Shown here: positions 1 to 53,638 of the stretch, piece by piece
Position numbering within the stretch: position 1 is the first letter of the stretch
Layout of the letters: every line of letters begins with the position of its first letter
NCBI GenBank assembly: GCA_964360785.1
Contig: CAYHXX010000001.1
Span: 204,549 to 258,186 of the forward strand
From: an uncultured Gammaproteobacteria bacterium
GTDB taxonomy: Bacteria > Patescibacteriota > Microgenomatia > Woykebacterales > RBG-16-39-9b
DNA: 53,638 bases
Direction: 5' to 3'
Program-made: the position numbers and the translations under genes
Notes under the pieces: generated by a model
Told to the model about the DNA's origin: nothing
Database searches by the model: none
Seen by the model: the letters and a program-made list of their open reading frames with translations, nothing else

Positions 1-93
1 TTTATTTAACTTCTTGACCTGGAAGAAATCAATAGAAACAAAAATTAAGAGTAATATTGATAGACCGACAAGGAGTTGGGCAGGACGCTTCAT
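1..93 (-). CDS. Partial CDS (N-terminus only, runs off the window); secreted/membrane protein paralogous to 126..1472
   Basis: Hand translation MKRPAQLLVGLSILLLIFVSIDFFQVKKLNK closely matches the N-terminus of 126..1472 (AQLLVGLSILLLLLVSIDLF); not in the ORF track. Confidence 0.8.
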   Translation of the reverse strand, partial: MKRPAQLLVGLSILLLIFVSIDFFQVKKLNK

Positions 94-125
94 ACATTAA
101 TTTTATAGTTTATACTGACTCTTCG

Positions 126-1472
126 TCAAACAGTTGGTTTTGGTTGAGGCTGGGTAGTCGAAGATTTATGCATTTTTTTGATTGTATAAACCAACCCGCC
201 CAAACCAATCACTACCAAAAACCCAAGTAGCGCATAAATTAGCGTTAAGTTTGCACTTTTCAAAACACCCGAAACCGAAGCGGAAGCAGTGGCAAGAGTA
301 TTGGACAGGGCAGTCACTACCAGATTGTTGTCACCTTCCTCCAAAACTACTTCTTTTTCAAACGCCCCGCCAGTGGACACTTTCAGTTTTCCGAGATCTT
401 TATTGTTAAGTTTGGCCGAGACTGTTGCCGTTGGATCCGACACAGTTCCCTTGAGTGTTACTGTCTTTTCCGTTGTTTCAAAATTATTGGCCGGCTCGTT
501 AATACCTACAGTCGGAGCGGCGGTAAAAGTCGAAAACTTGGTAACGTCAAACGTTAAAACACCATTTTTGTATTTGATATTGGAAACTACAGATTTATCT
601 TCTTTACCATTATAGAGAACTCTCGGAGTCTTAACAAAACCCAAACCCTTCATGGTCAAAGTTGCTTTTTTGTTCAGGACTGGGAGATTGGTTGAGTCAA
701 TACTAATAACACCTTCCTGCTCAATTTTCACATATTTATCCAACTCCTTAAATTTATCTTTGGTCTCAGTTGCAGACAAATCAACTGTTTCGTTGAACTT
801 TATCGTCCCAACCGAAGTATCTAAAGTCAGACTTTCAACTTTTGCTGGATCAACAATAGCTGCTAGATTTGTACTCCCTCCCGTAGCAAATTCAATCGGT
901 AGGTTTACGTTTTTAATAGTCTCAACCGTTGACGTTGTGGTAGTTGTTTTTTTGGTTAAATTGCTTGAAGAAGATGTTACTGAGTTAGCTTCCTGTGCCG
1001 AAGTTAGGAGAACAGTAGGAATTGAGTAATCCGGATTCCTGTAGGGTATAGAGGTCGTCTTAGATTGGTAACCAGACTTGGTAATTGAAACAGTAACTTG
1101 ATCCGGATTTGTACCAGTCTGCAAGTTACAATCCAAACCATACTCATTTGGAGCAAAATATCCAACACCAAAAACCCACGAAGTAGTTGTAGCATCCGAA
1201 TAACAAACTGAAAAAGCGTCATGAGTTATAAGTTCAGCCCTAGCATCCGTTATGTAAGCACTAGTACTGCTATCTTTTATAAACATTTCCCAACAAGCTC
1301 CACAGCCCGACAAAACCTTTCCCACCTTATTCACCTTATCTACCAAATTACTTTTTTGTTGGGAAATATTTGGTTCTTTGTTTTTATCTTTGATAGCAAA
1401 AAGATCGATGGAAACAAGCAGTAAGAGCAGTATTGAAAGGCCGACAAGGAGTTGGGCATGTATTTTCTGCAT
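126..1472 (-). CDS. Surface protein with N-terminal signal/TM, Thr-rich linker, Ig-like domain and C-terminal membrane anchor
   Basis: 448 aa; hydrophobic N-terminus; VTLKGTVSDP...LEEGDNNLVVTA Ig-like (glucodextranase-B type) motif; C-terminal TM followed by a basic tail. Confidence 0.75.
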   Translation of the reverse strand: MQKIHAQLLVGLSILLLLLVSIDLFAIKDKNKEPNISQQKSNLVDKVNKVGKVLSGCGACWEMFIKDSSTSAYITDARAELITHDAFSVCYSDATTTSWVFGVGYFAPNEYGLDCNLQTGTNPDQVTVSITKSGYQSKTTSIPYRNPDYSIPTVLLTSAQEANSVTSSSSNLTKKTTTTTSTVETIKNVNLPIEFATGGSTNLAAIVDPAKVESLTLDTSVGTIKFNETVDLSATETKDKFKELDKYVKIEQEGVISIDSTNLPVLNKKATLTMKGLGFVKTPRVLYNGKEDKSVVSNIKYKNGVLTFDVTKFSTFTAAPTVGINEPANNFETTEKTVTLKGTVSDPTATVSAKLNNKDLGKLKVSTGGAFEKEVVLEEGDNNLVVTALSNTLATASASVSGVLKSANLTLIYALLGFLVVIGLGGLVYTIKKMHKSSTTQPQPKPTV

Positions 1473-1479
1473 CCATACT

Positions 1480-1530
1480 ATTAAATCCTATTTGGAATAG
1501 GTTGTCAATTTAGCTACTTTCGAGTACAAT
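1480..1530. promoter_or_regulatory. Overlapping divergent sigma70 promoters for 126..1472 and atpC
   Basis: + strand TTGTCA(1502)-17-TACAAT(1525); - strand TTGACA(1508)-17-TTTAAT(1485); ATGs lie 7-8 nt after the -10 boxes. Confidence 0.55.
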
Positions 1531-1538
1531 ATCTTGCG

Positions 1539-1949
1539 ATGTTAAGATTAGAAATCGTTACCCCAGAAGAAAAAGTTTATAGCGAAGAAGTCGACCAGGT
1601 CACTCTGCCAACTTCGACTGGTCAGATCACGATTCTCCCTCAACATTTGCCGGTTATCACCCAGATAGTACCGGGAGAAATCACTGTTAAAAAAGCTGGG
1701 AAAACTTCGCACCTGGTAACTGGGGAAGGGTTTGCCGAGATTACTCATACTAGTGTTTCGGTGATGACTGACCTAGCACAACAGAGTGAAAAAATCGATG
1801 AGAAAGCTGCGGAAGAAGCTCGAAAACGTGCTGAAGAAGCACTCAAGCAAAAACACACAATGAGTGAAGAAGAATTTGCCATGACCGCAGCCGCTCTCGA
1901 AAAAGCACTTGCATCACTCAAGGTGAAACGCCGTCACCGAAATATCTAA
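1539..1949 (+). CDS. atpC: F0F1 ATP synthase subunit epsilon
   Basis: LEIVTPE...LPTSTGQITILPQH, GFAEI beta-sandwich and C-terminal helical hairpin. Confidence 0.95.
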   Translation: MLRLEIVTPEEKVYSEEVDQVTLPTSTGQITILPQHLPVITQIVPGEITVKKAGKTSHLVTGEGFAEITHTSVSVMTDLAQQSEKIDEKAAEEARKRAEEALKQKHTMSEEEFAMTAAALEKALASLKVKRRHRNI

Positions 1950-2031
1950 ACTAAAAAAGGCGGGGCAGCTCCGAAACGATTGCTCGCAACGAAACCACCC
2001 CACGAATTAATGTCTGATCTCGCCCCGAATG

Positions 2032-2328
2032 CTAGCTCACTGGCAGACTGTGGATCTCGAACTCTGCTCCACAGTTGCCGACGAATGTGCAGAACGCGTC
2101 GAGGATTCGACAACCGTTCGCACCAATCCTCTTATCGTGACTCTTCAGTCTGGGGGTGTGGACGTGCTCGCTGTGACCCAGACGATTTGCCGGAGCCTTG
2201 ATGTACTTGACTCGACGCTCCGCCTCGGCCGTCTGAAACAGGAGACGACAGTCCCTCTGCTCCTGCAGGGTGGGTACCCTCTCCTCTACTACGGTCTGTG
2301 CTGTACCTAGCAACTCTGACTCCTTCAA
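2032..2328 (-). CDS. Small GC-rich hypothetical protein (start may be a downstream TTG)
   Basis: Own promoter TTGACC-17-TATAAT at ~2378-2406 (-), GGAG RBS-like sequence, hairpin plus T-tract downstream (~1953-2026); no recognisable domain. Confidence 0.45.
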   Translation of the reverse strand: MKESELLGTAQTVVEERVPTLQEQRDCRLLFQTAEAERRVKYIKAPANRLGHSEHVHTPRLKSHDKRIGANGCRILDAFCTFVGNCGAEFEIHSLPVS

Positions 2329-2454
2329 AGTTCACAAGACCCCTATCCGTTCAGGATCTTTCACCACATAGCTATACATTATAATTATTTTGTAAATTTC
2401 GGTCAAGTTCTGTAGTCATTGAACTGTTGGGCAGTTATAGGTATAATGATTGCC

Positions 2455-3303
2455 ATGGCTAGAAAATTCACCTCCACCCCAGCTTCTATTTGGGACAATG
2501 TTTCCCATGAATACGAGGAAACATCTTTTCACAGAAAAAATAATCTATATCCCGCCAATTCATTTCGTTATGAACTAATTTTGGAATTTCTAAAAACTAG
2601 AACCAAAGGAAAAATTCTCGACGCTGGCTGCGGGCCAGGACTGATGACAAGAACTTTGCAAAAAGAAGGTTGGGACGTTGTTGCTTGTGATTATTCAGAA
2701 GGAATGATCGAAACATCCAAGAAAAAAGCAAAAGAAGAAAACTTGCCTGATATCTATCAGCAACTTTCCCTGCAAGAACTAGGTAAATTAAACGAGAAGT
2801 TTGAAATCGTAATTCTCAATGGCGTACTGCCTTATATTTCCGAGGAAGAAGAGGAAAATGTTTTCGCTCAAATTAAAAAGGTTTTAAAACCGGGCGGTTT
2901 TCTGATCGCTTCTCACTACAATCTTTATTTTGATATTTTTGGTATGGACCGCTGGAGTGTCCCTGCAATAGTAGAAAATATCTTGGAACCAGCTGGTTTG
3001 CCAAAAGAAGAACTTCAAAAATCCGAAGAAAAGATTACCTCAGTTTTGAAAAACCCTGAACATGTTTTGGATGAAGAAAAAACCATGAAACTTGAGGATC
3101 CGATCGGCTATTGTGAAAAGTTAAAGCGGTTCGGGTTTGAGGAGTTTGACCAGGCCTACTACAATCTCTTTTACTTGCCAGCCAAATTTGAAGCTGACCA
3201 AAATCAAGCAGTTCGTGAAAAGTTGGAACGAAAGCTCCGTCGTGATCCCAAAGGCCTACTACTCTACCGAACTTTTGTTTCTTTCGCCAAGTTGCTTAGC
3301 TAG
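2455..3303 (+). CDS. Class I SAM-dependent methyltransferase
   Basis: ILDAGCGPG motif I, VACDYS, LKPGG; start set at ATG 2455, 7 nt after TATAAT (2442-2447). Confidence 0.9.
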   Translation: MARKFTSTPASIWDNVSHEYEETSFHRKNNLYPANSFRYELILEFLKTRTKGKILDAGCGPGLMTRTLQKEGWDVVACDYSEGMIETSKKKAKEENLPDIYQQLSLQELGKLNEKFEIVILNGVLPYISEEEEENVFAQIKKVLKPGGFLIASHYNLYFDIFGMDRWSVPAIVENILEPAGLPKEELQKSEEKITSVLKNPEHVLDEEKTMKLEDPIGYCEKLKRFGFEEFDQAYYNLFYLPAKFEADQNQAVREKLERKLRRDPKGLLLYRTFVSFAKLLS

Positions 3304-3852
3304 CTTTCCGATAGAATTAACTCCCCTGTCCTCTAATTGCTTACCCTTTTCCGCTTGCCAATTAACAACATATTTTTCCCAATTTGCCGCAACTTTTTTT
3401 CGCTCTTCTTCCGGAAAGAAATATAATACTTCTTCAATTCCTATTGGCCTAAACCCACCACCGCTGAGCAGTAGGTATGGGATCTCCTTGAGTAATTTTT
3501 TAGCTGCCTGAAAGTAAGCTAGCAATGTATGGGTACCATCGAAAAGAAGTAGCTTACCATTCGGAGCTATAATAAGTTTGATATTTGGCAATCCGTCTTT
3601 TTCCGTAATTTCCTCTCCCGAAACAATTTTTTGTCGCATTCGCTCAATCTGCTCCAAGTCTTTGATTCCTGAAAAGTTGTGAATCGGCAATATTTTCGAG
3701 ATTTCGTAGCTTCCAAAAGTGTTTTCAGCTGAAGTAGCGGCATTTTTCCAAACCGATTTTACTTGCTCCACCACCTTGTAGGGATTTATCTCTTCTGAAG
3801 AAATTATTGATGTACCAAGTTTTGGAATAGAGATTAGAATATCTTTTTTCAT
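3259..3852 (-). CDS. Hypothetical protein with ParB/sulfiredoxin-like motif
   Basis: PNIKLIIAPNGKLLLFDGTHTLLAY resembles the ParB/Srx 'IIDGHHR' core; 3' end overlaps the methyltransferase by 45 bp. Confidence 0.6.
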   Translation of the reverse strand: MKKDILISIPKLGTSIISSEEINPYKVVEQVKSVWKNAATSAENTFGSYEISKILPIHNFSGIKDLEQIERMRQKIVSGEEITEKDGLPNIKLIIAPNGKLLLFDGTHTLLAYFQAAKKLLKEIPYLLLSGGGFRPIGIEEVLYFFPEEERKKVAANWEKYVVNWQAEKGKQLEDRGVNSIGKLAKQLGERNKSSVE

Positions 3853-3973
3853 TAGTATTAGACAAATCTAGTTTTGAGCAAATTATACCAGGTTTCAGAC
3901 CAAGATTTACCAAATTTCAAAAGCTCCTATAAACAGCAGTGAAATATTTGTCCGATACTCATATAATTAGTCT

Positions 3974-4597
3974 ATGCTGAGACTTGCTTGGGGTATTGCA
4001 AAGATTCTTCTGGGAATAACTTCCATTGTTGCGGTTTTCGTCCAACTTATTTCCGATACGGCAAGAGCTGATTTTAGTATTATAAATTTCTTCAGTTATT
4101 TTACCTTTGAATGTAGTATTCTCGCTTCTATCACATTGATCATTTTCGCTATCTGTAATTTAAAGGATGTTACTTCCAGAATAATCGACTTAATACGCGG
4201 TGCAGTAGTTGTTTACATGATAATAACGGGAATAGTTTATTGGCTTTTGTTAGCTAATATTCCCGATACTACCGGCACTTCTGTATTCTGGGTTATTAGA
4301 TTTCTACACTACGTTCTTCCCACAGCCCTTGTTGTAGATTGGTTTCTTTGCCCCCCAAGCAAAGGACTCAGATACGGGGATGCTTTTTATTGGCTGGTTT
4401 TCCCGCTACTATATATAGGGTATAGTATCACTCGTGGATTGGTTTTAGACTGGTATCCATATTCTTTTCTTGACCCTAGTACTACCTCAATCACTGGGAT
4501 AGTTCAATATATTTTAGTTATCGGAGCAGGAGTAGTAGTACTATCACTAATCACAATACAGATTTCTCGAATTCGAAATAAAGATGATAACTGGTGA
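3974..4597 (+). CDS. Pr6Pr-family integral membrane protein
   Basis: FFSYFT, LHYVLP...DW and WYPYSFLD motifs; about 6 TM segments. Confidence 0.8.
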   Translation: MLRLAWGIAKILLGITSIVAVFVQLISDTARADFSIINFFSYFTFECSILASITLIIFAICNLKDVTSRIIDLIRGAVVVYMIITGIVYWLLLANIPDTTGTSVFWVIRFLHYVLPTALVVDWFLCPPSKGLRYGDAFYWLVFPLLYIGYSITRGLVLDWYPYSFLDPSTTSITGIVQYILVIGAGVVVLSLITIQISRIRNKDDNW

Positions 4598-4725
4598 CCC
4601 TAGCTTCTCTGCAAATAAACACTTTGGTTCAGGTTCTGAAGGAATGGAAGAATTTGGATATACTTGGTTCAACCGAACCTAAACTCCAATTTATGAATAA
4701 CTACCTAAGTTGAATAGAACTATAT

Positions 4726-5304
4726 TTACTGTGTACTTGGACTGCTATTTGTATTACCTGGGACACTTTGAGTGGTACCATCAGGCATTGGTCCTCTGAA
4801 ACTTGGGTTAATCATAACCTGGGATGCTGTTGCAGTATCAGAAGTATCCGTAATAATCAGAACAGTGTCTCCTGGTTTAATGTCTTCAACGGAAGCTTTT
4901 GAGCCATTATTAGTAATTTCAGTACTGTCCGTAATTTTAAAGGTTTGCGTTGAATTAGAGCGGCTATCTTGAATAGTAATACTATCACTAGAGACAGCTG
5001 TTACTTCTCCAATGTTTGGTCGTTGACCATTAGCAAATCCTCCTGGCCCACCGCCAAATCCCCCGGCTTCAGGACCGTTCCCCATATCTGGCAAAGCCGA
5101 CTGCTGATTACTGGAGACGCCTGCAACTTTATTCTGTTTGCCTTGTTGATAAGCAATACCTAATCCGAAACTTATACCACACAACACTAACAGCACAATC
5201 GCTGCAAGAACGTACTTGGCGTAGTTTTTGTTATCTGACAAGTTACCTTCCTTAGTAGAAACCATTTCTTCATATTCTGAAGGTGTTAATTCTTTGTTAG
5301 TCAT
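4726..5304 (-). CDS. Membrane-anchored DUF5666-like OB-fold protein
   Basis: One TM, Gly-rich linker, [13 protein letters not shown]...[10 protein letters not shown]. Confidence 0.7.
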
Positions 5305-5978
5305 TACTTTGCCTCCTTTAATTTGCCGTCATATAACTCAAAAGTTTTATCAGTCTTTCCAGCTATACCCAAATCGTGGGTAACGGTGATAATTGTTGTA
5401 TTTTCGCTTCTTGCAAGTTCGTGCAGTAAATCAAAAATCATCTTGCCAGTTTGGCTATCAAGGTTACCTGTCGGTTCATCCGCTAGAATTAGCTTTGGTT
5501 TGTTCGCTAAAGCTCTGGCAATAGACACACGTTGTTGCTGACCGCCGCTTAATCTACCTGGCTTACGTTTTATCTGATCATCTGTAAGACCGACTTGGTG
5601 GAGGAGTTCTCGAGCACGAGACATCCTTTCTTTACTTGAAATTTTAGCGTATTCCATCGGTAACATAACATTTTCCAAAGCTGTTAAATTGGGTATAAGG
5701 TTATAGTTCTGGAATACAAAGCCAATTGTTTTGCAGCGGTAGTCAGTCAACTTATGGTCGCCCATAGCGACAATATTTTCACCATCAATTTTGATACTAC
5801 CTGAGGACGGTTTATCCAGAGCACCGAGCAAACTCAAGAGGGTACTTTTACCACTGCCGCTTTTACCCACTATTGAAACAAATTTACCTCCTGGGACCAC
5901 AAAGCTTACGTCACTGACTGCATTTACGGTGAAGTCACCTGATTTGAATGAACGTTTTACGTCTGTAACTTCTAACAT
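5304..5978 (-). CDS. ABC transporter ATP-binding protein (MacB/LolD-type)
   Basis: GKSGSGKST Walker [10 protein letters not shown] signature, [11 protein letters not shown]. Confidence 0.95.
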
Positions 5979-5987
5979 AGTGTCTCC

Positions 5988-7346
5988 TTATTCGGCCCTC
6001 ATTACTTCCGAAGGCCTAATTCTGCTAATAAAGTAAGCTGGTAAGGCACTACCGATAACTGCGATCAGGACAGCAGCCCCAGCTCCATAGACTAAAATCT
6101 CCCAGCCCACACTTGCCTGTATATTATGAATGTTAGTTAAGCTATTGTTACCAAAACCTCTAATCCCACTAATTCTAGGACCACCTTGCCCAGGTGTCTG
6201 TTGTGAACTCGATGTGCTGTTATTGACCAGTACTGTTGTGACTGGGTTAGCTGCTGCTATCCCTATAACCAACCCTACAGTTAACCCAAGCACCGTTAAG
6301 GTTATCGATTCGCAAACAAACTGCAACATAGTTTTGGAATTTGAAGAACCAATAGCTTTCATCACACCAATCTCACGTCTTCGTTCTCGTACAATCATCA
6401 TCATTGTCAACAAGATAATGACCGCACCAGCCACTAAAGCTCCAATAAGACTAAACATGGAGATGGTTTTAACATTTTCCAATGGTTCAATTGTTTGTTT
6501 TGCATTTTCCTGATTATTGGTAACATCAGCTTTATCACCAAGTTCCGCTTTAATAGCACTTACTGCGGTGTCTAGATTATCAACTGAGTCAATTGTGACT
6601 GTGGCATTTGTGACGGCACCGCTTTGTTCTGAAAGCCGTTGAAGCGCTGCTAATGGCAGCAGCAATCCAGCATTTGCAAAGGTATTACCTGCATCGTATA
6701 TGCCAACGACTTTTATAGTTTTATCGTAAGCGGTGAAGGTTGAGCCAACACTGAGATTATTTTTTTCAGCCAAGGCTTTGCCAACAGCTGCAACATCTTC
6801 GTCTTTGGTTGGGTCAAAGGCTTCTCCACTTGTAAACGTAACCGAGTCCCCTCCAAATACTGAAGCACTGGATACATTATTTGTACCAGTTACTATTACT
6901 GGAGGAGTAAAGGTACGTGTAACTTCTCCCTGGCCAGACCCACCATTTGTTCCTGAAGGAGGTTGGAAACCTACGCCCGAATTTCCAGCTTGGCGGTTAC
7001 CTAACGTACCTGGCTCGATTGCCGATGCCAAGTTGGTATTTTCAGTCGTCAACCGATCATTTAGGTTTTGAGTAACACCTATAACGTGGGCGATTGTCCC
7101 CACCTTATTAAGCTGGGCAACAGTAAGAGGTTCACCCCCACCTTGAAAGCCCTGAACTCCTGCAGGCGAGATGCTAACTGTATTGCCAATTGATGTTTTT
7201 ACGGATTGTATCTTATCTTCGACAGCTTGCCTGGCTACAAGCATTACCAGTGCCAAACCGATGCTCAAACCTAAGATTAAAACGATTGAGAAAGTTCTGA
7301 TTGAGTTGCGAAACGCATTACGTATACCACGGGAAATAACATTCAT
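5988..7346 (-). CDS. ABC transporter permease (MacB/FtsX-like)
   Basis: N-terminal TM, large extracytoplasmic domain, ERRREIGVMKAIG motif, LPA...P...R C-terminus. Confidence 0.92.
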   Translation of the reverse strand: MNVISRGIRNAFRNSIRTFSIVLILGLSIGLALVMLVARQAVEDKIQSVKTSIGNTVSISPAGVQGFQGGGEPLTVAQLNKVGTIAHVIGVTQNLNDRLTTENTNLASAIEPGTLGNRQAGNSGVGFQPPSGTNGGSGQGEVTRTFTPPVIVTGTNNVSSASVFGGDSVTFTSGEAFDPTKDEDVAAVGKALAEKNNLSVGSTFTAYDKTIKVVGIYDAGNTFANAGLLLPLAALQRLSEQSGAVTNATVTIDSVDNLDTAVSAIKAELGDKADVTNNQENAKQTIEPLENVKTISMFSLIGALVAGAVIILLTMMMIVRERRREIGVMKAIGSSNSKTMLQFVCESITLTVLGLTVGLVIGIAAANPVTTVLVNNSTSSSQQTPGQGGPRISGIRGFGNNSLTNIHNIQASVGWEILVYGAGAAVLIAVIGSALPAYFISRIRPSEVMRAE

Positions 7347-7380
7347 CTTTTTTCCTCCAATTTATCTAATATTAGTTTTT

Positions 7381-7413
7381 AGGTTAACAGCCCAATATTA
7401 AAGTTAGCTTAAA
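7381..7413 (-). promoter_or_regulatory. OmpR-family (CiaR-type) direct-repeat box plus -10 for the ABC operon
   Basis: - strand TTTAAG-ctaac-TTTAAT, 10 nt, TAACCT. Confidence 0.6.
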
Positions 7414-8429
7414 GGAAGTTTTAGGGTAAAGGTCGAACCTTTACCTGGGGTACTAGCGGCGATTATCTCACCGTTATGTTGGTCAATGATCTTTTTTGCC
7501 AAAGCTAAACCTATACCAAAACCTTCGACAGTGTGCTTACTTCTCGAGCTATCCGCACGGTAGAACCGATCAAAAATATGAGGAAGATGTACAGCCTTAA
7601 TACCGATACCTTCGTCTTTTACGCTGAGAAAAACAAACTTGGTGTCTTTTTCTGCCATTATCTGAATATTGCTACCTACTGGGCTATATTTAATCGCATT
7701 GTCTAGGACTATTGCTACTGCCTGACTGAGACAATCTTTATTTCCACTGATGCTGATCTTAGAAACTTGATCGTCTATTGTTATATTTTTTTCTAGGGCA
7801 GTATTGATGACTCTGTTTAGTGCGTCAGACACAACATCTGAAAGATCTATTTGGGCAAACTCAAGGTTCCCGTTGTCAATCTTAGCCAAGTTTAAGAGAT
7901 TGTCTGTTAACTCCCTTAACTTAGTTACTTCTTCCACATTGTGCTGAAAAACGTCTTTAGCAACAGAGGTAGAAACCTTACTTTTCCGCAGGGCTACCTC
8001 GTTGGTAGTCTGGAGAGCTGTCAATGGTGTCCGTAATTCGTGTGAGGCGTCACTAACAAACTGGCTTTGAGCCTCCATATTTTTTTCAATTGGTCGCAGT
8101 GTCTTGCGGGCCAAGTAATAACTAAATACACTGCCGCCTGCAAGAATTAATAAGTTTAAACCCACTAAACGAAGTAACAACTCTCGCCGACCTTCTTCAA
8201 TCCGTGCTCTAAAGAAATCTTCAATGGTTTGATTTGTACCTAATATTTCTTCTCGTGTACGAAGTTCAAAAACGTTCGGTGGTGGGAGCTGCCTGCCCAA
8301 CGCACTGTAGGAGGTGGTGTAAAAAACAAAGCTAAACCCAACACTCATTATCATAATGATGATCAGATATGAAATCGTGAGTTTACCCGTTGCGGTTTTT
8401 AAAAGCGAAGTCAATTTCTGAATGTTCAT
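7404..8429 (-). CDS. Sensor histidine kinase (CiaH-like, small sensor domain)
   Basis: 2 TM; FVSDASHELRTPL H-box; DNAIKYS; DEGIGI; GFGIGL. Confidence 0.95.
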   Translation of the reverse strand: MNIQKLTSLLKTATGKLTISYLIIIMIMSVGFSFVFYTTSYSALGRQLPPPNVFELRTREEILGTNQTIEDFFRARIEEGRRELLLRLVGLNLLILAGGSVFSYYLARKTLRPIEKNMEAQSQFVSDASHELRTPLTALQTTNEVALRKSKVSTSVAKDVFQHNVEEVTKLRELTDNLLNLAKIDNGNLEFAQIDLSDVVSDALNRVINTALEKNITIDDQVSKISISGNKDCLSQAVAIVLDNAIKYSPVGSNIQIMAEKDTKFVFLSVKDEGIGIKAVHLPHIFDRFYRADSSRSKHTVEGFGIGLALAKKIIDQHNGEIIAASTPGKGSTFTLKLPLS

Positions 8430-9097
8430 ACATCAACCTTGTAACCAAAACCCCTGACGGTTTGGATTAATTCTGGGCCTTTAAATGGCTTGTCGATTTT
8501 GTTTCTCAAGTAGGTAATAAAAACCTCAACGTTATTAGACAAAATATCTGAATCAAAATCCCATACGTGTGCGATAAGATTGTTTTTACTTAAAACTTTT
8601 CCTTGATTACGCATCATATATTCCAAAAGTGCATACTCCTTGCTGGATAACTTTATTTCCTTTCCCGCCCTTGTGACCTTATGGCTGTTAGTATCTATGG
8701 TTAAATCTTGTACCTGAAGAACGTTATTTATAGTTTCTTTCGGCCGTCGAAGTAAAGCTCTAATACGAGCCAGGAGCTCCTCGAACGAAAAAGGTTTTGC
8801 CAAGTAGTCATCTGCCCCAGAATCCAAGCCGTTTACTATATCTTTATTCTGGTCCTTTGCTGTAAGCATAATAACAGGGGTATGTGTACCATCTGTTCTT
8901 AGTTTCTTAACGACTTCGAATCCGTCCATTTTTGGCATCATTACATCCATAATTATTAGGTCATAGTCTTCCACAGATGCGAAGTTATAACCTTCTTCTC
9001 CATCGTAAGCAACATCTACAGCGTATGTTTCTTGCTCCAGACCTTCTTTAATTGCTTGAGCAATTCTGTGTTCGTCCTCAACAACTAATATTCGCAT
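8426..9097 (-). CDS. OmpR-family response regulator
   Basis: RILVVEDE, DVMMPKMDG, KPF, winged-helix TVRGFGY. Confidence 0.96.
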   Translation of the reverse strand: MRILVVEDEHRIAQAIKEGLEQETYAVDVAYDGEEGYNFASVEDYDLIIMDVMMPKMDGFEVVKKLRTDGTHTPVIMLTAKDQNKDIVNGLDSGADDYLAKPFSFEELLARIRALLRRPKETINNVLQVQDLTIDTNSHKVTRAGKEIKLSSKEYALLEYMMRNQGKVLSKNNLIAHVWDFDSDILSNNVEVFITYLRNKIDKPFKGPELIQTVRGFGYKVDV

Positions 9098-9103
9098 AGT
9101 TTT

Positions 9104-9137
9104 AGTTTACTTATTTTAACCTTAAAAATAGCTTAAA
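9104..9137 (-). promoter_or_regulatory. OmpR-family (CiaR-type) box plus -10; probable autoregulation
   Basis: - strand TTTAAG-ctatt-TTTAAG, 11 nt, TAAACT, 6 nt, ATG. Confidence 0.65.
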
Positions 9138-9173
9138 CAAGTGATTTTGAGGATTCGAAGGGGAGATATTGAG

Positions 9174-9191
9174 TTGGTGACCTCGGAGGGA
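9174..9191 (-). repeat. Copy of the tRNA-Glu 3' end (att-like)
   Basis: ttggtgacctcggaggga vs ttggtgacctcggcggga at 9299-9316 (17/18). Confidence 0.8.
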
Positions 9192-9299
9192 GACAGTCAC
9201 CTGTGGCGACAAATCGTTATGAAACGACCGAAACCAGAAGTTCGAACCAGTGGCCAAGAAATCACAAAAACAATTGGAGCTAAATTGTCCACTTGTCTT

Positions 9300-9376
9300 T
9301 GGTGACCTCGGCGGGATTCGAACCCGCGATCTGCTGAATGAGAATCAGCTATCCTAGACCACTAGACGACGAGGCC
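9300..9376 (-). tRNA. tRNA-Glu (CTC)
   Basis: GGCCTCG/CGAGGTC acceptor, GCTGA-TT-CTC-AT-TCAGC anticodon arm, GGTTCGAATCC, encoded CCA. Confidence 0.96.
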
Positions 9377-9421
9377 AAAATCTCTGTGATTTTAACACAA
9401 ATTTAGATTAGCCTCAAATAT

Positions 9422-12400
9422 TTACCGGGAACCTTTGTGAACTTTTGAGCGAATTGCCCCAAACCAAGTGTAAAATATAGGCACAACAGTCATAGAGAGA
9501 AAACCAGAAACTAGAATACCACCGATGATCACACCACTTAGACCTCGCCAAAAAGGTGAGAAAATTGCTAAGGGGAGTAGACCACCCAAGGCAACCATTT
9601 TTGTCAGTATTATCGGACGGAATCTCACACCGGTAGAAAGTACAATCGCGTCTTTCAAAGACATATTTTTCTCTGCGGTCAATTGATTGGCATAATCAAT
9701 CAGGAATATCGCCACGTTCTCGACAATACCCACAAGTATTGTAAAACCAAGTATCTCAAGAAAACCAAGCTGCCCTTTGACCAAATACAGTGCCGGCAAA
9801 ACTCCGATTATAGAGAGAGGAATAGTAAATAACATTATCGCTGGCTGGCTAAAGGAATTAAACTGCAAGACAAGTACGAGGTACGTCAGGAAAATCGCAG
9901 CAATCAGTGCAAAGGTGAGCTCCTGAATAGACTTAGCAATTTCGTCATACTCTCCTCGGTTGCCAGTGGAATCAATACCTAGTTCCTTAAGTTTGTTTTC
10001 AGTAAGGTACTCGTTGAGTTTTGTTTGGACCGCAACCAGGTCATTGCTGTCTTTGAGCTTTGCTCGAACATTTATATAGCGCTTGTTATCAAATCTTTCG
10101 ATCTTGTCCAGAGCCGCTATCTCTGAAACAATACCAATGTTTTTCAGCTGAACTGACAATCCAGTCCGAGTAGTTATACCAAGATTTTCTATTTCTGATT
10201 TTGTTTTTGGCAAGTCCTTACTATCTGGTGCCAAGAAAATTTCGAGTGTCCGGTCTGTCAGCTGTTCATTTAATTTGGATATTTTTTTCTCATCCAGCTG
10301 GTTTTTGATTTGTAATGCCACCTCAAAAACACTTAAACCAACTTTAGAAAGTTTTTCCTTATCAAAAATTATTCGGATTTCTGGTTCTGATTTACCAGTA
10401 AAGCCATCATCAACCTTCGCAACTTGATCCAATTCTGAAAGATATTTCCCAACCTCTTTGCCAGCTTTTTCCAAAGTCTTCAGATCGTTGTCAAAAAGTT
10501 GTACTTGTACCTGATAATCAGCTTCCGGTGGTCCAACAGACAATTCGCTTAAATTTACCTCGACGTCTTTAACTTGCGAAAAAGAATCCTTTAACCTTTC
10601 TATCAAACGTTTACTACTATCTCCTTCCGAACGATTTTTTTGTAGCTCCAAAGTTACGAGAATAATCGAACTATCTTTGCTTTGAACTTGGTAGAAATAA
10701 TTTGCAATCGCACCTTCTCCATTTAGGGTTTCCTCGAGTTCCTTTCCGATGTTATTTCTTGCTTCAAATGTAGCTCCCTTTGGGTAAGCTGCCGTTACCA
10801 TCAGAAAAGGACTATCTTCTGGAGAGGAGAATTGAACTACTGGTATCTTCCCAGAAGACACAAGAGTCGTACTAAAAATTATCAACCCTCCTATCACAAT
10901 CAAAAGTACTACTTTGCGCAAATTACTAGAAAGGATCCAAGCATTGAAGCGCATCATTAATCGTGCCGCGGGCCAAATCTCTTGATCCTCCTCTTTCTTC
11001 ACGACATCTTTTTTCTTCTTGAGAATTTTGGCTCCCAAAAGCGGTACTATTGCGATTGGTACCAAATAAGAAGCCACCAAGGCAGGAACCACCGTGAGGG
11101 GAATATATTTGATAATCTCTCCAAAAATTCCTGAAATTATTCCAAATGGGATAAATACGATAATGCTTGTAAGAACTGCAATAAACAAACCCGCCCCATA
11201 GCGTCTGCCTGTAGCAAAGATTGCTTCTTTAGAACTGCTTCCGAGATCAAGATAGCGCTGTATCGACTCCACCATCACAATTGCGGGATCGACAATAAGC
11301 CCAAGCACCAAAATCAGTGAAAAAAGAACAATTGTGTTGAGATTTGTCCCAGTCAGATAGAGACAGAGAAGTGTGAATAGAAAACTTATGGGAATCGCAC
11401 TGGCTGCCACCAAAGCCGCCCGCCAATTAACAAACACAAGCATAAAGAGAAGTACAAGTTGTATACCGCCAAGCAAATAAAAAGTACTCTTGTCTCCAAA
11501 CGCTCCGTGGACTATTTCAGTGATCTGATCGCGAGTAGACTGGGCTTGATCGTATAGAAATTCTATTCTGACGTCACTTGCAACTATTTTTTCGTCTCGC
11601 AACTCTGCAACTTTCTTGTCAATGCTGTCTTTAACCTTGATGACGTCAGAATCTTTGGATTTCAGAATCCCGAGAAGCACTCCCTGTTCCGTCTTGAGAA
11701 CTCCTGATTCCTTTATTCCGACACGATGGACCACTTCTTGACCCGATAAGACCTTGGAAACCTGAGCGATATCAGATATTTTAATCCCCTTACCTTGTGG
11801 GCTAACACCAACTACTTGTTCTCTAAGATCCTCTTCTGAATTATAAGCACCACCGACTACAATACCCTGGCTTTTGTGATCGACATCCAAAGTTCCAATC
11901 GGAAAATCAATATTTGATCCTTTGACCACAAGCTCTACTTGCTCGATAGTCAACTTGTTTGCCGCTAGTTTTTCGCTGTCATAAGAGATGACCAGATGCT
12001 CTTTTAGTTCTTCCATCTCTTTTACAGAACCGACTCCAGAAACATCAGTTAACTCATTTGCAACTGTATCGGCAATTATGTTGAGCTCGGTAAGTGACTT
12101 ATCCCCCAATATTCCAACGGTGAAGTCGTCCCCTGAAGTAGAGAAGGTTTGTACCTTGGATGACTCGGCGTCTTCTGGGAGATCGTTTTCGACAGAGGCA
12201 ACTTTACTGCGTATATTTTGAACCGCTACATCCAGATTTACATCTTGGTCCAAGGTAACAACTACTTGGGAAAAACTTGCAGCAGAAGTCGAGCTGACTT
12301 CTTTCACATTCTCCACATCAGCTACTGCATTTTCAATAATTTTGGAAACTTGAGATTCGACTTCAGTTGCCGAAGCACCAGGATAAACTGTGGCAATACC

Positions 12401-12562
12401 AACTACTTTTGCCGGAACTTGAGGAAACCCCTCACGTTGGAGTGTCACCAAGGCAAAGCCCCCACCAATCAAAGTACCAACTAAGAAAAGGATAGCCAAA
12501 CGGGGCTTGGCAAAAAAGAAATTAACCAGTTTTGAGTTCCAATCAGCTCTGCCAAAATCCAT
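9422..12562 (-). CDS. RND efflux transporter permease (AcrB/AcrD/AcrF family)
   Basis: 1046 aa; REGFP, YPGASATEVE, LGLIVDPAIV, RFRPI motifs; two-fold TM repeat. Confidence 0.93.
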   Translation of the reverse strand: MDFGRADWNSKLVNFFFAKPRLAILFLVGTLIGGGFALVTLQREGFPQVPAKVVGIATVYPGASATEVESQVSKIIENAVADVENVKEVSSTSAASFSQVVVTLDQDVNLDVAVQNIRSKVASVENDLPEDAESSKVQTFSTSGDDFTVGILGDKSLTELNIIADTVANELTDVSGVGSVKEMEELKEHLVISYDSEKLAANKLTIEQVELVVKGSNIDFPIGTLDVDHKSQGIVVGGAYNSEEDLREQVVGVSPQGKGIKISDIAQVSKVLSGQEVVHRVGIKESGVLKTEQGVLLGILKSKDSDVIKVKDSIDKKVAELRDEKIVASDVRIEFLYDQAQSTRDQITEIVHGAFGDKSTFYLLGGIQLVLLFMLVFVNWRAALVAASAIPISFLFTLLCLYLTGTNLNTIVLFSLILVLGLIVDPAIVMVESIQRYLDLGSSSKEAIFATGRRYGAGLFIAVLTSIIVFIPFGIISGIFGEIIKYIPLTVVPALVASYLVPIAIVPLLGAKILKKKKDVVKKEEDQEIWPAARLMMRFNAWILSSNLRKVVLLIVIGGLIIFSTTLVSSGKIPVVQFSSPEDSPFLMVTAAYPKGATFEARNNIGKELEETLNGEGAIANYFYQVQSKDSSIILVTLELQKNRSEGDSSKRLIERLKDSFSQVKDVEVNLSELSVGPPEADYQVQVQLFDNDLKTLEKAGKEVGKYLSELDQVAKVDDGFTGKSEPEIRIIFDKEKLSKVGLSVFEVALQIKNQLDEKKISKLNEQLTDRTLEIFLAPDSKDLPKTKSEIENLGITTRTGLSVQLKNIGIVSEIAALDKIERFDNKRYINVRAKLKDSNDLVAVQTKLNEYLTENKLKELGIDSTGNRGEYDEIAKSIQELTFALIAAIFLTYLVLVLQFNSFSQPAIMLFTIPLSIIGVLPALYLVKGQLGFLEILGFTILVGIVENVAIFLIDYANQLTAEKNMSLKDAIVLSTGVRFRPIILTKMVALGGLLPLAIFSPFWRGLSGVIIGGILVSGFLSMTVVPIFYTWFGAIRSKVHKGSR

Positions 12563-12610
12563 AATTTATTCTCCCGCATTATAACCGAACAATATAAAAA
12601 GGAGCAATAC

Positions 12611-12639
12611 TTGACTCTGAACCTAAAAAACTGTATAGT
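12611..12639 (+). promoter_or_regulatory. Sigma70 promoter of the RRM protein gene
   Basis: TTGACT-17-TATAGT. Confidence 0.65.
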
Positions 12640-12774
12640 AAGGGCTGCAAGTGTAGGTTGGCCGGTAAACTAGTTTCTGAAAGCGTGTGAATTTTCTCTC
12701 CCCTTGACGATCAGTTTCCCAAAAGACATTTTACTTGTATTTAATAGATGTATCCGCTTAGGAGGCGGAAACAC

Positions 12775-13053
12775 ATGTCTAAAAAACTTTTTGTAGGGAA
12801 CCTTCCTTACGGAGTTACTGACCAAAGTTTGGGTGAAGCTTTTGCTTCTTACAACCCAGCTTCGGCCACTGTTATTAACGATAAATTCACCGGCAGAAGC
12901 CGTGGATTTGGGTTTGTTGAAATCGAAGACGATTCAGCAGCCGACAAAGCTGTTCAAGAAATGAACGGCAAAGAGCTCGAAGGTCGAGCTATCGTTGTCA
13001 ACGAGGCGCGTCCTCGTGAAGATCGCCCAAGTGGTGATCGTGACCGCAGATAA
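12775..13053 (+). CDS. RRM (RNP-1) RNA-binding protein
   Basis: KLFVGNL (RNP2) and RGFGFVE (RNP1); AGGAGG upstream of ATG 12775. Confidence 0.95.
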   Translation: MSKKLFVGNLPYGVTDQSLGEAFASYNPASATVINDKFTGRSRGFGFVEIEDDSAADKAVQEMNGKELEGRAIVVNEARPREDRPSGDRDRR

Positions 13054-13187
13054 GTAAAGTATCTGTAAATACCGCCGTTGGCGGTCCTGCCCATCTGCCC
13101 AAAGATCGGAAATATCTTTGAATACACCTTTGAAGGAAGGTCTCAAAGAAATAGAATAATCTCCTTTTTTTGTGTATCATATTTCAA

Positions 13188-13715
13188 ATGAAATACCGCA
13201 ATATTGTTGTCGCTGGTGATGTTGGTACAGGCACAACTACTTTGGCCAAAGCTTTGGCCAAAAAATTTGGTTGGAAGTACACCTCAGCTGGTGATTTCTT
13301 TCGCTCTTATGCAACTACCCACAACATAGAACTTTGGGACAAAGCTTCCGTTCCTGATGAAATCGAACGTAGGTTAGATTCAGAATTGACAGAAAAATTG
13401 AAAAACGAAAATGGTTGGGTTGTAGATTCACACTATGCCGGTTGGTTTGTTCGCGATCAAAAAGATATCTTTAAGATCCTGTTAATTTGTGATCGCTCAA
13501 TCGCAAATATAAGAATGCAAGAGCGAGAGCATACCCACAAAGAAACGGAAGAGGAAGTTGAAAAACGCCGTTCTGGCCTCTACGCAAAGTTTAAAAAACT
13601 CTACAGTGAAGAAAATTACGAAGACCCAAAACTATTTGATTTGATAATTGACACCACAAATAACACTCCTGAAGAAACTTTTCAAAAAGCACTAACTTCT
13701 CTAAATTCCAGCTAG
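13188..13715 (+). CDS. cmk: Cytidylate kinase, short archaeal/CPR type
   Basis: GDVGTGTTT degenerate P-loop, SAGDFFR, FDLIIDT. Confidence 0.75.
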
Positions 13716-15731
13716 TTATTTGAGAAACGGTACTAACAACAAGGCGACAATATTAATCACTTTAATCATAGGATTTATTGCCGGACCAGCTGTGTCCTTG
13801 TACGGATCGCCAACGGTATCTCCAGTAATTGCTGCTTTGTGAGCTTCGGACCCTTTGCCACCATACTCACCTTCTTCAATATATTTCTTGGCGTTGTCCC
13901 AAGCAGCCCCACCAGTGGTCATTGAGATTGCGACGAACAAACCAGTAACTAAACTTCCTAACAACAAACCTCCTAAAGCTGCCGGACCAAGAATTAGCCC
14001 AACGGCGATTGGTGCAAGTACTGGGATCAAGGCGGGTAAAATCATTTCTTTTTGCGCTGCCGCAGTCACAATCGCAACGGCTTTAGCATAGTCAGGCTTG
14101 GCTTTTCCTTCCATAATACCTTTGATAGTTTTGAACTGTCGGCGTACTTCGGTAACCACAGCAGCAGCTGCTTTCCCAACTGCTTCCATAGCTAATGCAG
14201 CAAAGAAGTAAGGAAGAGCGGCACCAATCAATAACCCAACCACAACATTTGGATCAGAAATTACAAAGACTACATTCTTACCAGCCGCAGCTAAGTCTTC
14301 TGAAAAAGAGGCGAAAAGAACTAGAGCTGCCAGTCCAGCAGAGGCGATTGCATAACCTTTGGTAACCGCTTTGGTGGTATTCCCAACAGCATCAAGCTGA
14401 TCAGTGATCTTGCGAATTTTTTCTGGAAGCCCTGCCATCTCGGCAATTCCTCCGGCGTTGTCAGTGATTGGACCAAAAGCGTCAATTGCAACCACAATAC
14501 CAGTCATAGAAAGCATCGACATGGCCGCGATTGCAATTCCATACAAACCCGCTTGGTCATGGGCTACGAGTGTAGCTACGACTATCAACAGTATTGGCAA
14601 GAGGGTTGATTTCATCGACACCGCTAATCCAGCGATTACATTGGTACCGTGCCCTGTGGTGGAAGCCTGGGCAATACTTTTGACTGAAGGAAAATTCTTA
14701 GACGTGTAATACTCAGTAATAACCACCATCCCCAAAGTCACAAAAAGTCCAATCAAACTACAGACAAACAAACTCTGGGAACTAGCAATATTCAAAGAAG
14801 ACAGCACTTCTGGTGTAAAAATCATATTGGTCACCCAGTAGAAACCTGCAGCCGCCAGAATTCCTGAAACTATCAGACCTTGGTACAAAGCTCTCATTAT
14901 CCCATTTCCAGATAATCTAACAAAGAATGTTCCCAAAATTGAGGCGATTATGGAAATGCCTCCTAACACCAACGGATAAATAAGTATTTCATCACTACCT
15001 TTAAAAAGTAGTGATCCAAGTAGCATGGCAGCAATACTAGTGACCGCGTAAGTTTCGAAAAGATCAGCTGCCATTCCAGCGTCATCCCCGACATTATCCC
15101 CCACGTTGTCAGCTATTACGGCTGGGTTACGGGGATCATCTTCAGGAATACCGGCCTCAACTTTTCCCACCAAATCTGCTCCAACATCAGCTCCCTTTGT
15201 AAAGATTCCCCCACCCAAGCGAGCAAATACAGATATCAGTGAGGATCCAAAAGCGAGTCCAATCAAAGCCTTGACATCGCTAGTGAAGTAGTAAAAACCT
15301 GCTACTGACAAAAGTGCCAGACCGACTACCATTAGACCAGTCACGGCACCACCTTTGAAGGCTGTATCCAAAGCTGCTCCGAGACCATTTTTGGCTGCTT
15401 CGGCGGTACGAACGTTAGCCCGAACTGCGACACTCATGCCGATATAACCGGCAGCGGCCGAAGAAATAGCTCCAACCAGAAAACCTACGGCTGTTGTGAC
15501 ATTGAAAAATACTAACAAGCCAACGAAGATAATTGCACCCACTACTGCTACAACGGAATACTGTCGATTGAGGTATGCGGAAGCTCCTTCTTGAATAGCA
15601 GTGGCAATCTCAACCATTTTTGGAGTTCCTGTTTTTTGCCTGAGTATCCAAGCAATCAGGACTACACCATAAATTATTGCCAAGACCGCTGACCCGAGTA
15701 CCCAAAAAAGAATTTGATTAATTTCTAGCAT
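13716..15731 (-). CDS. hppA: Membrane-integral pyrophosphatase, K+-independent H+-pumping type
   Basis: [27 protein letters not shown] motifs; GNTTKA (Lys at the K+-dependence determinant). Confidence 0.96.
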
Positions 15732-15835
15732 AAGTTCTTTCAGGCAGGAAAATATTGATTCTGAGTGTACAACAAAAACGTTGTGTTGACAATAGTTTTT
15801 GTTATCAGGGATAATACTATCAACGCGAAAGCGTT

Positions 15836-15925
15836 TGTATCAAGAGTGTCCGATTAACATCGAGACCGGCAACCCGCAACAGAGAGGGTGCCAAAACGAT
15901 ACGCCCGAAAGGGAACTGCTAAAAG
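15836..15925 (+). ncRNA. SAM riboswitch (SAM-I/IV-like variant)
   Basis: GTATCAAGAG...CCGGCAACC...GGTGCCAA...GATAC core, no P4, CCC-GAAA-GGG hairpin after P1; directly upstream of metK. Confidence 0.85.
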
Positions 15926-15927
15926 TT

Positions 15928-15958
15928 AGCACTTCTTTCGGGAAGTGTTTTACGTTTT
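15928..15958 (+). terminator. Riboswitch expression-platform terminator
   Basis: AGCACTTC-TTTCGG-GAAGTGTT followed by TTACGTTTT. Confidence 0.7.
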
Positions 15959-15995
15959 GCAAAGCAGGTTTTTATAATTAAATTTAAGGGGGAAA

Positions 15996-17099
15996 ATGTA
16001 CAATAAATTTACTTCCGAATCAGTGGCAGCCGGACACCCAGACAAAATTTGCGACCGTATTTCTGATGCGATACTCGATGAAGCTCTTTCTCAAGACCCA
16101 AATACCCATGCGGGGATAGAATCTTTTGTCACCTCAAATTTTGCTCTCGTTGGTGGCGAGATAAAAACTAACGCCAAAATTCCTTATACGAAAATTGTTC
16201 GTAATACTATTCAAAAACTTGGCTACACTGAACCAAATTACGAATTTACGGATAAATCGCAGGTCAAAATCTTAGTGCACCAGCAAAGCAATGACATTGC
16301 CCTGGGAGTTGATAGTGGCGGTGCTGGCGACCAAGGTATGATGTTTGGCTTTGCAACCAACCAAACTAAGGAACTGATGCCACTCCCGATAAGCATCGCC
16401 CACCGCCTTACCCAAAGGTTAGACGAGGTTAGAGAAAAGAAAATTATTCCCTATCTCCGACCGGATGGAAAAAGCGAAGTGACGGTAACTTATGAAAAAG
16501 GCAAACCCAAGCTTATCGAAAAAGTGGTGTTAGCTGCTGCCCATAAGGAAACTGCTACAAATAAAGAACTTAAAGAAGACCTCTTTAAATATGTTGTCTC
16601 CCCGGTTTTGGAGGAGTTTGGTTATAAAATTTCCAAGAAAGATTTGATTGTTAATGGTACCGGTGTTTGGCATATACCTGGACCAACTTCTGACGCTGGT
16701 TTAACCGGAAGGAAGATTGTCGTTGATGCTTACGGTGGTTACGGACGGGCTGGTGGTGGTGCTTTTTCCGGAAAGGATCCAACGAAAGTTGATCGTAGCG
16801 CCGCGTATGCCGCTCGGTTCATTGCCAAGAATATTGTCGCTGCAAAACTAGCTGACACCTGTGAGGTGCAAATTGCTTACGTGATTGGTCAGAAAGAACC
16901 TTTGACTCGCGCGCTTGAGACCTTTGGTACTGAAAAAAAGAAACTACCCGTCATTGAAGATTTTGCTTGGAATTTAATCAACCTTTCTGTCCCTGGGATA
17001 ATCAAAGCTCTAGACCTACGCCGACCGATTTATCAGGAAACTTCTGCTTACGGTCATTTTGGGCGGAGCAACTTTCCATGGGAGCAACTTGTGATTTAG
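15996..17099 (+). CDS. metK: S-adenosylmethionine synthetase
   Basis: FTSESV..GHPDK, GAGDQG, GGGAFSGKD, YGHFG. Confidence 0.98.
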   Translation: MYNKFTSESVAAGHPDKICDRISDAILDEALSQDPNTHAGIESFVTSNFALVGGEIKTNAKIPYTKIVRNTIQKLGYTEPNYEFTDKSQVKILVHQQSNDIALGVDSGGAGDQGMMFGFATNQTKELMPLPISIAHRLTQRLDEVREKKIIPYLRPDGKSEVTVTYEKGKPKLIEKVVLAAAHKETATNKELKEDLFKYVVSPVLEEFGYKISKKDLIVNGTGVWHIPGPTSDAGLTGRKIVVDAYGGYGRAGGGAFSGKDPTKVDRSAAYAARFIAKNIVAAKLADTCEVQIAYVIGQKEPLTRALETFGTEKKKLPVIEDFAWNLINLSVPGIIKALDLRRPIYQETSAYGHFGRSNFPWEQLVI

Positions 17100-17244
17100 A
17101 TAGGAGTTGACAAGAATACTGCAGGTCTTCTAGACTGATAGTATAAAGACTATTGTTACCAGACTGTTTGATGAATAGTACAGTAATTCAAGGAATTCTT
17201 TATATCTACTGCCAAGACTTTATCTTTATTTCTAGGCGGTCTAG

Positions 17245-17910
17245 ATGACACTACAGGACTTGGTTGGTACAATCAATGACACCTTACTTAGTTTTGGACA
17301 AACCTTTTCACCTTTTTTTGTTCCCCTTTTTGCAGCAATTCTCACAATTCTGATCGGAATTTCAATTGCTACACTTATTACTCGTGTAATTCAACATCTC
17401 AGCGACTTACTTTCAATAGAAAAATCACTGCAAAAGCTTGTTGACTACAAAAAACTTGGAAAACTCAACCAAAACTTTACTCTCACAATTCTCATATCTC
17501 AAATTACTTGGACCATTACTTTACTGATCTTTGTTTTTGCCGCTTTACAGCTTTCGGGTTTTCGCGAAACCAATAAAGTTCTTAAGATAGTTGCAGACTT
17601 TTTACCTCGTGTTGTTGAAGGTAGTTTGCTTTTACTTTTGGGAATAGTTTTGGCTTATTTTGCTTTTGTCCTAACGTCTATAGTGGGTACTTTGGGAAAG
17701 TTTCCCTACATTACCATTTTTTCAAAAAGCCTGGCCGCTGTTATACTCATATTTAGCGGTTACCAAGCTATACTTGCTTTTGGCCTGACCAATGAGCTAA
17801 TTCGATTTCTGACGATTGGGTTCATTGCTGCGTTTTCCTTGGCATTAGCTCTAGGTGCTAAGGACATAGTTTCGCAAACAATAAAAAATATTTGGAATCA
17901 GAAACTTTAA
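17245..17910 (+). CDS. CmpX/MscS-TM-helix repeat membrane protein (divergent paralogue)
   Basis: Five TM segments; FLPRVV..., LALALGAKD C-terminal motif similar to the next gene. Confidence 0.7.
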   Translation: MTLQDLVGTINDTLLSFGQTFSPFFVPLFAAILTILIGISIATLITRVIQHLSDLLSIEKSLQKLVDYKKLGKLNQNFTLTILISQITWTITLLIFVFAALQLSGFRETNKVLKIVADFLPRVVEGSLLLLLGIVLAYFAFVLTSIVGTLGKFPYITIFSKSLAAVILIFSGYQAILAFGLTNELIRFLTIGFIAAFSLALALGAKDIVSQTIKNIWNQKL

Positions 17911-17929
17911 TTGAAGGGAGGTGGAAAAA

Positions 17930-18610
17930 ATGCAAGAAATAATTGATGCTATTACAGGGGCAGTCTCAGACTTGATTAACTCCACAGCCGACTTCTTGCC
18001 AAGCTTAATTGCCGCGATAATTATCTTCCTGATTGGAGTCTTGATCGCCACAATCTTGCGGAATATTCTCGTAAGATTGCTTAATGCAATTGGTTTTGAA
18101 AAGTTACTATCGAACACTGGAATCCCAGAAGCCCTAAAGAAAGCTGATCCCAGCATTACCGTAACAAAAATACTCGGAGAGCTGGTACGTTGGGTCGCCG
18201 TCTTGGTTTTCCTGGTACCAGCGATCGACCGACTCGGTCTTCGACAGCTAGATTCAATATTGCAGGGTTTGGTCAATTATGTACCCAACGTTATTGCCGC
18301 AGTAATCATAATTACCGTTGGTTCGATATTGGCCAAACTGGCTAAAGATTTTGTCACTGCTAGTACTTCGCCACTCGGACCCCAAACTGCCAAAGTAATC
18401 GGGCAAACAGCTCGTTGGGCGATAATTGTCTTTGCGACCTTAGCAGCACTATCACAGCTTGGTGTTGCAAAGAACCTGATCGAGATTCTGTTTACTGGGT
18501 TTGTTGCTATGCTGGCGCTTGCTGGTGGTTTGGCTTTCGGACTGGGTGGACAAAATGCAGCTGAGGATTTTCTCAAAAAGTTGAGAGAAGATCTGCAATC
18601 GAAAAAATAG
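17930..18610 (+). CDS. CmpX/MscS-TM-helix repeat membrane protein
   Basis: FLPSLIAA / YVPNVIAA repeats, GLAFGLGG; GGAGGT RBS. Confidence 0.85.
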   Translation: MQEIIDAITGAVSDLINSTADFLPSLIAAIIIFLIGVLIATILRNILVRLLNAIGFEKLLSNTGIPEALKKADPSITVTKILGELVRWVAVLVFLVPAIDRLGLRQLDSILQGLVNYVPNVIAAVIIITVGSILAKLAKDFVTASTSPLGPQTAKVIGQTARWAIIVFATLAALSQLGVAKNLIEILFTGFVAMLALAGGLAFGLGGQNAAEDFLKKLREDLQSKK

Positions 18611-18709
18611 TTTAAGAGAAATAATGAGCAAGAGCCGTTGTAAACGAGTACGGTTTGCGGTAATATTTCAGAAAGATTATACGAAGACGTATGATCGGTT
18701 AAAATTAAC

Positions 18710-20710
18710 ATGCCCAAACCCATTATTTTTCTAAACAGTCTGGATTCTGAAGATAAACCTGAGATCGGGGAAAATTTCGCGAATTTTGCCTTTCTAACTC
18801 AGATTGGAGCTTCTCAAAGCCCTGGATTTGTTTTAGGCAGAACTGGCCTTATTAGGTCATTTGAGAGAATTGTCCCTTGGGTCATTTCAGCTTCCTTGGG
18901 ACAAACTAAATCTCCAAACAAGGGAGAGTTTTTTGATGAGCTAAGAAAACTTATTCTCAAGGAATTCGAGTTTGAGGATGCCTTGGCAAAGCAGGTACAA
19001 GATTCTTCTAAGAAACTAAAGTTCCCATTGCTAGTTAGCACCCAGGTTACAAAAGGTGCGAAAGCCGAGCTAAATACTTTTGAGGCAACTATATTTTCCC
19101 AAAAGGAACTTCTACCAACGGTCAGGATCGCGTTTCTAAGTTTCCTAAACCAAACAGTGCTCTCTGAAGTAACCTACGAAAGTTTAAAAAACCTTTCCAT
19201 CGCCATCGCAATCTCAGAAAGACCGCTAGCAGAATTATCTGGCAAGGTTACTAAAACCACCGGAGCCTCCGGCAAGATAAGGATTTATTCTCAATGGGGA
19301 GAATTCAACCCCAACTGGACGAGTGATTTAACGATTCTCAATTCTACAAATTTAGAAGAAGAAAGCTATAACATCGCCTTACAAGAAAAACAAATTATTT
19401 TAAAGAAAGATAAATACGTTACGATACCAGTCGCCAAGAATTTTCAATTTTCTCGAAAACTGGAAGCAGACCAAGTCATACAAATTGCCAACATTGCAAA
19501 AAAACTAAGTTCAAAAATGCTTTCAGGTTGCGAGTTTCGTTTTGTTTTTTCCAGAGATAAACTGCTTATTACCGACCTAAGCGTAAACCAAGATTCAGCA
19601 AAAGAGTTGAGTAATTTTTCTTTGATGGACTATCTCAGTATTCATAAACACATCACTCCTTTAATATCAGGTATTAGAACCGGTCCGATAAGGAAAATCG
19701 TCACAAAAAATGATTTAAGAAAACTAAAAGTAGGGGAAATTGCCGCTTTAAAATACTTTGATAAAAAACTACTACCGAGTCTAAGAAAAGCTTCGGGAAT
19801 AATAATCGAAAATTCCAAAGATCTGACAAAGGAACAGCTGGTACTTCTCCGTAAACTGGGGAAAACAGCACTTACAGGCCAGATTGATGACCTGAGAAAC
19901 AAAGTCGTAACTATAGATGGGCGTACAGGGAAAATTTATTTTGGCGCCTTCCCCCCACCCTATACAAAAACTTTTGCTCCTACTCAAAATCAAACTGCTG
20001 AAATTACTACAAAACACGCCACTACACTATTTGTTGAGTTGACCCACCAAACTGACCTAACGAAACTCGATGAGAATGAAATTTCTGGATATTTAATTAA
20101 TTATAGTAATACAGCTGAGAAACTAATTCTTGAAATTGGTCACCAGCATAAAACCGTAATCCTCTCATCAGAACTAGATAAGTTTGAAGTCGCCGCAGCG
20201 TTAGTAAAAAATTTACGCAACAATCAAGGTCTGACAAATCTTTATCTCAACATTCCAGCAGTAAATACTGTAAAGGAGCTGCTGAGTTTAAAGCAACTTC
20301 TTGGCCAACACAACTTACATCGAGGTGGATCATTCAAACTTTTTTGCACAATCGCTTCACCTGCTGCTGCTCTGACTCTCTCGGAAATTCTAGAGCTAGG
20401 TTTTGACGGGGTTGTGATTGATTTCTTTACTCTGGTCAACAAAACCTACGGAAAAGAATTTACTTTCAACGAAATCAGTAAACTTGAGGATAAGAGTGTA
20501 CCAACTTTGTTGACACAAATACTCAACCAGGCCTTGTCACACAACACCTACACACTGCTTTCAAAGCTACCCACTGACAACCAAACTTCTCTCCTTCGAG
20601 ACCTTCTCGGAAAAGGGCTCAAAGCTATCGCAACATCACCAGAAAGCATCAAAGAAACCAGTACCATTCTTTCAAAACTAGAAAAAGAACTGCTCGAACA
20701 CTCAAGATGA
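18710..20710 (+). CDS. Degenerate PEP synthase/PPDK-like protein (probable pseudoenzyme)
   Basis: PpsA domain order recognisable (N-terminal ATP-grasp-like region, WG motif, VVTIDGRTGKIYFG swivel end, GFDG TIM-barrel motif) but catalytic motifs eroded. Confidence 0.75.
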   Translation: MPKPIIFLNSLDSEDKPEIGENFANFAFLTQIGASQSPGFVLGRTGLIRSFERIVPWVISASLGQTKSPNKGEFFDELRKLILKEFEFEDALAKQVQDSSKKLKFPLLVSTQVTKGAKAELNTFEATIFSQKELLPTVRIAFLSFLNQTVLSEVTYESLKNLSIAIAISERPLAELSGKVTKTTGASGKIRIYSQWGEFNPNWTSDLTILNSTNLEEESYNIALQEKQIILKKDKYVTIPVAKNFQFSRKLEADQVIQIANIAKKLSSKMLSGCEFRFVFSRDKLLITDLSVNQDSAKELSNFSLMDYLSIHKHITPLISGIRTGPIRKIVTKNDLRKLKVGEIAALKYFDKKLLPSLRKASGIIIENSKDLTKEQLVLLRKLGKTALTGQIDDLRNKVVTIDGRTGKIYFGAFPPPYTKTFAPTQNQTAEITTKHATTLFVELTHQTDLTKLDENEISGYLINYSNTAEKLILEIGHQHKTVILSSELDKFEVAAALVKNLRNNQGLTNLYLNIPAVNTVKELLSLKQLLGQHNLHRGGSFKLFCTIASPAAALTLSEILELGFDGVVIDFFTLVNKTYGKEFTFNEISKLEDKSVPTLLTQILNQALSHNTYTLLSKLPTDNQTSLLRDLLGKGLKAIATSPESIKETSTILSKLEKELLEHSR

Positions 20711-21192
20711 AAAAGGAAATAGAACGTAGATTCTTGGTAGATCAAGCAAAACTACCAAAACTCTCACATGGAAAACTGCTGACTCAAGGCTACCTCTCAA
20801 AACTTCAAAATCCAGAGGATCCGCTCGTACGTGTCCGCTTGGAGGGAAGAAAATCCTACATCACCATCAAACTTTTTCAAACTGAGCTGACAAAACAAGA
20901 GTTCGAATACGAAATTCCTCTGAAGGAAGGTGAGAAACTTCTGGATGGGTGTTTGGCGATGGTCCAAAAGATTCGCTATAGTGTGAGTATTGCTTCACAT
21001 TTGTGGACGATTGATGTCTACGAAACTGAAAACTTCCCTTTGGTTATAGCCGAAATTGAGTTAAAAAATGAGGAAGAAATGTTTGAGCTACCGCTCTGGG
21101 TAACAAAAGAAGTATCTCACGACCCACGCTTCCATGCTTACAGTTTAGCTTTCAAACCCTTCTCAACCTGGAAAAGACAATTGACAAAATAA
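20707..21192 (+). CDS. CYTH-domain protein (triphosphate tunnel metalloenzyme)
   Basis: EIERRFL, QGYL, RVR, EFEYEIP, AEIEL, PLWVTKEVS. Confidence 0.92.
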   Translation: MKKEIERRFLVDQAKLPKLSHGKLLTQGYLSKLQNPEDPLVRVRLEGRKSYITIKLFQTELTKQEFEYEIPLKEGEKLLDGCLAMVQKIRYSVSIASHLWTIDVYETENFPLVIAEIELKNEEEMFELPLWVTKEVSHDPRFHAYSLAFKPFSTWKRQLTK

Positions 21193-21221
21193 GATCGTTG
21201 TCACTATAACTAATTAATACC

Positions 21222-24194
21222 ATGTCTGGTTTGTTATTTATTCTAGCTTTATTATCCCTCCCAATTTTTACTCTCTACGGTTTTATTAGTTTTCTTAAGT
21301 TATTTTTTGGAGGAAGTACTCCAAATCAGAATCAACTGCTATCAGAATTTATTGCCGATCTTGAATTGATCAGAGAAAAGAAAACTACAGTTGCCAATTT
21401 ATTGGCTAAATACAAATCGAGAGTGGTAGGTGCTCCAATACAACCGGCACCCCCAATCGAAGTACAACCACAAACCGCACAGTTAACCCCAGCTCCAGTT
21501 ATTTCCACACCAGCTGTTGCTGAAACCGATAAGACTTCAATTGGGGAGGATGTCGAGAATTGGTGGGAAAATTGGTACCAGGACAACAACATTAATTTGC
21601 TGCTCTATATTGGATCCTTCCTAATTGTTTCTTCGGCGGCGATATTTGTTGGTTTCAATTGGGAGAGTTTCACCGGTACTTTTAAAGCCTTTGTTCTCAG
21701 TGCAATAACTTTAACTTTCTTCTTGTCTGGATTTTTCTTCTTTTTTCAAACACCAAAACTCCGCAACGCTGGCTCTACCTTCCTAGCAATTGGATCGCTT
21801 CTAATTCCTTTCAACGGCCTTGCTTGGTACAACTTCGTCTTTCGTGATATTGATGTTAGTTTTGGAGCTGTTTGGCTCGTTACTTCGCTGGTGGCAGCTA
21901 CCACTTACTTTATCTTAGCTATACTGATAAAAAATCGTTTCTATACTTATATCGCTGGGTTGGGATCTCTTTCGTTGATTGAAGCTTTGGTAAATATCTC
22001 AGCACTGGATGCCAGATACTACATACTTGGGGGAATCTTCTCTGCCTTTACTCTACTAGCTGGTAGCAAACTGATTGCAACTACCAAAAAAGAAGAATTC
22101 GACAAACTCTACTCGGAACCACTAAACATCTCCTCTCAGGTCACAATGCCCATTTTTCTAGTCTGGGGTCTCTCTGTAGCCAGTACCCAAGATCAACTAT
22201 TTACCATTGAAGCTACACTTAGTACGTTCCTCGCCTGTCTCTTTTATCTAATAACTTTTACTTTGAAGAAAAACATGGTCTTTCTTGTACTAACAGAGTT
22301 GTTACTGGCGATGAGTTTAGTTCTAGGTTTGAAAACCTTTAACCATGACGGTCAGATTGTCTATTTTGCAATCTTCATACTGTGTTTTGTCTACCAACTT
22401 TTGGCTTTGCTGGGAAAGAAGATGCAGGAAGGCGGGGAAGGTTACTACACTATCTTTACAGCAATATTTATCAGTTTGTTGGCTCTTCCATTTGCATTTG
22501 TAGACCCGCTGATAAATTCCGAACAACAAGTGCTCTTCACAGTTACTGTCTCCTTTTTGGCCGCAGTTGCTGCTTTTGTTTCCCGCCAACCGACTTACCT
22601 TTACCTTTGTATTGGCGGTCTTGATCTAACGGCTTTTGTCTACGTAAATTCAGTCCTGGGAAAGACTGATTTGTACAACAATCTCGGTCTTGTCTATTTC
22701 GCTTTTGCCGCTTTACTAATTGTCCCTTCCTTACTGAAATCTTGGATCAACGATAACTGGAAACAGGTTCTCCTCTACGGCTCCTACTTCAATCTTCTGC
22801 TAACCCTAACTTTCAACCTCAACTCCCCAAGTAATTTATTACTCCTCGCCTTACTTGTTCTGGCAATTGGAACCGTTTCAAGATTTATAAACGGCAAATC
22901 AGAACCAGTCTTCTCACCTCTATCAGCTACTTCCTTAGCCGTTTTTAGCGTGTTTTTAGCATTTCTATTACCCGAGCACACAGCCAAGGAGCAAATTTAC
23001 TTTTCCACCATTGCCGCTGGCGTTGCTTTCATTTCGACTTATCTCGAAAAAAGACCTGAGTATCTCTATGTTGCTTTTGCCGGATTAGACTTAGCAGCAT
23101 TTCTCCAAGTTTCTGATCTTCAGGTCGGTAGGAAAGCAAGTAATTACCTTTCTTTGACTTACCTTTCTCTCGGGGTTGCCCAGTATGCTGCTGGTGTTTT
23201 CACCTGGAAGAATCTGCAGAAGTGGACTGGTCATTTACTGGTCTTTACTGCAATTAATTTCCTGCTTGCTCTTGGCTTTGCCCTACCTTCAGAAGGCTAT
23301 TCGCTAGTTGTTTCGGCTACAATAGCTCTTGTGGCTTTTACAGGAGTTTATTTCTTGCAAAAGGAAGAAGCTGGCTATATCGGTGCAATATTTACTGTTG
23401 TTACAGTTTTTAATATCTTTAGGTTCGTTGACATCACAACTGACTTCTATCCGCTTTCTTTCGTTGTTCTTAGTTACGCTTTTTACTTCTCCTCATACAG
23501 CAGCTTGCCAAATCTATACAATAAAGTTCTGAAACATTCAGGTTTAATTCTTGGGGTCATCAATCCGATTGTATTTGGGATTTATTCCCAGAACAAGGGA
23601 TCCGACTACTATTACGATGGCTACCAGTACAGAGAAAGTGTTGTTTCAAATGGTTTAGAAATGTTCTCCTTGATCAGTGCCTATCTGACAACACTAATGC
23701 TATCTATCGAAGCCTACCGTTCAAAGTTGGTCCAGCTAGGATATCTCGCCTCAGTAGTAGGACTGGTCAGTGTACTCTGGCACTATAAATTTATTAACTT
23801 TGATGAGCTGCAGATTTACTCTATCACCACCGCAGTTTATCTTTTCATCATTGGCTACACCCGAGAAAGATTCGGAAAGAAAGAGGAAAGACAGACTTTT
23901 GATTATGCTGGTTTGGCAATTCTGCTCTTACCAGCACTCTGGCAAGCCCTACCTGATTCTGGTTTCTGGTACGCTCTGCTTCTTGGAATCGAGGGGCTCT
24001 TCCTTTTGATAGCTGGTTTGAGTCTCAACCACAAAACCTTTACTTACGCTGGAGTTGCTGCAATTGCAGTGGCAACATTAACCAGGGTTTACAGTTTTAT
24101 CGCTTCGCTTGGTAGTTGGGCTATTATCGGAAGTTTGGGTTTGATTTTTCTCGCTGTGGCAATATTTTTGTTGAATAAAAGGAAGCTTGACTAG
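21222..24194 (+). CDS. Large polytopic membrane protein (DUF2339-like), unknown function
   Basis: 990 aa, more than 20 TM segments; internal duplication (PTYLYLCIGGLDL / PEYLYVAFAGLDL). Confidence 0.8.
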   Translation: MSGLLFILALLSLPIFTLYGFISFLKLFFGGSTPNQNQLLSEFIADLELIREKKTTVANLLAKYKSRVVGAPIQPAPPIEVQPQTAQLTPAPVISTPAVAETDKTSIGEDVENWWENWYQDNNINLLLYIGSFLIVSSAAIFVGFNWESFTGTFKAFVLSAITLTFFLSGFFFFFQTPKLRNAGSTFLAIGSLLIPFNGLAWYNFVFRDIDVSFGAVWLVTSLVAATTYFILAILIKNRFYTYIAGLGSLSLIEALVNISALDARYYILGGIFSAFTLLAGSKLIATTKKEEFDKLYSEPLNISSQVTMPIFLVWGLSVASTQDQLFTIEATLSTFLACLFYLITFTLKKNMVFLVLTELLLAMSLVLGLKTFNHDGQIVYFAIFILCFVYQLLALLGKKMQEGGEGYYTIFTAIFISLLALPFAFVDPLINSEQQVLFTVTVSFLAAVAAFVSRQPTYLYLCIGGLDLTAFVYVNSVLGKTDLYNNLGLVYFAFAALLIVPSLLKSWINDNWKQVLLYGSYFNLLLTLTFNLNSPSNLLLLALLVLAIGTVSRFINGKSEPVFSPLSATSLAVFSVFLAFLLPEHTAKEQIYFSTIAAGVAFISTYLEKRPEYLYVAFAGLDLAAFLQVSDLQVGRKASNYLSLTYLSLGVAQYAAGVFTWKNLQKWTGHLLVFTAINFLLALGFALPSEGYSLVVSATIALVAFTGVYFLQKEEAGYIGAIFTVVTVFNIFRFVDITTDFYPLSFVVLSYAFYFSSYSSLPNLYNKVLKHSGLILGVINPIVFGIYSQNKGSDYYYDGYQYRESVVSNGLEMFSLISAYLTTLMLSIEAYRSKLVQLGYLASVVGLVSVLWHYKFINFDELQIYSITTAVYLFIIGYTRERFGKKEERQTFDYAGLAILLLPALWQALPDSGFWYALLLGIEGLFLLIAGLSLNHKTFTYAGVAAIAVATLTRVYSFIASLGSWAIIGSLGLIFLAVAIFLLNKRKLD

Positions 24195-24664
24195 TTTGAG
24201 AGCAGGTATTCTTGCCCAGTATCAAGTATTGCCCAAACTTCAAAATTCTTGAAGTCAATACTGACCCTGTAAGAATACTCAGTTTGGGTTTCCGGATCTT
24301 TAGGTATTGAGACGATGTATTGCGGCACAAGCTTGGAAAGCGATTGTGGGTAGATTTCGTTCTTTGAATAATATGCCCTGATCGCAGAGTTTAGCTGTTC
24401 AATATCCGCCTTACGCTTGGTATCAAAATCTGTTTTCACCACCACCTCAGTCCTCTTATTAGCATTTTGTAAACTCTCTACTTTATCTGCTCGTCCGATC
24501 AAGTTGGAAACACTGACAAAAACAATAAAGATTACTGCCCCAACAAAACTAATGATAACCATTAATATTAGTGTTTTCTTGGGATCATTGAGGATCTCAG
24601 ACAAGTGTTGTTTGGAAATTTCAGCTTTTTCAGCCACTAAATCAGTACTGGGGGCAGTGTCCAT
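24191..24664 (-). CDS. Membrane-anchored pilin/GspG-like protein
   Basis: DTKRKADIEQL...YPQSLSKLVPQYI..IPKDP..YSY pilin-head motif; no G/FTLIE prepilin site; start at ATG 24664 after TATAAT. Confidence 0.7.
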   Translation of the reverse strand: MDTAPSTDLVAEKAEISKQHLSEILNDPKKTLILMVIISFVGAVIFIVFVSVSNLIGRADKVESLQNANKRTEVVVKTDFDTKRKADIEQLNSAIRAYYSKNEIYPQSLSKLVPQYIVSIPKDPETQTEYSYRVSIDFKNFEVWAILDTGQEYLLSN

Positions 24665-24720
24665 TGGCTTAATTATACGTTGAGAAAAAGTTGAAGACAA
24701 TGAGGTCTACGGTGAGCTAC

Positions 24721-25167
24721 CTATCTCCTTTTGAAAGTGGAGAAAATAAGTTCACATTCTTTCCTGTTATAGTTCTCTCTTGCGTCTACTGTAAGCTGAA
24801 AAGTGTAATCTCCCTGCTTAATGCTAATATCCTCAAAAGCATATAAGCTGCTATTGTTTCTGCACGAATGGAATCGCTCCGCAGCAAGACCATTAATAAC
24901 AACTTTCTCACTCCACTTAACCCCCTCAGAATCCGTCGATAAAATTGTTTCGTTTGGTGGTCTAACCTGTATAGTACAAGAGTAGGATAAGCTCTTGCTT
25001 TTGGGGACCAATCTTACTCCGTCGTAGCCAAAGGTTTCGTCTTGCTCATAACCAGTTGGATACTTAACTTGGAACTTAAATTTTGGGTCAAGACTCCAAA
25101 ATAACACTCTAAAGAGCGATATTTTGTCGCAGACGCCAAATTGGCAGTTATTTTCTATTGTCCTCAA
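24721..25167 (-). CDS. Hypothetical PsbP-like protein, possibly 5'-truncated
   Basis: FKFQVKYPTGY...INGLAA...IFSTFK pattern; no signal peptide; start uncertain. Confidence 0.45.
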   Translation of the reverse strand: MRTIENNCQFGVCDKISLFRVLFWSLDPKFKFQVKYPTGYEQDETFGYDGVRLVPKSKSLSYSCTIQVRPPNETILSTDSEGVKWSEKVVINGLAAERFHSCRNNSSLYAFEDISIKQGDYTFQLTVDARENYNRKECELIFSTFKRR

Positions 25168-25570
25168 ATAATTTAGGAAATATCCAAGTTAGAGTTTTTG
25201 GATGGACTATTCCAATACCCCGGTAATTTTTAAGTTGCAGAAGATCTTGATCCATTGAAACAACTAATTTCGCGTCTCCCTCCAGGGCTACTTCAAGAAT
25301 CTTATTGTCATCAGGATCAGAAGAAACTACGTTTAGTCTTTTAGTTGGAGTTACAATCTCGGAAATTTCTCGTAATGTGCTGACATACAAAGATACTTCT
25401 GCGTTGCTCCAGGAAAATTTGGATGAAAGTTTTTCAGCTAATTCTGAGAGTATTTCTTTGGAGATAATTAAAGAAAGCTCGCCACTTGTAGCTAGCCTTA
25501 AAATTTGCTCTGAAAGAGTGCCTTTAAGCGCAGCGGCAATGAAAACATTGGTATCTAGTACAACTCGCAT
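25148..25570 (-). CDS. PIN-domain toxin (VapC-like)
   Basis: RVVLDTNV, DPDDNKILE, VSMDQDLL acidic motifs. Confidence 0.92.
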   Translation of the reverse strand: MRVVLDTNVFIAAALKGTLSEQILRLATSGELSLIISKEILSELAEKLSSKFSWSNAEVSLYVSTLREISEIVTPTKRLNVVSSDPDDNKILEVALEGDAKLVVSMDQDLLQLKNYRGIGIVHPKTLTWIFPKLFEDNRK

Positions 25571-25797
25571 TAACCAGCAATTCTTTCAATATCTTCGTAG
25601 GAATCGATACCCTGGGCTGTTGCGGTTCTGTTGCCGATATCTCTGATAACATCAAGGTTCTTATTGAGTCGATACACCCGCAAGGCCTCTCGCACAAGAG
25701 CACTTTTACTGGTTGACTGACTTTTAGCTAACTCTTCTATCTGAGTTTCTTCCTCAGGAGTTACGGAAATATTTAGTATTGAAGTGGAACGAGACAT
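25570..25797 (-). CDS. Ribbon-helix-helix (CopG-type) antitoxin
   Basis: LNISVTPEE..IEELAK....SKSALVREAL; translationally coupled to the PIN gene; true start ATG 25797. Confidence 0.85.
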   Translation of the reverse strand: MSRSTSILNISVTPEEETQIEELAKSQSTSKSALVREALRVYRLNKNLDVIRDIGNRTATAQGIDSYEDIERIAG

Positions 25798-25867
25798 GAC
25801 AATTATATTATTACGTAGTAATACCCTAAAGTCAAGTGGATAAGGCCACTTAATAGAAGTTTGTAAG

Positions 25868-25886
25868 TTGGTGAGCGACCTGGGAC
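25868..25886 (-). repeat. Exact 19-bp copy of the tRNA-Lys 3' end (att-like)
   Basis: ttggtgagcgacctgggac identical to 25985-26003. Confidence 0.9.
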
Positions 25887-25947
25887 AACTCACGCATTTC
25901 GTTTTGCGAAAAGCCGAACCCAAAAGGGTTAGGACCCATTGGTCGCT

Positions 25948-25985
25948 AAAAAGCAAAACCCAACTAATCGTTGGATCCTGCTTTT
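25948..25985 (-). terminator. Intrinsic terminator after tRNA-Lys
   Basis: AAAAGCAGGATCCAAC...GTTGGGTTTTGCTTTTT hairpin. Confidence 0.7.
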
Positions 25986-26061
25986 TGGTGAGCGACCTGG
26001 GACTCGAACCCAGAACAAACGGCTTAAAAGGCCGTTGCTCTACCAATTGAGCTAGTCGCCC
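25986..26061 (-). tRNA. tRNA-Lys (TTT)
   Basis: GGGCGAC acceptor, ACGGC-CT-TTT-AA-GCCGT, GGTTCGAGTCC, CCA. Confidence 0.96.
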
Positions 26062-26128
26062 ACTAATGTGGTTAAATAATGTTCACCCTCACAACGAAAA
26101 GAAGTTTAACACAAACTTGACTCTAGGT

Positions 26129-26476
26129 TCAACCAGTGACGTTTTTTATTTGCTCGATCCTACCTGTATTGGTCTCAATCGCAATCACATCGACTCTTTC
26201 CCCTTCAGGCAAGTTTTTCCGAACCGCTCGGTAATATGCTGCTGCCTTGAGCAAATGTTGCAGCTTGCGATAACCAACAGCTTCTTCTGGCAAGCCAAAC
26301 TGCTGACTACTTCTGGTTTTAACTTCAACATAAACGACTATATTTTGTTCCACTGCGATAATGTCTATCTCCCCAAAGGCAGAACGGAAATTGGTTTCGA
26401 GAATTTTGTAACCTTGTTTCCTAAGAAACTCTGCTGCTAGTTTTTCGCCAGAGAAACCTGTCTCAATTTTGGTCAT
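26129..26476 (-). CDS. yraN: YraN (UPF0102) family nuclease-like protein
   Basis: GEKLAAEFL..GY.IL..NF, GEIDIIA, VEVKTR. Confidence 0.93.
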   Translation of the reverse strand: MTKIETGFSGEKLAAEFLRKQGYKILETNFRSAFGEIDIIAVEQNIVVYVEVKTRSSQQFGLPEEAVGYRKLQHLLKAAAYYRAVRKNLPEGERVDVIAIETNTGRIEQIKNVTG

Positions 26477-27090
26477 TGGAGTATTTTCAGATTGTAGTTT
26501 GACCGATGGGCATCACTGAGGCCAATTTCCAGAATTGCTTCCTGGTGCTCTTTTGTTCCATAACCCTTATTGCGGTCAAATTTGTAGGGCTGATATTCTT
26601 GAGGAAATTTCCTCATCAGATCATCTCGAAAAACTTTGGCAACTATGGAAGCAGCAGCAATACTCGCACATAGATAATCTCCGTGAACTATCGCGGTTTG
26701 GTTTTGTCTTTCTAGAGAATTAATATAAAAAGCATCGATCAGATAGTGGTCCGGTTGACAATCTAACTTCCCAAGAGCCCGCATATAGGAGAGTTGCGTT
26801 GCTTGAGTAAGACCCAACTTCTCAATCTCCCCCACCTCTGTTTGGCCAATACCAAAGCAAAGTGCTTCTTTTTGAATAGTTTTGGCCAGTTCTTCTCGTT
26901 GAAGGAAGTTAAGTAACTTTGAATCAAAAAGTTTATATCTGCAATTATAGTTTTTCGGAAAGATTACCGCCGCAGCCACCAGAGGTCCTGCCCAGGCACC
27001 ACGACCAACTTCATCGATTCCAACAATATATTCTTTATTCTTATTCCAGAGAGATTTTTCGAAATCGAAGGTTGCAGGCACCTTCTTCAT
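26473..27090 (-). CDS. rnhB: Ribonuclease HII
   Basis: GIDEVGRG, DSK, IAAASIVAKV.RD, KGYGT. Confidence 0.96.
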   Translation of the reverse strand: MKKVPATFDFEKSLWNKNKEYIVGIDEVGRGAWAGPLVAAAVIFPKNYNCRYKLFDSKLLNFLQREELAKTIQKEALCFGIGQTEVGEIEKLGLTQATQLSYMRALGKLDCQPDHYLIDAFYINSLERQNQTAIVHGDYLCASIAAASIVAKVFRDDLMRKFPQEYQPYKFDRNKGYGTKEHQEAILEIGLSDAHRSNYNLKILQ

Positions 27091-27094
27091 GGGC

Positions 27095-27391
27095 TTAGAG
27101 CTGAATTGCGGCTTTACCCTTAAGAGCGCGCATGTGGAAAAGCTTGGCTTTTTTAACTTTGTTTGCTTTTTTTACAGTGATTTTTTGAATTGCAGGAGAA
27201 CCAATGGGCCAAATTCTCTCAACACCAATTGCTCCGGAACCAATTTTGCGAACGGTAAATGTCTGTGACGCCCCTGCCCCTCTTTTGGAAATGACAGTAC
27301 CTTCGAATGACTGGATTCGCTCTTTGTTACCTTCTTTTACTTTAACATCGACCCGGATCAGATCTCCGGTAGAAAATTCAGGAAATTCCAT
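27095..27391 (-). CDS. rplS: 50S ribosomal protein L19
   Basis: FSTGD..V..KVKEGNKERIQ.FEG, TFTVRK, GVERIWP. Confidence 0.97.
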   Translation of the reverse strand: MEFPEFSTGDLIRVDVKVKEGNKERIQSFEGTVISKRGAGASQTFTVRKIGSGAIGVERIWPIGSPAIQKITVKKANKVKKAKLFHMRALKGKAAIQL

Positions 27392-27437
27392 AACAGAGAT
27401 GCATTTTAAGCTAAACTGTGCTTACTGTCAACCAATA

Positions 27438-27689
27438 TTAGCGATACAAGGCAGCTAGTACTACAAAAAGCAAAACCCCAATACCAAAGTGCTCCAAGAT
27501 TTGTTTGATATGGAGGTTCTTCTCCTCGTGATGGTGCCAAATACCAACTACCACGTAAAAAAGCGTTACGAGGGCAATTAAACCCAATCTTTGTGAGTAA
27601 TCCGAAACAAAAGAGAGACCGACAATCGCTGCAATCAGTACCAAAGCAACCAATATAAATTCAAAACTGTGCCGAAGCATTTTATTCAC
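27438..27689 (-). CDS. Small 3-TM membrane protein
   Basis: Three hydrophobic segments, GIWHHH motif; coupled to the CAP gene. Confidence 0.7.
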   Translation of the reverse strand: MNKMLRHSFEFILVALVLIAAIVGLSFVSDYSQRLGLIALVTLFYVVVGIWHHHEEKNLHIKQILEHFGIGVLLFVVLAALYR

Positions 27690-28687
27690 TAAAGAATCCC
27701 CCCTGTGGCTGATCTTATCACCGCGATTATCAAAATTGCTAGCACAATTGCGTGCAGCAGAGAATGGCTGTTGTGACGAATAATTCCCTTGCGAAATACA
27801 ATTATCGAATCAAAAACAAATAGACCCAGGAGAAAAGTCAGAAGCAAGAGCGTTGTCTTCTGCCCGAGACCCAAACTCTTCCAGAACCCACTGATATTCC
27901 AGTTGAAAGGTGTGACCGCGCTTGCAATCTTTTCTTCAATCTTGGTGATATTTGCAGATGCTGTTGCCTCACTCTTGTTTTCCGAAGTTTTTTCTACTGG
28001 TTGGAACTTTTCCTCAACAGTTACTGGAACCCCCAAGCTTTTGCTTGTAGAACCACCAGTGGAACCTGAACTTTTAGTTGAATCGCCAAGAGCTTTGCCA
28101 AGATGTTCGACTACGAGTGTCGTCTGTTCCCCTTCCAAAGTACCATTCTTAATACCGATTCCGACATCAGAAAAATTTGGATTGAGCATATTGTCACGAT
28201 GCCCCGTCGAAGCCATCCAACCAGCTATCACTCCAGCCGAGGTTGAAAAATCCCGAGCCAAGTTCTCTCCGGCCCAAGCATATTTATAGCCAACCTGGTT
28301 AAAAAAGTACCAAGGCGACGTCCCATCCGGCGCAAAATGGGCCCAATAATCCTGAGCAAACATATGATCTGCCTTCAAGGCAGCGGCTTGATTTAGCGCT
28401 GTGTTTTCCTGCAATGGGGCAACACCACGGGCGGATCTTTCTTGATTGGTCAAACTGATTAGTGTTGCCCGATTGATGTCGGTACCATAACCAAGGACAT
28501 TGGCACTACTGATTCCGGAGAAAGAGAAGAACTGCACCAAAAGAATTATGAAGGTAAAAGCAAAGAGGGCTTCATGGCGAAGTAGATAAGGATGGTGATT
28601 GTTTCCCGAATGGGCAATAAGAAAATGCGCCAATTTCCGGGAAACCCTAGTTGACGCAATTTTCTCAAAGTAGGCAGGCATATACAT
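27689..28687 (-). CDS. CAP (SCP/YkwD) domain membrane protein
   Basis: LTNQER, YWAH, AGENLA, WMAS.GHRDNML; N- and C-terminal TM segments. Confidence 0.9.
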   Translation of the reverse strand: MYMPAYFEKIASTRVSRKLAHFLIAHSGNNHHPYLLRHEALFAFTFIILLVQFFSFSGISSANVLGYGTDINRATLISLTNQERSARGVAPLQENTALNQAAALKADHMFAQDYWAHFAPDGTSPWYFFNQVGYKYAWAGENLARDFSTSAGVIAGWMASTGHRDNMLNPNFSDVGIGIKNGTLEGEQTTLVVEHLGKALGDSTKSSGSTGGSTSKSLGVPVTVEEKFQPVEKTSENKSEATASANITKIEEKIASAVTPFNWNISGFWKSLGLGQKTTLLLLTFLLGLFVFDSIIVFRKGIIRHNSHSLLHAIVLAILIIAVIRSATGGIL

Positions 28688-28721
28688 TTATTTTACTAGA
28701 GATAGCTACCTTCCCGCAAAC

Positions 28722-29516
28722 TTACCCAATCAAATCCTCGAGTTTACGGCTACCTTTTTTCAAGACCGCGCCCGCACTGGTCACCAAAGCTGAACCAATC
28801 AGGATCAGTTGGTAATCAAAACCAGTCAATGGGAGAGTCTTTCCAACAGGCGCAGCCGCCGCTGGAATAGCTGCAACAGTTCCTGGAAGCGGTGGGAGTT
28901 CTTCTCCACCTGGAACATTAGCACCACAATTGCAGTTAACGACGTTTGAGTTACCTTTGTTGGTAAGTACGATTTGAATCAAAGCATCGCCAGTTGAAAT
29001 GTTGACATCGCCACCAGTGTTTCCGTTGGCTTCGTTGTCACCAGTGTTTGCTCCTACTTCAATCCGGTTATCAATGTTGAGTTCATTGACAGTTGAAATA
29101 TTTCTTTCGTTATTTAGGCTGAGATTGACGTCATTGTCAGAACCGGAACCATTTCCCGATACTTTTACGTTGACTCCTTGAGCCTCACAACAAGCACCGC
29201 TTTCGGTGTTGCTATTTGCTTGGGTGCTGAGTGCCACCTTGGTAGTTGCGTCTCCAGTCTTAATCGCGACAGCGCCACCGGTATTATCATTGGCTTCGTT
29301 GCTTCCCGTGTTTGCATTTGCATCAACAGTATTTCTGACAGCAGCGGTGTTTGTCTGCTGAATTTGAACTGTCCGGTTGATCTCGAGATTAACCGTGTTA
29401 CCCGAACCCTCACCATTACCCGAGACTTCCACTGTGGAAGCGAGTGTAATAGGAGCTATTGCTAATAAAGCAGTTGTGGCAGAGAGAGCAGCTGAGACGA
29501 TCTTGGTTTTGGTCAT
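28722..29516 (-). CDS. Secreted Asn/Gly-rich repeat protein (2 repeats) with LPxTG-like sorting signal
   Basis: Start MTKTKIV (AAGGAG RBS); signal peptide; 2x GNGxxSxN...NTG.N.AN.NTGG.V.I.TGDA; LPLTG + hydrophobic stretch + KKGSRK. Confidence 0.85.
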   Translation of the reverse strand: MTKTKIVSAALSATTALLAIAPITLASTVEVSGNGEGSGNTVNLEINRTVQIQQTNTAAVRNTVDANANTGSNEANDNTGGAVAIKTGDATTKVALSTQANSNTESGACCEAQGVNVKVSGNGSGSDNDVNLSLNNERNISTVNELNIDNRIEVGANTGDNEANGNTGGDVNISTGDALIQIVLTNKGNSNVVNCNCGANVPGGEELPPLPGTVAAIPAAAAPVGKTLPLTGFDYQLILIGSALVTSAGAVLKKGSRKLEDLIG

Positions 29517-29571
29517 TTTCCTCCTTATTATTAATTTAAGAGCTGCCTCTGAGAAGTAAGGTCTAAATACC

Positions 29572-31734
29572 TTAAGAAGCTTTTCTTTTTGCGACGATTG
29601 CCGAACCAACAACAATTGCGAGAGCAACCCCAAGCAAAAGTATGTTGAAGCTAAAACCACTACTTGGGTGGTTGATCACTTTGGTAAGCGGTTTTTCAAC
29701 ACTAGTACCGGCGACTTTTGCACCCTCAAGTACCTTTCCAGTCTGTAGCAGAGCGTCCTTGAGCGAACCGGTTGCGGAGCCGAAACTTAAACCAGAAGTC
29801 TTACTTGCGGGTTTGTTTGTGTTACCTGAGATTGTTTGGACAGCGCCAAGCGATACAGTCGGTAGATTTACTGCCCCAACTCCATTGCCTGGTAACTCTT
29901 GATCTGGGGAAATAATATTTCCGGAAAACTTCCCAAAGATGTTGACGACTGTAATGACAAATTTCTTTCCGACAAAGTTGTTGTTGACGAAGTTTACAAT
30001 ATTGCTGGCGACATTTACATCTCCAGTTTTAATATTCGCACCACCCATGTTTTTATCAGCGCTGTTATTTCCGGTGTTAGCGTTAATATTAACATTGTTG
30101 TTTATCGTAGCGTTATTGGTATTGTTGATTGTTGTCGTGTTGTTTGAAGTTGTTGTTGCCGTGTTGTCCGAACCAGCACCGTTTCCAGAATTGAGAGCGT
30201 AGATCGAACCATCAGGAGCAACACCAAACTCCATCCCCGAACCATCGATTGTGGCACCATCGGCTGCGCCAACTATCTTTCCAGTCCATTCACCTTGGTT
30301 GTTGACCAAGACCAACCACCAAGTGTCTCCCTGACCCACGGTATTAGTATTGGCAACAGTGACAAGATTTGAGTTCACGTCCAGGTTACCAGTGGTTATT
30401 GAGGCATCTCCCATATTTTTCGCAGCCGAGTTACCGCCTGTGTTAGCATCAATATTGAGGTTATTATTAATAGTCGCATTGTTGAGATTGTTAACTAGCA
30501 GTGTGTCGTTGACAGTGGAACTTGAAGTATTTGTTGAATCCTCACCATTACCAGTATTGGCTGCGGTTATATCCGAAGCACAACCACAACCTGAAAGGTC
30601 TGCTTCTCGTGGGAGGATAATGTCTCCAGACATATCTCCATAGATATTGACTGTGTTCAAAAGCCAGTCCGCTCCAGCGACAATATTGTTGTTGAGGAAG
30701 TTGATTATATTGTTAGCAATATTTGCATCTCCACTTTCAATAATCCCAGTTCCCATGTTGGCATCGGCACTATTTTCACCGGTGTTTGCGTAAAGTGTCA
30801 CATTGTTATCAAGTAGTAAATTATTTTCGTTGTTGATTTGCGTGTCGGTATCAGATGTAGTTGCAGCATTGTTGGTTGAGTCAGAACCATTGCCCGTGTT
30901 GGTGGCAGCTGTTCCAGAACCACTTCCGCTACCAGTTGGCCAAGTGAGCACCAAATCCTCGGAGCGCGTATCTACAATGTCAAAGTTTACCGTTTCCAGA
31001 TTGATCCCAGTGTTGTTGCCGAAGTTTATGGTTGTAAAGGAAATGTCCGCATCTCCAGAGGTAATCACCCCATCACTCATGTTTTTGTCGGTTTCGTTCT
31101 TGCCGGTATTGGCACCAATACCCTCGTTGTTAACAAGTTGCAAACTATTTTGGTTGTTCAAATCGACTGTCGAGTTACTACTCGAACCAGCAGTGTTGTT
31201 GGAACCAGAGCCGTTTCCAGAATTGGTTGCACCAAGACCAGAATCACAGCCCCCACAAAGATCATCCAGATTGACTATTGTATTGTTGAGATCGTTTACC
31301 AAACTCCCATCGACCGTAGCATCCCCAGTAGCGATACTGCCATCACCCATATTCTTGTTGGCATCGTTCTGCCCAGTATTAACATCAACATCGAGATTGT
31401 TTTCAACATCTGCGTTGTTGACGGTCTCAACCGCTGTCTCATCTGTCACATCGACTTCAGAAGTATTGTTCGAGTCCGCACCATTGCCAGTATTTGTTGC
31501 TTGTGCGGTAGATTCTTCCGGTGGAGTTGGTGTAGTGTTTGTCGCTTCACTCGTTGAGGTATTCTGAGAGGGGTCGAGTAAATTGATGGGCGCAGTTGGG
31601 GCCGCCGGAGCACTTGGTGCAGCTGGCGCTGAAGGAGAAGCCAGAGTTAGACCAAGAGCGGTTGTCGGGCTAAACAGAACAGTTGTCAATAAAAGACAAC
31701 TTGCTACTAGGGTTTTTATTTTTAATAATTTCAT
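29572..31734 (-). CDS. Secreted Asn/Thr/Gly-rich repeat protein (5 repeats) with C-terminal TM anchor
   Basis: Signal peptide, Pro/Ala stalk, 5x N(T/S)GNG..S.N...NTG.N...NM...(T/S)G, terminal TM + KRK. Confidence 0.88.
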   Translation of the reverse strand: MKLLKIKTLVASCLLLTTVLFSPTTALGLTLASPSAPAAPSAPAAPTAPINLLDPSQNTSTSEATNTTPTPPEESTAQATNTGNGADSNNTSEVDVTDETAVETVNNADVENNLDVDVNTGQNDANKNMGDGSIATGDATVDGSLVNDLNNTIVNLDDLCGGCDSGLGATNSGNGSGSNNTAGSSSNSTVDLNNQNSLQLVNNEGIGANTGKNETDKNMSDGVITSGDADISFTTINFGNNTGINLETVNFDIVDTRSEDLVLTWPTGSGSGSGTAATNTGNGSDSTNNAATTSDTDTQINNENNLLLDNNVTLYANTGENSADANMGTGIIESGDANIANNIINFLNNNIVAGADWLLNTVNIYGDMSGDIILPREADLSGCGCASDITAANTGNGEDSTNTSSSTVNDTLLVNNLNNATINNNLNIDANTGGNSAAKNMGDASITTGNLDVNSNLVTVANTNTVGQGDTWWLVLVNNQGEWTGKIVGAADGATIDGSGMEFGVAPDGSIYALNSGNGAGSDNTATTTSNNTTTINNTNNATINNNVNINANTGNNSADKNMGGANIKTGDVNVASNIVNFVNNNFVGKKFVITVVNIFGKFSGNIISPDQELPGNGVGAVNLPTVSLGAVQTISGNTNKPASKTSGLSFGSATGSLKDALLQTGKVLEGAKVAGTSVEKPLTKVINHPSSGFSFNILLLGVALAIVVGSAIVAKRKAS

Positions 31735-31825
31735 TTCTTTAAAAGGTCCTTTCTCTCAATTTTAAATCGAAAGCAAAAATATATTTCTTTAAAAGCTACT
31801 TTTGGCTTCTATCTAAATTTCTTTG

Positions 31826-31866
31826 TCCCTTCCCGGTCCGGCACAAGGCCGGACCAGAGAAAGAAC
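31826..31866 (-). other. Strong intercistronic stem-loop without U-tract
   Basis: GGTCCGGC-N5-GCCGGACC core, extendable by G-U pairs on the - strand. Confidence 0.65.
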
Positions 31867-31883
31867 TAACCTAAAACAAGAAC

Positions 31884-33113
31884 TTAGTTAGAAAACTGCC
31901 CCATCAGGAGAAGTACCCAACCGTTCAAATCATCTAGGTTTGGAAGTTGTGGAAGGTTAAGACCGTCCATGTCTCCCAAGACATTGGAGTTAGCTTCGGT
32001 GCTCGAGTCAACTGAAGCGTCAGCGTCACCAGTTGTTACTGATGGGTCGCCACCGTCTTTAGAAGTGTTATCGTTAGCATCATTGTTTCCAGTGTCTACC
32101 TCAACGTCAACACCATCGCACTTACCATCGTTGAAGTTGTTGTTTTGTTCTGCCCCGAGTTCAGATGCAAGTTTGACCTTAACATCGTTGTCAGAATCAG
32201 AACCATTACCAGCAACTTTGATGTCTGCACCAAGTTCGCAGCACTCATCAAGGTTTACGCCGTTGAAATTGGCTTTGTTGTCAATTCCAACTTCGACGTC
32301 AGCATCACCTGTGTCGATAGAAACATCGCCACCGGTGTTGTCATTGGCTTCGTTGTCGCCAGTTTCAGCATCAACGTCAACATCATTGCTGATATTGGCA
32401 TTGTTGTTCTGAAGTACGCCAACTCCGCTGAGAAGTTCGACATCAACGTCATTGTCGCTGTCAGATCCGTTGCCGGAAATTTCAACATTCAACTCGCCAC
32501 CATCACCATTACCTCCGACGGAAGCAACGTTTTGGTTGACCATGTTGGCAATGTCAACTGTGACATCAGCGTCACCAGTTTCGATTTCTACATCGCCACC
32601 AGTGTTGTCTTCTGCTTCGTTATCGCCGGTCTTGGCGTCAACGTCAACGTTGTTGTTTACGTTTGCATTGTTGTTCTGTTCAATTCCAGTTTCGTTCAAA
32701 ACTTTTACGTTTGCATCGTTGTCAGAATCAGATCCGTTGCCGGAAATTTTGACAGAGGTGTCACCAGGACATCCTCCACAAGCGACGTTAGCAACGTTGG
32801 AGTTAGCACTGTTGGACACAGAGCTACTCACGTTAGCATCTCCAGTGTCGATGGATACATCACCACCGGTATTGTCGTTTGCGTCGTTATCACCAGTATT
32901 AGCGTCAATATTGACGTTATTCTGGATGTTAGCGTTATTGTTCTGGACGATTGAATTGCTAGTGCTTACAGTTACGTTAGCGGTATTGTCAGAGTCGGAC
33001 CCATTACCAGAGATGGTAACAGTAGTAGTTCCGAATGCAACAGATGCTACGCTCCCTGTTAGCAAGGCTGCTGTAGAAACAGCAGTTGTCAATTTGTAGA
33101 CAAATTTATTCAT
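31884..33113 (-). CDS. Secreted acidic Asn/Asp-rich repeat protein (4 x ~89 aa), no anchor; putative major fibre subunit
   Basis: Signal peptide ending VAFG; 4x GNGSDSDN...QNNN...TG.N.A.DNT...TGDA; DNA repeat period 267 bp (32461/32728); strong RBS GGGGGTG. Confidence 0.9.
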   Translation of the reverse strand: MNKFVYKLTTAVSTAALLTGSVASVAFGTTTVTISGNGSDSDNTANVTVSTSNSIVQNNNANIQNNVNIDANTGDNDANDNTGGDVSIDTGDANVSSSVSNSANSNVANVACGGCPGDTSVKISGNGSDSDNDANVKVLNETGIEQNNNANVNNNVDVDAKTGDNEAEDNTGGDVEIETGDADVTVDIANMVNQNVASVGGNGDGGELNVEISGNGSDSDNDVDVELLSGVGVLQNNNANISNDVDVDAETGDNEANDNTGGDVSIDTGDADVEVGIDNKANFNGVNLDECCELGADIKVAGNGSDSDNDVKVKLASELGAEQNNNFNDGKCDGVDVEVDTGNNDANDNTSKDGGDPSVTTGDADASVDSSTEANSNVLGDMDGLNLPQLPNLDDLNGWVLLLMGQFSN

Positions 33114-33215
33114 GTATGTATTCACCCCCTTTCATAGTAATTTTGATTGTATTATCGAGTTTGATATAGGTTTTGTTTTCTTTAACAGACTTTGTCATAT
33201 AGTAATCTCTTTACT

Positions 33216-33281
33216 AAACGAAAACGGAGGCAAACCTTCACACAGTTATTGTGTAAAAGCTTACCTCCGTTTGCGGTCGGT
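33216..33281 (-). promoter_or_regulatory. Leader attenuator-like element: 23-bp terminator-like stem overlapping an alternative small hairpin
   Basis: AAACGGAGGUAAGCUUUUACACA/UGUGUGAAGGUUUGCCUCCGUUU fully paired with G-U pairs, then UCGUUU; CCG-CAAA-CGG overlaps its 5' arm. Confidence 0.65.
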
Positions 33282-33345
33282 AAATCAGTTATTTAAAGAT
33301 ATTTTCCAAAATAGTTGGGGGCAAATAAATATCCTATTAGAATTT

Positions 33346-33375
33346 AGTATAACGTGCTCTTTTTCAACCTGTCAA
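33346..33375 (-). promoter_or_regulatory. Sigma70 promoter of the repeat-protein operon
   Basis: TTGACA-18-TATACT. Confidence 0.7.
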
Positions 33376-33407
33376 GTCCTTTAGTATTTTATTCCCAGTT
33401 GTGGACT

Positions 33408-33461
33408 TTGCATTTGCTTCGCAAAAGATTCGCTAACACTCTTGCATTTGCTTCGCAAAAG
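33408..33461. repeat. Two exact 20-bp direct repeats, each containing a GCGAAGC mini-hairpin
   Basis: ttgcatttgcttcgcaaaag at 33408-33427 and 33442-33461. Confidence 0.85.
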
Positions 33462-33478
33462 TCAAGCCCTCTAGTTAT

Positions 33479-33697
33479 TTATCTTTTTCTACTACCATTA
33501 CTATAGAGCCTAACCCCTTGGTTCTCAGTATTGTTCAGTCTATCGGTTTTCTTAATAGTTCTCTCTGTTATTTGGACGACGCGACCAGACTCAATATAGA
33601 TTTCAACACTACCATAATCTTTTGTCCCCACCGCGCGCAGGATGTCTTCCCAGATTTCAGATGGTATTGAATTTTGTGTAGCAGTAGGGTTGTTCAT
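33479..33697 (-). CDS. DUF2292/YezD-like small protein
   Basis: ILRAV...DYGSVEIYIESGRVVQITER matches the family pattern YGSV.I....G.V.QI; start ATG 33697. Confidence 0.8.
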   Translation of the reverse strand: MNNPTATQNSIPSEIWEDILRAVGTKDYGSVEIYIESGRVVQITERTIKKTDRLNNTENQGVRLYSNGSRKR

Positions 33698-33719
33698 TAA
33701 TATTTTAGAGACAGTTACT

Positions 33720-34340
33720 TTACTTAAGTGTAAACTCAAGAATAGTTCTCTCACCATTTAGTTCGCCAACTTCAACTTTAAACTTCGTTGAACCAACTGG
33801 CACTACAAAACCTACGTTTGAAGTTTTGGTGGATTGCGGACGCACCTCAACATTACCCTGGTGAGCCGTTGGTGCAAATTTCTTTCCGTCAACATCGATC
33901 AGGCGAAAACTATCAACTGGGTAAGTATAGAGCGGGACATTGTAATTATTGGAAATTTCCATATTTAGTACTAAGAATTCTTTATTGTTCCGAGCTGCCA
34001 CTCTTTGACCCTGTACCAGGACTGATTCTGCTTTTTGAACGCTGGTAACTTCGACTGGGAATTTCCCATTTGTATTCTTACCATCTTTGGTCTTTGGAAC
34101 AACCTCGAAGTTGTGTGACAAAGGCAAAACGACTGTATTGGAATTGCTGCGGTTTGCGAAGAAAATAAAATAGAGACCGGTCAAGACAACCACTGCGGTT
34201 AGGATGAAAAAGATTCTTTTGGGTTTGCTCACAAATCTTTTGACCGAAGCGAACATACCAGAGAAATTGATGCTGAGTCGTCGACGTGTAGTAGTGGTTG
34301 TGTCAGTGGTAGCTATGGGACTAAATGTAGTAACGGACAT
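33720..34340 (-). CDS. Membrane-anchored DUF4352-like Ig-fold protein
   Basis: One TM; KEFLVLNMEISN, FRLIDVDGKKF, GFVVP; AAGGAG RBS. Confidence 0.75.
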   Translation of the reverse strand: MSVTTFSPIATTDTTTTTRRRLSINFSGMFASVKRFVSKPKRIFFILTAVVVLTGLYFIFFANRSNSNTVVLPLSHNFEVVPKTKDGKNTNGKFPVEVTSVQKAESVLVQGQRVAARNNKEFLVLNMEISNNYNVPLYTYPVDSFRLIDVDGKKFAPTAHQGNVEVRPQSTKTSNVGFVVPVGSTKFKVEVGELNGERTILEFTLK

Positions 34341-34448
34341 AATCTCCTTACAATTTAGAGACAGTATTTAATAATTATTGTGGCAGCAGAGATCGTGGAC
34401 AGAGGCAGAGGACAGTGGTTTGAAGAAAGACTTTTCAAACCGATCTAA

Positions 34449-34488
34449 AGTATAGAAAACAATATAGCATGTGTCAAGAGGTTGTCAA
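34449..34488 (-). promoter_or_regulatory. Two interleaved sigma70 promoters
   Basis: TTGACA-17-TATACT (34477-34449) and TTGACA-16-TATATT (34488-34461). Confidence 0.65.
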
Positions 34489-34708
34489 GGACATATGTAC
34501 TTGCAAATAAGCATTTATCATCCATCGGATTTTAAATTGACATAAGAGTGTTAATTGTAACGCTTAATTTTCGAACCTAGCATTATCATTATATATAGAG
34601 GCTCAAACTTCCAAATCCAATAGTTTATATTCTGTAACTATAAACCACCCCACCACGCTGGTGAATGTACTTCGATGATTCGATTTATCGAAGTACTAAG
34701 AAGCCACC

Positions 34709-34744
34709 AAAAAGCTCCCCTATTTGGACAGAGAGGAGCTTTTT
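34709..34744. terminator. Bidirectional intrinsic terminator ending the tasA operon
   Basis: AAAAAGCTCC...GGAGCTTTTT. Confidence 0.75.
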
Positions 34745-34766
34745 GTTGTTTTAGGTTAGTTGCCAA

Positions 34767-35111
34767 CTAGTTGTTGACATCATTGTTGATGTTGATTTCC
34801 ACACTGTTGTTGCCGGTATCGATCGAAACACTGCCACCAGTGTTCCCATTGGCAGTGTTACCACCAGTGTTCTGACGAACCCTGACCTTGTTTCTTACAG
34901 TTGCATTGTTTACAGCGGCACTACCCGTAGAAACACACTTATTTGGTCGGCAGCTTCTACCCCCACTGACTCGGACTGTACAGGAGTTACTTGAACCAGA
35001 ACCATTTCCCGAAATTGTACAAGTTGCATCTGCCAAAGCAACCGGTGCTAGTAGTGCACCCGTGGTCAGTAGTCCTGCAGTAGCTAGACCAATTCTTTTT
35101 GCTATATTCAT
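34767..35111 (-). CDS. Small secreted single-repeat paralogue of the Asn/Gly-rich repeat family
   Basis: Signal peptide ending ALA; ISGNGSGSSN...NTGGNTANGNTGGSVSIDTG; 4 Cys; GGAGGTG RBS. Confidence 0.85.
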   Translation of the reverse strand: MNIAKRIGLATAGLLTTGALLAPVALADATCTISGNGSGSSNSCTVRVSGGRSCRPNKCVSTGSAAVNNATVRNKVRVRQNTGGNTANGNTGGSVSIDTGNNSVEININNDVNN

Positions 35112-35129
35112 TATGAGTTTCACCTCCCT

Positions 35130-36176
35130 TCAGGATAGTTCACAAGTTTTCTTTACCAAAGCATTGATACAAGTATCGATTCCGCTTTCGCCTTTGATCT
35201 TGTTGTTACCTAAACCGCCATTGAGATTGTCATCACCACTACCTCCACTAATTTCATCATCGCCCGCTCCAGCATCAACCAGATCATTACCACTCCCAGC
35301 TTTAATTTCGTCATTGTTAGCTCCACCAAAGATATCGTCATTTCCGGAACCTCCATCAATTTCGTCGTTCCCGTCATTTCCAAATATTTGGTCCCTTTCA
35401 CTACCACCATCTAAATCATCATCACCCGTACCACCAAATAAAACATCCTTACCACTGCCACCCTTTATCCGATCAACACCTTCATTTCCGATCAAACAAT
35501 CGTCTCCTCCGCCACCATTGATACGATCATTTCCTTCAAATCCAATTATTAGATCGTTTTTCGAACCACCGTTGAGATTGTTATTCCCGGAAGTTCCAAA
35601 TATAGTCTGTCCGTTGAAATCGATACTTTGACATTCCTCTGGTATCTCAATGCTTATCCCGATTTGCAAATCAAAAATTACGGTTTTGTTTTGAAAACTA
35701 TTTCCACTACCCTGGCCAAAAGTTGCCTTAAATTTGTAACTGGCAACCTCTGTCGGGTTTTGGTTACCAAGAAAGATTCCGTTTATCGAGGTACTATCTG
35801 TGAAAAACTGTTGTAAGGTTCTCGCTCCTGTATAACTCGTTCCTCCGTAGACTTCGACCAAGTTCTTGGAGATCACAATGTTTAGCCCGGAAGCAAGTGC
35901 CCCTGTCTCACTGGTTTTGATACCTTTTACTCCAACTGGTCGAATGACGGCTGCATTATTGGTCACAGTTACGTTTCTCTCTTCACTTTGTCCGGGAGCT
36001 AGATTGCTGACCACAAAGATTGGGTTTCCCGAGGGCACTCCCCAATCAACTGACAAATCTCCAACTGCATAAGCAGTTTTATTTAAATTAAAACGTAGGC
36101 CATCATTAGCAAACACTGCTGCAACGACTGCTACTATTAATAATGTTATTCTCAGATAGCGAAATTTATTTTTCAT
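35130..36176 (-). CDS. Secreted protein with TasA-like N-terminal domain and RTX/hemolysin-type Ca2+-binding repeats
   Basis: NLAPGQ...FQNKTVIFDL resembles the TasA fold; about 13 GGxGxD-type nonapeptides. Confidence 0.85.
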   Translation of the reverse strand: MKNKFRYLRITLLIVAVVAAVFANDGLRFNLNKTAYAVGDLSVDWGVPSGNPIFVVSNLAPGQSEERNVTVTNNAAVIRPVGVKGIKTSETGALASGLNIVISKNLVEVYGGTSYTGARTLQQFFTDSTSINGIFLGNQNPTEVASYKFKATFGQGSGNSFQNKTVIFDLQIGISIEIPEECQSIDFNGQTIFGTSGNNNLNGGSKNDLIIGFEGNDRINGGGGDDCLIGNEGVDRIKGGSGKDVLFGGTGDDDLDGGSERDQIFGNDGNDEIDGGSGNDDIFGGANNDEIKAGSGNDLVDAGAGDDEISGGSGDDNLNGGLGNNKIKGESGIDTCINALVKKTCELS

Positions 36177-37213
36177 TAACAACTCCCATTGTTACTTGTT
36201 CCCTTTGTTGCTGTTGCACAAGTCTGAAAACTCCCAGTTCCGTTTGTCGATCTTCCGATCGAAATTCCAGCTGAGGAGGAACCATACGTATGTGTATCTT
36301 CAATAGTTAAACTCGGATCAATCAGGTCAATAGTGTCCCCTGCGTTGTTAAGAATTGTTTCGGTTGGTCCATAATTAAAAACTACAAATGCTCCAGGAGC
36401 AATTGTCCCTAAACTTGTTAAGCTTTTTGGCGGGTTGCCGGGGTCATCCAAAGTCCAACCAGTCAAGTTGACACTTGTTGTGCCCGAATTATAAATCTCC
36501 ACCCACTCGTTAGTAAAAGCAGTTCCGGGATTTGCAACGAATTCATTTATCTTCAAATTAGAAAAATCACTAGCTGCTACAAAAGTATTGTTCGAACTGA
36601 CTGCTACATCTGAAAAGTATGAAAAAGAACTGCCAATGAAAATCAAGCAAAGAACTGTCAGAGTGATTGGTTTATAAATATTGAGCCGCGCATCTCGCTT
36701 CTTTGGCCGCTTTTTTACTTCCTCGACTATTACCATTAGTTCAGAAATTATGAAAAACATTGTCGGAACTGTGATCAATAAGATAAATCCAAGCGGTTGC
36801 TTCACATAACTCACGAATTTCCCTACAAAAGGAGCCGCAAACACTATTCTCCCGACCACGTGCTTGTCTGGAACAAGTTCGGGGTCTTTTTCTTGGTTGG
36901 CATCTCCTTTTGTCTGGAAAAACTTTTCCCCGTTTTCCCGTACAACGTTGACTACCCGATGACTGACTAACTCTTTTCCCTTTTGGAAAGTGATGACATC
37001 GTTTTCGACATAGTTGACCCCAGCACCATCAGTACCTTTTTTCGCCACTACCACTAGCGATCCAGCCGGAATTGACGGAGCCATACTTCCCGTCTGCACA
37101 ATCAGTGGTTTTGTTGGGACAGGCAAATCAAGATAGGCTGCTACAGTGACAGCACCAATTGCGACAAATATCGCCAGTACAGAATATTTGAGTATTCCAA
37201 AAAATATTTTCAT
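36176..37213 (-). CDS. sipW: SipW-type signal peptidase I fused to a SipW-cognate signal peptide and lamin-tail domain
   Basis: TGSMAPSI (Ser), SHRV (His), TKGDAN; then IGSSFSYFSD..SSNNTF; then INEF..NP..EWVEIYN..VNLTGWTL LTD. Confidence 0.88.
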   Translation of the reverse strand: MKIFFGILKYSVLAIFVAIGAVTVAAYLDLPVPTKPLIVQTGSMAPSIPAGSLVVVAKKGTDGAGVNYVENDVITFQKGKELVSHRVVNVVRENGEKFFQTKGDANQEKDPELVPDKHVVGRIVFAAPFVGKFVSYVKQPLGFILLITVPTMFFIISELMVIVEEVKKRPKKRDARLNIYKPITLTVLCLIFIGSSFSYFSDVAVSSNNTFVAASDFSNLKINEFVANPGTAFTNEWVEIYNSGTTSVNLTGWTLDDPGNPPKSLTSLGTIAPGAFVVFNYGPTETILNNAGDTIDLIDPSLTIEDTHTYGSSSAGISIGRSTNGTGSFQTCATATKGTSNNGSC

Positions 37214-37227
37214 CTTTTACTCTCCGA

Positions 37228-37279
37228 GTCCGAGGCCCCAAGGCCATACCCTGGGGCCTACGAGTTAAAACCTCGGACT
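37228..37279 (-). other. Intercistronic stem-loop after tasA
   Basis: AGTCCGAGG/CCTCGGACT outer stem and GGCCCCA/TGGGGCC inner stem (partly overlapping). Confidence 0.6.
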
Positions 37280-37858
37280 TTACCAAGTTGCGTTTGTTTG
37301 CTTTGCTTCAGCTTGAAGAGAAGCAGTAAACGTCTGTCCTTGGAAATCGTTACCTGCAGTACTATCCAATTCGACCGTTAGTTGATACTGAGCTCTATCA
37401 CCTGTGTTTAACACGAAAGGAGTACCAGTACTCAAACCATCGTTAGTATCATAGAAGTAGCCAGTTATACCACTAGGAACGTTCAAAATGGAAACGAACG
37501 AAGTTCCATTCCAACGTGCAACATCAGTAACTTTAACCTTGTTTTGAGGGTCTAGTGAACCAAGACTCCAAGCACCCGTCGCAAAACCTCGGATATTAAT
37601 CGGTAGTGTTCCTGTGTTCTTCACATCAAAATTCACTAACTTTGATTCGCCCGGCTGCCAATTAGAACCCAAAGCCTCAGACTCAAAATCAGTATCAGCG
37701 TTCTGGTCAGTGATACTTAAATTCAATGTTCCAGTTGTAATTGTGTTGTTTGTTGAGGTATCAGTTGCTGAGAAGAACGCGAAAGTTGCGCCGACTAAAA
37801 GTGCACCTGCTGTCCCTATACTTAGAACCGAAGTTACTATTTTTCTATTGATTGACAT
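37280..37858 (-). CDS. tasA: TasA/CalY (camelysin) family fibre protein
   Basis: SipW-class signal GATFAFFS..TSTNNTITTGTLNL; QPGES; AGNDFQGQTF...AKQ. Confidence 0.88.
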   Translation of the reverse strand: MSINRKIVTSVLSIGTAGALLVGATFAFFSATDTSTNNTITTGTLNLSITDQNADTDFESEALGSNWQPGESKLVNFDVKNTGTLPINIRGFATGAWSLGSLDPQNKVKVTDVARWNGTSFVSILNVPSGITGYFYDTNDGLSTGTPFVLNTGDRAQYQLTVELDSTAGNDFQGQTFTASLQAEAKQTNATW

Positions 37859-37895
37859 TTATTTTTCACCCCCTCTCGCGTTGGGTTTTGAGCAC

Positions 37896-37922
37896 AAAAA
37901 AACCACGTCAAAATCGCGTGGT
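37896..37922 (-). terminator. Intrinsic terminator inside the tasA leader
   Basis: ACCACG-N9-CGTGGT followed by a T-tract, between the promoter and the tasA RBS. Confidence 0.6.
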
Positions 37923-38006
37923 AAATATTTGTTTTTTCAGAAATTGCTAGGGCAAGCTTGAGCAAGGCAAAATCCGTTTCTCGGGCGGGGAGAATTTGGA
38001 GATCTC

Positions 38007-38037
38007 AGTATACTCTGACCTCTAGGAAATGTGTCAA
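38007..38037 (-). promoter_or_regulatory. Putative tasA promoter with long spacer
   Basis: TTGACA-19-TATACT. Confidence 0.45.
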
Positions 38038-38165
38038 GAGGATCTTTTTGTATCAAATTAAACTAGCCTAGCAAGCACTTTAGGTTCAGTTCGAATCACC
38101 CAACAACCTAACAGCCTATCCTATACAAGAAAAATTTATGCCACAGAAAAAACCCGCTTGCGAGT

Positions 38166-38495
38166 TTACTGCGAACGGGCTTGTTTGAGTATTTCGTTCA
38201 CGCCTGCCAATACTTCTGCAGAATCCGGAAGAACAAACGCTGGTTTATCTTCCTGCTTTGGCACGAGGCAAAAGTTTCCCCTGATATCCTGGAGATCAAG
38301 TCTTGGAAATTCCAGGTCTAGCTGCCCTAGCTGCCCACAAAAGATGCAGCAAATATCCAACACGAGAATCCCACAGCTCTGATCGCTCTCCTCGGAGTAT
38401 TTGAACGCTTGTGAACTCAAAGATCTCGAGCAGTACCTACATTCCATTGGGTACTCACTCAAGATATGCTCAACAGCGATCCGTAAGAAATCCAT
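38166..38495 (-). CDS. Small Cys-rich hypothetical protein (possible Zn ribbon)
   Basis: CRYC and CIFC pairs; GGAGG RBS; promoter TTGAAA-17-TATTCT; hairpin plus T-tract downstream. Confidence 0.6.
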   Translation of the reverse strand: MDFLRIAVEHILSEYPMECRYCSRSLSSQAFKYSEESDQSCGILVLDICCIFCGQLGQLDLEFPRLDLQDIRGNFCLVPKQEDKPAFVLPDSAEVLAGVNEILKQARSQ

Positions 38496-38857
38496 GATCA
38501 CCCTCCCTATCCCTCTGGGTCTTGGAAACTAGAAGATAGAATAGCGTATAAAAAAACTAATTTCAACCCTATATAAAAAGTGGTTTTTGGAATTTTCAAA
38601 TTAGCATTCAAACTAGTACGACTGCTAGATTTCGGATGCCTAGCAGAACTTCATTTGTATATATTTCGGGTGATAAAGGGTAATTTTGGCAAATAAATAG
38701 TGTCTAATAATTTGGTCCTTTTTCATAGCCGCAAATTATCATCCACACATAAAGTGAGTTGTAGTCTATAAGCCTACAGGGTAGGGCTTTATTGATACAA
38801 ATATATTCCTACTAAAATTGGTTGTCAATAGGGTATTTTTTTACCAAAAACTGGTTG

Positions 38858-38971
38858 AGAAACAAACAATCCGCCTTTCTTGGCGGACTGTCTGATGTAC
38901 CGAACGAAAAAAAAAGATTTATTGCTGCTTTTTCCTTCGTAGGGGAAAAAGCATATCTGCTGTCCAGATAT
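38858..38971 (-). ncRNA. Candidate small non-coding RNA
   Basis: Promoter TTGACA-17-TAAATT (39004-38976), three hairpins, the last terminator-like; no convincing ORF. Confidence 0.45.
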
Positions 38972-39043
38972 TAATAATTTAAAGGAAATCAGTTTTTTTG
39001 TCAACCCAAACAAACGATAAATTACTAGATCACTGTTCAGAAA

Positions 39044-40840
39044 TCACTTCTCCCAGCAATCAGAAATGTGGACATCGACTTTTATTGGGACTAGCTTCAG
39101 TAACTTCTTTCCAGCCTCAATCATCTTTTCCTCCACCATCTTGGCCACTTCATCAGCGATATCTGCCCGAGCCTCGGTCACAATCTCGTCATGGACTGTA
39201 TGAATCAGATAAGCATCATAGTTTTTCTCTTTTATAGTATCGGCAATGTAAACAAGCGCATACTTAGTAATATCAGCACTGGTCCCTTGAATTGGCATAT
39301 TCTTCCCTTGGCGTTCAATCGAGCTAATCAACTTCTGATAGTCTGGGTCTGTCTTGTCCGGCATGATAAAACTTCGCTTACGACCGCCTAAAGTTCTTAC
39401 GTACCCATACCGCAGCGCATCCCGACCCATATTATCCAACCACCTTTTGACCTTCTTGTAGGTAGAAAAATAAACATCAAGCAGCTTTCGGGAATCCTCC
39501 ACCGACAAACCGATCTGTAGACCCAACGAAGCCGGTCCGCGACCATACATCAGTCCAAAGTTGATCGACTTCGCTTGAAATCGTTTCTCTTTGTCGACTT
39601 TGTCTATCGGCATACGAAACATTTGTGACGCAGTCAAAGTATGCAGATCAACATCTTTATTGAAGGCCTCTAAAAAGGCTGGGTCCTCGCTAACCTCAGC
39701 CATTATCCGCAGTTCAATCTGAGAATAATCAGCAGTGATCAGCTTGTAACCGTCGGAGGCGATAAAACAGCTTCGGAAACCAGACTCAGCTGGAATCTGC
39801 TGTAGATTTGGATTGTTACAAGCAAAGCGGCCCGTGTCTGCTCCAAGCTGAATAAAATCAGGGTGCAAGCGCTTGTCTAGGGGGTGAATTTTTTCAAGTA
39901 TCGACTCTCCAAAAGATGTGATCATTTTTTCATAACCACGATATTCCAGTAACTTCTTTGCCGTCGGATGATCAGTTTTAGAAAGAGTTGCCTCGGAAGT
40001 ATTCGGTAGCTCAACTCCAAGCTTCTTAAAAGTATCTAAAAGCTGTAAGGGGCTATCGAGATTTATGGAATCGCTCACATTACCAAAAAGGTCGACTTGG
40101 GAATAGTTGACCAGATGACGCAGCTCATCCTGAATTTCTTTATTACTTGCATTTCGCTTTTCAGCTAGTTCCGCTATATGCGCTCGCCATTTCTTCTGAT
40201 CAATCAGAGAACCACGAAGCTCCATCTCGGCAACTACTGGAACTACGGCAAATTCAAGCTTGGCGGTTTCTACCAGATCGTCTTCCTGGAGAATCTTAAA
40301 TTGTTTTCGAAATATTTCGTGTAAAATTAGAGCGTCCCGAGCGGCATATTCCAACTGTTCTTTGGTAAACTTGCCATGCAAAGCTGGGTTTCCAGGTTCA
40401 TAAAAAGACTCGCGGATTGTCTTATCGAGTTTGATTCCTAGATATTTGTCAGCCAGAGCCCGCAACGAAATTTCTCTGGAAAGACCACAAGTAATAATTC
40501 TCTCGGCCAGCATTGTGTCATAAACTGTCCCCAAGGTGATCCCCGCTTGGGCTTTGAGGATTGAGTAGTCAAATTTTGCATTTTGGGCGATCTTGAGCGG
40601 CCGTACAGCTTCCAAAACAGGCTTAAGTGGCGAAAGTTCTACTTTTGTACAATCAACAACGAAAGCTTTTTCCCCAACAGCTATTTGGAGCAAAAGTAAC
40701 CTGGAAGTGAGTGGGTCTAGCTTTGTCCCTTCAGTATCCAACCCAATTGTTTGCACCTTCTCGATCTCGGGCAAGATTTTTACTAGCTCATCTTGAGTCT
40801 CAATTAGTTGAAAATTTGTTTGAGCTGTTTGAGTTTCCAC
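39044..40840 (-). CDS. polA: Family A DNA polymerase, 3'-5' exonuclease + polymerase only (no 5'-3' exonuclease)
   Basis: GLDTEG ExoI, YAARD ExoIII, DYSQIELR motif A, KSINFGLMYG motif B, VHDE motif C; 598 aa. Confidence 0.93.
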   Translation of the reverse strand: METQTAQTNFQLIETQDELVKILPEIEKVQTIGLDTEGTKLDPLTSRLLLLQIAVGEKAFVVDCTKVELSPLKPVLEAVRPLKIAQNAKFDYSILKAQAGITLGTVYDTMLAERIITCGLSREISLRALADKYLGIKLDKTIRESFYEPGNPALHGKFTKEQLEYAARDALILHEIFRKQFKILQEDDLVETAKLEFAVVPVVAEMELRGSLIDQKKWRAHIAELAEKRNASNKEIQDELRHLVNYSQVDLFGNVSDSINLDSPLQLLDTFKKLGVELPNTSEATLSKTDHPTAKKLLEYRGYEKMITSFGESILEKIHPLDKRLHPDFIQLGADTGRFACNNPNLQQIPAESGFRSCFIASDGYKLITADYSQIELRIMAEVSEDPAFLEAFNKDVDLHTLTASQMFRMPIDKVDKEKRFQAKSINFGLMYGRGPASLGLQIGLSVEDSRKLLDVYFSTYKKVKRWLDNMGRDALRYGYVRTLGGRKRSFIMPDKTDPDYQKLISSIERQGKNMPIQGTSADITKYALVYIADTIKEKNYDAYLIHTVHDEIVTEARADIADEVAKMVEEKMIEAGKKLLKLVPIKVDVHISDCWEK

Positions 40841-40847
40841 GTAAATT

Positions 40848-42320
40848 TTATTTTAGTTTTTTAATCAGAAGTTCCCGCAAAGAATTCGGGTTGGCACTAC
40901 CTTTACTCTTGCGCATTACTTGTCCTAAGAGAAATTGTAGAGAACTATCCTTACCAGCTTTGAAATCAGTTACTGCCTTTTCATTTTCCGCTATAACCTC
41001 AGCAATAAATTTATCAAGCTCCCCTTCGTCGGAAACTTGTTTCAGACCAAGCTCTTCGATAATTTTTGTCGGCATCTCCCCACTCTCCAGCATTTTGTTG
41101 AAAACTTGCTTAGCCGCTTGATTTGAGAGTTCTCCCTTATCAATCAACCACAAAAGTTCTGCTAAGGAGGCTGGTTCACATTTCACCTCTCCAACTTGAA
41201 TACCGGATTCATTAAGATAACGATTTAGCTCTCCTAACACCCAATTGGAAACCCTTTTTGCTTTATCAGAATATATCTGGTCATTTTTCGGTTTCTTAGC
41301 CTTTACGTAGTCCTGCAGCGCCTTCTCGTACCATTCTGAGAGTTCTTTAGTTTCGGTAAGTAGGTTAGCTTCATACTCACCCAGAGCAAACTCTACTTGG
41401 AATCTTTCACTCTTTTGATCTGGCAATTCTGGTAACTCTTTCTTAAGCTTCTCGATCAATTCCTCACTCAGAGAAATCGGTGGCAAATCTGGGTCTGGGA
41501 AATAACGATAGTCTGGGGAAGTTTCTTTTGACCTTTGCGACACGGTCTCGCCTTTGGCCTCGACCCAACCACGAGTCTCGTGCACAACCTCTCCGCCCTC
41601 CTCCAACACTTTCTTTTGTCTTTCAATCTCAAAAATTACCGCCTTCTCTAGAAAAGTAAATGAATTAATATTCTTTATCTCCACTTTTGTCCCAAGTTGG
41701 TTTTCACCTTTCTCGCGAATGGAAACATTGGCATCAAACCTCATACCGGCTTTTTCCATATCAACATCTGCAACTGCCACATAACGACAGATTTGGTGAA
41801 TTTTCTTTGCATAGGCTTTGGCTTCCTCTGCAGAACTTAAGTCAGGCTCGGAAACGATCTCAAGCAAGGGCACACTACTGCGATTGAAATCAATCAAACT
41901 TACCTTTTCGTTTCCTACTTGGGCGTGTATCAACTTACCGGTGTCTTCTTCGAGGTGAGCTCTGTTGATTCTAACTTTCTTTTCACCAACCAGGACCCAA
42001 CCTTCCACATTTATTGGCTGCTCAAACTGTGTGATTTGATAACCTTTGGGTAAATCAGGATAAAAATAACTCTTACGGTCAAATTTATTTTCCCGATTGA
42101 TCTTGCAGTTTAAAGCAAGTCCAACTTTGACCGAATTTTCAATGGCCTTCTGATTTGGAACCGGCAAAGCCCCCGGCAACCCAAGGCAAGTTGGACAAAC
42201 ATGAGTATTTGGCTTTGAACCAAAATAGTCTGCACTTGAAGTACAAAACATCTTACTCTCAGTTTTTAGTTGGACATGAATCTCAAGTCCAATTACCTGT
42301 TCGTATTCTTTGTTCATCAC
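40848..42320 (-). CDS. gatB: Asp/Glu-tRNA amidotransferase subunit B
   Basis: IGLEIHVQL, YFYPDLPKGYQI, DYRYFPDPDL. Confidence 0.98.
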   Translation of the reverse strand: MMNKEYEQVIGLEIHVQLKTESKMFCTSSADYFGSKPNTHVCPTCLGLPGALPVPNQKAIENSVKVGLALNCKINRENKFDRKSYFYPDLPKGYQITQFEQPINVEGWVLVGEKKVRINRAHLEEDTGKLIHAQVGNEKVSLIDFNRSSVPLLEIVSEPDLSSAEEAKAYAKKIHQICRYVAVADVDMEKAGMRFDANVSIREKGENQLGTKVEIKNINSFTFLEKAVIFEIERQKKVLEEGGEVVHETRGWVEAKGETVSQRSKETSPDYRYFPDPDLPPISLSEELIEKLKKELPELPDQKSERFQVEFALGEYEANLLTETKELSEWYEKALQDYVKAKKPKNDQIYSDKAKRVSNWVLGELNRYLNESGIQVGEVKCEPASLAELLWLIDKGELSNQAAKQVFNKMLESGEMPTKIIEELGLKQVSDEGELDKFIAEVIAENEKAVTDFKAGKDSSLQFLLGQVMRKSKGSANPNSLRELLIKKLK

Positions 42321-42715
42321 AATGCTCCCAACTTGACTAAACCAGCCTTAAATTTCTCCAGGACATCATTTATTTGCGAACTTGGTAGTTCAAAATTCAG
42401 GTTGTGAACCAGCTCGTTTCTCACCTTATGGGCAAACCAGAGAGAGTCATAGAGTTCGTAGTCCCCAACAAACTTATCTTTGGCAACTTTCAAACGCTCG
42501 CCGGTGGTAGATAGTTTGGGATACATTTTGGACAAAACAAATTCAAGAATCTTGTCAGCATCAATGACCGCAGAACGGTAGTTGGATGGTTTACCAAAGC
42601 CAACCTGTTCTTCGACCTTTATCCACATTTCGGTTGCAGTCCGCCGATCCATCAGACTTAAGTAACCCTCAGAATTAAAGCTTCTTTTACCAAACAAACC
42701 CGAGAAAAATCCCAT
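42317..42715 (-). CDS. Hypothetical helical protein inside the gat operon
   Basis: AVIDADKILE...GERLK...W.AHKVRNELVH; overlaps both neighbours. Confidence 0.8.
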   Translation of the reverse strand: MGFFSGLFGKRSFNSEGYLSLMDRRTATEMWIKVEEQVGFGKPSNYRSAVIDADKILEFVLSKMYPKLSTTGERLKVAKDKFVGDYELYDSLWFAHKVRNELVHNLNFELPSSQINDVLEKFKAGLVKLGAL

Positions 42716-44130
42716 CAAAAACCCTCCGGGCGCTTTTTATAAAAATTTGTTTCTTGTTCAAAAGCAAAAGCAGCTGAAATTAATTTCTCCTCTTCGAAAT
42801 GATTTGTTGTAATTTGTAACCCGACTGGCAAATCTCCAACAAAACCGCCTGGAATAGAAATCGCCGGCACCCCAGCTAGGTTCTGTGGCACCGTAAAAAT
42901 ATCACAAAGATACATCTGAAGTGGATCATCTATCTTTTCACCAATTTTAAAAGGCAGTATTGGCGAAGTCGGACCAATTATAAAATCAACTTTTTTAAAA
43001 GCCTCCTGGAAGTCTTCAAAAATCAAACGGCGAACTTTAGCTGCCTTGAGATAGTAGGCATCATAATAACCTGAAGAAAGCGAGTAGGTACCCAGCATGA
43101 TTCTACGTTTAGCTTCGGCTCCAAAATGGTCACGGCTCTTGCCAAAACGTACACCATCATAACGTGCCAGGTTTGTGCTTACCTCTGAACTCATGACTAG
43201 GTAATAGACCGGTACTGCTTGTTCAGACCGCGGTAAGCTGATATCTACCAACTCTCCACCCAGGTTCTCGATGACCTTACAATCTGAGAGAAAAACCTCT
43301 TTAACCTTTGGGTCAATACCTTCGGCCAAATATTCCTTGGGAACACCAAACTTCAAACCTTTGATGTCTTTACCAACGGCTTTTGAATAATCCGGTAACT
43401 CTTTCTTAACTGAAGTGGCATCTCTCGGGTCATAACCAGCAATAATATTTAAAACCAAAGCTGCATCTTCAACCGTAGTTGTTACAGGACCAGCTTGATC
43501 CAAAGAGTTGCCCATGGGAATTATGCCGTAACGACTGACGCGGCCATAAGTCGGCTTCAACCCAACCACGTTGCAGAACGAGGCTGGCTGACGAACACTT
43601 CCTCCAGTATCTGTACCCAATGAATAAGGCACTAACCCTGCGCCCACTGCTGCCGCCGAACCTCCACTGGTACCACCAGGCACCCTTTCTGCGTCATATG
43701 GGTTCTTTGTTATCTGGTAAGCCGAATTTTCAGTCGAGCCTCCCATTGCAAACTCATCACAGTTGTTTTTCCCGATCATTACTCCTTTAACTGAAGTAAG
43801 ACTCTCATAAACTTTAGCACTGTAAGGTGGGATAAAGTTTTCTAAGATTTTTGAAGCAGCGGTAGTCGGTACATCCTTGGTAACTATCACATCTTTAATC
43901 CCAAAAGGGATTCCTGTGAGCCAGCAGATTTCGTTCTCCGTGGCGATAAGATGATCAGCGGCTTCAGCCTGTTTCACAGCGAGATCTTCGGAAAAACGTA
44001 AAAAAGAGCTTATCTTATTGTCTTGTTCCTTTGCGTTATTTAAAGTTTCCTTTGCTAGCTCAACTGCGGAAAATTCCTTCTTTTTTAAACCTTCATGCAG
44101 TCCTCGTATAGTCAAATTCCTGGTTTTCAT
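42715..44130 (-). CDS. gatA: Asp/Glu-tRNA amidotransferase subunit A
   Basis: Amidase signature GGTSGGSAAAV, GTDTGGSVRQPA, RRIMLGT. Confidence 0.98.
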   Translation of the reverse strand: MKTRNLTIRGLHEGLKKKEFSAVELAKETLNNAKEQDNKISSFLRFSEDLAVKQAEAADHLIATENEICWLTGIPFGIKDVIVTKDVPTTAASKILENFIPPYSAKVYESLTSVKGVMIGKNNCDEFAMGGSTENSAYQITKNPYDAERVPGGTSGGSAAAVGAGLVPYSLGTDTGGSVRQPASFCNVVGLKPTYGRVSRYGIIPMGNSLDQAGPVTTTVEDAALVLNIIAGYDPRDATSVKKELPDYSKAVGKDIKGLKFGVPKEYLAEGIDPKVKEVFLSDCKVIENLGGELVDISLPRSEQAVPVYYLVMSSEVSTNLARYDGVRFGKSRDHFGAEAKRRIMLGTYSLSSGYYDAYYLKAAKVRRLIFEDFQEAFKKVDFIIGPTSPILPFKIGEKIDDPLQMYLCDIFTVPQNLAGVPAISIPGGFVGDLPVGLQITTNHFEEEKLISAAFAFEQETNFYKKRPEGF

Positions 44131-44423
44131 GATTGGTCGAGTATTTGTTTAACTTTAAAGAAACCGTTGTGTTTTTCTTTAGCGTTTTGTAGTGCCTGGT
44201 CCTGAGAAAGTCCAGATTCTGGTGAATCTGCACGTGAAGTATTCGTCAGGCCAGAAACGTTCAAAAGTGGTTCAATAGAATTTGTATCGACTTTATTAAG
44301 CTGTTCAACATTGTAGTCAATAACCTCAGAGAGCTGCTTTGTAAACTTCTCGATTTCGGCCTCTTCAAGGTTTAAATTTGCCAATTTGGCGATTTTTTTT
44401 ACCTGTTCGATTTTTACACTCAT
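44127..44423 (-). CDS. gatC: Asp/Glu-tRNA amidotransferase subunit C
   Basis: VKKIAKLANL, LNKVDT, RAD, FKV; position before gatA. Confidence 0.93.
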   Translation of the reverse strand: MSVKIEQVKKIAKLANLNLEEAEIEKFTKQLSEVIDYNVEQLNKVDTNSIEPLLNVSGLTNTSRADSPESGLSQDQALQNAKEKHNGFFKVKQILDQS

Positions 44424-45352
44424 TGCATTGCTCTCAAAACTTTTACCCGTTCCTCTATTGGTGGGTGGGTATTAAATAAACTCGCAAACCAGCTTACTCC
44501 ACCTTGTTGTTTGTTCTTAAATGGGTTGGCGATATACAAATGGGCTGTCCCCTTGTTTGCTACCTCCAACGGTTCTTTGTCAGCTGCTATCTTCACTAGA
44601 GCATCGGCCAGGCTATCGGGATTACGGGTCAACACTGCCCCCGAAGCATCTGCCAAAAACTCCCTTTGCCGACTAACTGCAAGCTGAATCAGCTGGGCAA
44701 TTATAGGTGAAAGTATAGCTAGTATAAAAGCTACCAAAATAAATATACCTTGGACACTGTTTGAATTATCGTTGCGTCGCCTGCCCCCGCCCCACCACAT
44801 CATCCGAAAGAACATATCAGCCAGTAACGCCACTAAACCTACCAGAATAGTGACTACAGCCATAACTCTAATATCAAAATTTTTTACATGCGAAAGCTCA
44901 TGTGCTGCTACACCCTCAAGTTCAAGTCGATTTAGTTTTTGAAGAATCCCACTTGTAAAAACAACAGCAGAATGCTCTGGATCTCTACCAGTGGCAAAAG
45001 CGTTTGGTGCTGTATCCTCAATTATGTAAACTTTGGGCATTGGCAAACCAGTGGCAATACTAAGATTCTCAACTACTCGGAAAAGTTCTGGGGCTTCGTT
45101 TTTGGTTATTTGATGGGCTTGAGAAATAGTCAGAATTATGGAGTCAGAAAAGTAAAATGATGCAAAGTTCATTACCAAAGCAAATAGTAGAAATATTGTT
45201 ACAAAACCAACAGATTCTGTTTGTGTGTAACCCAAAGCGTATGTAAACACATAAGCAACTACAGCCACAAACAGTGTAAAGAGAAACATTATTAACCAAG
45301 TCTTAAATTTGTTTGCCGATACTTGGTTGTATGCGGTCTTAATTGTGCTCAT
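44420..45352 (-). CDS. htpX: HtpX-like M48 zinc metalloprotease
   Basis: PNAFATG, HELSH, SRQREFLAD, THPP; start set at ATG 45352. Confidence 0.95.
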   Translation of the reverse strand: MSTIKTAYNQVSANKFKTWLIMFLFTLFVAVVAYVFTYALGYTQTESVGFVTIFLLFALVMNFASFYFSDSIILTISQAHQITKNEAPELFRVVENLSIATGLPMPKVYIIEDTAPNAFATGRDPEHSAVVFTSGILQKLNRLELEGVAAHELSHVKNFDIRVMAVVTILVGLVALLADMFFRMMWWGGGRRRNDNSNSVQGIFILVAFILAILSPIIAQLIQLAVSRQREFLADASGAVLTRNPDSLADALVKIAADKEPLEVANKGTAHLYIANPFKNKQQGGVSWFASLFNTHPPIEERVKVLRAMQ

Positions 45353-45429
45353 CTTTGTTAGGGTTCGAAAACAGGAAAAAGACGTGAACTTTCTCACGCT
45401 CTTTCAAACGACCTACTCTTTTAGAATCG

Positions 45430-45981
45430 TTAGAATTTCACTGCTACTGGTTTCTTATCAGCTTCTTCTGCTTCAAAGAAAACTTCCGCTTTAAACCCAA
45501 ACATACCTGCTACTATATTTGAAGGTACTGTTTGAATCTTAGTGTTGTAGTCGAGTACGTTGGCGTTGTAGAACTGTCTTGAGGCAGCAATCTTTGTTTC
45601 TGTATCAGACAATTCCTGCTGCAGTTCTTTAAAGTTATCCGAAGCTTTAAGTTCCGGATAAGCTTCAGCAACTGCGAAAAGTGATTTCAAAGCACCTGTC
45701 AGCATATTGTCAGCTGCTTCCGCTTCTTTGGCTCCAGTAGCAGACATCATTGCCGAACGAGCTTTGGTAACGTTTTCGAAAACTTCTTTTTCGTGCTTGG
45801 CGTAACCTTTAACAGATTCGACTAGGTTTGGAATCAAGTCTGTGCGTCTTTTTAGTTGGACATCAATCCCACTCCAACTCTCTTTGACTCGATTTCTGGC
45901 TGTTATCAAACCATTGTAGATTCCAAATACAAAAAGCAACACCGCAACTGCTACGACTACTAAAATTATTAGGACTGGCAA
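45430..45981 (-). CDS. lemA: LemA family protein
   Basis: [28 protein letters not shown]. Confidence 0.96.
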
Positions 45982-46057
45982 GTAAATTCACCTCCTTTTA
46001 GGTTAATCTTTGAGCTTGTTTTTCGAGGAAAACAAAACTCCATTTGAACTCGAGAGT

Positions 46058-47761
46058 TTACTCTCGGAGGTTCATTATATCCTTTAGTTTTTTGTAAGAC
46101 AAGGTATTTATAACCTCTTCTTTCTGCACCCAACCCCGCCGAGCGTTGGCTACACCATACTCCATCAAACTTAAGTGATCAACATGATGAGAATCAGTAT
46201 CAATGCTAAAGCGTACATTAAACTTTTTAGCTTCGCGAATTAACAAATCGGGCAAATCGGTGCGGTTTGGAAACGCGTTTATTTCGATCACTTTACCGTT
46301 GTCAGAGGCAAACTTAAATATCTTTGGCCAATCTGCTTCAATTCCTTCTCTTTCCAACAACAACCTCCCAGTAGGATGGGCAAAAGCATCGACGTGCGGA
46401 TTACTCAAAGCAGTAATTATGCGTCTTGTCATCTCATCCTCAGACTGTCGAAAACTTGTATGGATCGACACCAGGACAAAATCATGTTTGGCAAGTATCT
46501 CGTCCGGTATTTGTAAAGTTGCATCAACATTTATATTTACTTCGAGTCCTTTTATTACTCTGATGTCATCTTGCGAGTAATTATATTGTTCTATCTCCTT
46601 GTTTCGCTTGTCGTACTGTAAGTTTGGGTACGAGTGATCGGTTAGCGCAATGTATTCTCGACCCGGTTGAACCGCCGCTTTAGCCATTTCAGAGATGGAG
46701 TTTTTCCCATCGGTATAGAAAGTGTGAGTATGCAAATCGCCTCTGATATCTGAAAGTTGAATTAATTCGGGTAATTTGTGGTTTGATGCGGCTTCAACCT
46801 CCCCTGTATCTTCCCTTAGTTCTGGGACGGGGTATTCTAAACCAAGTAGCTCGTATACTTTTTCTTCATCCTCCAACTTATGTACTTTATTGCTTCCAAG
46901 CTCTTTAATTCCGTACTCCGAAACGGAAAAACCTTTATCCCTCGCGATCGAACGAATTTTAATGTTGTGATTTTTGCTACCGGTTAGATGCTGAAGTAAA
47001 TTACCGTAAGATTCTACCGATTGCACCATCAAATCAACTCGCAAACCGGTTTTCAAAGAAATAGTCGCAGTCTTGTCCCCCGCCTCCACAACCCTATCTA
47101 CTAGAGGATACTCACAAAAATACTTTATAACCTCTTCTGGAGCCTCAGAGGCTACTGAAATATCTATATCCCCAACTGTGGAAACCATCCTGCGCAAACT
47201 CCCAAGTGTGTCGGCTTTTTTAACCTTTGGATTCTTTTTTAGGTAAGCAATTATTTCTTTGGCTGTTTCCTGAGCAACAGGCAACAGTATGCGATCACTT
47301 TTTCTCCGGTATTCTTCGATTCCTGCTTTGATATTACCGAGGATCTTCTCCGAAAAATCTTTCCCGAGCAAACTTCTCTTATCTATTTTTACCTCCAAGT
47401 CATCAATACTTTTTACACCTGCATCGGTCAGTTTGATAGCTGTTTTTGGTCCAATACCGGCAATTTTCAGAAGTTCAAAAATATTTTTATCGATACCAAC
47501 AAAAGTTTCTTCAAAATGTTTTACTTTGCCTTCGCGGAAAAGTTCATCCAAGTAACCACGCAGGCTCTCTCCTAGACCAGGCACCGAATCCAGCTCTCCA
47601 GTTTCCCACAGAGTTTTGATATCAGAAGGTGAGTTCTCAATTGAATCTGCAGCAAGATCGTATGCACGGATTTGGAATTGGTTTTTGTTTTTAATTTGAT
47701 AAACCGCTGCCACGTTACGCAGTAGTTCGGAGATTTGTTTGTTGGAAAATGAAAAAGCCAT
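46058..47761 (-). CDS. polX: DNA polymerase X / PHP-domain protein
   Basis: GSLRR, GDID, TGSK.HN, PHP motifs HTH, DH, AHPTGR, TDSH. Confidence 0.95.
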   Translation of the reverse strand: MAFSFSNKQISELLRNVAAVYQIKNKNQFQIRAYDLAADSIENSPSDIKTLWETGELDSVPGLGESLRGYLDELFREGKVKHFEETFVGIDKNIFELLKIAGIGPKTAIKLTDAGVKSIDDLEVKIDKRSLLGKDFSEKILGNIKAGIEEYRRKSDRILLPVAQETAKEIIAYLKKNPKVKKADTLGSLRRMVSTVGDIDISVASEAPEEVIKYFCEYPLVDRVVEAGDKTATISLKTGLRVDLMVQSVESYGNLLQHLTGSKNHNIKIRSIARDKGFSVSEYGIKELGSNKVHKLEDEEKVYELLGLEYPVPELREDTGEVEAASNHKLPELIQLSDIRGDLHTHTFYTDGKNSISEMAKAAVQPGREYIALTDHSYPNLQYDKRNKEIEQYNYSQDDIRVIKGLEVNINVDATLQIPDEILAKHDFVLVSIHTSFRQSEDEMTRRIITALSNPHVDAFAHPTGRLLLEREGIEADWPKIFKFASDNGKVIEINAFPNRTDLPDLLIREAKKFNVRFSIDTDSHHVDHLSLMEYGVANARRGWVQKEEVINTLSYKKLKDIMNLRE

Positions 47762-47790
47762 ATCCTAGCGATTATAAGAAGAATTTAAGC

Positions 47791-47834
47791 AAAAAGAAAC
47801 CCGCACTGCTCATCCATGAGTCTTATGCGCGGGC
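47791..47834 (-). terminator. Terminator after pyrE
   Basis: GCCCGC...GCGGGT hairpin followed by TTCTTTTT. Confidence 0.6.
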
Positions 47835-47855
47835 CTCTCCTTGTATTCCGTGATC

Positions 47856-48554
47856 TCAGCTACCTGTCCCAGCATGCTGGCTCTCGAGGTACTTCTTTCC
47901 GTGCCCGACTGCGGTGTTGATCGGGACACCAACGTCACACAGCTGACAGGGAGGATCCCACTGCTCCATCGGAACGTTCATCAGCTCGATGAGCTCGTAA
48001 CCGTTGTAGGTTCCCTTGTACGGACTGCGGTTACAAGCAACTAGCAGTGCAACGATGATGCCGCCGGCCTCCCGTGTGGTCTCGATGACCCCGTCCATCG
48101 TCCCACCAGTGGTGAGCACGTCGCCAACGATGACGACTTTCTGCCCAGTGACAAAATCCGATTGCTGACGGGCGAGGAAGAACTTCCCCGGGACGATGGC
48201 CTCGACGTCTTCGCTTTCCCCCTCGGGACGTACCACCCTCGTCAGCTTCTGGGCGTAAACCGGGTGGGCCTTAAGCCCATGGTGCTGGAACAGCTCGAGG
48301 ACGATTGCCTGCCCAACCTTGTCATCACTGTTGACAGGCCCGATGATCGTGTCGAACTTGAGATGCTCGATCAGCGGGGCCATCTGCTGCGCGAACCAGA
48401 TGACAAGGTCGGCAAAGTTGAATGCTCGCGCGATGTTCACGTAAGCGCGTCCATGCTTGCCAGAGGTGTAAACGACGTGGGAATCATTCACCAACGCCCC
48501 TATCTCTGCCAAGCGAACGAGCGCCGCGTCGTTGGCTTCTTGCGCCGTAGTCAT
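47856..48554 (-). CDS. pyrE: Orotate phosphoribosyltransferase
   Basis: SGKHG..YV, PRPP loop VVIVGDVLTTGGT, adjacent to pyrF. Confidence 0.82.
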   Translation of the reverse strand: MTTAQEANDAALVRLAEIGALVNDSHVVYTSGKHGRAYVNIARAFNFADLVIWFAQQMAPLIEHLKFDTIIGPVNSDDKVGQAIVLELFQHHGLKAHPVYAQKLTRVVRPEGESEDVEAIVPGKFFLARQQSDFVTGQKVVIVGDVLTTGGTMDGVIETTREAGGIIVALLVACNRSPYKGTYNGYELIELMNVPMEQWDPPCQLCDVGVPINTAVGHGKKYLESQHAGTGS

Positions 48555-48590
48555 GATGCTCCTCCCTTCAGACCGACGATCCGAGACGAA

Positions 48591-49487
48591 TCAGGCCGCG
48601 TGTGCGCTCCGATACCTCTCGATCTCCGCAGAGTAGTAGATCGCCGCCGCCTCAGCCGCCTCGGCGAAGTCATCGGGAACAGTTTTGAACTCGCCCGATA
48701 GGTAAGCGTAGATAACAGCGCTACTGACGTTAACGACGAAGTCAATCGGAATCTCGTCGCTGAAAGCCGCCACGATTGCCTTCTCGAGATACCCGCCTTG
48801 CTTCCCTACACCTGGAACGAGAAACGGAAGTTTCGCGGCGACGGCACGAACCTTCGCGATGTCATCGGGAAAGGTAGCTCCAACTACGAGCCCGCAATTG
48901 CCGTTCACGTTCCATTCAGTGGCAACATCGTGCGCGACGGTCAGGAAAAGCGGGACGAGTTGTTGCCCAGGTATCCTCTCCTCGACGCCAGGGATCAATT
49001 CGTTGCCGGTCAGCATCACGAGTCGCTCCTGGATCTTTGCCCCCTTGTTGCTGGTCCGACAGAGAACATAGACTCCCCGATCCTTGTAATCGGTAAAGAC
49101 CTTACCCGCCGTAACCCAGCCGAGGTAGTTGTGGACGGTGATAGCGTCGAATCCTAGTTCTTCGAACAGAGACTTGACATAGGCTGAGTTCGAATTGTCG
49201 ATGTCGCCACGCTTGGCGTCACCGATGATCGGCATCTCAGTGTCGAGGCACCGAATCTCGTCGATAACTGACTTCAGCGTTGACCAGCCTGACTCTCCGA
49301 GGGCTTCGAAGAAGGCAACGTTGATCTTGAAGACCGCCGCGTGACGTACAGTCGCACGGACAATCCTGAGACAGAAGTCGCCCACACTGACTCCCTCAGG
49401 GATCTTCTTCGTGTCAGGATCAATCCCAACACAGAGACGTTTGCCGACCGCCGCTTTGGCTGTCAGCTTTTCCAGATAACTACTCAC
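48591..49487 (-). CDS. pyrF: Orotidine-5'-phosphate decarboxylase
   Basis: LCVGIDP, DAKRGDI, RTSN, GLVVGAT, LVPGVGKQGG. Confidence 0.95.
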   Translation of the reverse strand: MSSYLEKLTAKAAVGKRLCVGIDPDTKKIPEGVSVGDFCLRIVRATVRHAAVFKINVAFFEALGESGWSTLKSVIDEIRCLDTEMPIIGDAKRGDIDNSNSAYVKSLFEELGFDAITVHNYLGWVTAGKVFTDYKDRGVYVLCRTSNKGAKIQERLVMLTGNELIPGVEERIPGQQLVPLFLTVAHDVATEWNVNGNCGLVVGATFPDDIAKVRAVAAKLPFLVPGVGKQGGYLEKAIVAAFSDEIPIDFVVNVSSAVIYAYLSGEFKTVPDDFAEAAEAAAIYYSAEIERYRSAHAA

Positions 49488-49554
49488 CTTAATCCAACTC
49501 CTACTAACTGCTTGCGCAGCGACCTGCCGACTATTCAGTTGTTAACCTGCGAAG

Positions 49555-49621
49555 ATTATATTTAGTCTTATAGGGTTCGTCAAATACTTTCGTTGACTTA
49601 GAATCCTGGTTTTGTTAAACT
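49555..49621. promoter_or_regulatory. Back-to-back sigma70 promoters for pyrFE (-) and tRNA-Asp (+)
   Basis: - strand TTGACG-17-TATAAT (49583-49555); + strand TTGACT-17-TAAACT (49593-49621). Confidence 0.7.
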
Positions 49622-49637
49622 ACGCTAGCTTCAGCAC

Positions 49638-49713
49638 GGGCTCGTGGTGTAGCGGTTAACATGCCTCTCTGTCGAAGAGGAGATCGCCGGTCCGAATCCG
49701 GTCGAGCCCGCCA
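49638..49713 (+). tRNA. tRNA-Asp (GTC)
   Basis: GGGCTCG/CGAGCCC acceptor, CCTCT-CT-GTC-GA-AGAGG, CCA; T-loop TCCGAAT. Confidence 0.93.
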
Positions 49714-49774
49714 GAAACTAAAGTGATCCCGAAATCCTACCCACTACCTACCCTTTTAATTTAAATTTGAATAT

Positions 49775-50413
49775 ATGGCCAGAAAAAAGAAAGTTTCATA
49801 TTGGGAAAAGTTTAGGACTAACACCAGAACTAGTATTGGTTCTGGGATATTTGCATTAGTTGTAGTTGTCGGAGCCTTCCTACTTTTGAATAGTTTTTCA
49901 CAGAATTCAGACGAAACTAAAAAAAGCCAGAATCAAAAACAGGAACAAAAAAATAATCAAGAATCTTCTGATTTGAAAAATACAAAGCTAGAAGCAAAAA
50001 CTTCCACAAAAGTTCATGTAGTTGTAAAGGGTGAAAGTCTTTCCAAAATTTCCGAAGTTTATTATGGGGACAAAGATAAATGGCAGGTTATTGCCGCTGA
50101 AAATAAACTCGCCAACCCAAATATTATTCACACAGGCAATGCGCTGACTATCCCGGATCTAAAGGAACAAACTAGTAGTATTGCAACTAACAACCAAACG
50201 AGTGTTGGAAAAACAACTGAAACCGTAAGTCAACCGAAAACTTACACCGTCATACGCGGCGATACTTTGTGGGAGATCTCACAGCAATTTTACAACGGTG
50301 ATGGCTACCAATGGTTTAAGATCCGGGATGCTAACCCAAGAGAGGTTGGTTTATTGCCAAACGGCCGCCCCCTTATCACTCCGGGTACAACTCTTACAAT
50401 CCCAATAGATTAG
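49775..50413 (+). CDS. Membrane-anchored double LysM protein
   Basis: One TM; HVVVKGESLSKIS..YG and YTVIRGDTLWEIS..FY. Confidence 0.92.
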   Translation: MARKKKVSYWEKFRTNTRTSIGSGIFALVVVVGAFLLLNSFSQNSDETKKSQNQKQEQKNNQESSDLKNTKLEAKTSTKVHVVVKGESLSKISEVYYGDKDKWQVIAAENKLANPNIIHTGNALTIPDLKEQTSSIATNNQTSVGKTTETVSQPKTYTVIRGDTLWEISQQFYNGDGYQWFKIRDANPREVGLLPNGRPLITPGTTLTIPID

Positions 50414-50439
50414 CTCATTTGGTATAATGCAACCTACCT

Positions 50440-50513
50440 GCGGGTAGAGTCAGCTGGTACGATGCCACCTTCCCAAGGTGGAGGAACGGGTTCGATTCCC
50501 GTTACCCGCTCCA
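50440..50513 (+). tRNA. tRNA-Gly (CCC)
   Basis: GCGGGTA/TACCCGC acceptor, CCACC-TT-CCC-AA-GGTGG, GGTTCGATTCC, TCCA. Confidence 0.92.
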
Positions 50514-50534
50514 AAAAATAATGGTATAATTTGT

Positions 50535-50609
50535 GCCGGAGTAACTCAGTGGCAGAGTAGCTCTTTCGTAAAGAGCAAGTCGTGGGTTCAAGTCCCACCT
50601 CCGGCTCCA
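50535..50609 (+). tRNA. tRNA-Thr (CGT)
   Basis: GCCGGAG/CTCCGGC acceptor, GCTCT-TT-CGT-AA-AGAGC, GGTTCAAGTCC, CCA. Confidence 0.95.
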
Positions 50610-50617
50610 TAAAATTA

Positions 50618-50677
50618 GTTCGGTTCCGATGAAATCGGAATTAGATGCGAAGCATCTGCCTCTGACCATCGGCTCCA
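50618..50677 (+). repeat. Two GAA-loop hairpins followed by a copy of the tRNA-Thr 3' end
   Basis: TTCCGAT-GAA-ATCGGAA, AGATGC-GAA-GCATCT, then accatcggctcca (11/13 to 50597-50609). Confidence 0.65.
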
Positions 50678-50682
50678 AGAAA

Positions 50683-51450
50683 ATGTCAAAACAAAAACAA
50701 CGCGATTCTGTCCCACAATACTCCTACCGCCAAAGTCTGAAAAAAGATGAGATCAAGACGTACAAAAAAATAGCTTTGATTTTTGTGGGTTTCTTTGTAA
50801 TTTTGCTTATTATCTGGTTTATGGGCACCACTTTTATCAATGCGCTTGCCTTTCTTTCCAACGGAAATACTGAAACGACCACAAAGTCTACAACCTCACT
50901 ACCACTACAAGCACCGCAACTTGAAGGCTTACCCGATGCAACAAACAAGGACACAATTACCGTTTTGGGCAATACAACAGCCGAAGTCACTGTAATATTG
51001 AATGTCAACGGTAAGGAATTTGGAAAAACTAAATCGGATAGTTCAGGCGATTTCAAGTTCGAAAGCGTAAAACTTTCTGCTGGCGATAATCTCCTCAAAG
51101 TTACTGCTACAAACGAGGCAAAGGAAAAAGAAGAAACAAGCGCAACTGTAAAAGTCGATAAGACGCGACCGGGACTAGCAATCACCACACCTGTAGATGG
51201 AGCCAGCCTTCCAAGCTCGACCAAGAATATCAACGTATCAGGAACGACTGAAGCCGATGCTGTAGTCTATGTTAATGGTTCACAAGCTGTTGTCGATAGC
51301 TCGGGGAAGTTCACTTACAATCTGTCTATTCCAGCGGGTGTAACTCCCATAGAAGTCGTCTCAACTGATCTTGCGGGCAATATCACTACAGTCAAGCTAA
51401 GTGTTACTGTCGAAGGCTCAATCTCTACTACCGAATCCGGAGATCAATAA
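50683..51450 (+). CDS. Membrane-anchored protein with two Ig-like domains
   Basis: One TM; GNTTAE..V...VNG, LSAGDN, TDLAGN motifs; start ATG 50683. Confidence 0.82.
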   Translation: MSKQKQRDSVPQYSYRQSLKKDEIKTYKKIALIFVGFFVILLIIWFMGTTFINALAFLSNGNTETTTKSTTSLPLQAPQLEGLPDATNKDTITVLGNTTAEVTVILNVNGKEFGKTKSDSSGDFKFESVKLSAGDNLLKVTATNEAKEKEETSATVKVDKTRPGLAITTPVDGASLPSSTKNINVSGTTEADAVVYVNGSQAVVDSSGKFTYNLSIPAGVTPIEVVSTDLAGNITTVKLSVTVEGSISTTESGDQ

Positions 51451-51451
51451 A

Positions 51452-52735
51452 CTAACTTTCCTCCAATCGATACAAACCCAAAGCTAGTATTGCCCACATC
51501 TGAACACTGAGATCGTTCTTAAAAAACGGCACATCAACTAGTCCGTGAAATAGTATTACAACCAAGATACTAGCAATACCCAGATTCAAATAGTCTAGTT
51601 TTTTAGCTAGAAGCCCATAAAAAAGTAGGGTGCACATACCAATAAACGAAACTAATCCGAATAAACCCACTTCTGTCCAAAAATTAAGGAAAATATTATG
51701 TGGGTAAATAGAATTTTCCCTGCTACAAGTCCGAAACTCCTCGTGAACTTTTTCAAAACCACTCAACCCTGAACCAAAAAGTGGTCTTTCTTTTATTATC
51801 CTTACTGCTCCGTCCCACAGACAAAGTCGGGAATTAAAACTACTCTGAAAATTTACTGGAATTCTTGGTGGGTTTTTCGCCGAAACACTAATATTTAGAA
51901 AAAAAAGAAAAATAATTGCAGAAAATATTATTAATCCTATATTAAATACTCTAGCTAAGAACTTTTTATTTTGATTTGAAAATCTCGAATACAATTTATA
52001 ACCTAAGAAAAATAAAAAACCAGCAAAAATTCCAACGAAAGCTCCACGAGACCCACTGACCCAAACACCAAGAACGAGAATAACCAGAATGAAAAGTGCT
52101 AAATTCTTTTCATTTAAAACTGATTTTTTAGTATTTTTCAGAGACAAAAGATAACCAAACATTAACGCAGTAGCTGGCCCGAGTAACAAACCAACTGCAT
52201 TAGAGGTTGTATACACTGCACTCGCCCGTCCTCTTTCTAGAAACTCTATAGGATTTCCCGGATTATAATTTAATAGGTTGTTAAGTATTGCGATTACTGC
52301 AACCCACAAAGCTGAACAAATTAAAGACCAGACGATCAATTTGGAGTTTTTAGTTGTCTGCAAATAATCAAAGACTACTACAGAAAGTAAAAATCCTTCC
52401 AGAAAATACGCCTTATATATACCCAATCCGGCTCTTAGATCTGGTGAAACAAAACCGCCTATCAAACCAGAGAGCAGAAAAATAAAAATAAATACCTGAA
52501 TAGTTTTTGGAATTTTATTCTGAATTTCAAATACTTTTTGCTTCAAATTCTTTGCTCTGATTTGTAAATAAAACCAATACCCAAACGTAACGAGAATCAA
52601 AATCTCAAGCAAAGTAAATGGTACTGGTGAAACACATAAAGAGAAGCTGCTACAGCGAATAACGTATAGCGGCAAACTAAGCAACGTTACAGAAATAAGA
52701 ATTGAAAGTAAGTTAGGCTGCTTTTTCCACATCAT
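51452..52735 (-). CDS. O-antigen ligase/Wzy-like polymerase family protein
   Basis: About 12 TM; SGSRGA, SRL.LW, PLFGSG, YPHNIFL. Confidence 0.9.
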   Translation of the reverse strand: MMWKKQPNLLSILISVTLLSLPLYVIRCSSFSLCVSPVPFTLLEILILVTFGYWFYLQIRAKNLKQKVFEIQNKIPKTIQVFIFIFLLSGLIGGFVSPDLRAGLGIYKAYFLEGFLLSVVVFDYLQTTKNSKLIVWSLICSALWVAVIAILNNLLNYNPGNPIEFLERGRASAVYTTSNAVGLLLGPATALMFGYLLSLKNTKKSVLNEKNLALFILVILVLGVWVSGSRGAFVGIFAGFLFFLGYKLYSRFSNQNKKFLARVFNIGLIIFSAIIFLFFLNISVSAKNPPRIPVNFQSSFNSRLCLWDGAVRIIKERPLFGSGLSGFEKVHEEFRTCSRENSIYPHNIFLNFWTEVGLFGLVSFIGMCTLLFYGLLAKKLDYLNLGIASILVVILFHGLVDVPFFKNDLSVQMWAILALGLYRLEES

Positions 52736-53638
52736 TAGTTTCGGAGTTGTATAAAAGCAGTAAAGAAAGTAACGCTAAGATAACTATTTCGGTAATAACC
52801 GTCGACCATGCAGCAAAGTTGTAACCAAATCTTGGGATAAAAGCTAAATTCAAACCCAAATTGCAAAGCAGAGCAAAGGCATAAATAAACGGCAGTAATT
52901 TTTCCTTTCCAATAGTTATATTTATCCATAACACTAAAGATGAGACAAAGAAAATCGGAGCGCTCAAAATAAGTATCCTCAAACTGACAACTGATTCAGG
53001 ATATTTACCGAAAATATTTATGGCTAAGGGAGCTAACAACCACCCAACTATCCCTAATCCTAACCCAATCAAAAACAGAATCACAATCGATTTTTTCGAG
53101 AGCTTTTCAAACTCCTGACGATTTTCTTTCAACTTTCCAAGTAAGACTGGGTACAACGAGTTGGCAATGAATGTTGAAAGTGCAATTACAAAATCAAAAA
53201 CACGGTAAGAAAGACCATATATTCCTACAGCTACAGAAGAGGCAACTCCCAGTTTCTCCGGATTTGTTAGAGCGATTATTTGCTTGTCAATATTTGTGTT
53301 AAATTGGCTAAATATTAGCATTAGACCAATGGGTAGGCTTGCTGTGATCAACAATTTCCAAACATTAAAGTCAAATCTAAAACTTAACCTTCCAATAATC
53401 TTTTTTACAAAAGCTAGTGATACTGCTGCTTTAACTGCACTTCCGACAATGAATATCAGGATAATTACCAATAAATTTGAGTTTGTTAAAGAGGCGATAT
53501 AAACCAGGAAAATTATCGAAAGGCTACCTAAAATATCGCTTACGGCGAAAAAATCATATTTAAGTTTTTGTTGAAAGACAGCACTAGTTGTTGTGAAAAT
53601 ACTTTGCAACAGAATCAAAACGGAACCAACAATAATAC
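52713..53638 (-). CDS. Wzx/MATE-like polysaccharide flippase (5' end outside the window)
   Basis: ID...I, VGIYG.SYR, LNLAFIPRFG...AAW; frame open to the window end. Confidence 0.88.
   Translation of the reverse strand, partial: IIVGSVLILLQSIFTTTSAVFQQKLKYDFFAVSDILGSLSIIFLVYIASLTNSNLLVIILIFIVGSAVKAAVSLAFVKKIIGRLSFRFDFNVWKLLITASLPIGLMLIFSQFNTNIDKQIIALTNPEKLGVASSVAVGIYGLSYRVFDFVIALSTFIANSLYPVLLGKLKENRQEFEKLSKKSIVILFLIGLGLGIVGWLLAPLAINIFGKYPESVVSLRILILSAPIFFVSSLVLWINITIGKEKLLPFIYAFALLCNLGLNLAFIPRFGYNFAAWSTVITEIVILALLSLLLLYNSETNDVEKAA

Follow-up and report, generated by a model that had tools for sequence, protein, structure and literature searches.

Of the systems described to date, the tapA-sipW-tasA operon of Bacillus subtilis is the one that most resembles the locus considered here. 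Its accessory protein TapA comprises a signal peptide, an N-terminal strand like that of TasA, and an Ig fold that is complete (PMC10151520, PMC9674648); TapA and SipW are equally scarce, and the tapA gene overlaps sipW stop to start (PMC10151520, PMC9674648, PMC9245690). The present locus lies in the 928,687-base genome of an ultra-small groundwater bacterium, in a window of 53,638 nucleotides (the whole stretch of DNA that was analysed, to which all coordinates refer), and like the B. subtilis operon it encodes a dedicated ER-type signal peptidase together with a TasA-family fibre subunit. Common to both is a second, scarce substrate (in the window a predicted one) in which a donor-strand-like mature N-terminus precedes a complete Ig-like fold, and in both the accessory gene is tightly coupled to the peptidase gene, by overlap in B. 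subtilis and here by fusion. The differences are that in the window the accessory substrate continues the peptidase chain beyond its C-terminus, so that its signal peptide is internal, and that its Ig-like domain is a lamin-tail domain (LTD). As regards homology to TapA itself, no TapA chain occurs among the nine PDB matches (E ≤0.1) of a profile made from the whole fusion.

Two further precedents are relevant to the idea of a signal peptidase acting on a polyprotein. In viral polyproteins the host ER signal peptidase (the SEC11 complex) cuts after an internal hydrophobic segment that comes behind an earlier membrane span, so separating two proteins, but there the cut is made by a complex of the host that is no part of the chain, whereas in the window the enzyme forms the first part of the polyprotein. 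LexA, UmuD and lambda repressor (family S24, with the same fold as S26) cleave themselves in cis or in trans, but these are soluble regulators with a Ser-Lys dyad, and what they cut is a linker rather than a signal peptide. Comparable too are the signal peptidases I of abpX loci and those associated with DUF5305 (10.64898/2026.01.04.697558), which like the present enzyme are dedicated, fibre-associated and fused to extra domains; in that preprint the fused part is described as an accessory subunit or extra helices, whereas in the window it is a substrate with its own cleavage signal. The Pam pili of CPR bacteria are a different system; in the paper that describes them (PMC13278184) peptidase, SipW and TasA are nowhere mentioned. 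In the literature searched, no earlier description was found of a signal peptidase joined to its own substrate.

The gene order is tasA-like, sipW::cargo, TasA-like-RTX (Table 1). A first, sequence-only reading had proposed that the middle gene unites a SipW-type peptidase and a SipW-type substrate in one open reading frame, and this is borne out: the frame is open throughout, the models TIGR02228 (archaeal-type signal peptidase I), TIGR04088 (SipW-cognate signal) and PF00932 (LTD) all score above their cut-offs within it, and signal peptidase I with two membrane helices, basic loop, internal SipW-cognate signal and LTD follow one another in a single protein. The short motifs on which that reading was based are also present as claimed, namely KKRPKKR at residues 167–173 and SSFS/YFSD/VAVSSNNTFVAA at residues 195–214, as is the parallel drawn with the adjoining TasA-like frame, which has ATFA/FFSA/TDTSTNNTITTG at its residues 24–43, and an LTD does follow the internal signal (PF00932, residues 215–311, 63.1 bits against a cut-off of 34.3). 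The AF2 model of the fusion monomer has a pTM of 0.44.

Table 1 Features of the fusion gene and its neighbours (window coordinates; residue numbers are those of the encoded protein).
Feature	Position	Strand	Basis or detail
TasA/camelysin-like major fibre subunit (putative), upstream	37280..37858	-	192 aa; Pfam + fold
Spacer between tasA-like and fusion genes, with strong RNA hairpin	37214..37279	-	folding
Fusion gene	36176..37213	-	ATG start, open frame, 345 aa
N-terminal membrane helix (residues 2–27) and extracytoplasmic ER/archaeal-type signal peptidase I domain (residues 34–139)	36797..37213	-	
Second membrane helix of the peptidase, residues 140–168	36710..36796	-	AF2 helix 140–168
Basic loop, residues 169–181, predicted cytoplasmic; n-region of the internal signal	36671..36709	-	
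Internal signal peptide, h-/c-region, residues 182–198	36620..36670	-	ends S196-F197-S198
Donor-strand-like N-terminus of the predicted mature cargo, residues 199–214	36572..36619	-	YFSDVAVSSNNTFVAA
Lamin-tail domain, residues 215–332	36218..36571	-	complete Ig-like beta-sandwich
Conserved C-terminal tail with two cysteines, and stop codon	36176..36217	-	C330 ... KGTSNNGSC345
Downstream gene: N-terminal anchor/signal, TasA-like domain (residues 57–174), RTX calcium-binding repeats	35130..36176	-	

For a fusion of this kind the first question is whether the single frame might stem from faulty assembly or sequencing, or might be a gene in decay that has lost a stop codon. The split forms found in relatives (see below) overlap by 4 nt, so that a single-base error could merge two such genes. 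However, no stop or frameshift separates the domains, and contigs from three other studies cover the junction without substitution, indel or joint (the check used assembled contigs, not raw reads, and one contig record spans 36100–37143). Moreover, of the 121 relatives that passed a domain filter 72 carry a C-terminal tail of at least 90 aa, at 27–59% identity and with catalytic residues intact, and the domain junction is conserved among relatives, all of which makes an artefact extremely improbable. That the fusion should recur in relatives had been put forward as a check on it, and dozens do keep the fused form, at 32–56% identity. Separate production of the cargo from an internal translation start was considered and rejected: there is no in-frame ATG, GTG or TTG in the basic-loop region, and hence the cargo can be produced solely as part of the fusion.

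Judged from its sequence, the best explanation for residues 1–168 is that they constitute an active SipW-like signal peptidase I. TIGR02228 matches residues 10–159 at 79 bits (cut-off 51.85), and the residues of the catalytic pattern, Ser43, His85, Asp104 and Asp110, lie within SGSMEP, HR and GDxN..D motifs; in a set of 28 fusions His85, Asp104 and Asp110 are invariant and Ser43 is at least 90% conserved, and more widely the S/H/D/D pattern is intact in 70 of the 72 fused relatives and in all 39 stand-alone ones. A profile of the 28 fusions matches SEC11C (7p2q, E 6e-17) and SEC11A (7p2p, E 5e-16), and in these alignments the three motifs fall opposite one another, the deposited SEC11A chain 9rjb having Ala at the position of the catalytic Ser in its alignment with this profile. 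Foldseek of the fusion's AF2 model, from which the N-terminal helix and the strands of the peptidase domain are taken, also finds 7p2p (E 1.5e-5), and the C-domains of LexA and lambda repressor are among its matches. The equivalog model for Bacillus SipW, NF046067, aligns as far as residue 170 (model position 173 of 189) but at 92.5 bits remains below its 190-bit cut-off; on these comparisons the peptidase is SipW-like in type and context, and not an equivalog of Bacillus SipW. Stand-alone relatives continue for only 0–17 residues past the peptidase domain in 19 of 20 loci (39 in the other, L016); since these enzymes stop after the second membrane helix, the third helix of the fusion belongs to the cargo.

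That third hydrophobic segment has the makings of a signal peptide. The sequence-only reading had suggested scoring it against TIGR04088, and it passes, although by a narrow margin: residues 185–214 give 22.2 bits in hmmscan, 3 bits above the cut-off of 19. In a six-frame search of all 928,687 bases TIGR04088 finds two matches among ten scored candidates, these being the N-terminus of the TasA-like protein (30.6 bits; 26.9 bits in hmmscan) and the internal segment of the fusion (26.9 bits). Conversely, an HMM built from the internal segments of the 28 fusions and run against all genome ORFs of at least 40 aa finds the fusion gene itself and, at 29.3 bits (E 1.6e-7), the N-terminus of the TasA-like protein, but nothing else, the next match having E 9.8. 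TIGR04088 itself reaches E ≤0.01 in only six of the 28 fused relatives. In the fusion the TIGR04088 segment begins at residues 176–185, after two membrane helices, whereas in the split homologues L033, L028 and P0276 a signal of this type is N-terminal. Between the second membrane helix and the h-region there are eight K/R and three D/E, giving the loop a net charge of +5; across the 28 fusions this charge is positive throughout (≥+1 in 28 of 28, median +4). From the last charged residue to position −1 there are 17 residues (the h+c region), and the AF2 helix here is of 15 residues only (180–194), shorter than the other two.

Cleavage is predicted, from the residue pattern, between S198 and Y199 (window 36620|36619). 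Across the 28 fusions (32–56% identity) position −3 is occupied by T (15 fusions) or S (13), position −1 by S or A (14 fusions each), and position −5 in 24 by G, S or T, and this invariable choice of S/T at −3 and S/A at −1, together with the pattern at −5, points to a cleavage site; for a plain membrane anchor we know of no need for small residues at −3 and −1. The structure prediction is uninformative on how the cleavage site would meet the catalytic residues, as residues 194–216 have pLDDT <50 in the monomer model. Taken as a whole, the C-terminal half is supported by its sequence as a complete SipW-type preprotein module, with n-region, h+c region, −3/−1 residues and TasA-like first strand.

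It might nevertheless be that the segment is never cut and serves as a permanent anchor that keeps the strand-like segment and the LTD on the peptidase, in which case the peptidase would be a membrane-bound nucleator or anchor of the fibre, or a surface-binding enzyme. TapA co-localises with the membrane in Bacillus (PMC10151520), which makes a membrane-tethered initiator plausible, and signal peptidases with non-substrate accessory modules have been described (DUF5305 and 10-TM forms; 10.64898/2026.01.04.697558). Against this there are, besides the conserved small residues just listed, the shortness of the h-region, the occurrence of the same segment as an ordinary signal peptide at the true N-terminus of split homologues, and the presence in the same membrane of a peptidase of the cognate class that is predicted to be active; an uncleaved fusion thus seems distinctly unlikely. 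As to which enzyme would make the cut, the fusion gene (82.4 bits) is the sole archaeal-type peptidase above cut-off in a six-frame TIGR02228 search of the genome, implying that it must serve the TasA-like protein in trans too, if that protein uses SipW. The genome also encodes a housekeeping LepB-type peptidase, which could cut the internal signal instead, and this has to be counted against a model based on the SipW-type enzyme.

The upstream protein offers the natural comparison for what follows the predicted site. It has a SipW-type signal (residues 1–27, with cleavage predicted after Ala27), a donor-strand-like segment (residues 28–43) and a beta-sandwich (residues 47–187); it matches Peptidase_M73/camelysin PF12389 at 42.9 bits (cut-off 22.5), and in its AF2 model residues 1–40 have pLDDT <50 and the sandwich >90. 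Its best Foldseek match in the PDB is the TasA fibre (8aur_A, E 1.2e-6, TM 0.51), and a profile of its family matches TasA chains weakly by sequence (E 0.011–0.014), whereas phmmer with the single protein finds no match in the PDB. Among 40 relatives F29, N38 and G43 do not vary, and conservation of T25 and A27 is 90% or higher. For TasA the mature protein is known to begin at residue 28 (PMC10151520), a position that extrapolates to within one residue of the predicted site, the alignment covering TasA residues 33–81 alone and the remainder being an ungapped extrapolation.

The first 13 residues of the predicted mature cargo share a column pattern with this TasA-like donor strand: F/Y at +1, F at +2 and S at +8 are common to both, and N at +11 and a hydrophobic residue at +13 occur in 28 of 28 cargos and 40 of 40 TasA-like proteins. 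Six of 16 strand positions are identical between the window's cargo and the neighbouring TasA-like protein, and with a conservation of 0.59 the segment ranks among the best conserved of the fusion, the peptidase core having 0.54. At +16, on the other hand, 20 of 28 cargos have A where all 40 TasA-like proteins have G, and this counts against strand mimicry; within loci, strand similarity between cargo and TasA-like protein (0.489) is only weakly above that of shuffled pairs (0.444), 818 of 20,000 shuffles being as high for 11 loci that are related and so not independent. In the monomer model the strand segment is disordered and the LTD behind it is confident and complete, with strands at residues 220–332 and pLDDT of about 90 in most 10-residue blocks, and one of its Foldseek matches is 3gef (E 6e-4), the Ig fold of lamin A/C. 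The Cys tail in the form seen in the window occurs in 28 of 113 relatives, as against one of 146 general LTD representatives (that one being a stand-alone cargo, P0276), so that, to go by sequence, the two-Cys tail is specific to SipW-linked LTD cargo. The two cysteines may form a disulfide.

These features also bear on the possibility that the LTD protein is indeed cleaved off, but acts outside the fibre as a secreted or surface adhesin, the motif on the mature side being a recognition element for the SipW-type peptidase. The same motif precedes many different cargos in relatives, LTDs are common surface modules in the phylum (12,376 representatives at E ≤1e-3, mostly giant multi-LTD proteins), and the within-locus co-variation is, as noted, weak. 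Signal peptidase I, however, is known to recognise its substrates by the h-region and the residues at −3 and −1. Conservation of 16 residues beyond the cut is more readily accounted for by something that the mature protein does. In addition, the gene lies between two TasA-like genes with junctions that overlap or are tightly spaced, the Cys-tail LTD subtype is the SipW-linked one rather than the general one, and the equivalent residues of Bacillus TasA (28–38) and TapA are the donor strand (PMC9674648, PMC10151520). An adhesin outside the fibre appears, on balance, rather doubtful.

The relatives provide a further line of argument, in that the same parts occur both joined and apart. In L033 the SipW has 186 aa and its gene overlaps (ATGA) the next ORF, which codes for 185 aa with an N-terminal signal, YFSDSVAVSGNTF and an LTD, and P0276, also encoded directly behind a stand-alone peptidase, is a free-standing protein of 176 aa that is collinear with window residues 176–345, Cys tail included (45% identity, E 7e-48). 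These and the other split forms (L028, L031, P0044) have the same peptidase family, signal, YFSD...N.F motif and LTD as the window, and the Cys tail of the fusion is found in P0044 as well as in P0276; they differ from it in consisting of two genes with an ordinary N-terminal signal, where the window has one frame and no internal start. In 11 of 29 relative loci a stand-alone SipW is followed directly by an LTD-bearing ORF, 16 of the 29 have a TasA-like gene on the upstream side, and there have been 4–6 changes between fused and split states among 31 verified loci. The cargos of relatives vary, including CBM96, a weak Big_13 match, domains without any Pfam assignment and multi-domain tails, and the signal and motif stay. 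A search for longer forms (>604 aa) yielded one protein, of 617 aa, and is weak evidence.

It is highly unlikely that the LTD half assists the peptidase as an accessory or substrate-binding subunit, like the non-catalytic ones of the eukaryotic complex, with only an incidental resemblance to a signal. SEC11 does act within a multi-subunit complex and the catalytic domain here is SEC11-like. Fusions of signal peptidase I with an accessory module are also reported in the AbpX preprint (10.64898/2026.01.04.697558). An accessory subunit, however, would not be expected to be swapped freely for other domains with the signal and motif kept, nor to occur, by sequence, as a free secreted protein (P0276, L033), and in a sample from the phylum 27 of 36 SipW-type frames have no such tail, the other nine having a cargo-like one.

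The interpretation we prefer, and which appears the probable one if only just, is that the peptidase cuts after Ser198 and so releases a TapA-like initiator or end subunit of the fibre. The protein would then be a membrane polyprotein with parts of opposite fate, the enzyme being retained and the cargo released. The basic loop would bring the chain back to the cytoplasm, residues 182–198 would re-enter the membrane as a signal peptide, carrying the lamin-tail cargo outside, and the cut after Ser198 would be made by the molecule's own peptidase or by that of a neighbouring molecule. The spent signal would stay attached to the enzyme, of which it would form the third helix, and a mature protein of about 147 residues, starting YFSDVAVSSNNTF and with a complete Ig-like domain, would be freed. 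By giving its first strand to a TasA-like subunit the released cargo would start or end a fibre, having been made 1:1 with, and at the location of, the enzyme that matures the subunits. Because its N-terminus copies the donor strand of the TasA-like subunit and its own fold is complete without one, TapA-like action is the most likely; the role of tip or minor subunit suggested for it in the sequence-only reading is one it may have, by analogy with what PMC10151520 and PMC9674648 say of TapA. Counted against this scheme, besides the LepB-type enzyme, must be the tethering itself. We know of no studied precedent for a signal peptide that remains attached to its own enzyme.

A more far-reaching version, which we regard as rather unlikely, is that the fused peptidase is a platform for fibre assembly: a single-turnover cut in cis would expose the strand beside the active site, where it would capture TasA-like subunits as they are matured. 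Processing, nucleation and anchoring would then be combined in one polypeptide, without chaperone or usher and with the spent signal kept as third helix, in bacteria that are wall-poor and have tiny genomes. If this were true, the exchange of cargo domains (LTD, CBM96, Ig-like, giant adhesins) through repeated fusion and fission could be a general strategy of Patescibacteria, allowing different adhesive heads to be placed on one type of fibre.

Leaving this aside, the fusion offers a natural single-chain system for studying site choice and cis action in an ER-type signal peptidase, and the side-by-side occurrence of fused and split forms is a clean natural experiment in gene fusion. It would also link the TasA-type donor-strand fibres of Bacillus and archaea to the surface biology and host attachment of ultra-small episymbiotic bacteria. 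Where any source names the relatives at all, their annotation is 'signal peptidase I' only, a label under which, in about one SipW-type gene out of four (9 of 36 frames in the phylum sample), a secreted surface protein would go unnoticed.

The neighbouring genes and the spacer call for some further comment. The ATG of the downstream gene overlaps the TAA of the fusion by one base (TAATG); its product scores 105.9 bits for HemolysinCabind, aligns with the TasA-like family in hhalign (probability 90%, E 1.5e-6) and is probably a further fibre component, and neither hmmscan nor the genome search finds a TIGR04088 match in it. The hairpin between the tasA-like and fusion genes has an MFE of −33.3 kcal/mol (z −3.75 from 200 shuffles), and the same spacer folds into stable hairpins in L032, L014, L020 and L033 (z −4.2 to −6.7); in L009 a hairpin of −34.1 kcal/mol has a z of only −1.6, and in L025 and L037 folding gives no stable hairpin. 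Possibly the hairpin sets a ratio of expression in which the subunit is high and the peptidase and cargo low. A scan for promoter-like sites found them no more numerous than in shuffles, and a terminator-like scan found one weak site, near the tasA-like stop.

On balance, though by no great measure, we favour a scheme in which the fusion chain would insert with three spans, be cut after Ser198 by its own peptidase domain or by that of a neighbouring molecule, leave the signal on the enzyme and set free a 147-residue protein, the N-terminal strand of which would be given to a TasA-like subunit so as to start or end a fibre. The features on which the discussion draws are collected in the table.

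Coordinates of the features discussed (window positions for genes; residue numbers refer to the fusion protein except where another protein is named; C1 and C2 are contigs of G000, the window's own genome)
Feature	Location	Details
Fusion ORF	36176..37213 (-)	ATG start, open, 345 residues
Helix	residues 2-27	AF2
Archaeal-type signal peptidase I	residues 10-159	NCBIfam TIGR02228, 79 bits (cut-off 51.85)
Beta domain	residues 34-127	AF2
Helix	residues 140-168	AF2
Loop	residues 169-179	AF2
Short helix	residues 180-194	AF2
Disordered segment	residues 194-216	AF2, pLDDT <50
Lamin-tail domain (LTD)	residues 215-311	Pfam, 63.1 bits (cut-off 34.3)
Confident beta-sandwich	residues 220-332	AF2
Two-Cys tail	36176-36217 (-)	C...TKG.SNNGSC
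Junction between domains	36566-36706	
Spacer, neighbour to fusion	37214-37279 (-)	66 nt
TasA-like neighbour	37280..37858 (-)	Pfam Peptidase_M73/camelysin, 42.9 bits (cut-off 22.5)
Downstream gene	35130-36176 (-)	TasA-like domain (its residues 57-174) and RTX calcium-binding repeats
Repeat paralogue	34767-35123 (-)	118 aa, one repeat
DUF4352 protein	33720-34340 (-)	30.3 bits
Repeat paralogue	31884-33125 (-)	413 aa, four repeats
LepB-type signal peptidase	C1:259761-260258	
Second LepB-type frame	C2:153925-154230	one TGA interruption
Second LTD protein	C1:346863-348107	414 aa, LTD at its residues 190-307

The sequence strings quoted in the sequence-only reading all lie where it placed them in the fusion ORF and the neighbour, and the internal segment, which it had likened to SipW-type signals, scores above the cut-off of 19 with the SipW-cognate signal model TIGR04088 (22.2 bits, residues 185-214). 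When the whole genome (928,687 bases in 8 contigs, 100% complete) was searched in six frames, exactly 2 of the 10 candidates scored matched this model, namely the neighbour's N-terminus (30.6 bits) and the fusion's internal segment (26.9 bits). An HMM was built on the internal segments of 28 fusions, proteins that are 32-56% identical to the one in the window. Run on the genome's ORFs of at least 40 aa, it recovered the fusion itself and one further sequence, the N-terminal signal of the neighbour (29.3 bits, E 1.6e-7); the third-ranked hit already stood at E 9.8. It counts against the favoured reading that TIGR04088 reaches E <=0.01 in just 6 of the 28 fused relatives.

The loop after helix 2 carries 8 K/R as against 3 D/E and by the positive-inside rule would be cytoplasmic, so that the hydrophobic segment following it would cross outward in the manner of a signal peptide. 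Seventeen residues separate the last charged residue from position -1. The 28 fusions have T (15) or S (13) at -3 and S or A (14 each) at -1, and 24 of them have G, S or T at -5. From helix 2 up to the hydrophobic core the reading frame lacks ATG, GTG and TTG codons; its one candidate start is a TTG within the core, and the cargo therefore could not be produced alone from a usual start codon.

The beta domain is, by profile and by model, SEC11-like: the fusion profile matches 7p2q (E 6e-17) and 7p2p (E 5e-16) in alignments that pair the Ser, His and Asp motifs, and Foldseek relates the AF2 model (28 sequences, mean pLDDT 81.8, pTM 0.44) to 7p2p (E 1.5e-5) and to the lamin A/C Ig fold (E 6e-4). 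The Bacillus SipW equivalog model gives 92.5 bits, under its NCBIfam cut-off of 190. All 39 stand-alone and all 10 unclassed relatives retain Ser43, His85, Asp104 and Asp110, as do 70 of the 72 fused ones; of the two exceptions, one is truncated at its N-terminus and the other has Glu in place of Asp. That the chain stays uncleaved, its cargo being kept as a membrane-tethered nucleator or anchor, we regard as unlikely; the AF2 model is uninformative as to docking of the cut site into the active site, a point to be set against the favoured reading. In a whole-genome search with TIGR02228 the fusion is the sole archaeal-type peptidase above cut-off. A further point on the opposing side is that LepB could cut the internal signal in place of the SipW-like enzyme; the second LepB-type frame may be a broken or frameshifted copy, or two pieces.

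That the gene is an artefact or is decaying is scarcely credible, since contigs from four coded sequencing runs (X1, X3, X5 and X7) are clean over 36100-37300, with 0 substitutions, 0 indels and 0 joints, and since the fusion recurs in relatives. The stretch is present in twelve coded runs from four studies, labelled as groundwater metagenome, and X3, X5 and X7 come from three studies apart from the possible source. The junction falls inside both X5 record 8 (36100-37143) and X7 record 10 (36503-36759), and no stop or frameshift separates the domains over it in these sequences, which are assembled contigs and not raw reads. Recurrence, which the sequence-only reading had singled out for checking, was found in a search of 5.8 billion proteins that yielded 113 relatives (189-604 aa, a length filter that biases the search toward fused forms), with source names including Levybacteria and Curtissbacteria. 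A near-complete peptidase domain was present in 121 rows, drawn from these relatives, the window and the peptidase ORFs at the 29 loci that were fetched; 72 have a tail of at least 90 aa, in 39 the chain stops within 45 aa, and 10 are intermediate. For an unbiased count, TIGR02228 was run over 151 phylum genomes (at least 90% complete), giving 36 matches in 32 genomes; nine lie in open frames of at least 300 aa, and the three whose tails were read (L015, L019 and L034) each have an internal signal and motif. In L015 and L019 that signal opens with Met residues (..VMMKTLLL.. and ..KKVKMALLF..), which look as though they were left over from a start codon used when the cargo gene was still separate.

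Separate cargo genes do occur. The 29 phylum-scan loci comprise 10 fused genes and 19 stand-alone peptidases, and in 11 of the 29 a stand-alone SipW is followed directly by an LTD-bearing ORF. Four of these eleven ORFs (L012, L024, L028, L033) have an N-terminal signal by the internal-signal HMM, in five more signal and motif were recognised by eye (L023, L026, L027, L031, L037), L030 is weak, and the ORF of L020 has a different N-terminus. At L033 the TGA of a 186-aa peptidase overlaps the ATG of a 185-aa ORF (ATGA, with AAGGAG upstream), which encodes a basic start, a hydrophobic core, residues TGA before and YFSDSVAVSGNTF after the predicted cut, and an LTD. When 1.84 billion representatives were searched using residues 176-345 as query, they yielded P0276, a free-standing 176-aa protein (45% identity, E 7e-48) that runs collinear with that query all the way from its initial Met to the C-terminal Cys; P0044 is a second such example. 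In 19 of the 20 locus rows for stand-alone enzymes the chain extends 0-17 residues past the domain, and the third hydrophobic segment is thus part of the cargo, not of the enzyme. That the LTD half serves the peptidase as an accessory subunit seems very unlikely; the cargo domain varies among the fusions, being an LTD, a CBM96 or a weak Big_13 match in some and having no Pfam match in several others. In a peptidase-domain tree restricted to 31 loci whose stops were verified, fused and alone states require 5 changes (bootstrap 5-95% range 4-6), and 0 bootstrap trees have 1 change, the starred branches alone forcing only 1. A 111-row tree gives 19 changes (7 forced by starred branches), an upper estimate in that database rows scored as 'alone' may in some cases be fragments cut off at a contig end; a quick tree is consistent, with 18.

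The neighbour, upstream of the fusion, is TasA-like by Pfam and by predicted fold: its model, disordered over residues 1-40 with a sandwich at 47-187, finds as best PDB match the TasA fibre 8aur_A (E 1.2e-6), then the archaeal bundling pilus 7ueg_A. Across 40 of its relatives F29, N38 and G43 never vary, while conservation of T25 and A27 is at least 90%. Numbered from the predicted cut, the cargo (n=28) and TasA-like (n=40) sequences share a column pattern: F or Y at +1 (24/28 and 40/40), F at +2 (22/28 and 40/40), S at +8 (26/28 and 37/40), N at +11 (28/28 and 40/40) and a hydrophobic residue at +13 (28/28 and 40/40). The segment +1 to +16 is among the best-conserved parts of the fusion (0.59 versus 0.54 for the peptidase core). 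Against the favoured reading stand the mismatch at +16, where the TasA-like proteins have G (40/40) and the cargo does not (A in 20/28), and the finding that within a locus the two strands co-vary weakly; that the cargo is cleaved off and has no role in the fibre is fairly unlikely.

PMC9674648 gives the donor strand of B. subtilis TasA as its first eleven mature residues (28-38) and describes a TapA N-terminus that resembles this strand and complements TasA, while PMC10151520 describes TapA as having a complete Ig fold and an initiator role only, an abundance as low as that of SipW, membrane co-localisation, and a gene overlapping sipW. The cargo would resemble TapA in that a strand mimicking the subunit's precedes a complete Ig-like domain. 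One test (fusion profile against PDB chains) found no homology between the two. Among the papers listed by a literature search confined to openly accessible papers without their supplements, none concerned the fusion of a signal peptidase with its own substrate; PMC9245690 notes TasA homologues in Patescibacteria, the AbpX preprint describes an accessory module joined to SPase I, and the Pam-pilus preprint treats a separate system.

The conserved two-Cys tail ends SipW-linked LTD cargo, including P0276 and P0044, and occurs in 28 of the 113 relatives versus 1 of 146 general LTD representatives; no other LTD-bearing ORF in the window's genome has one. An LTD subtype with this tail is, on sequence criteria, specific to SipW-linked cargo, and our guess would be that the tail closes a disulfide loop. 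The second LTD protein of the genome, outside the window, has a C-terminal membrane anchor and neither Cys tail nor SipW-type motif.

The spacer is predicted to form a strong RNA hairpin (-33.3 kcal/mol, z -3.75). Of seven relatives, four have one with z <=-4, a fifth reaches z -1.6 and the remaining two lack it; position is common in the four and the sequences are unrelated. The hairpin would be consistent with high subunit and low accessory expression, and may set the subunit-to-accessory ratio, either as an attenuator or by stabilising the transcript.

The ATG of the downstream gene overlaps the TAA of the fusion (TAATG); its TasA-like domain was assigned by hhalign (probability 90%), and it has no TIGR04088-type signal. 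L020 holds a relative with a matching N-terminal domain, followed by an LTD. Immediately downstream of the fibre genes sit the two secreted repeat paralogues (BLASTP between them E 5e-12), built from a unit of ~75 aa (ISGNGS..N ... NTGG.V.I.TG); neither protein has a match in Pfam, NCBIfam or PDB sequences. The DUF4352 protein, also downstream of the cluster and on its strand, has an N-terminal membrane anchor.
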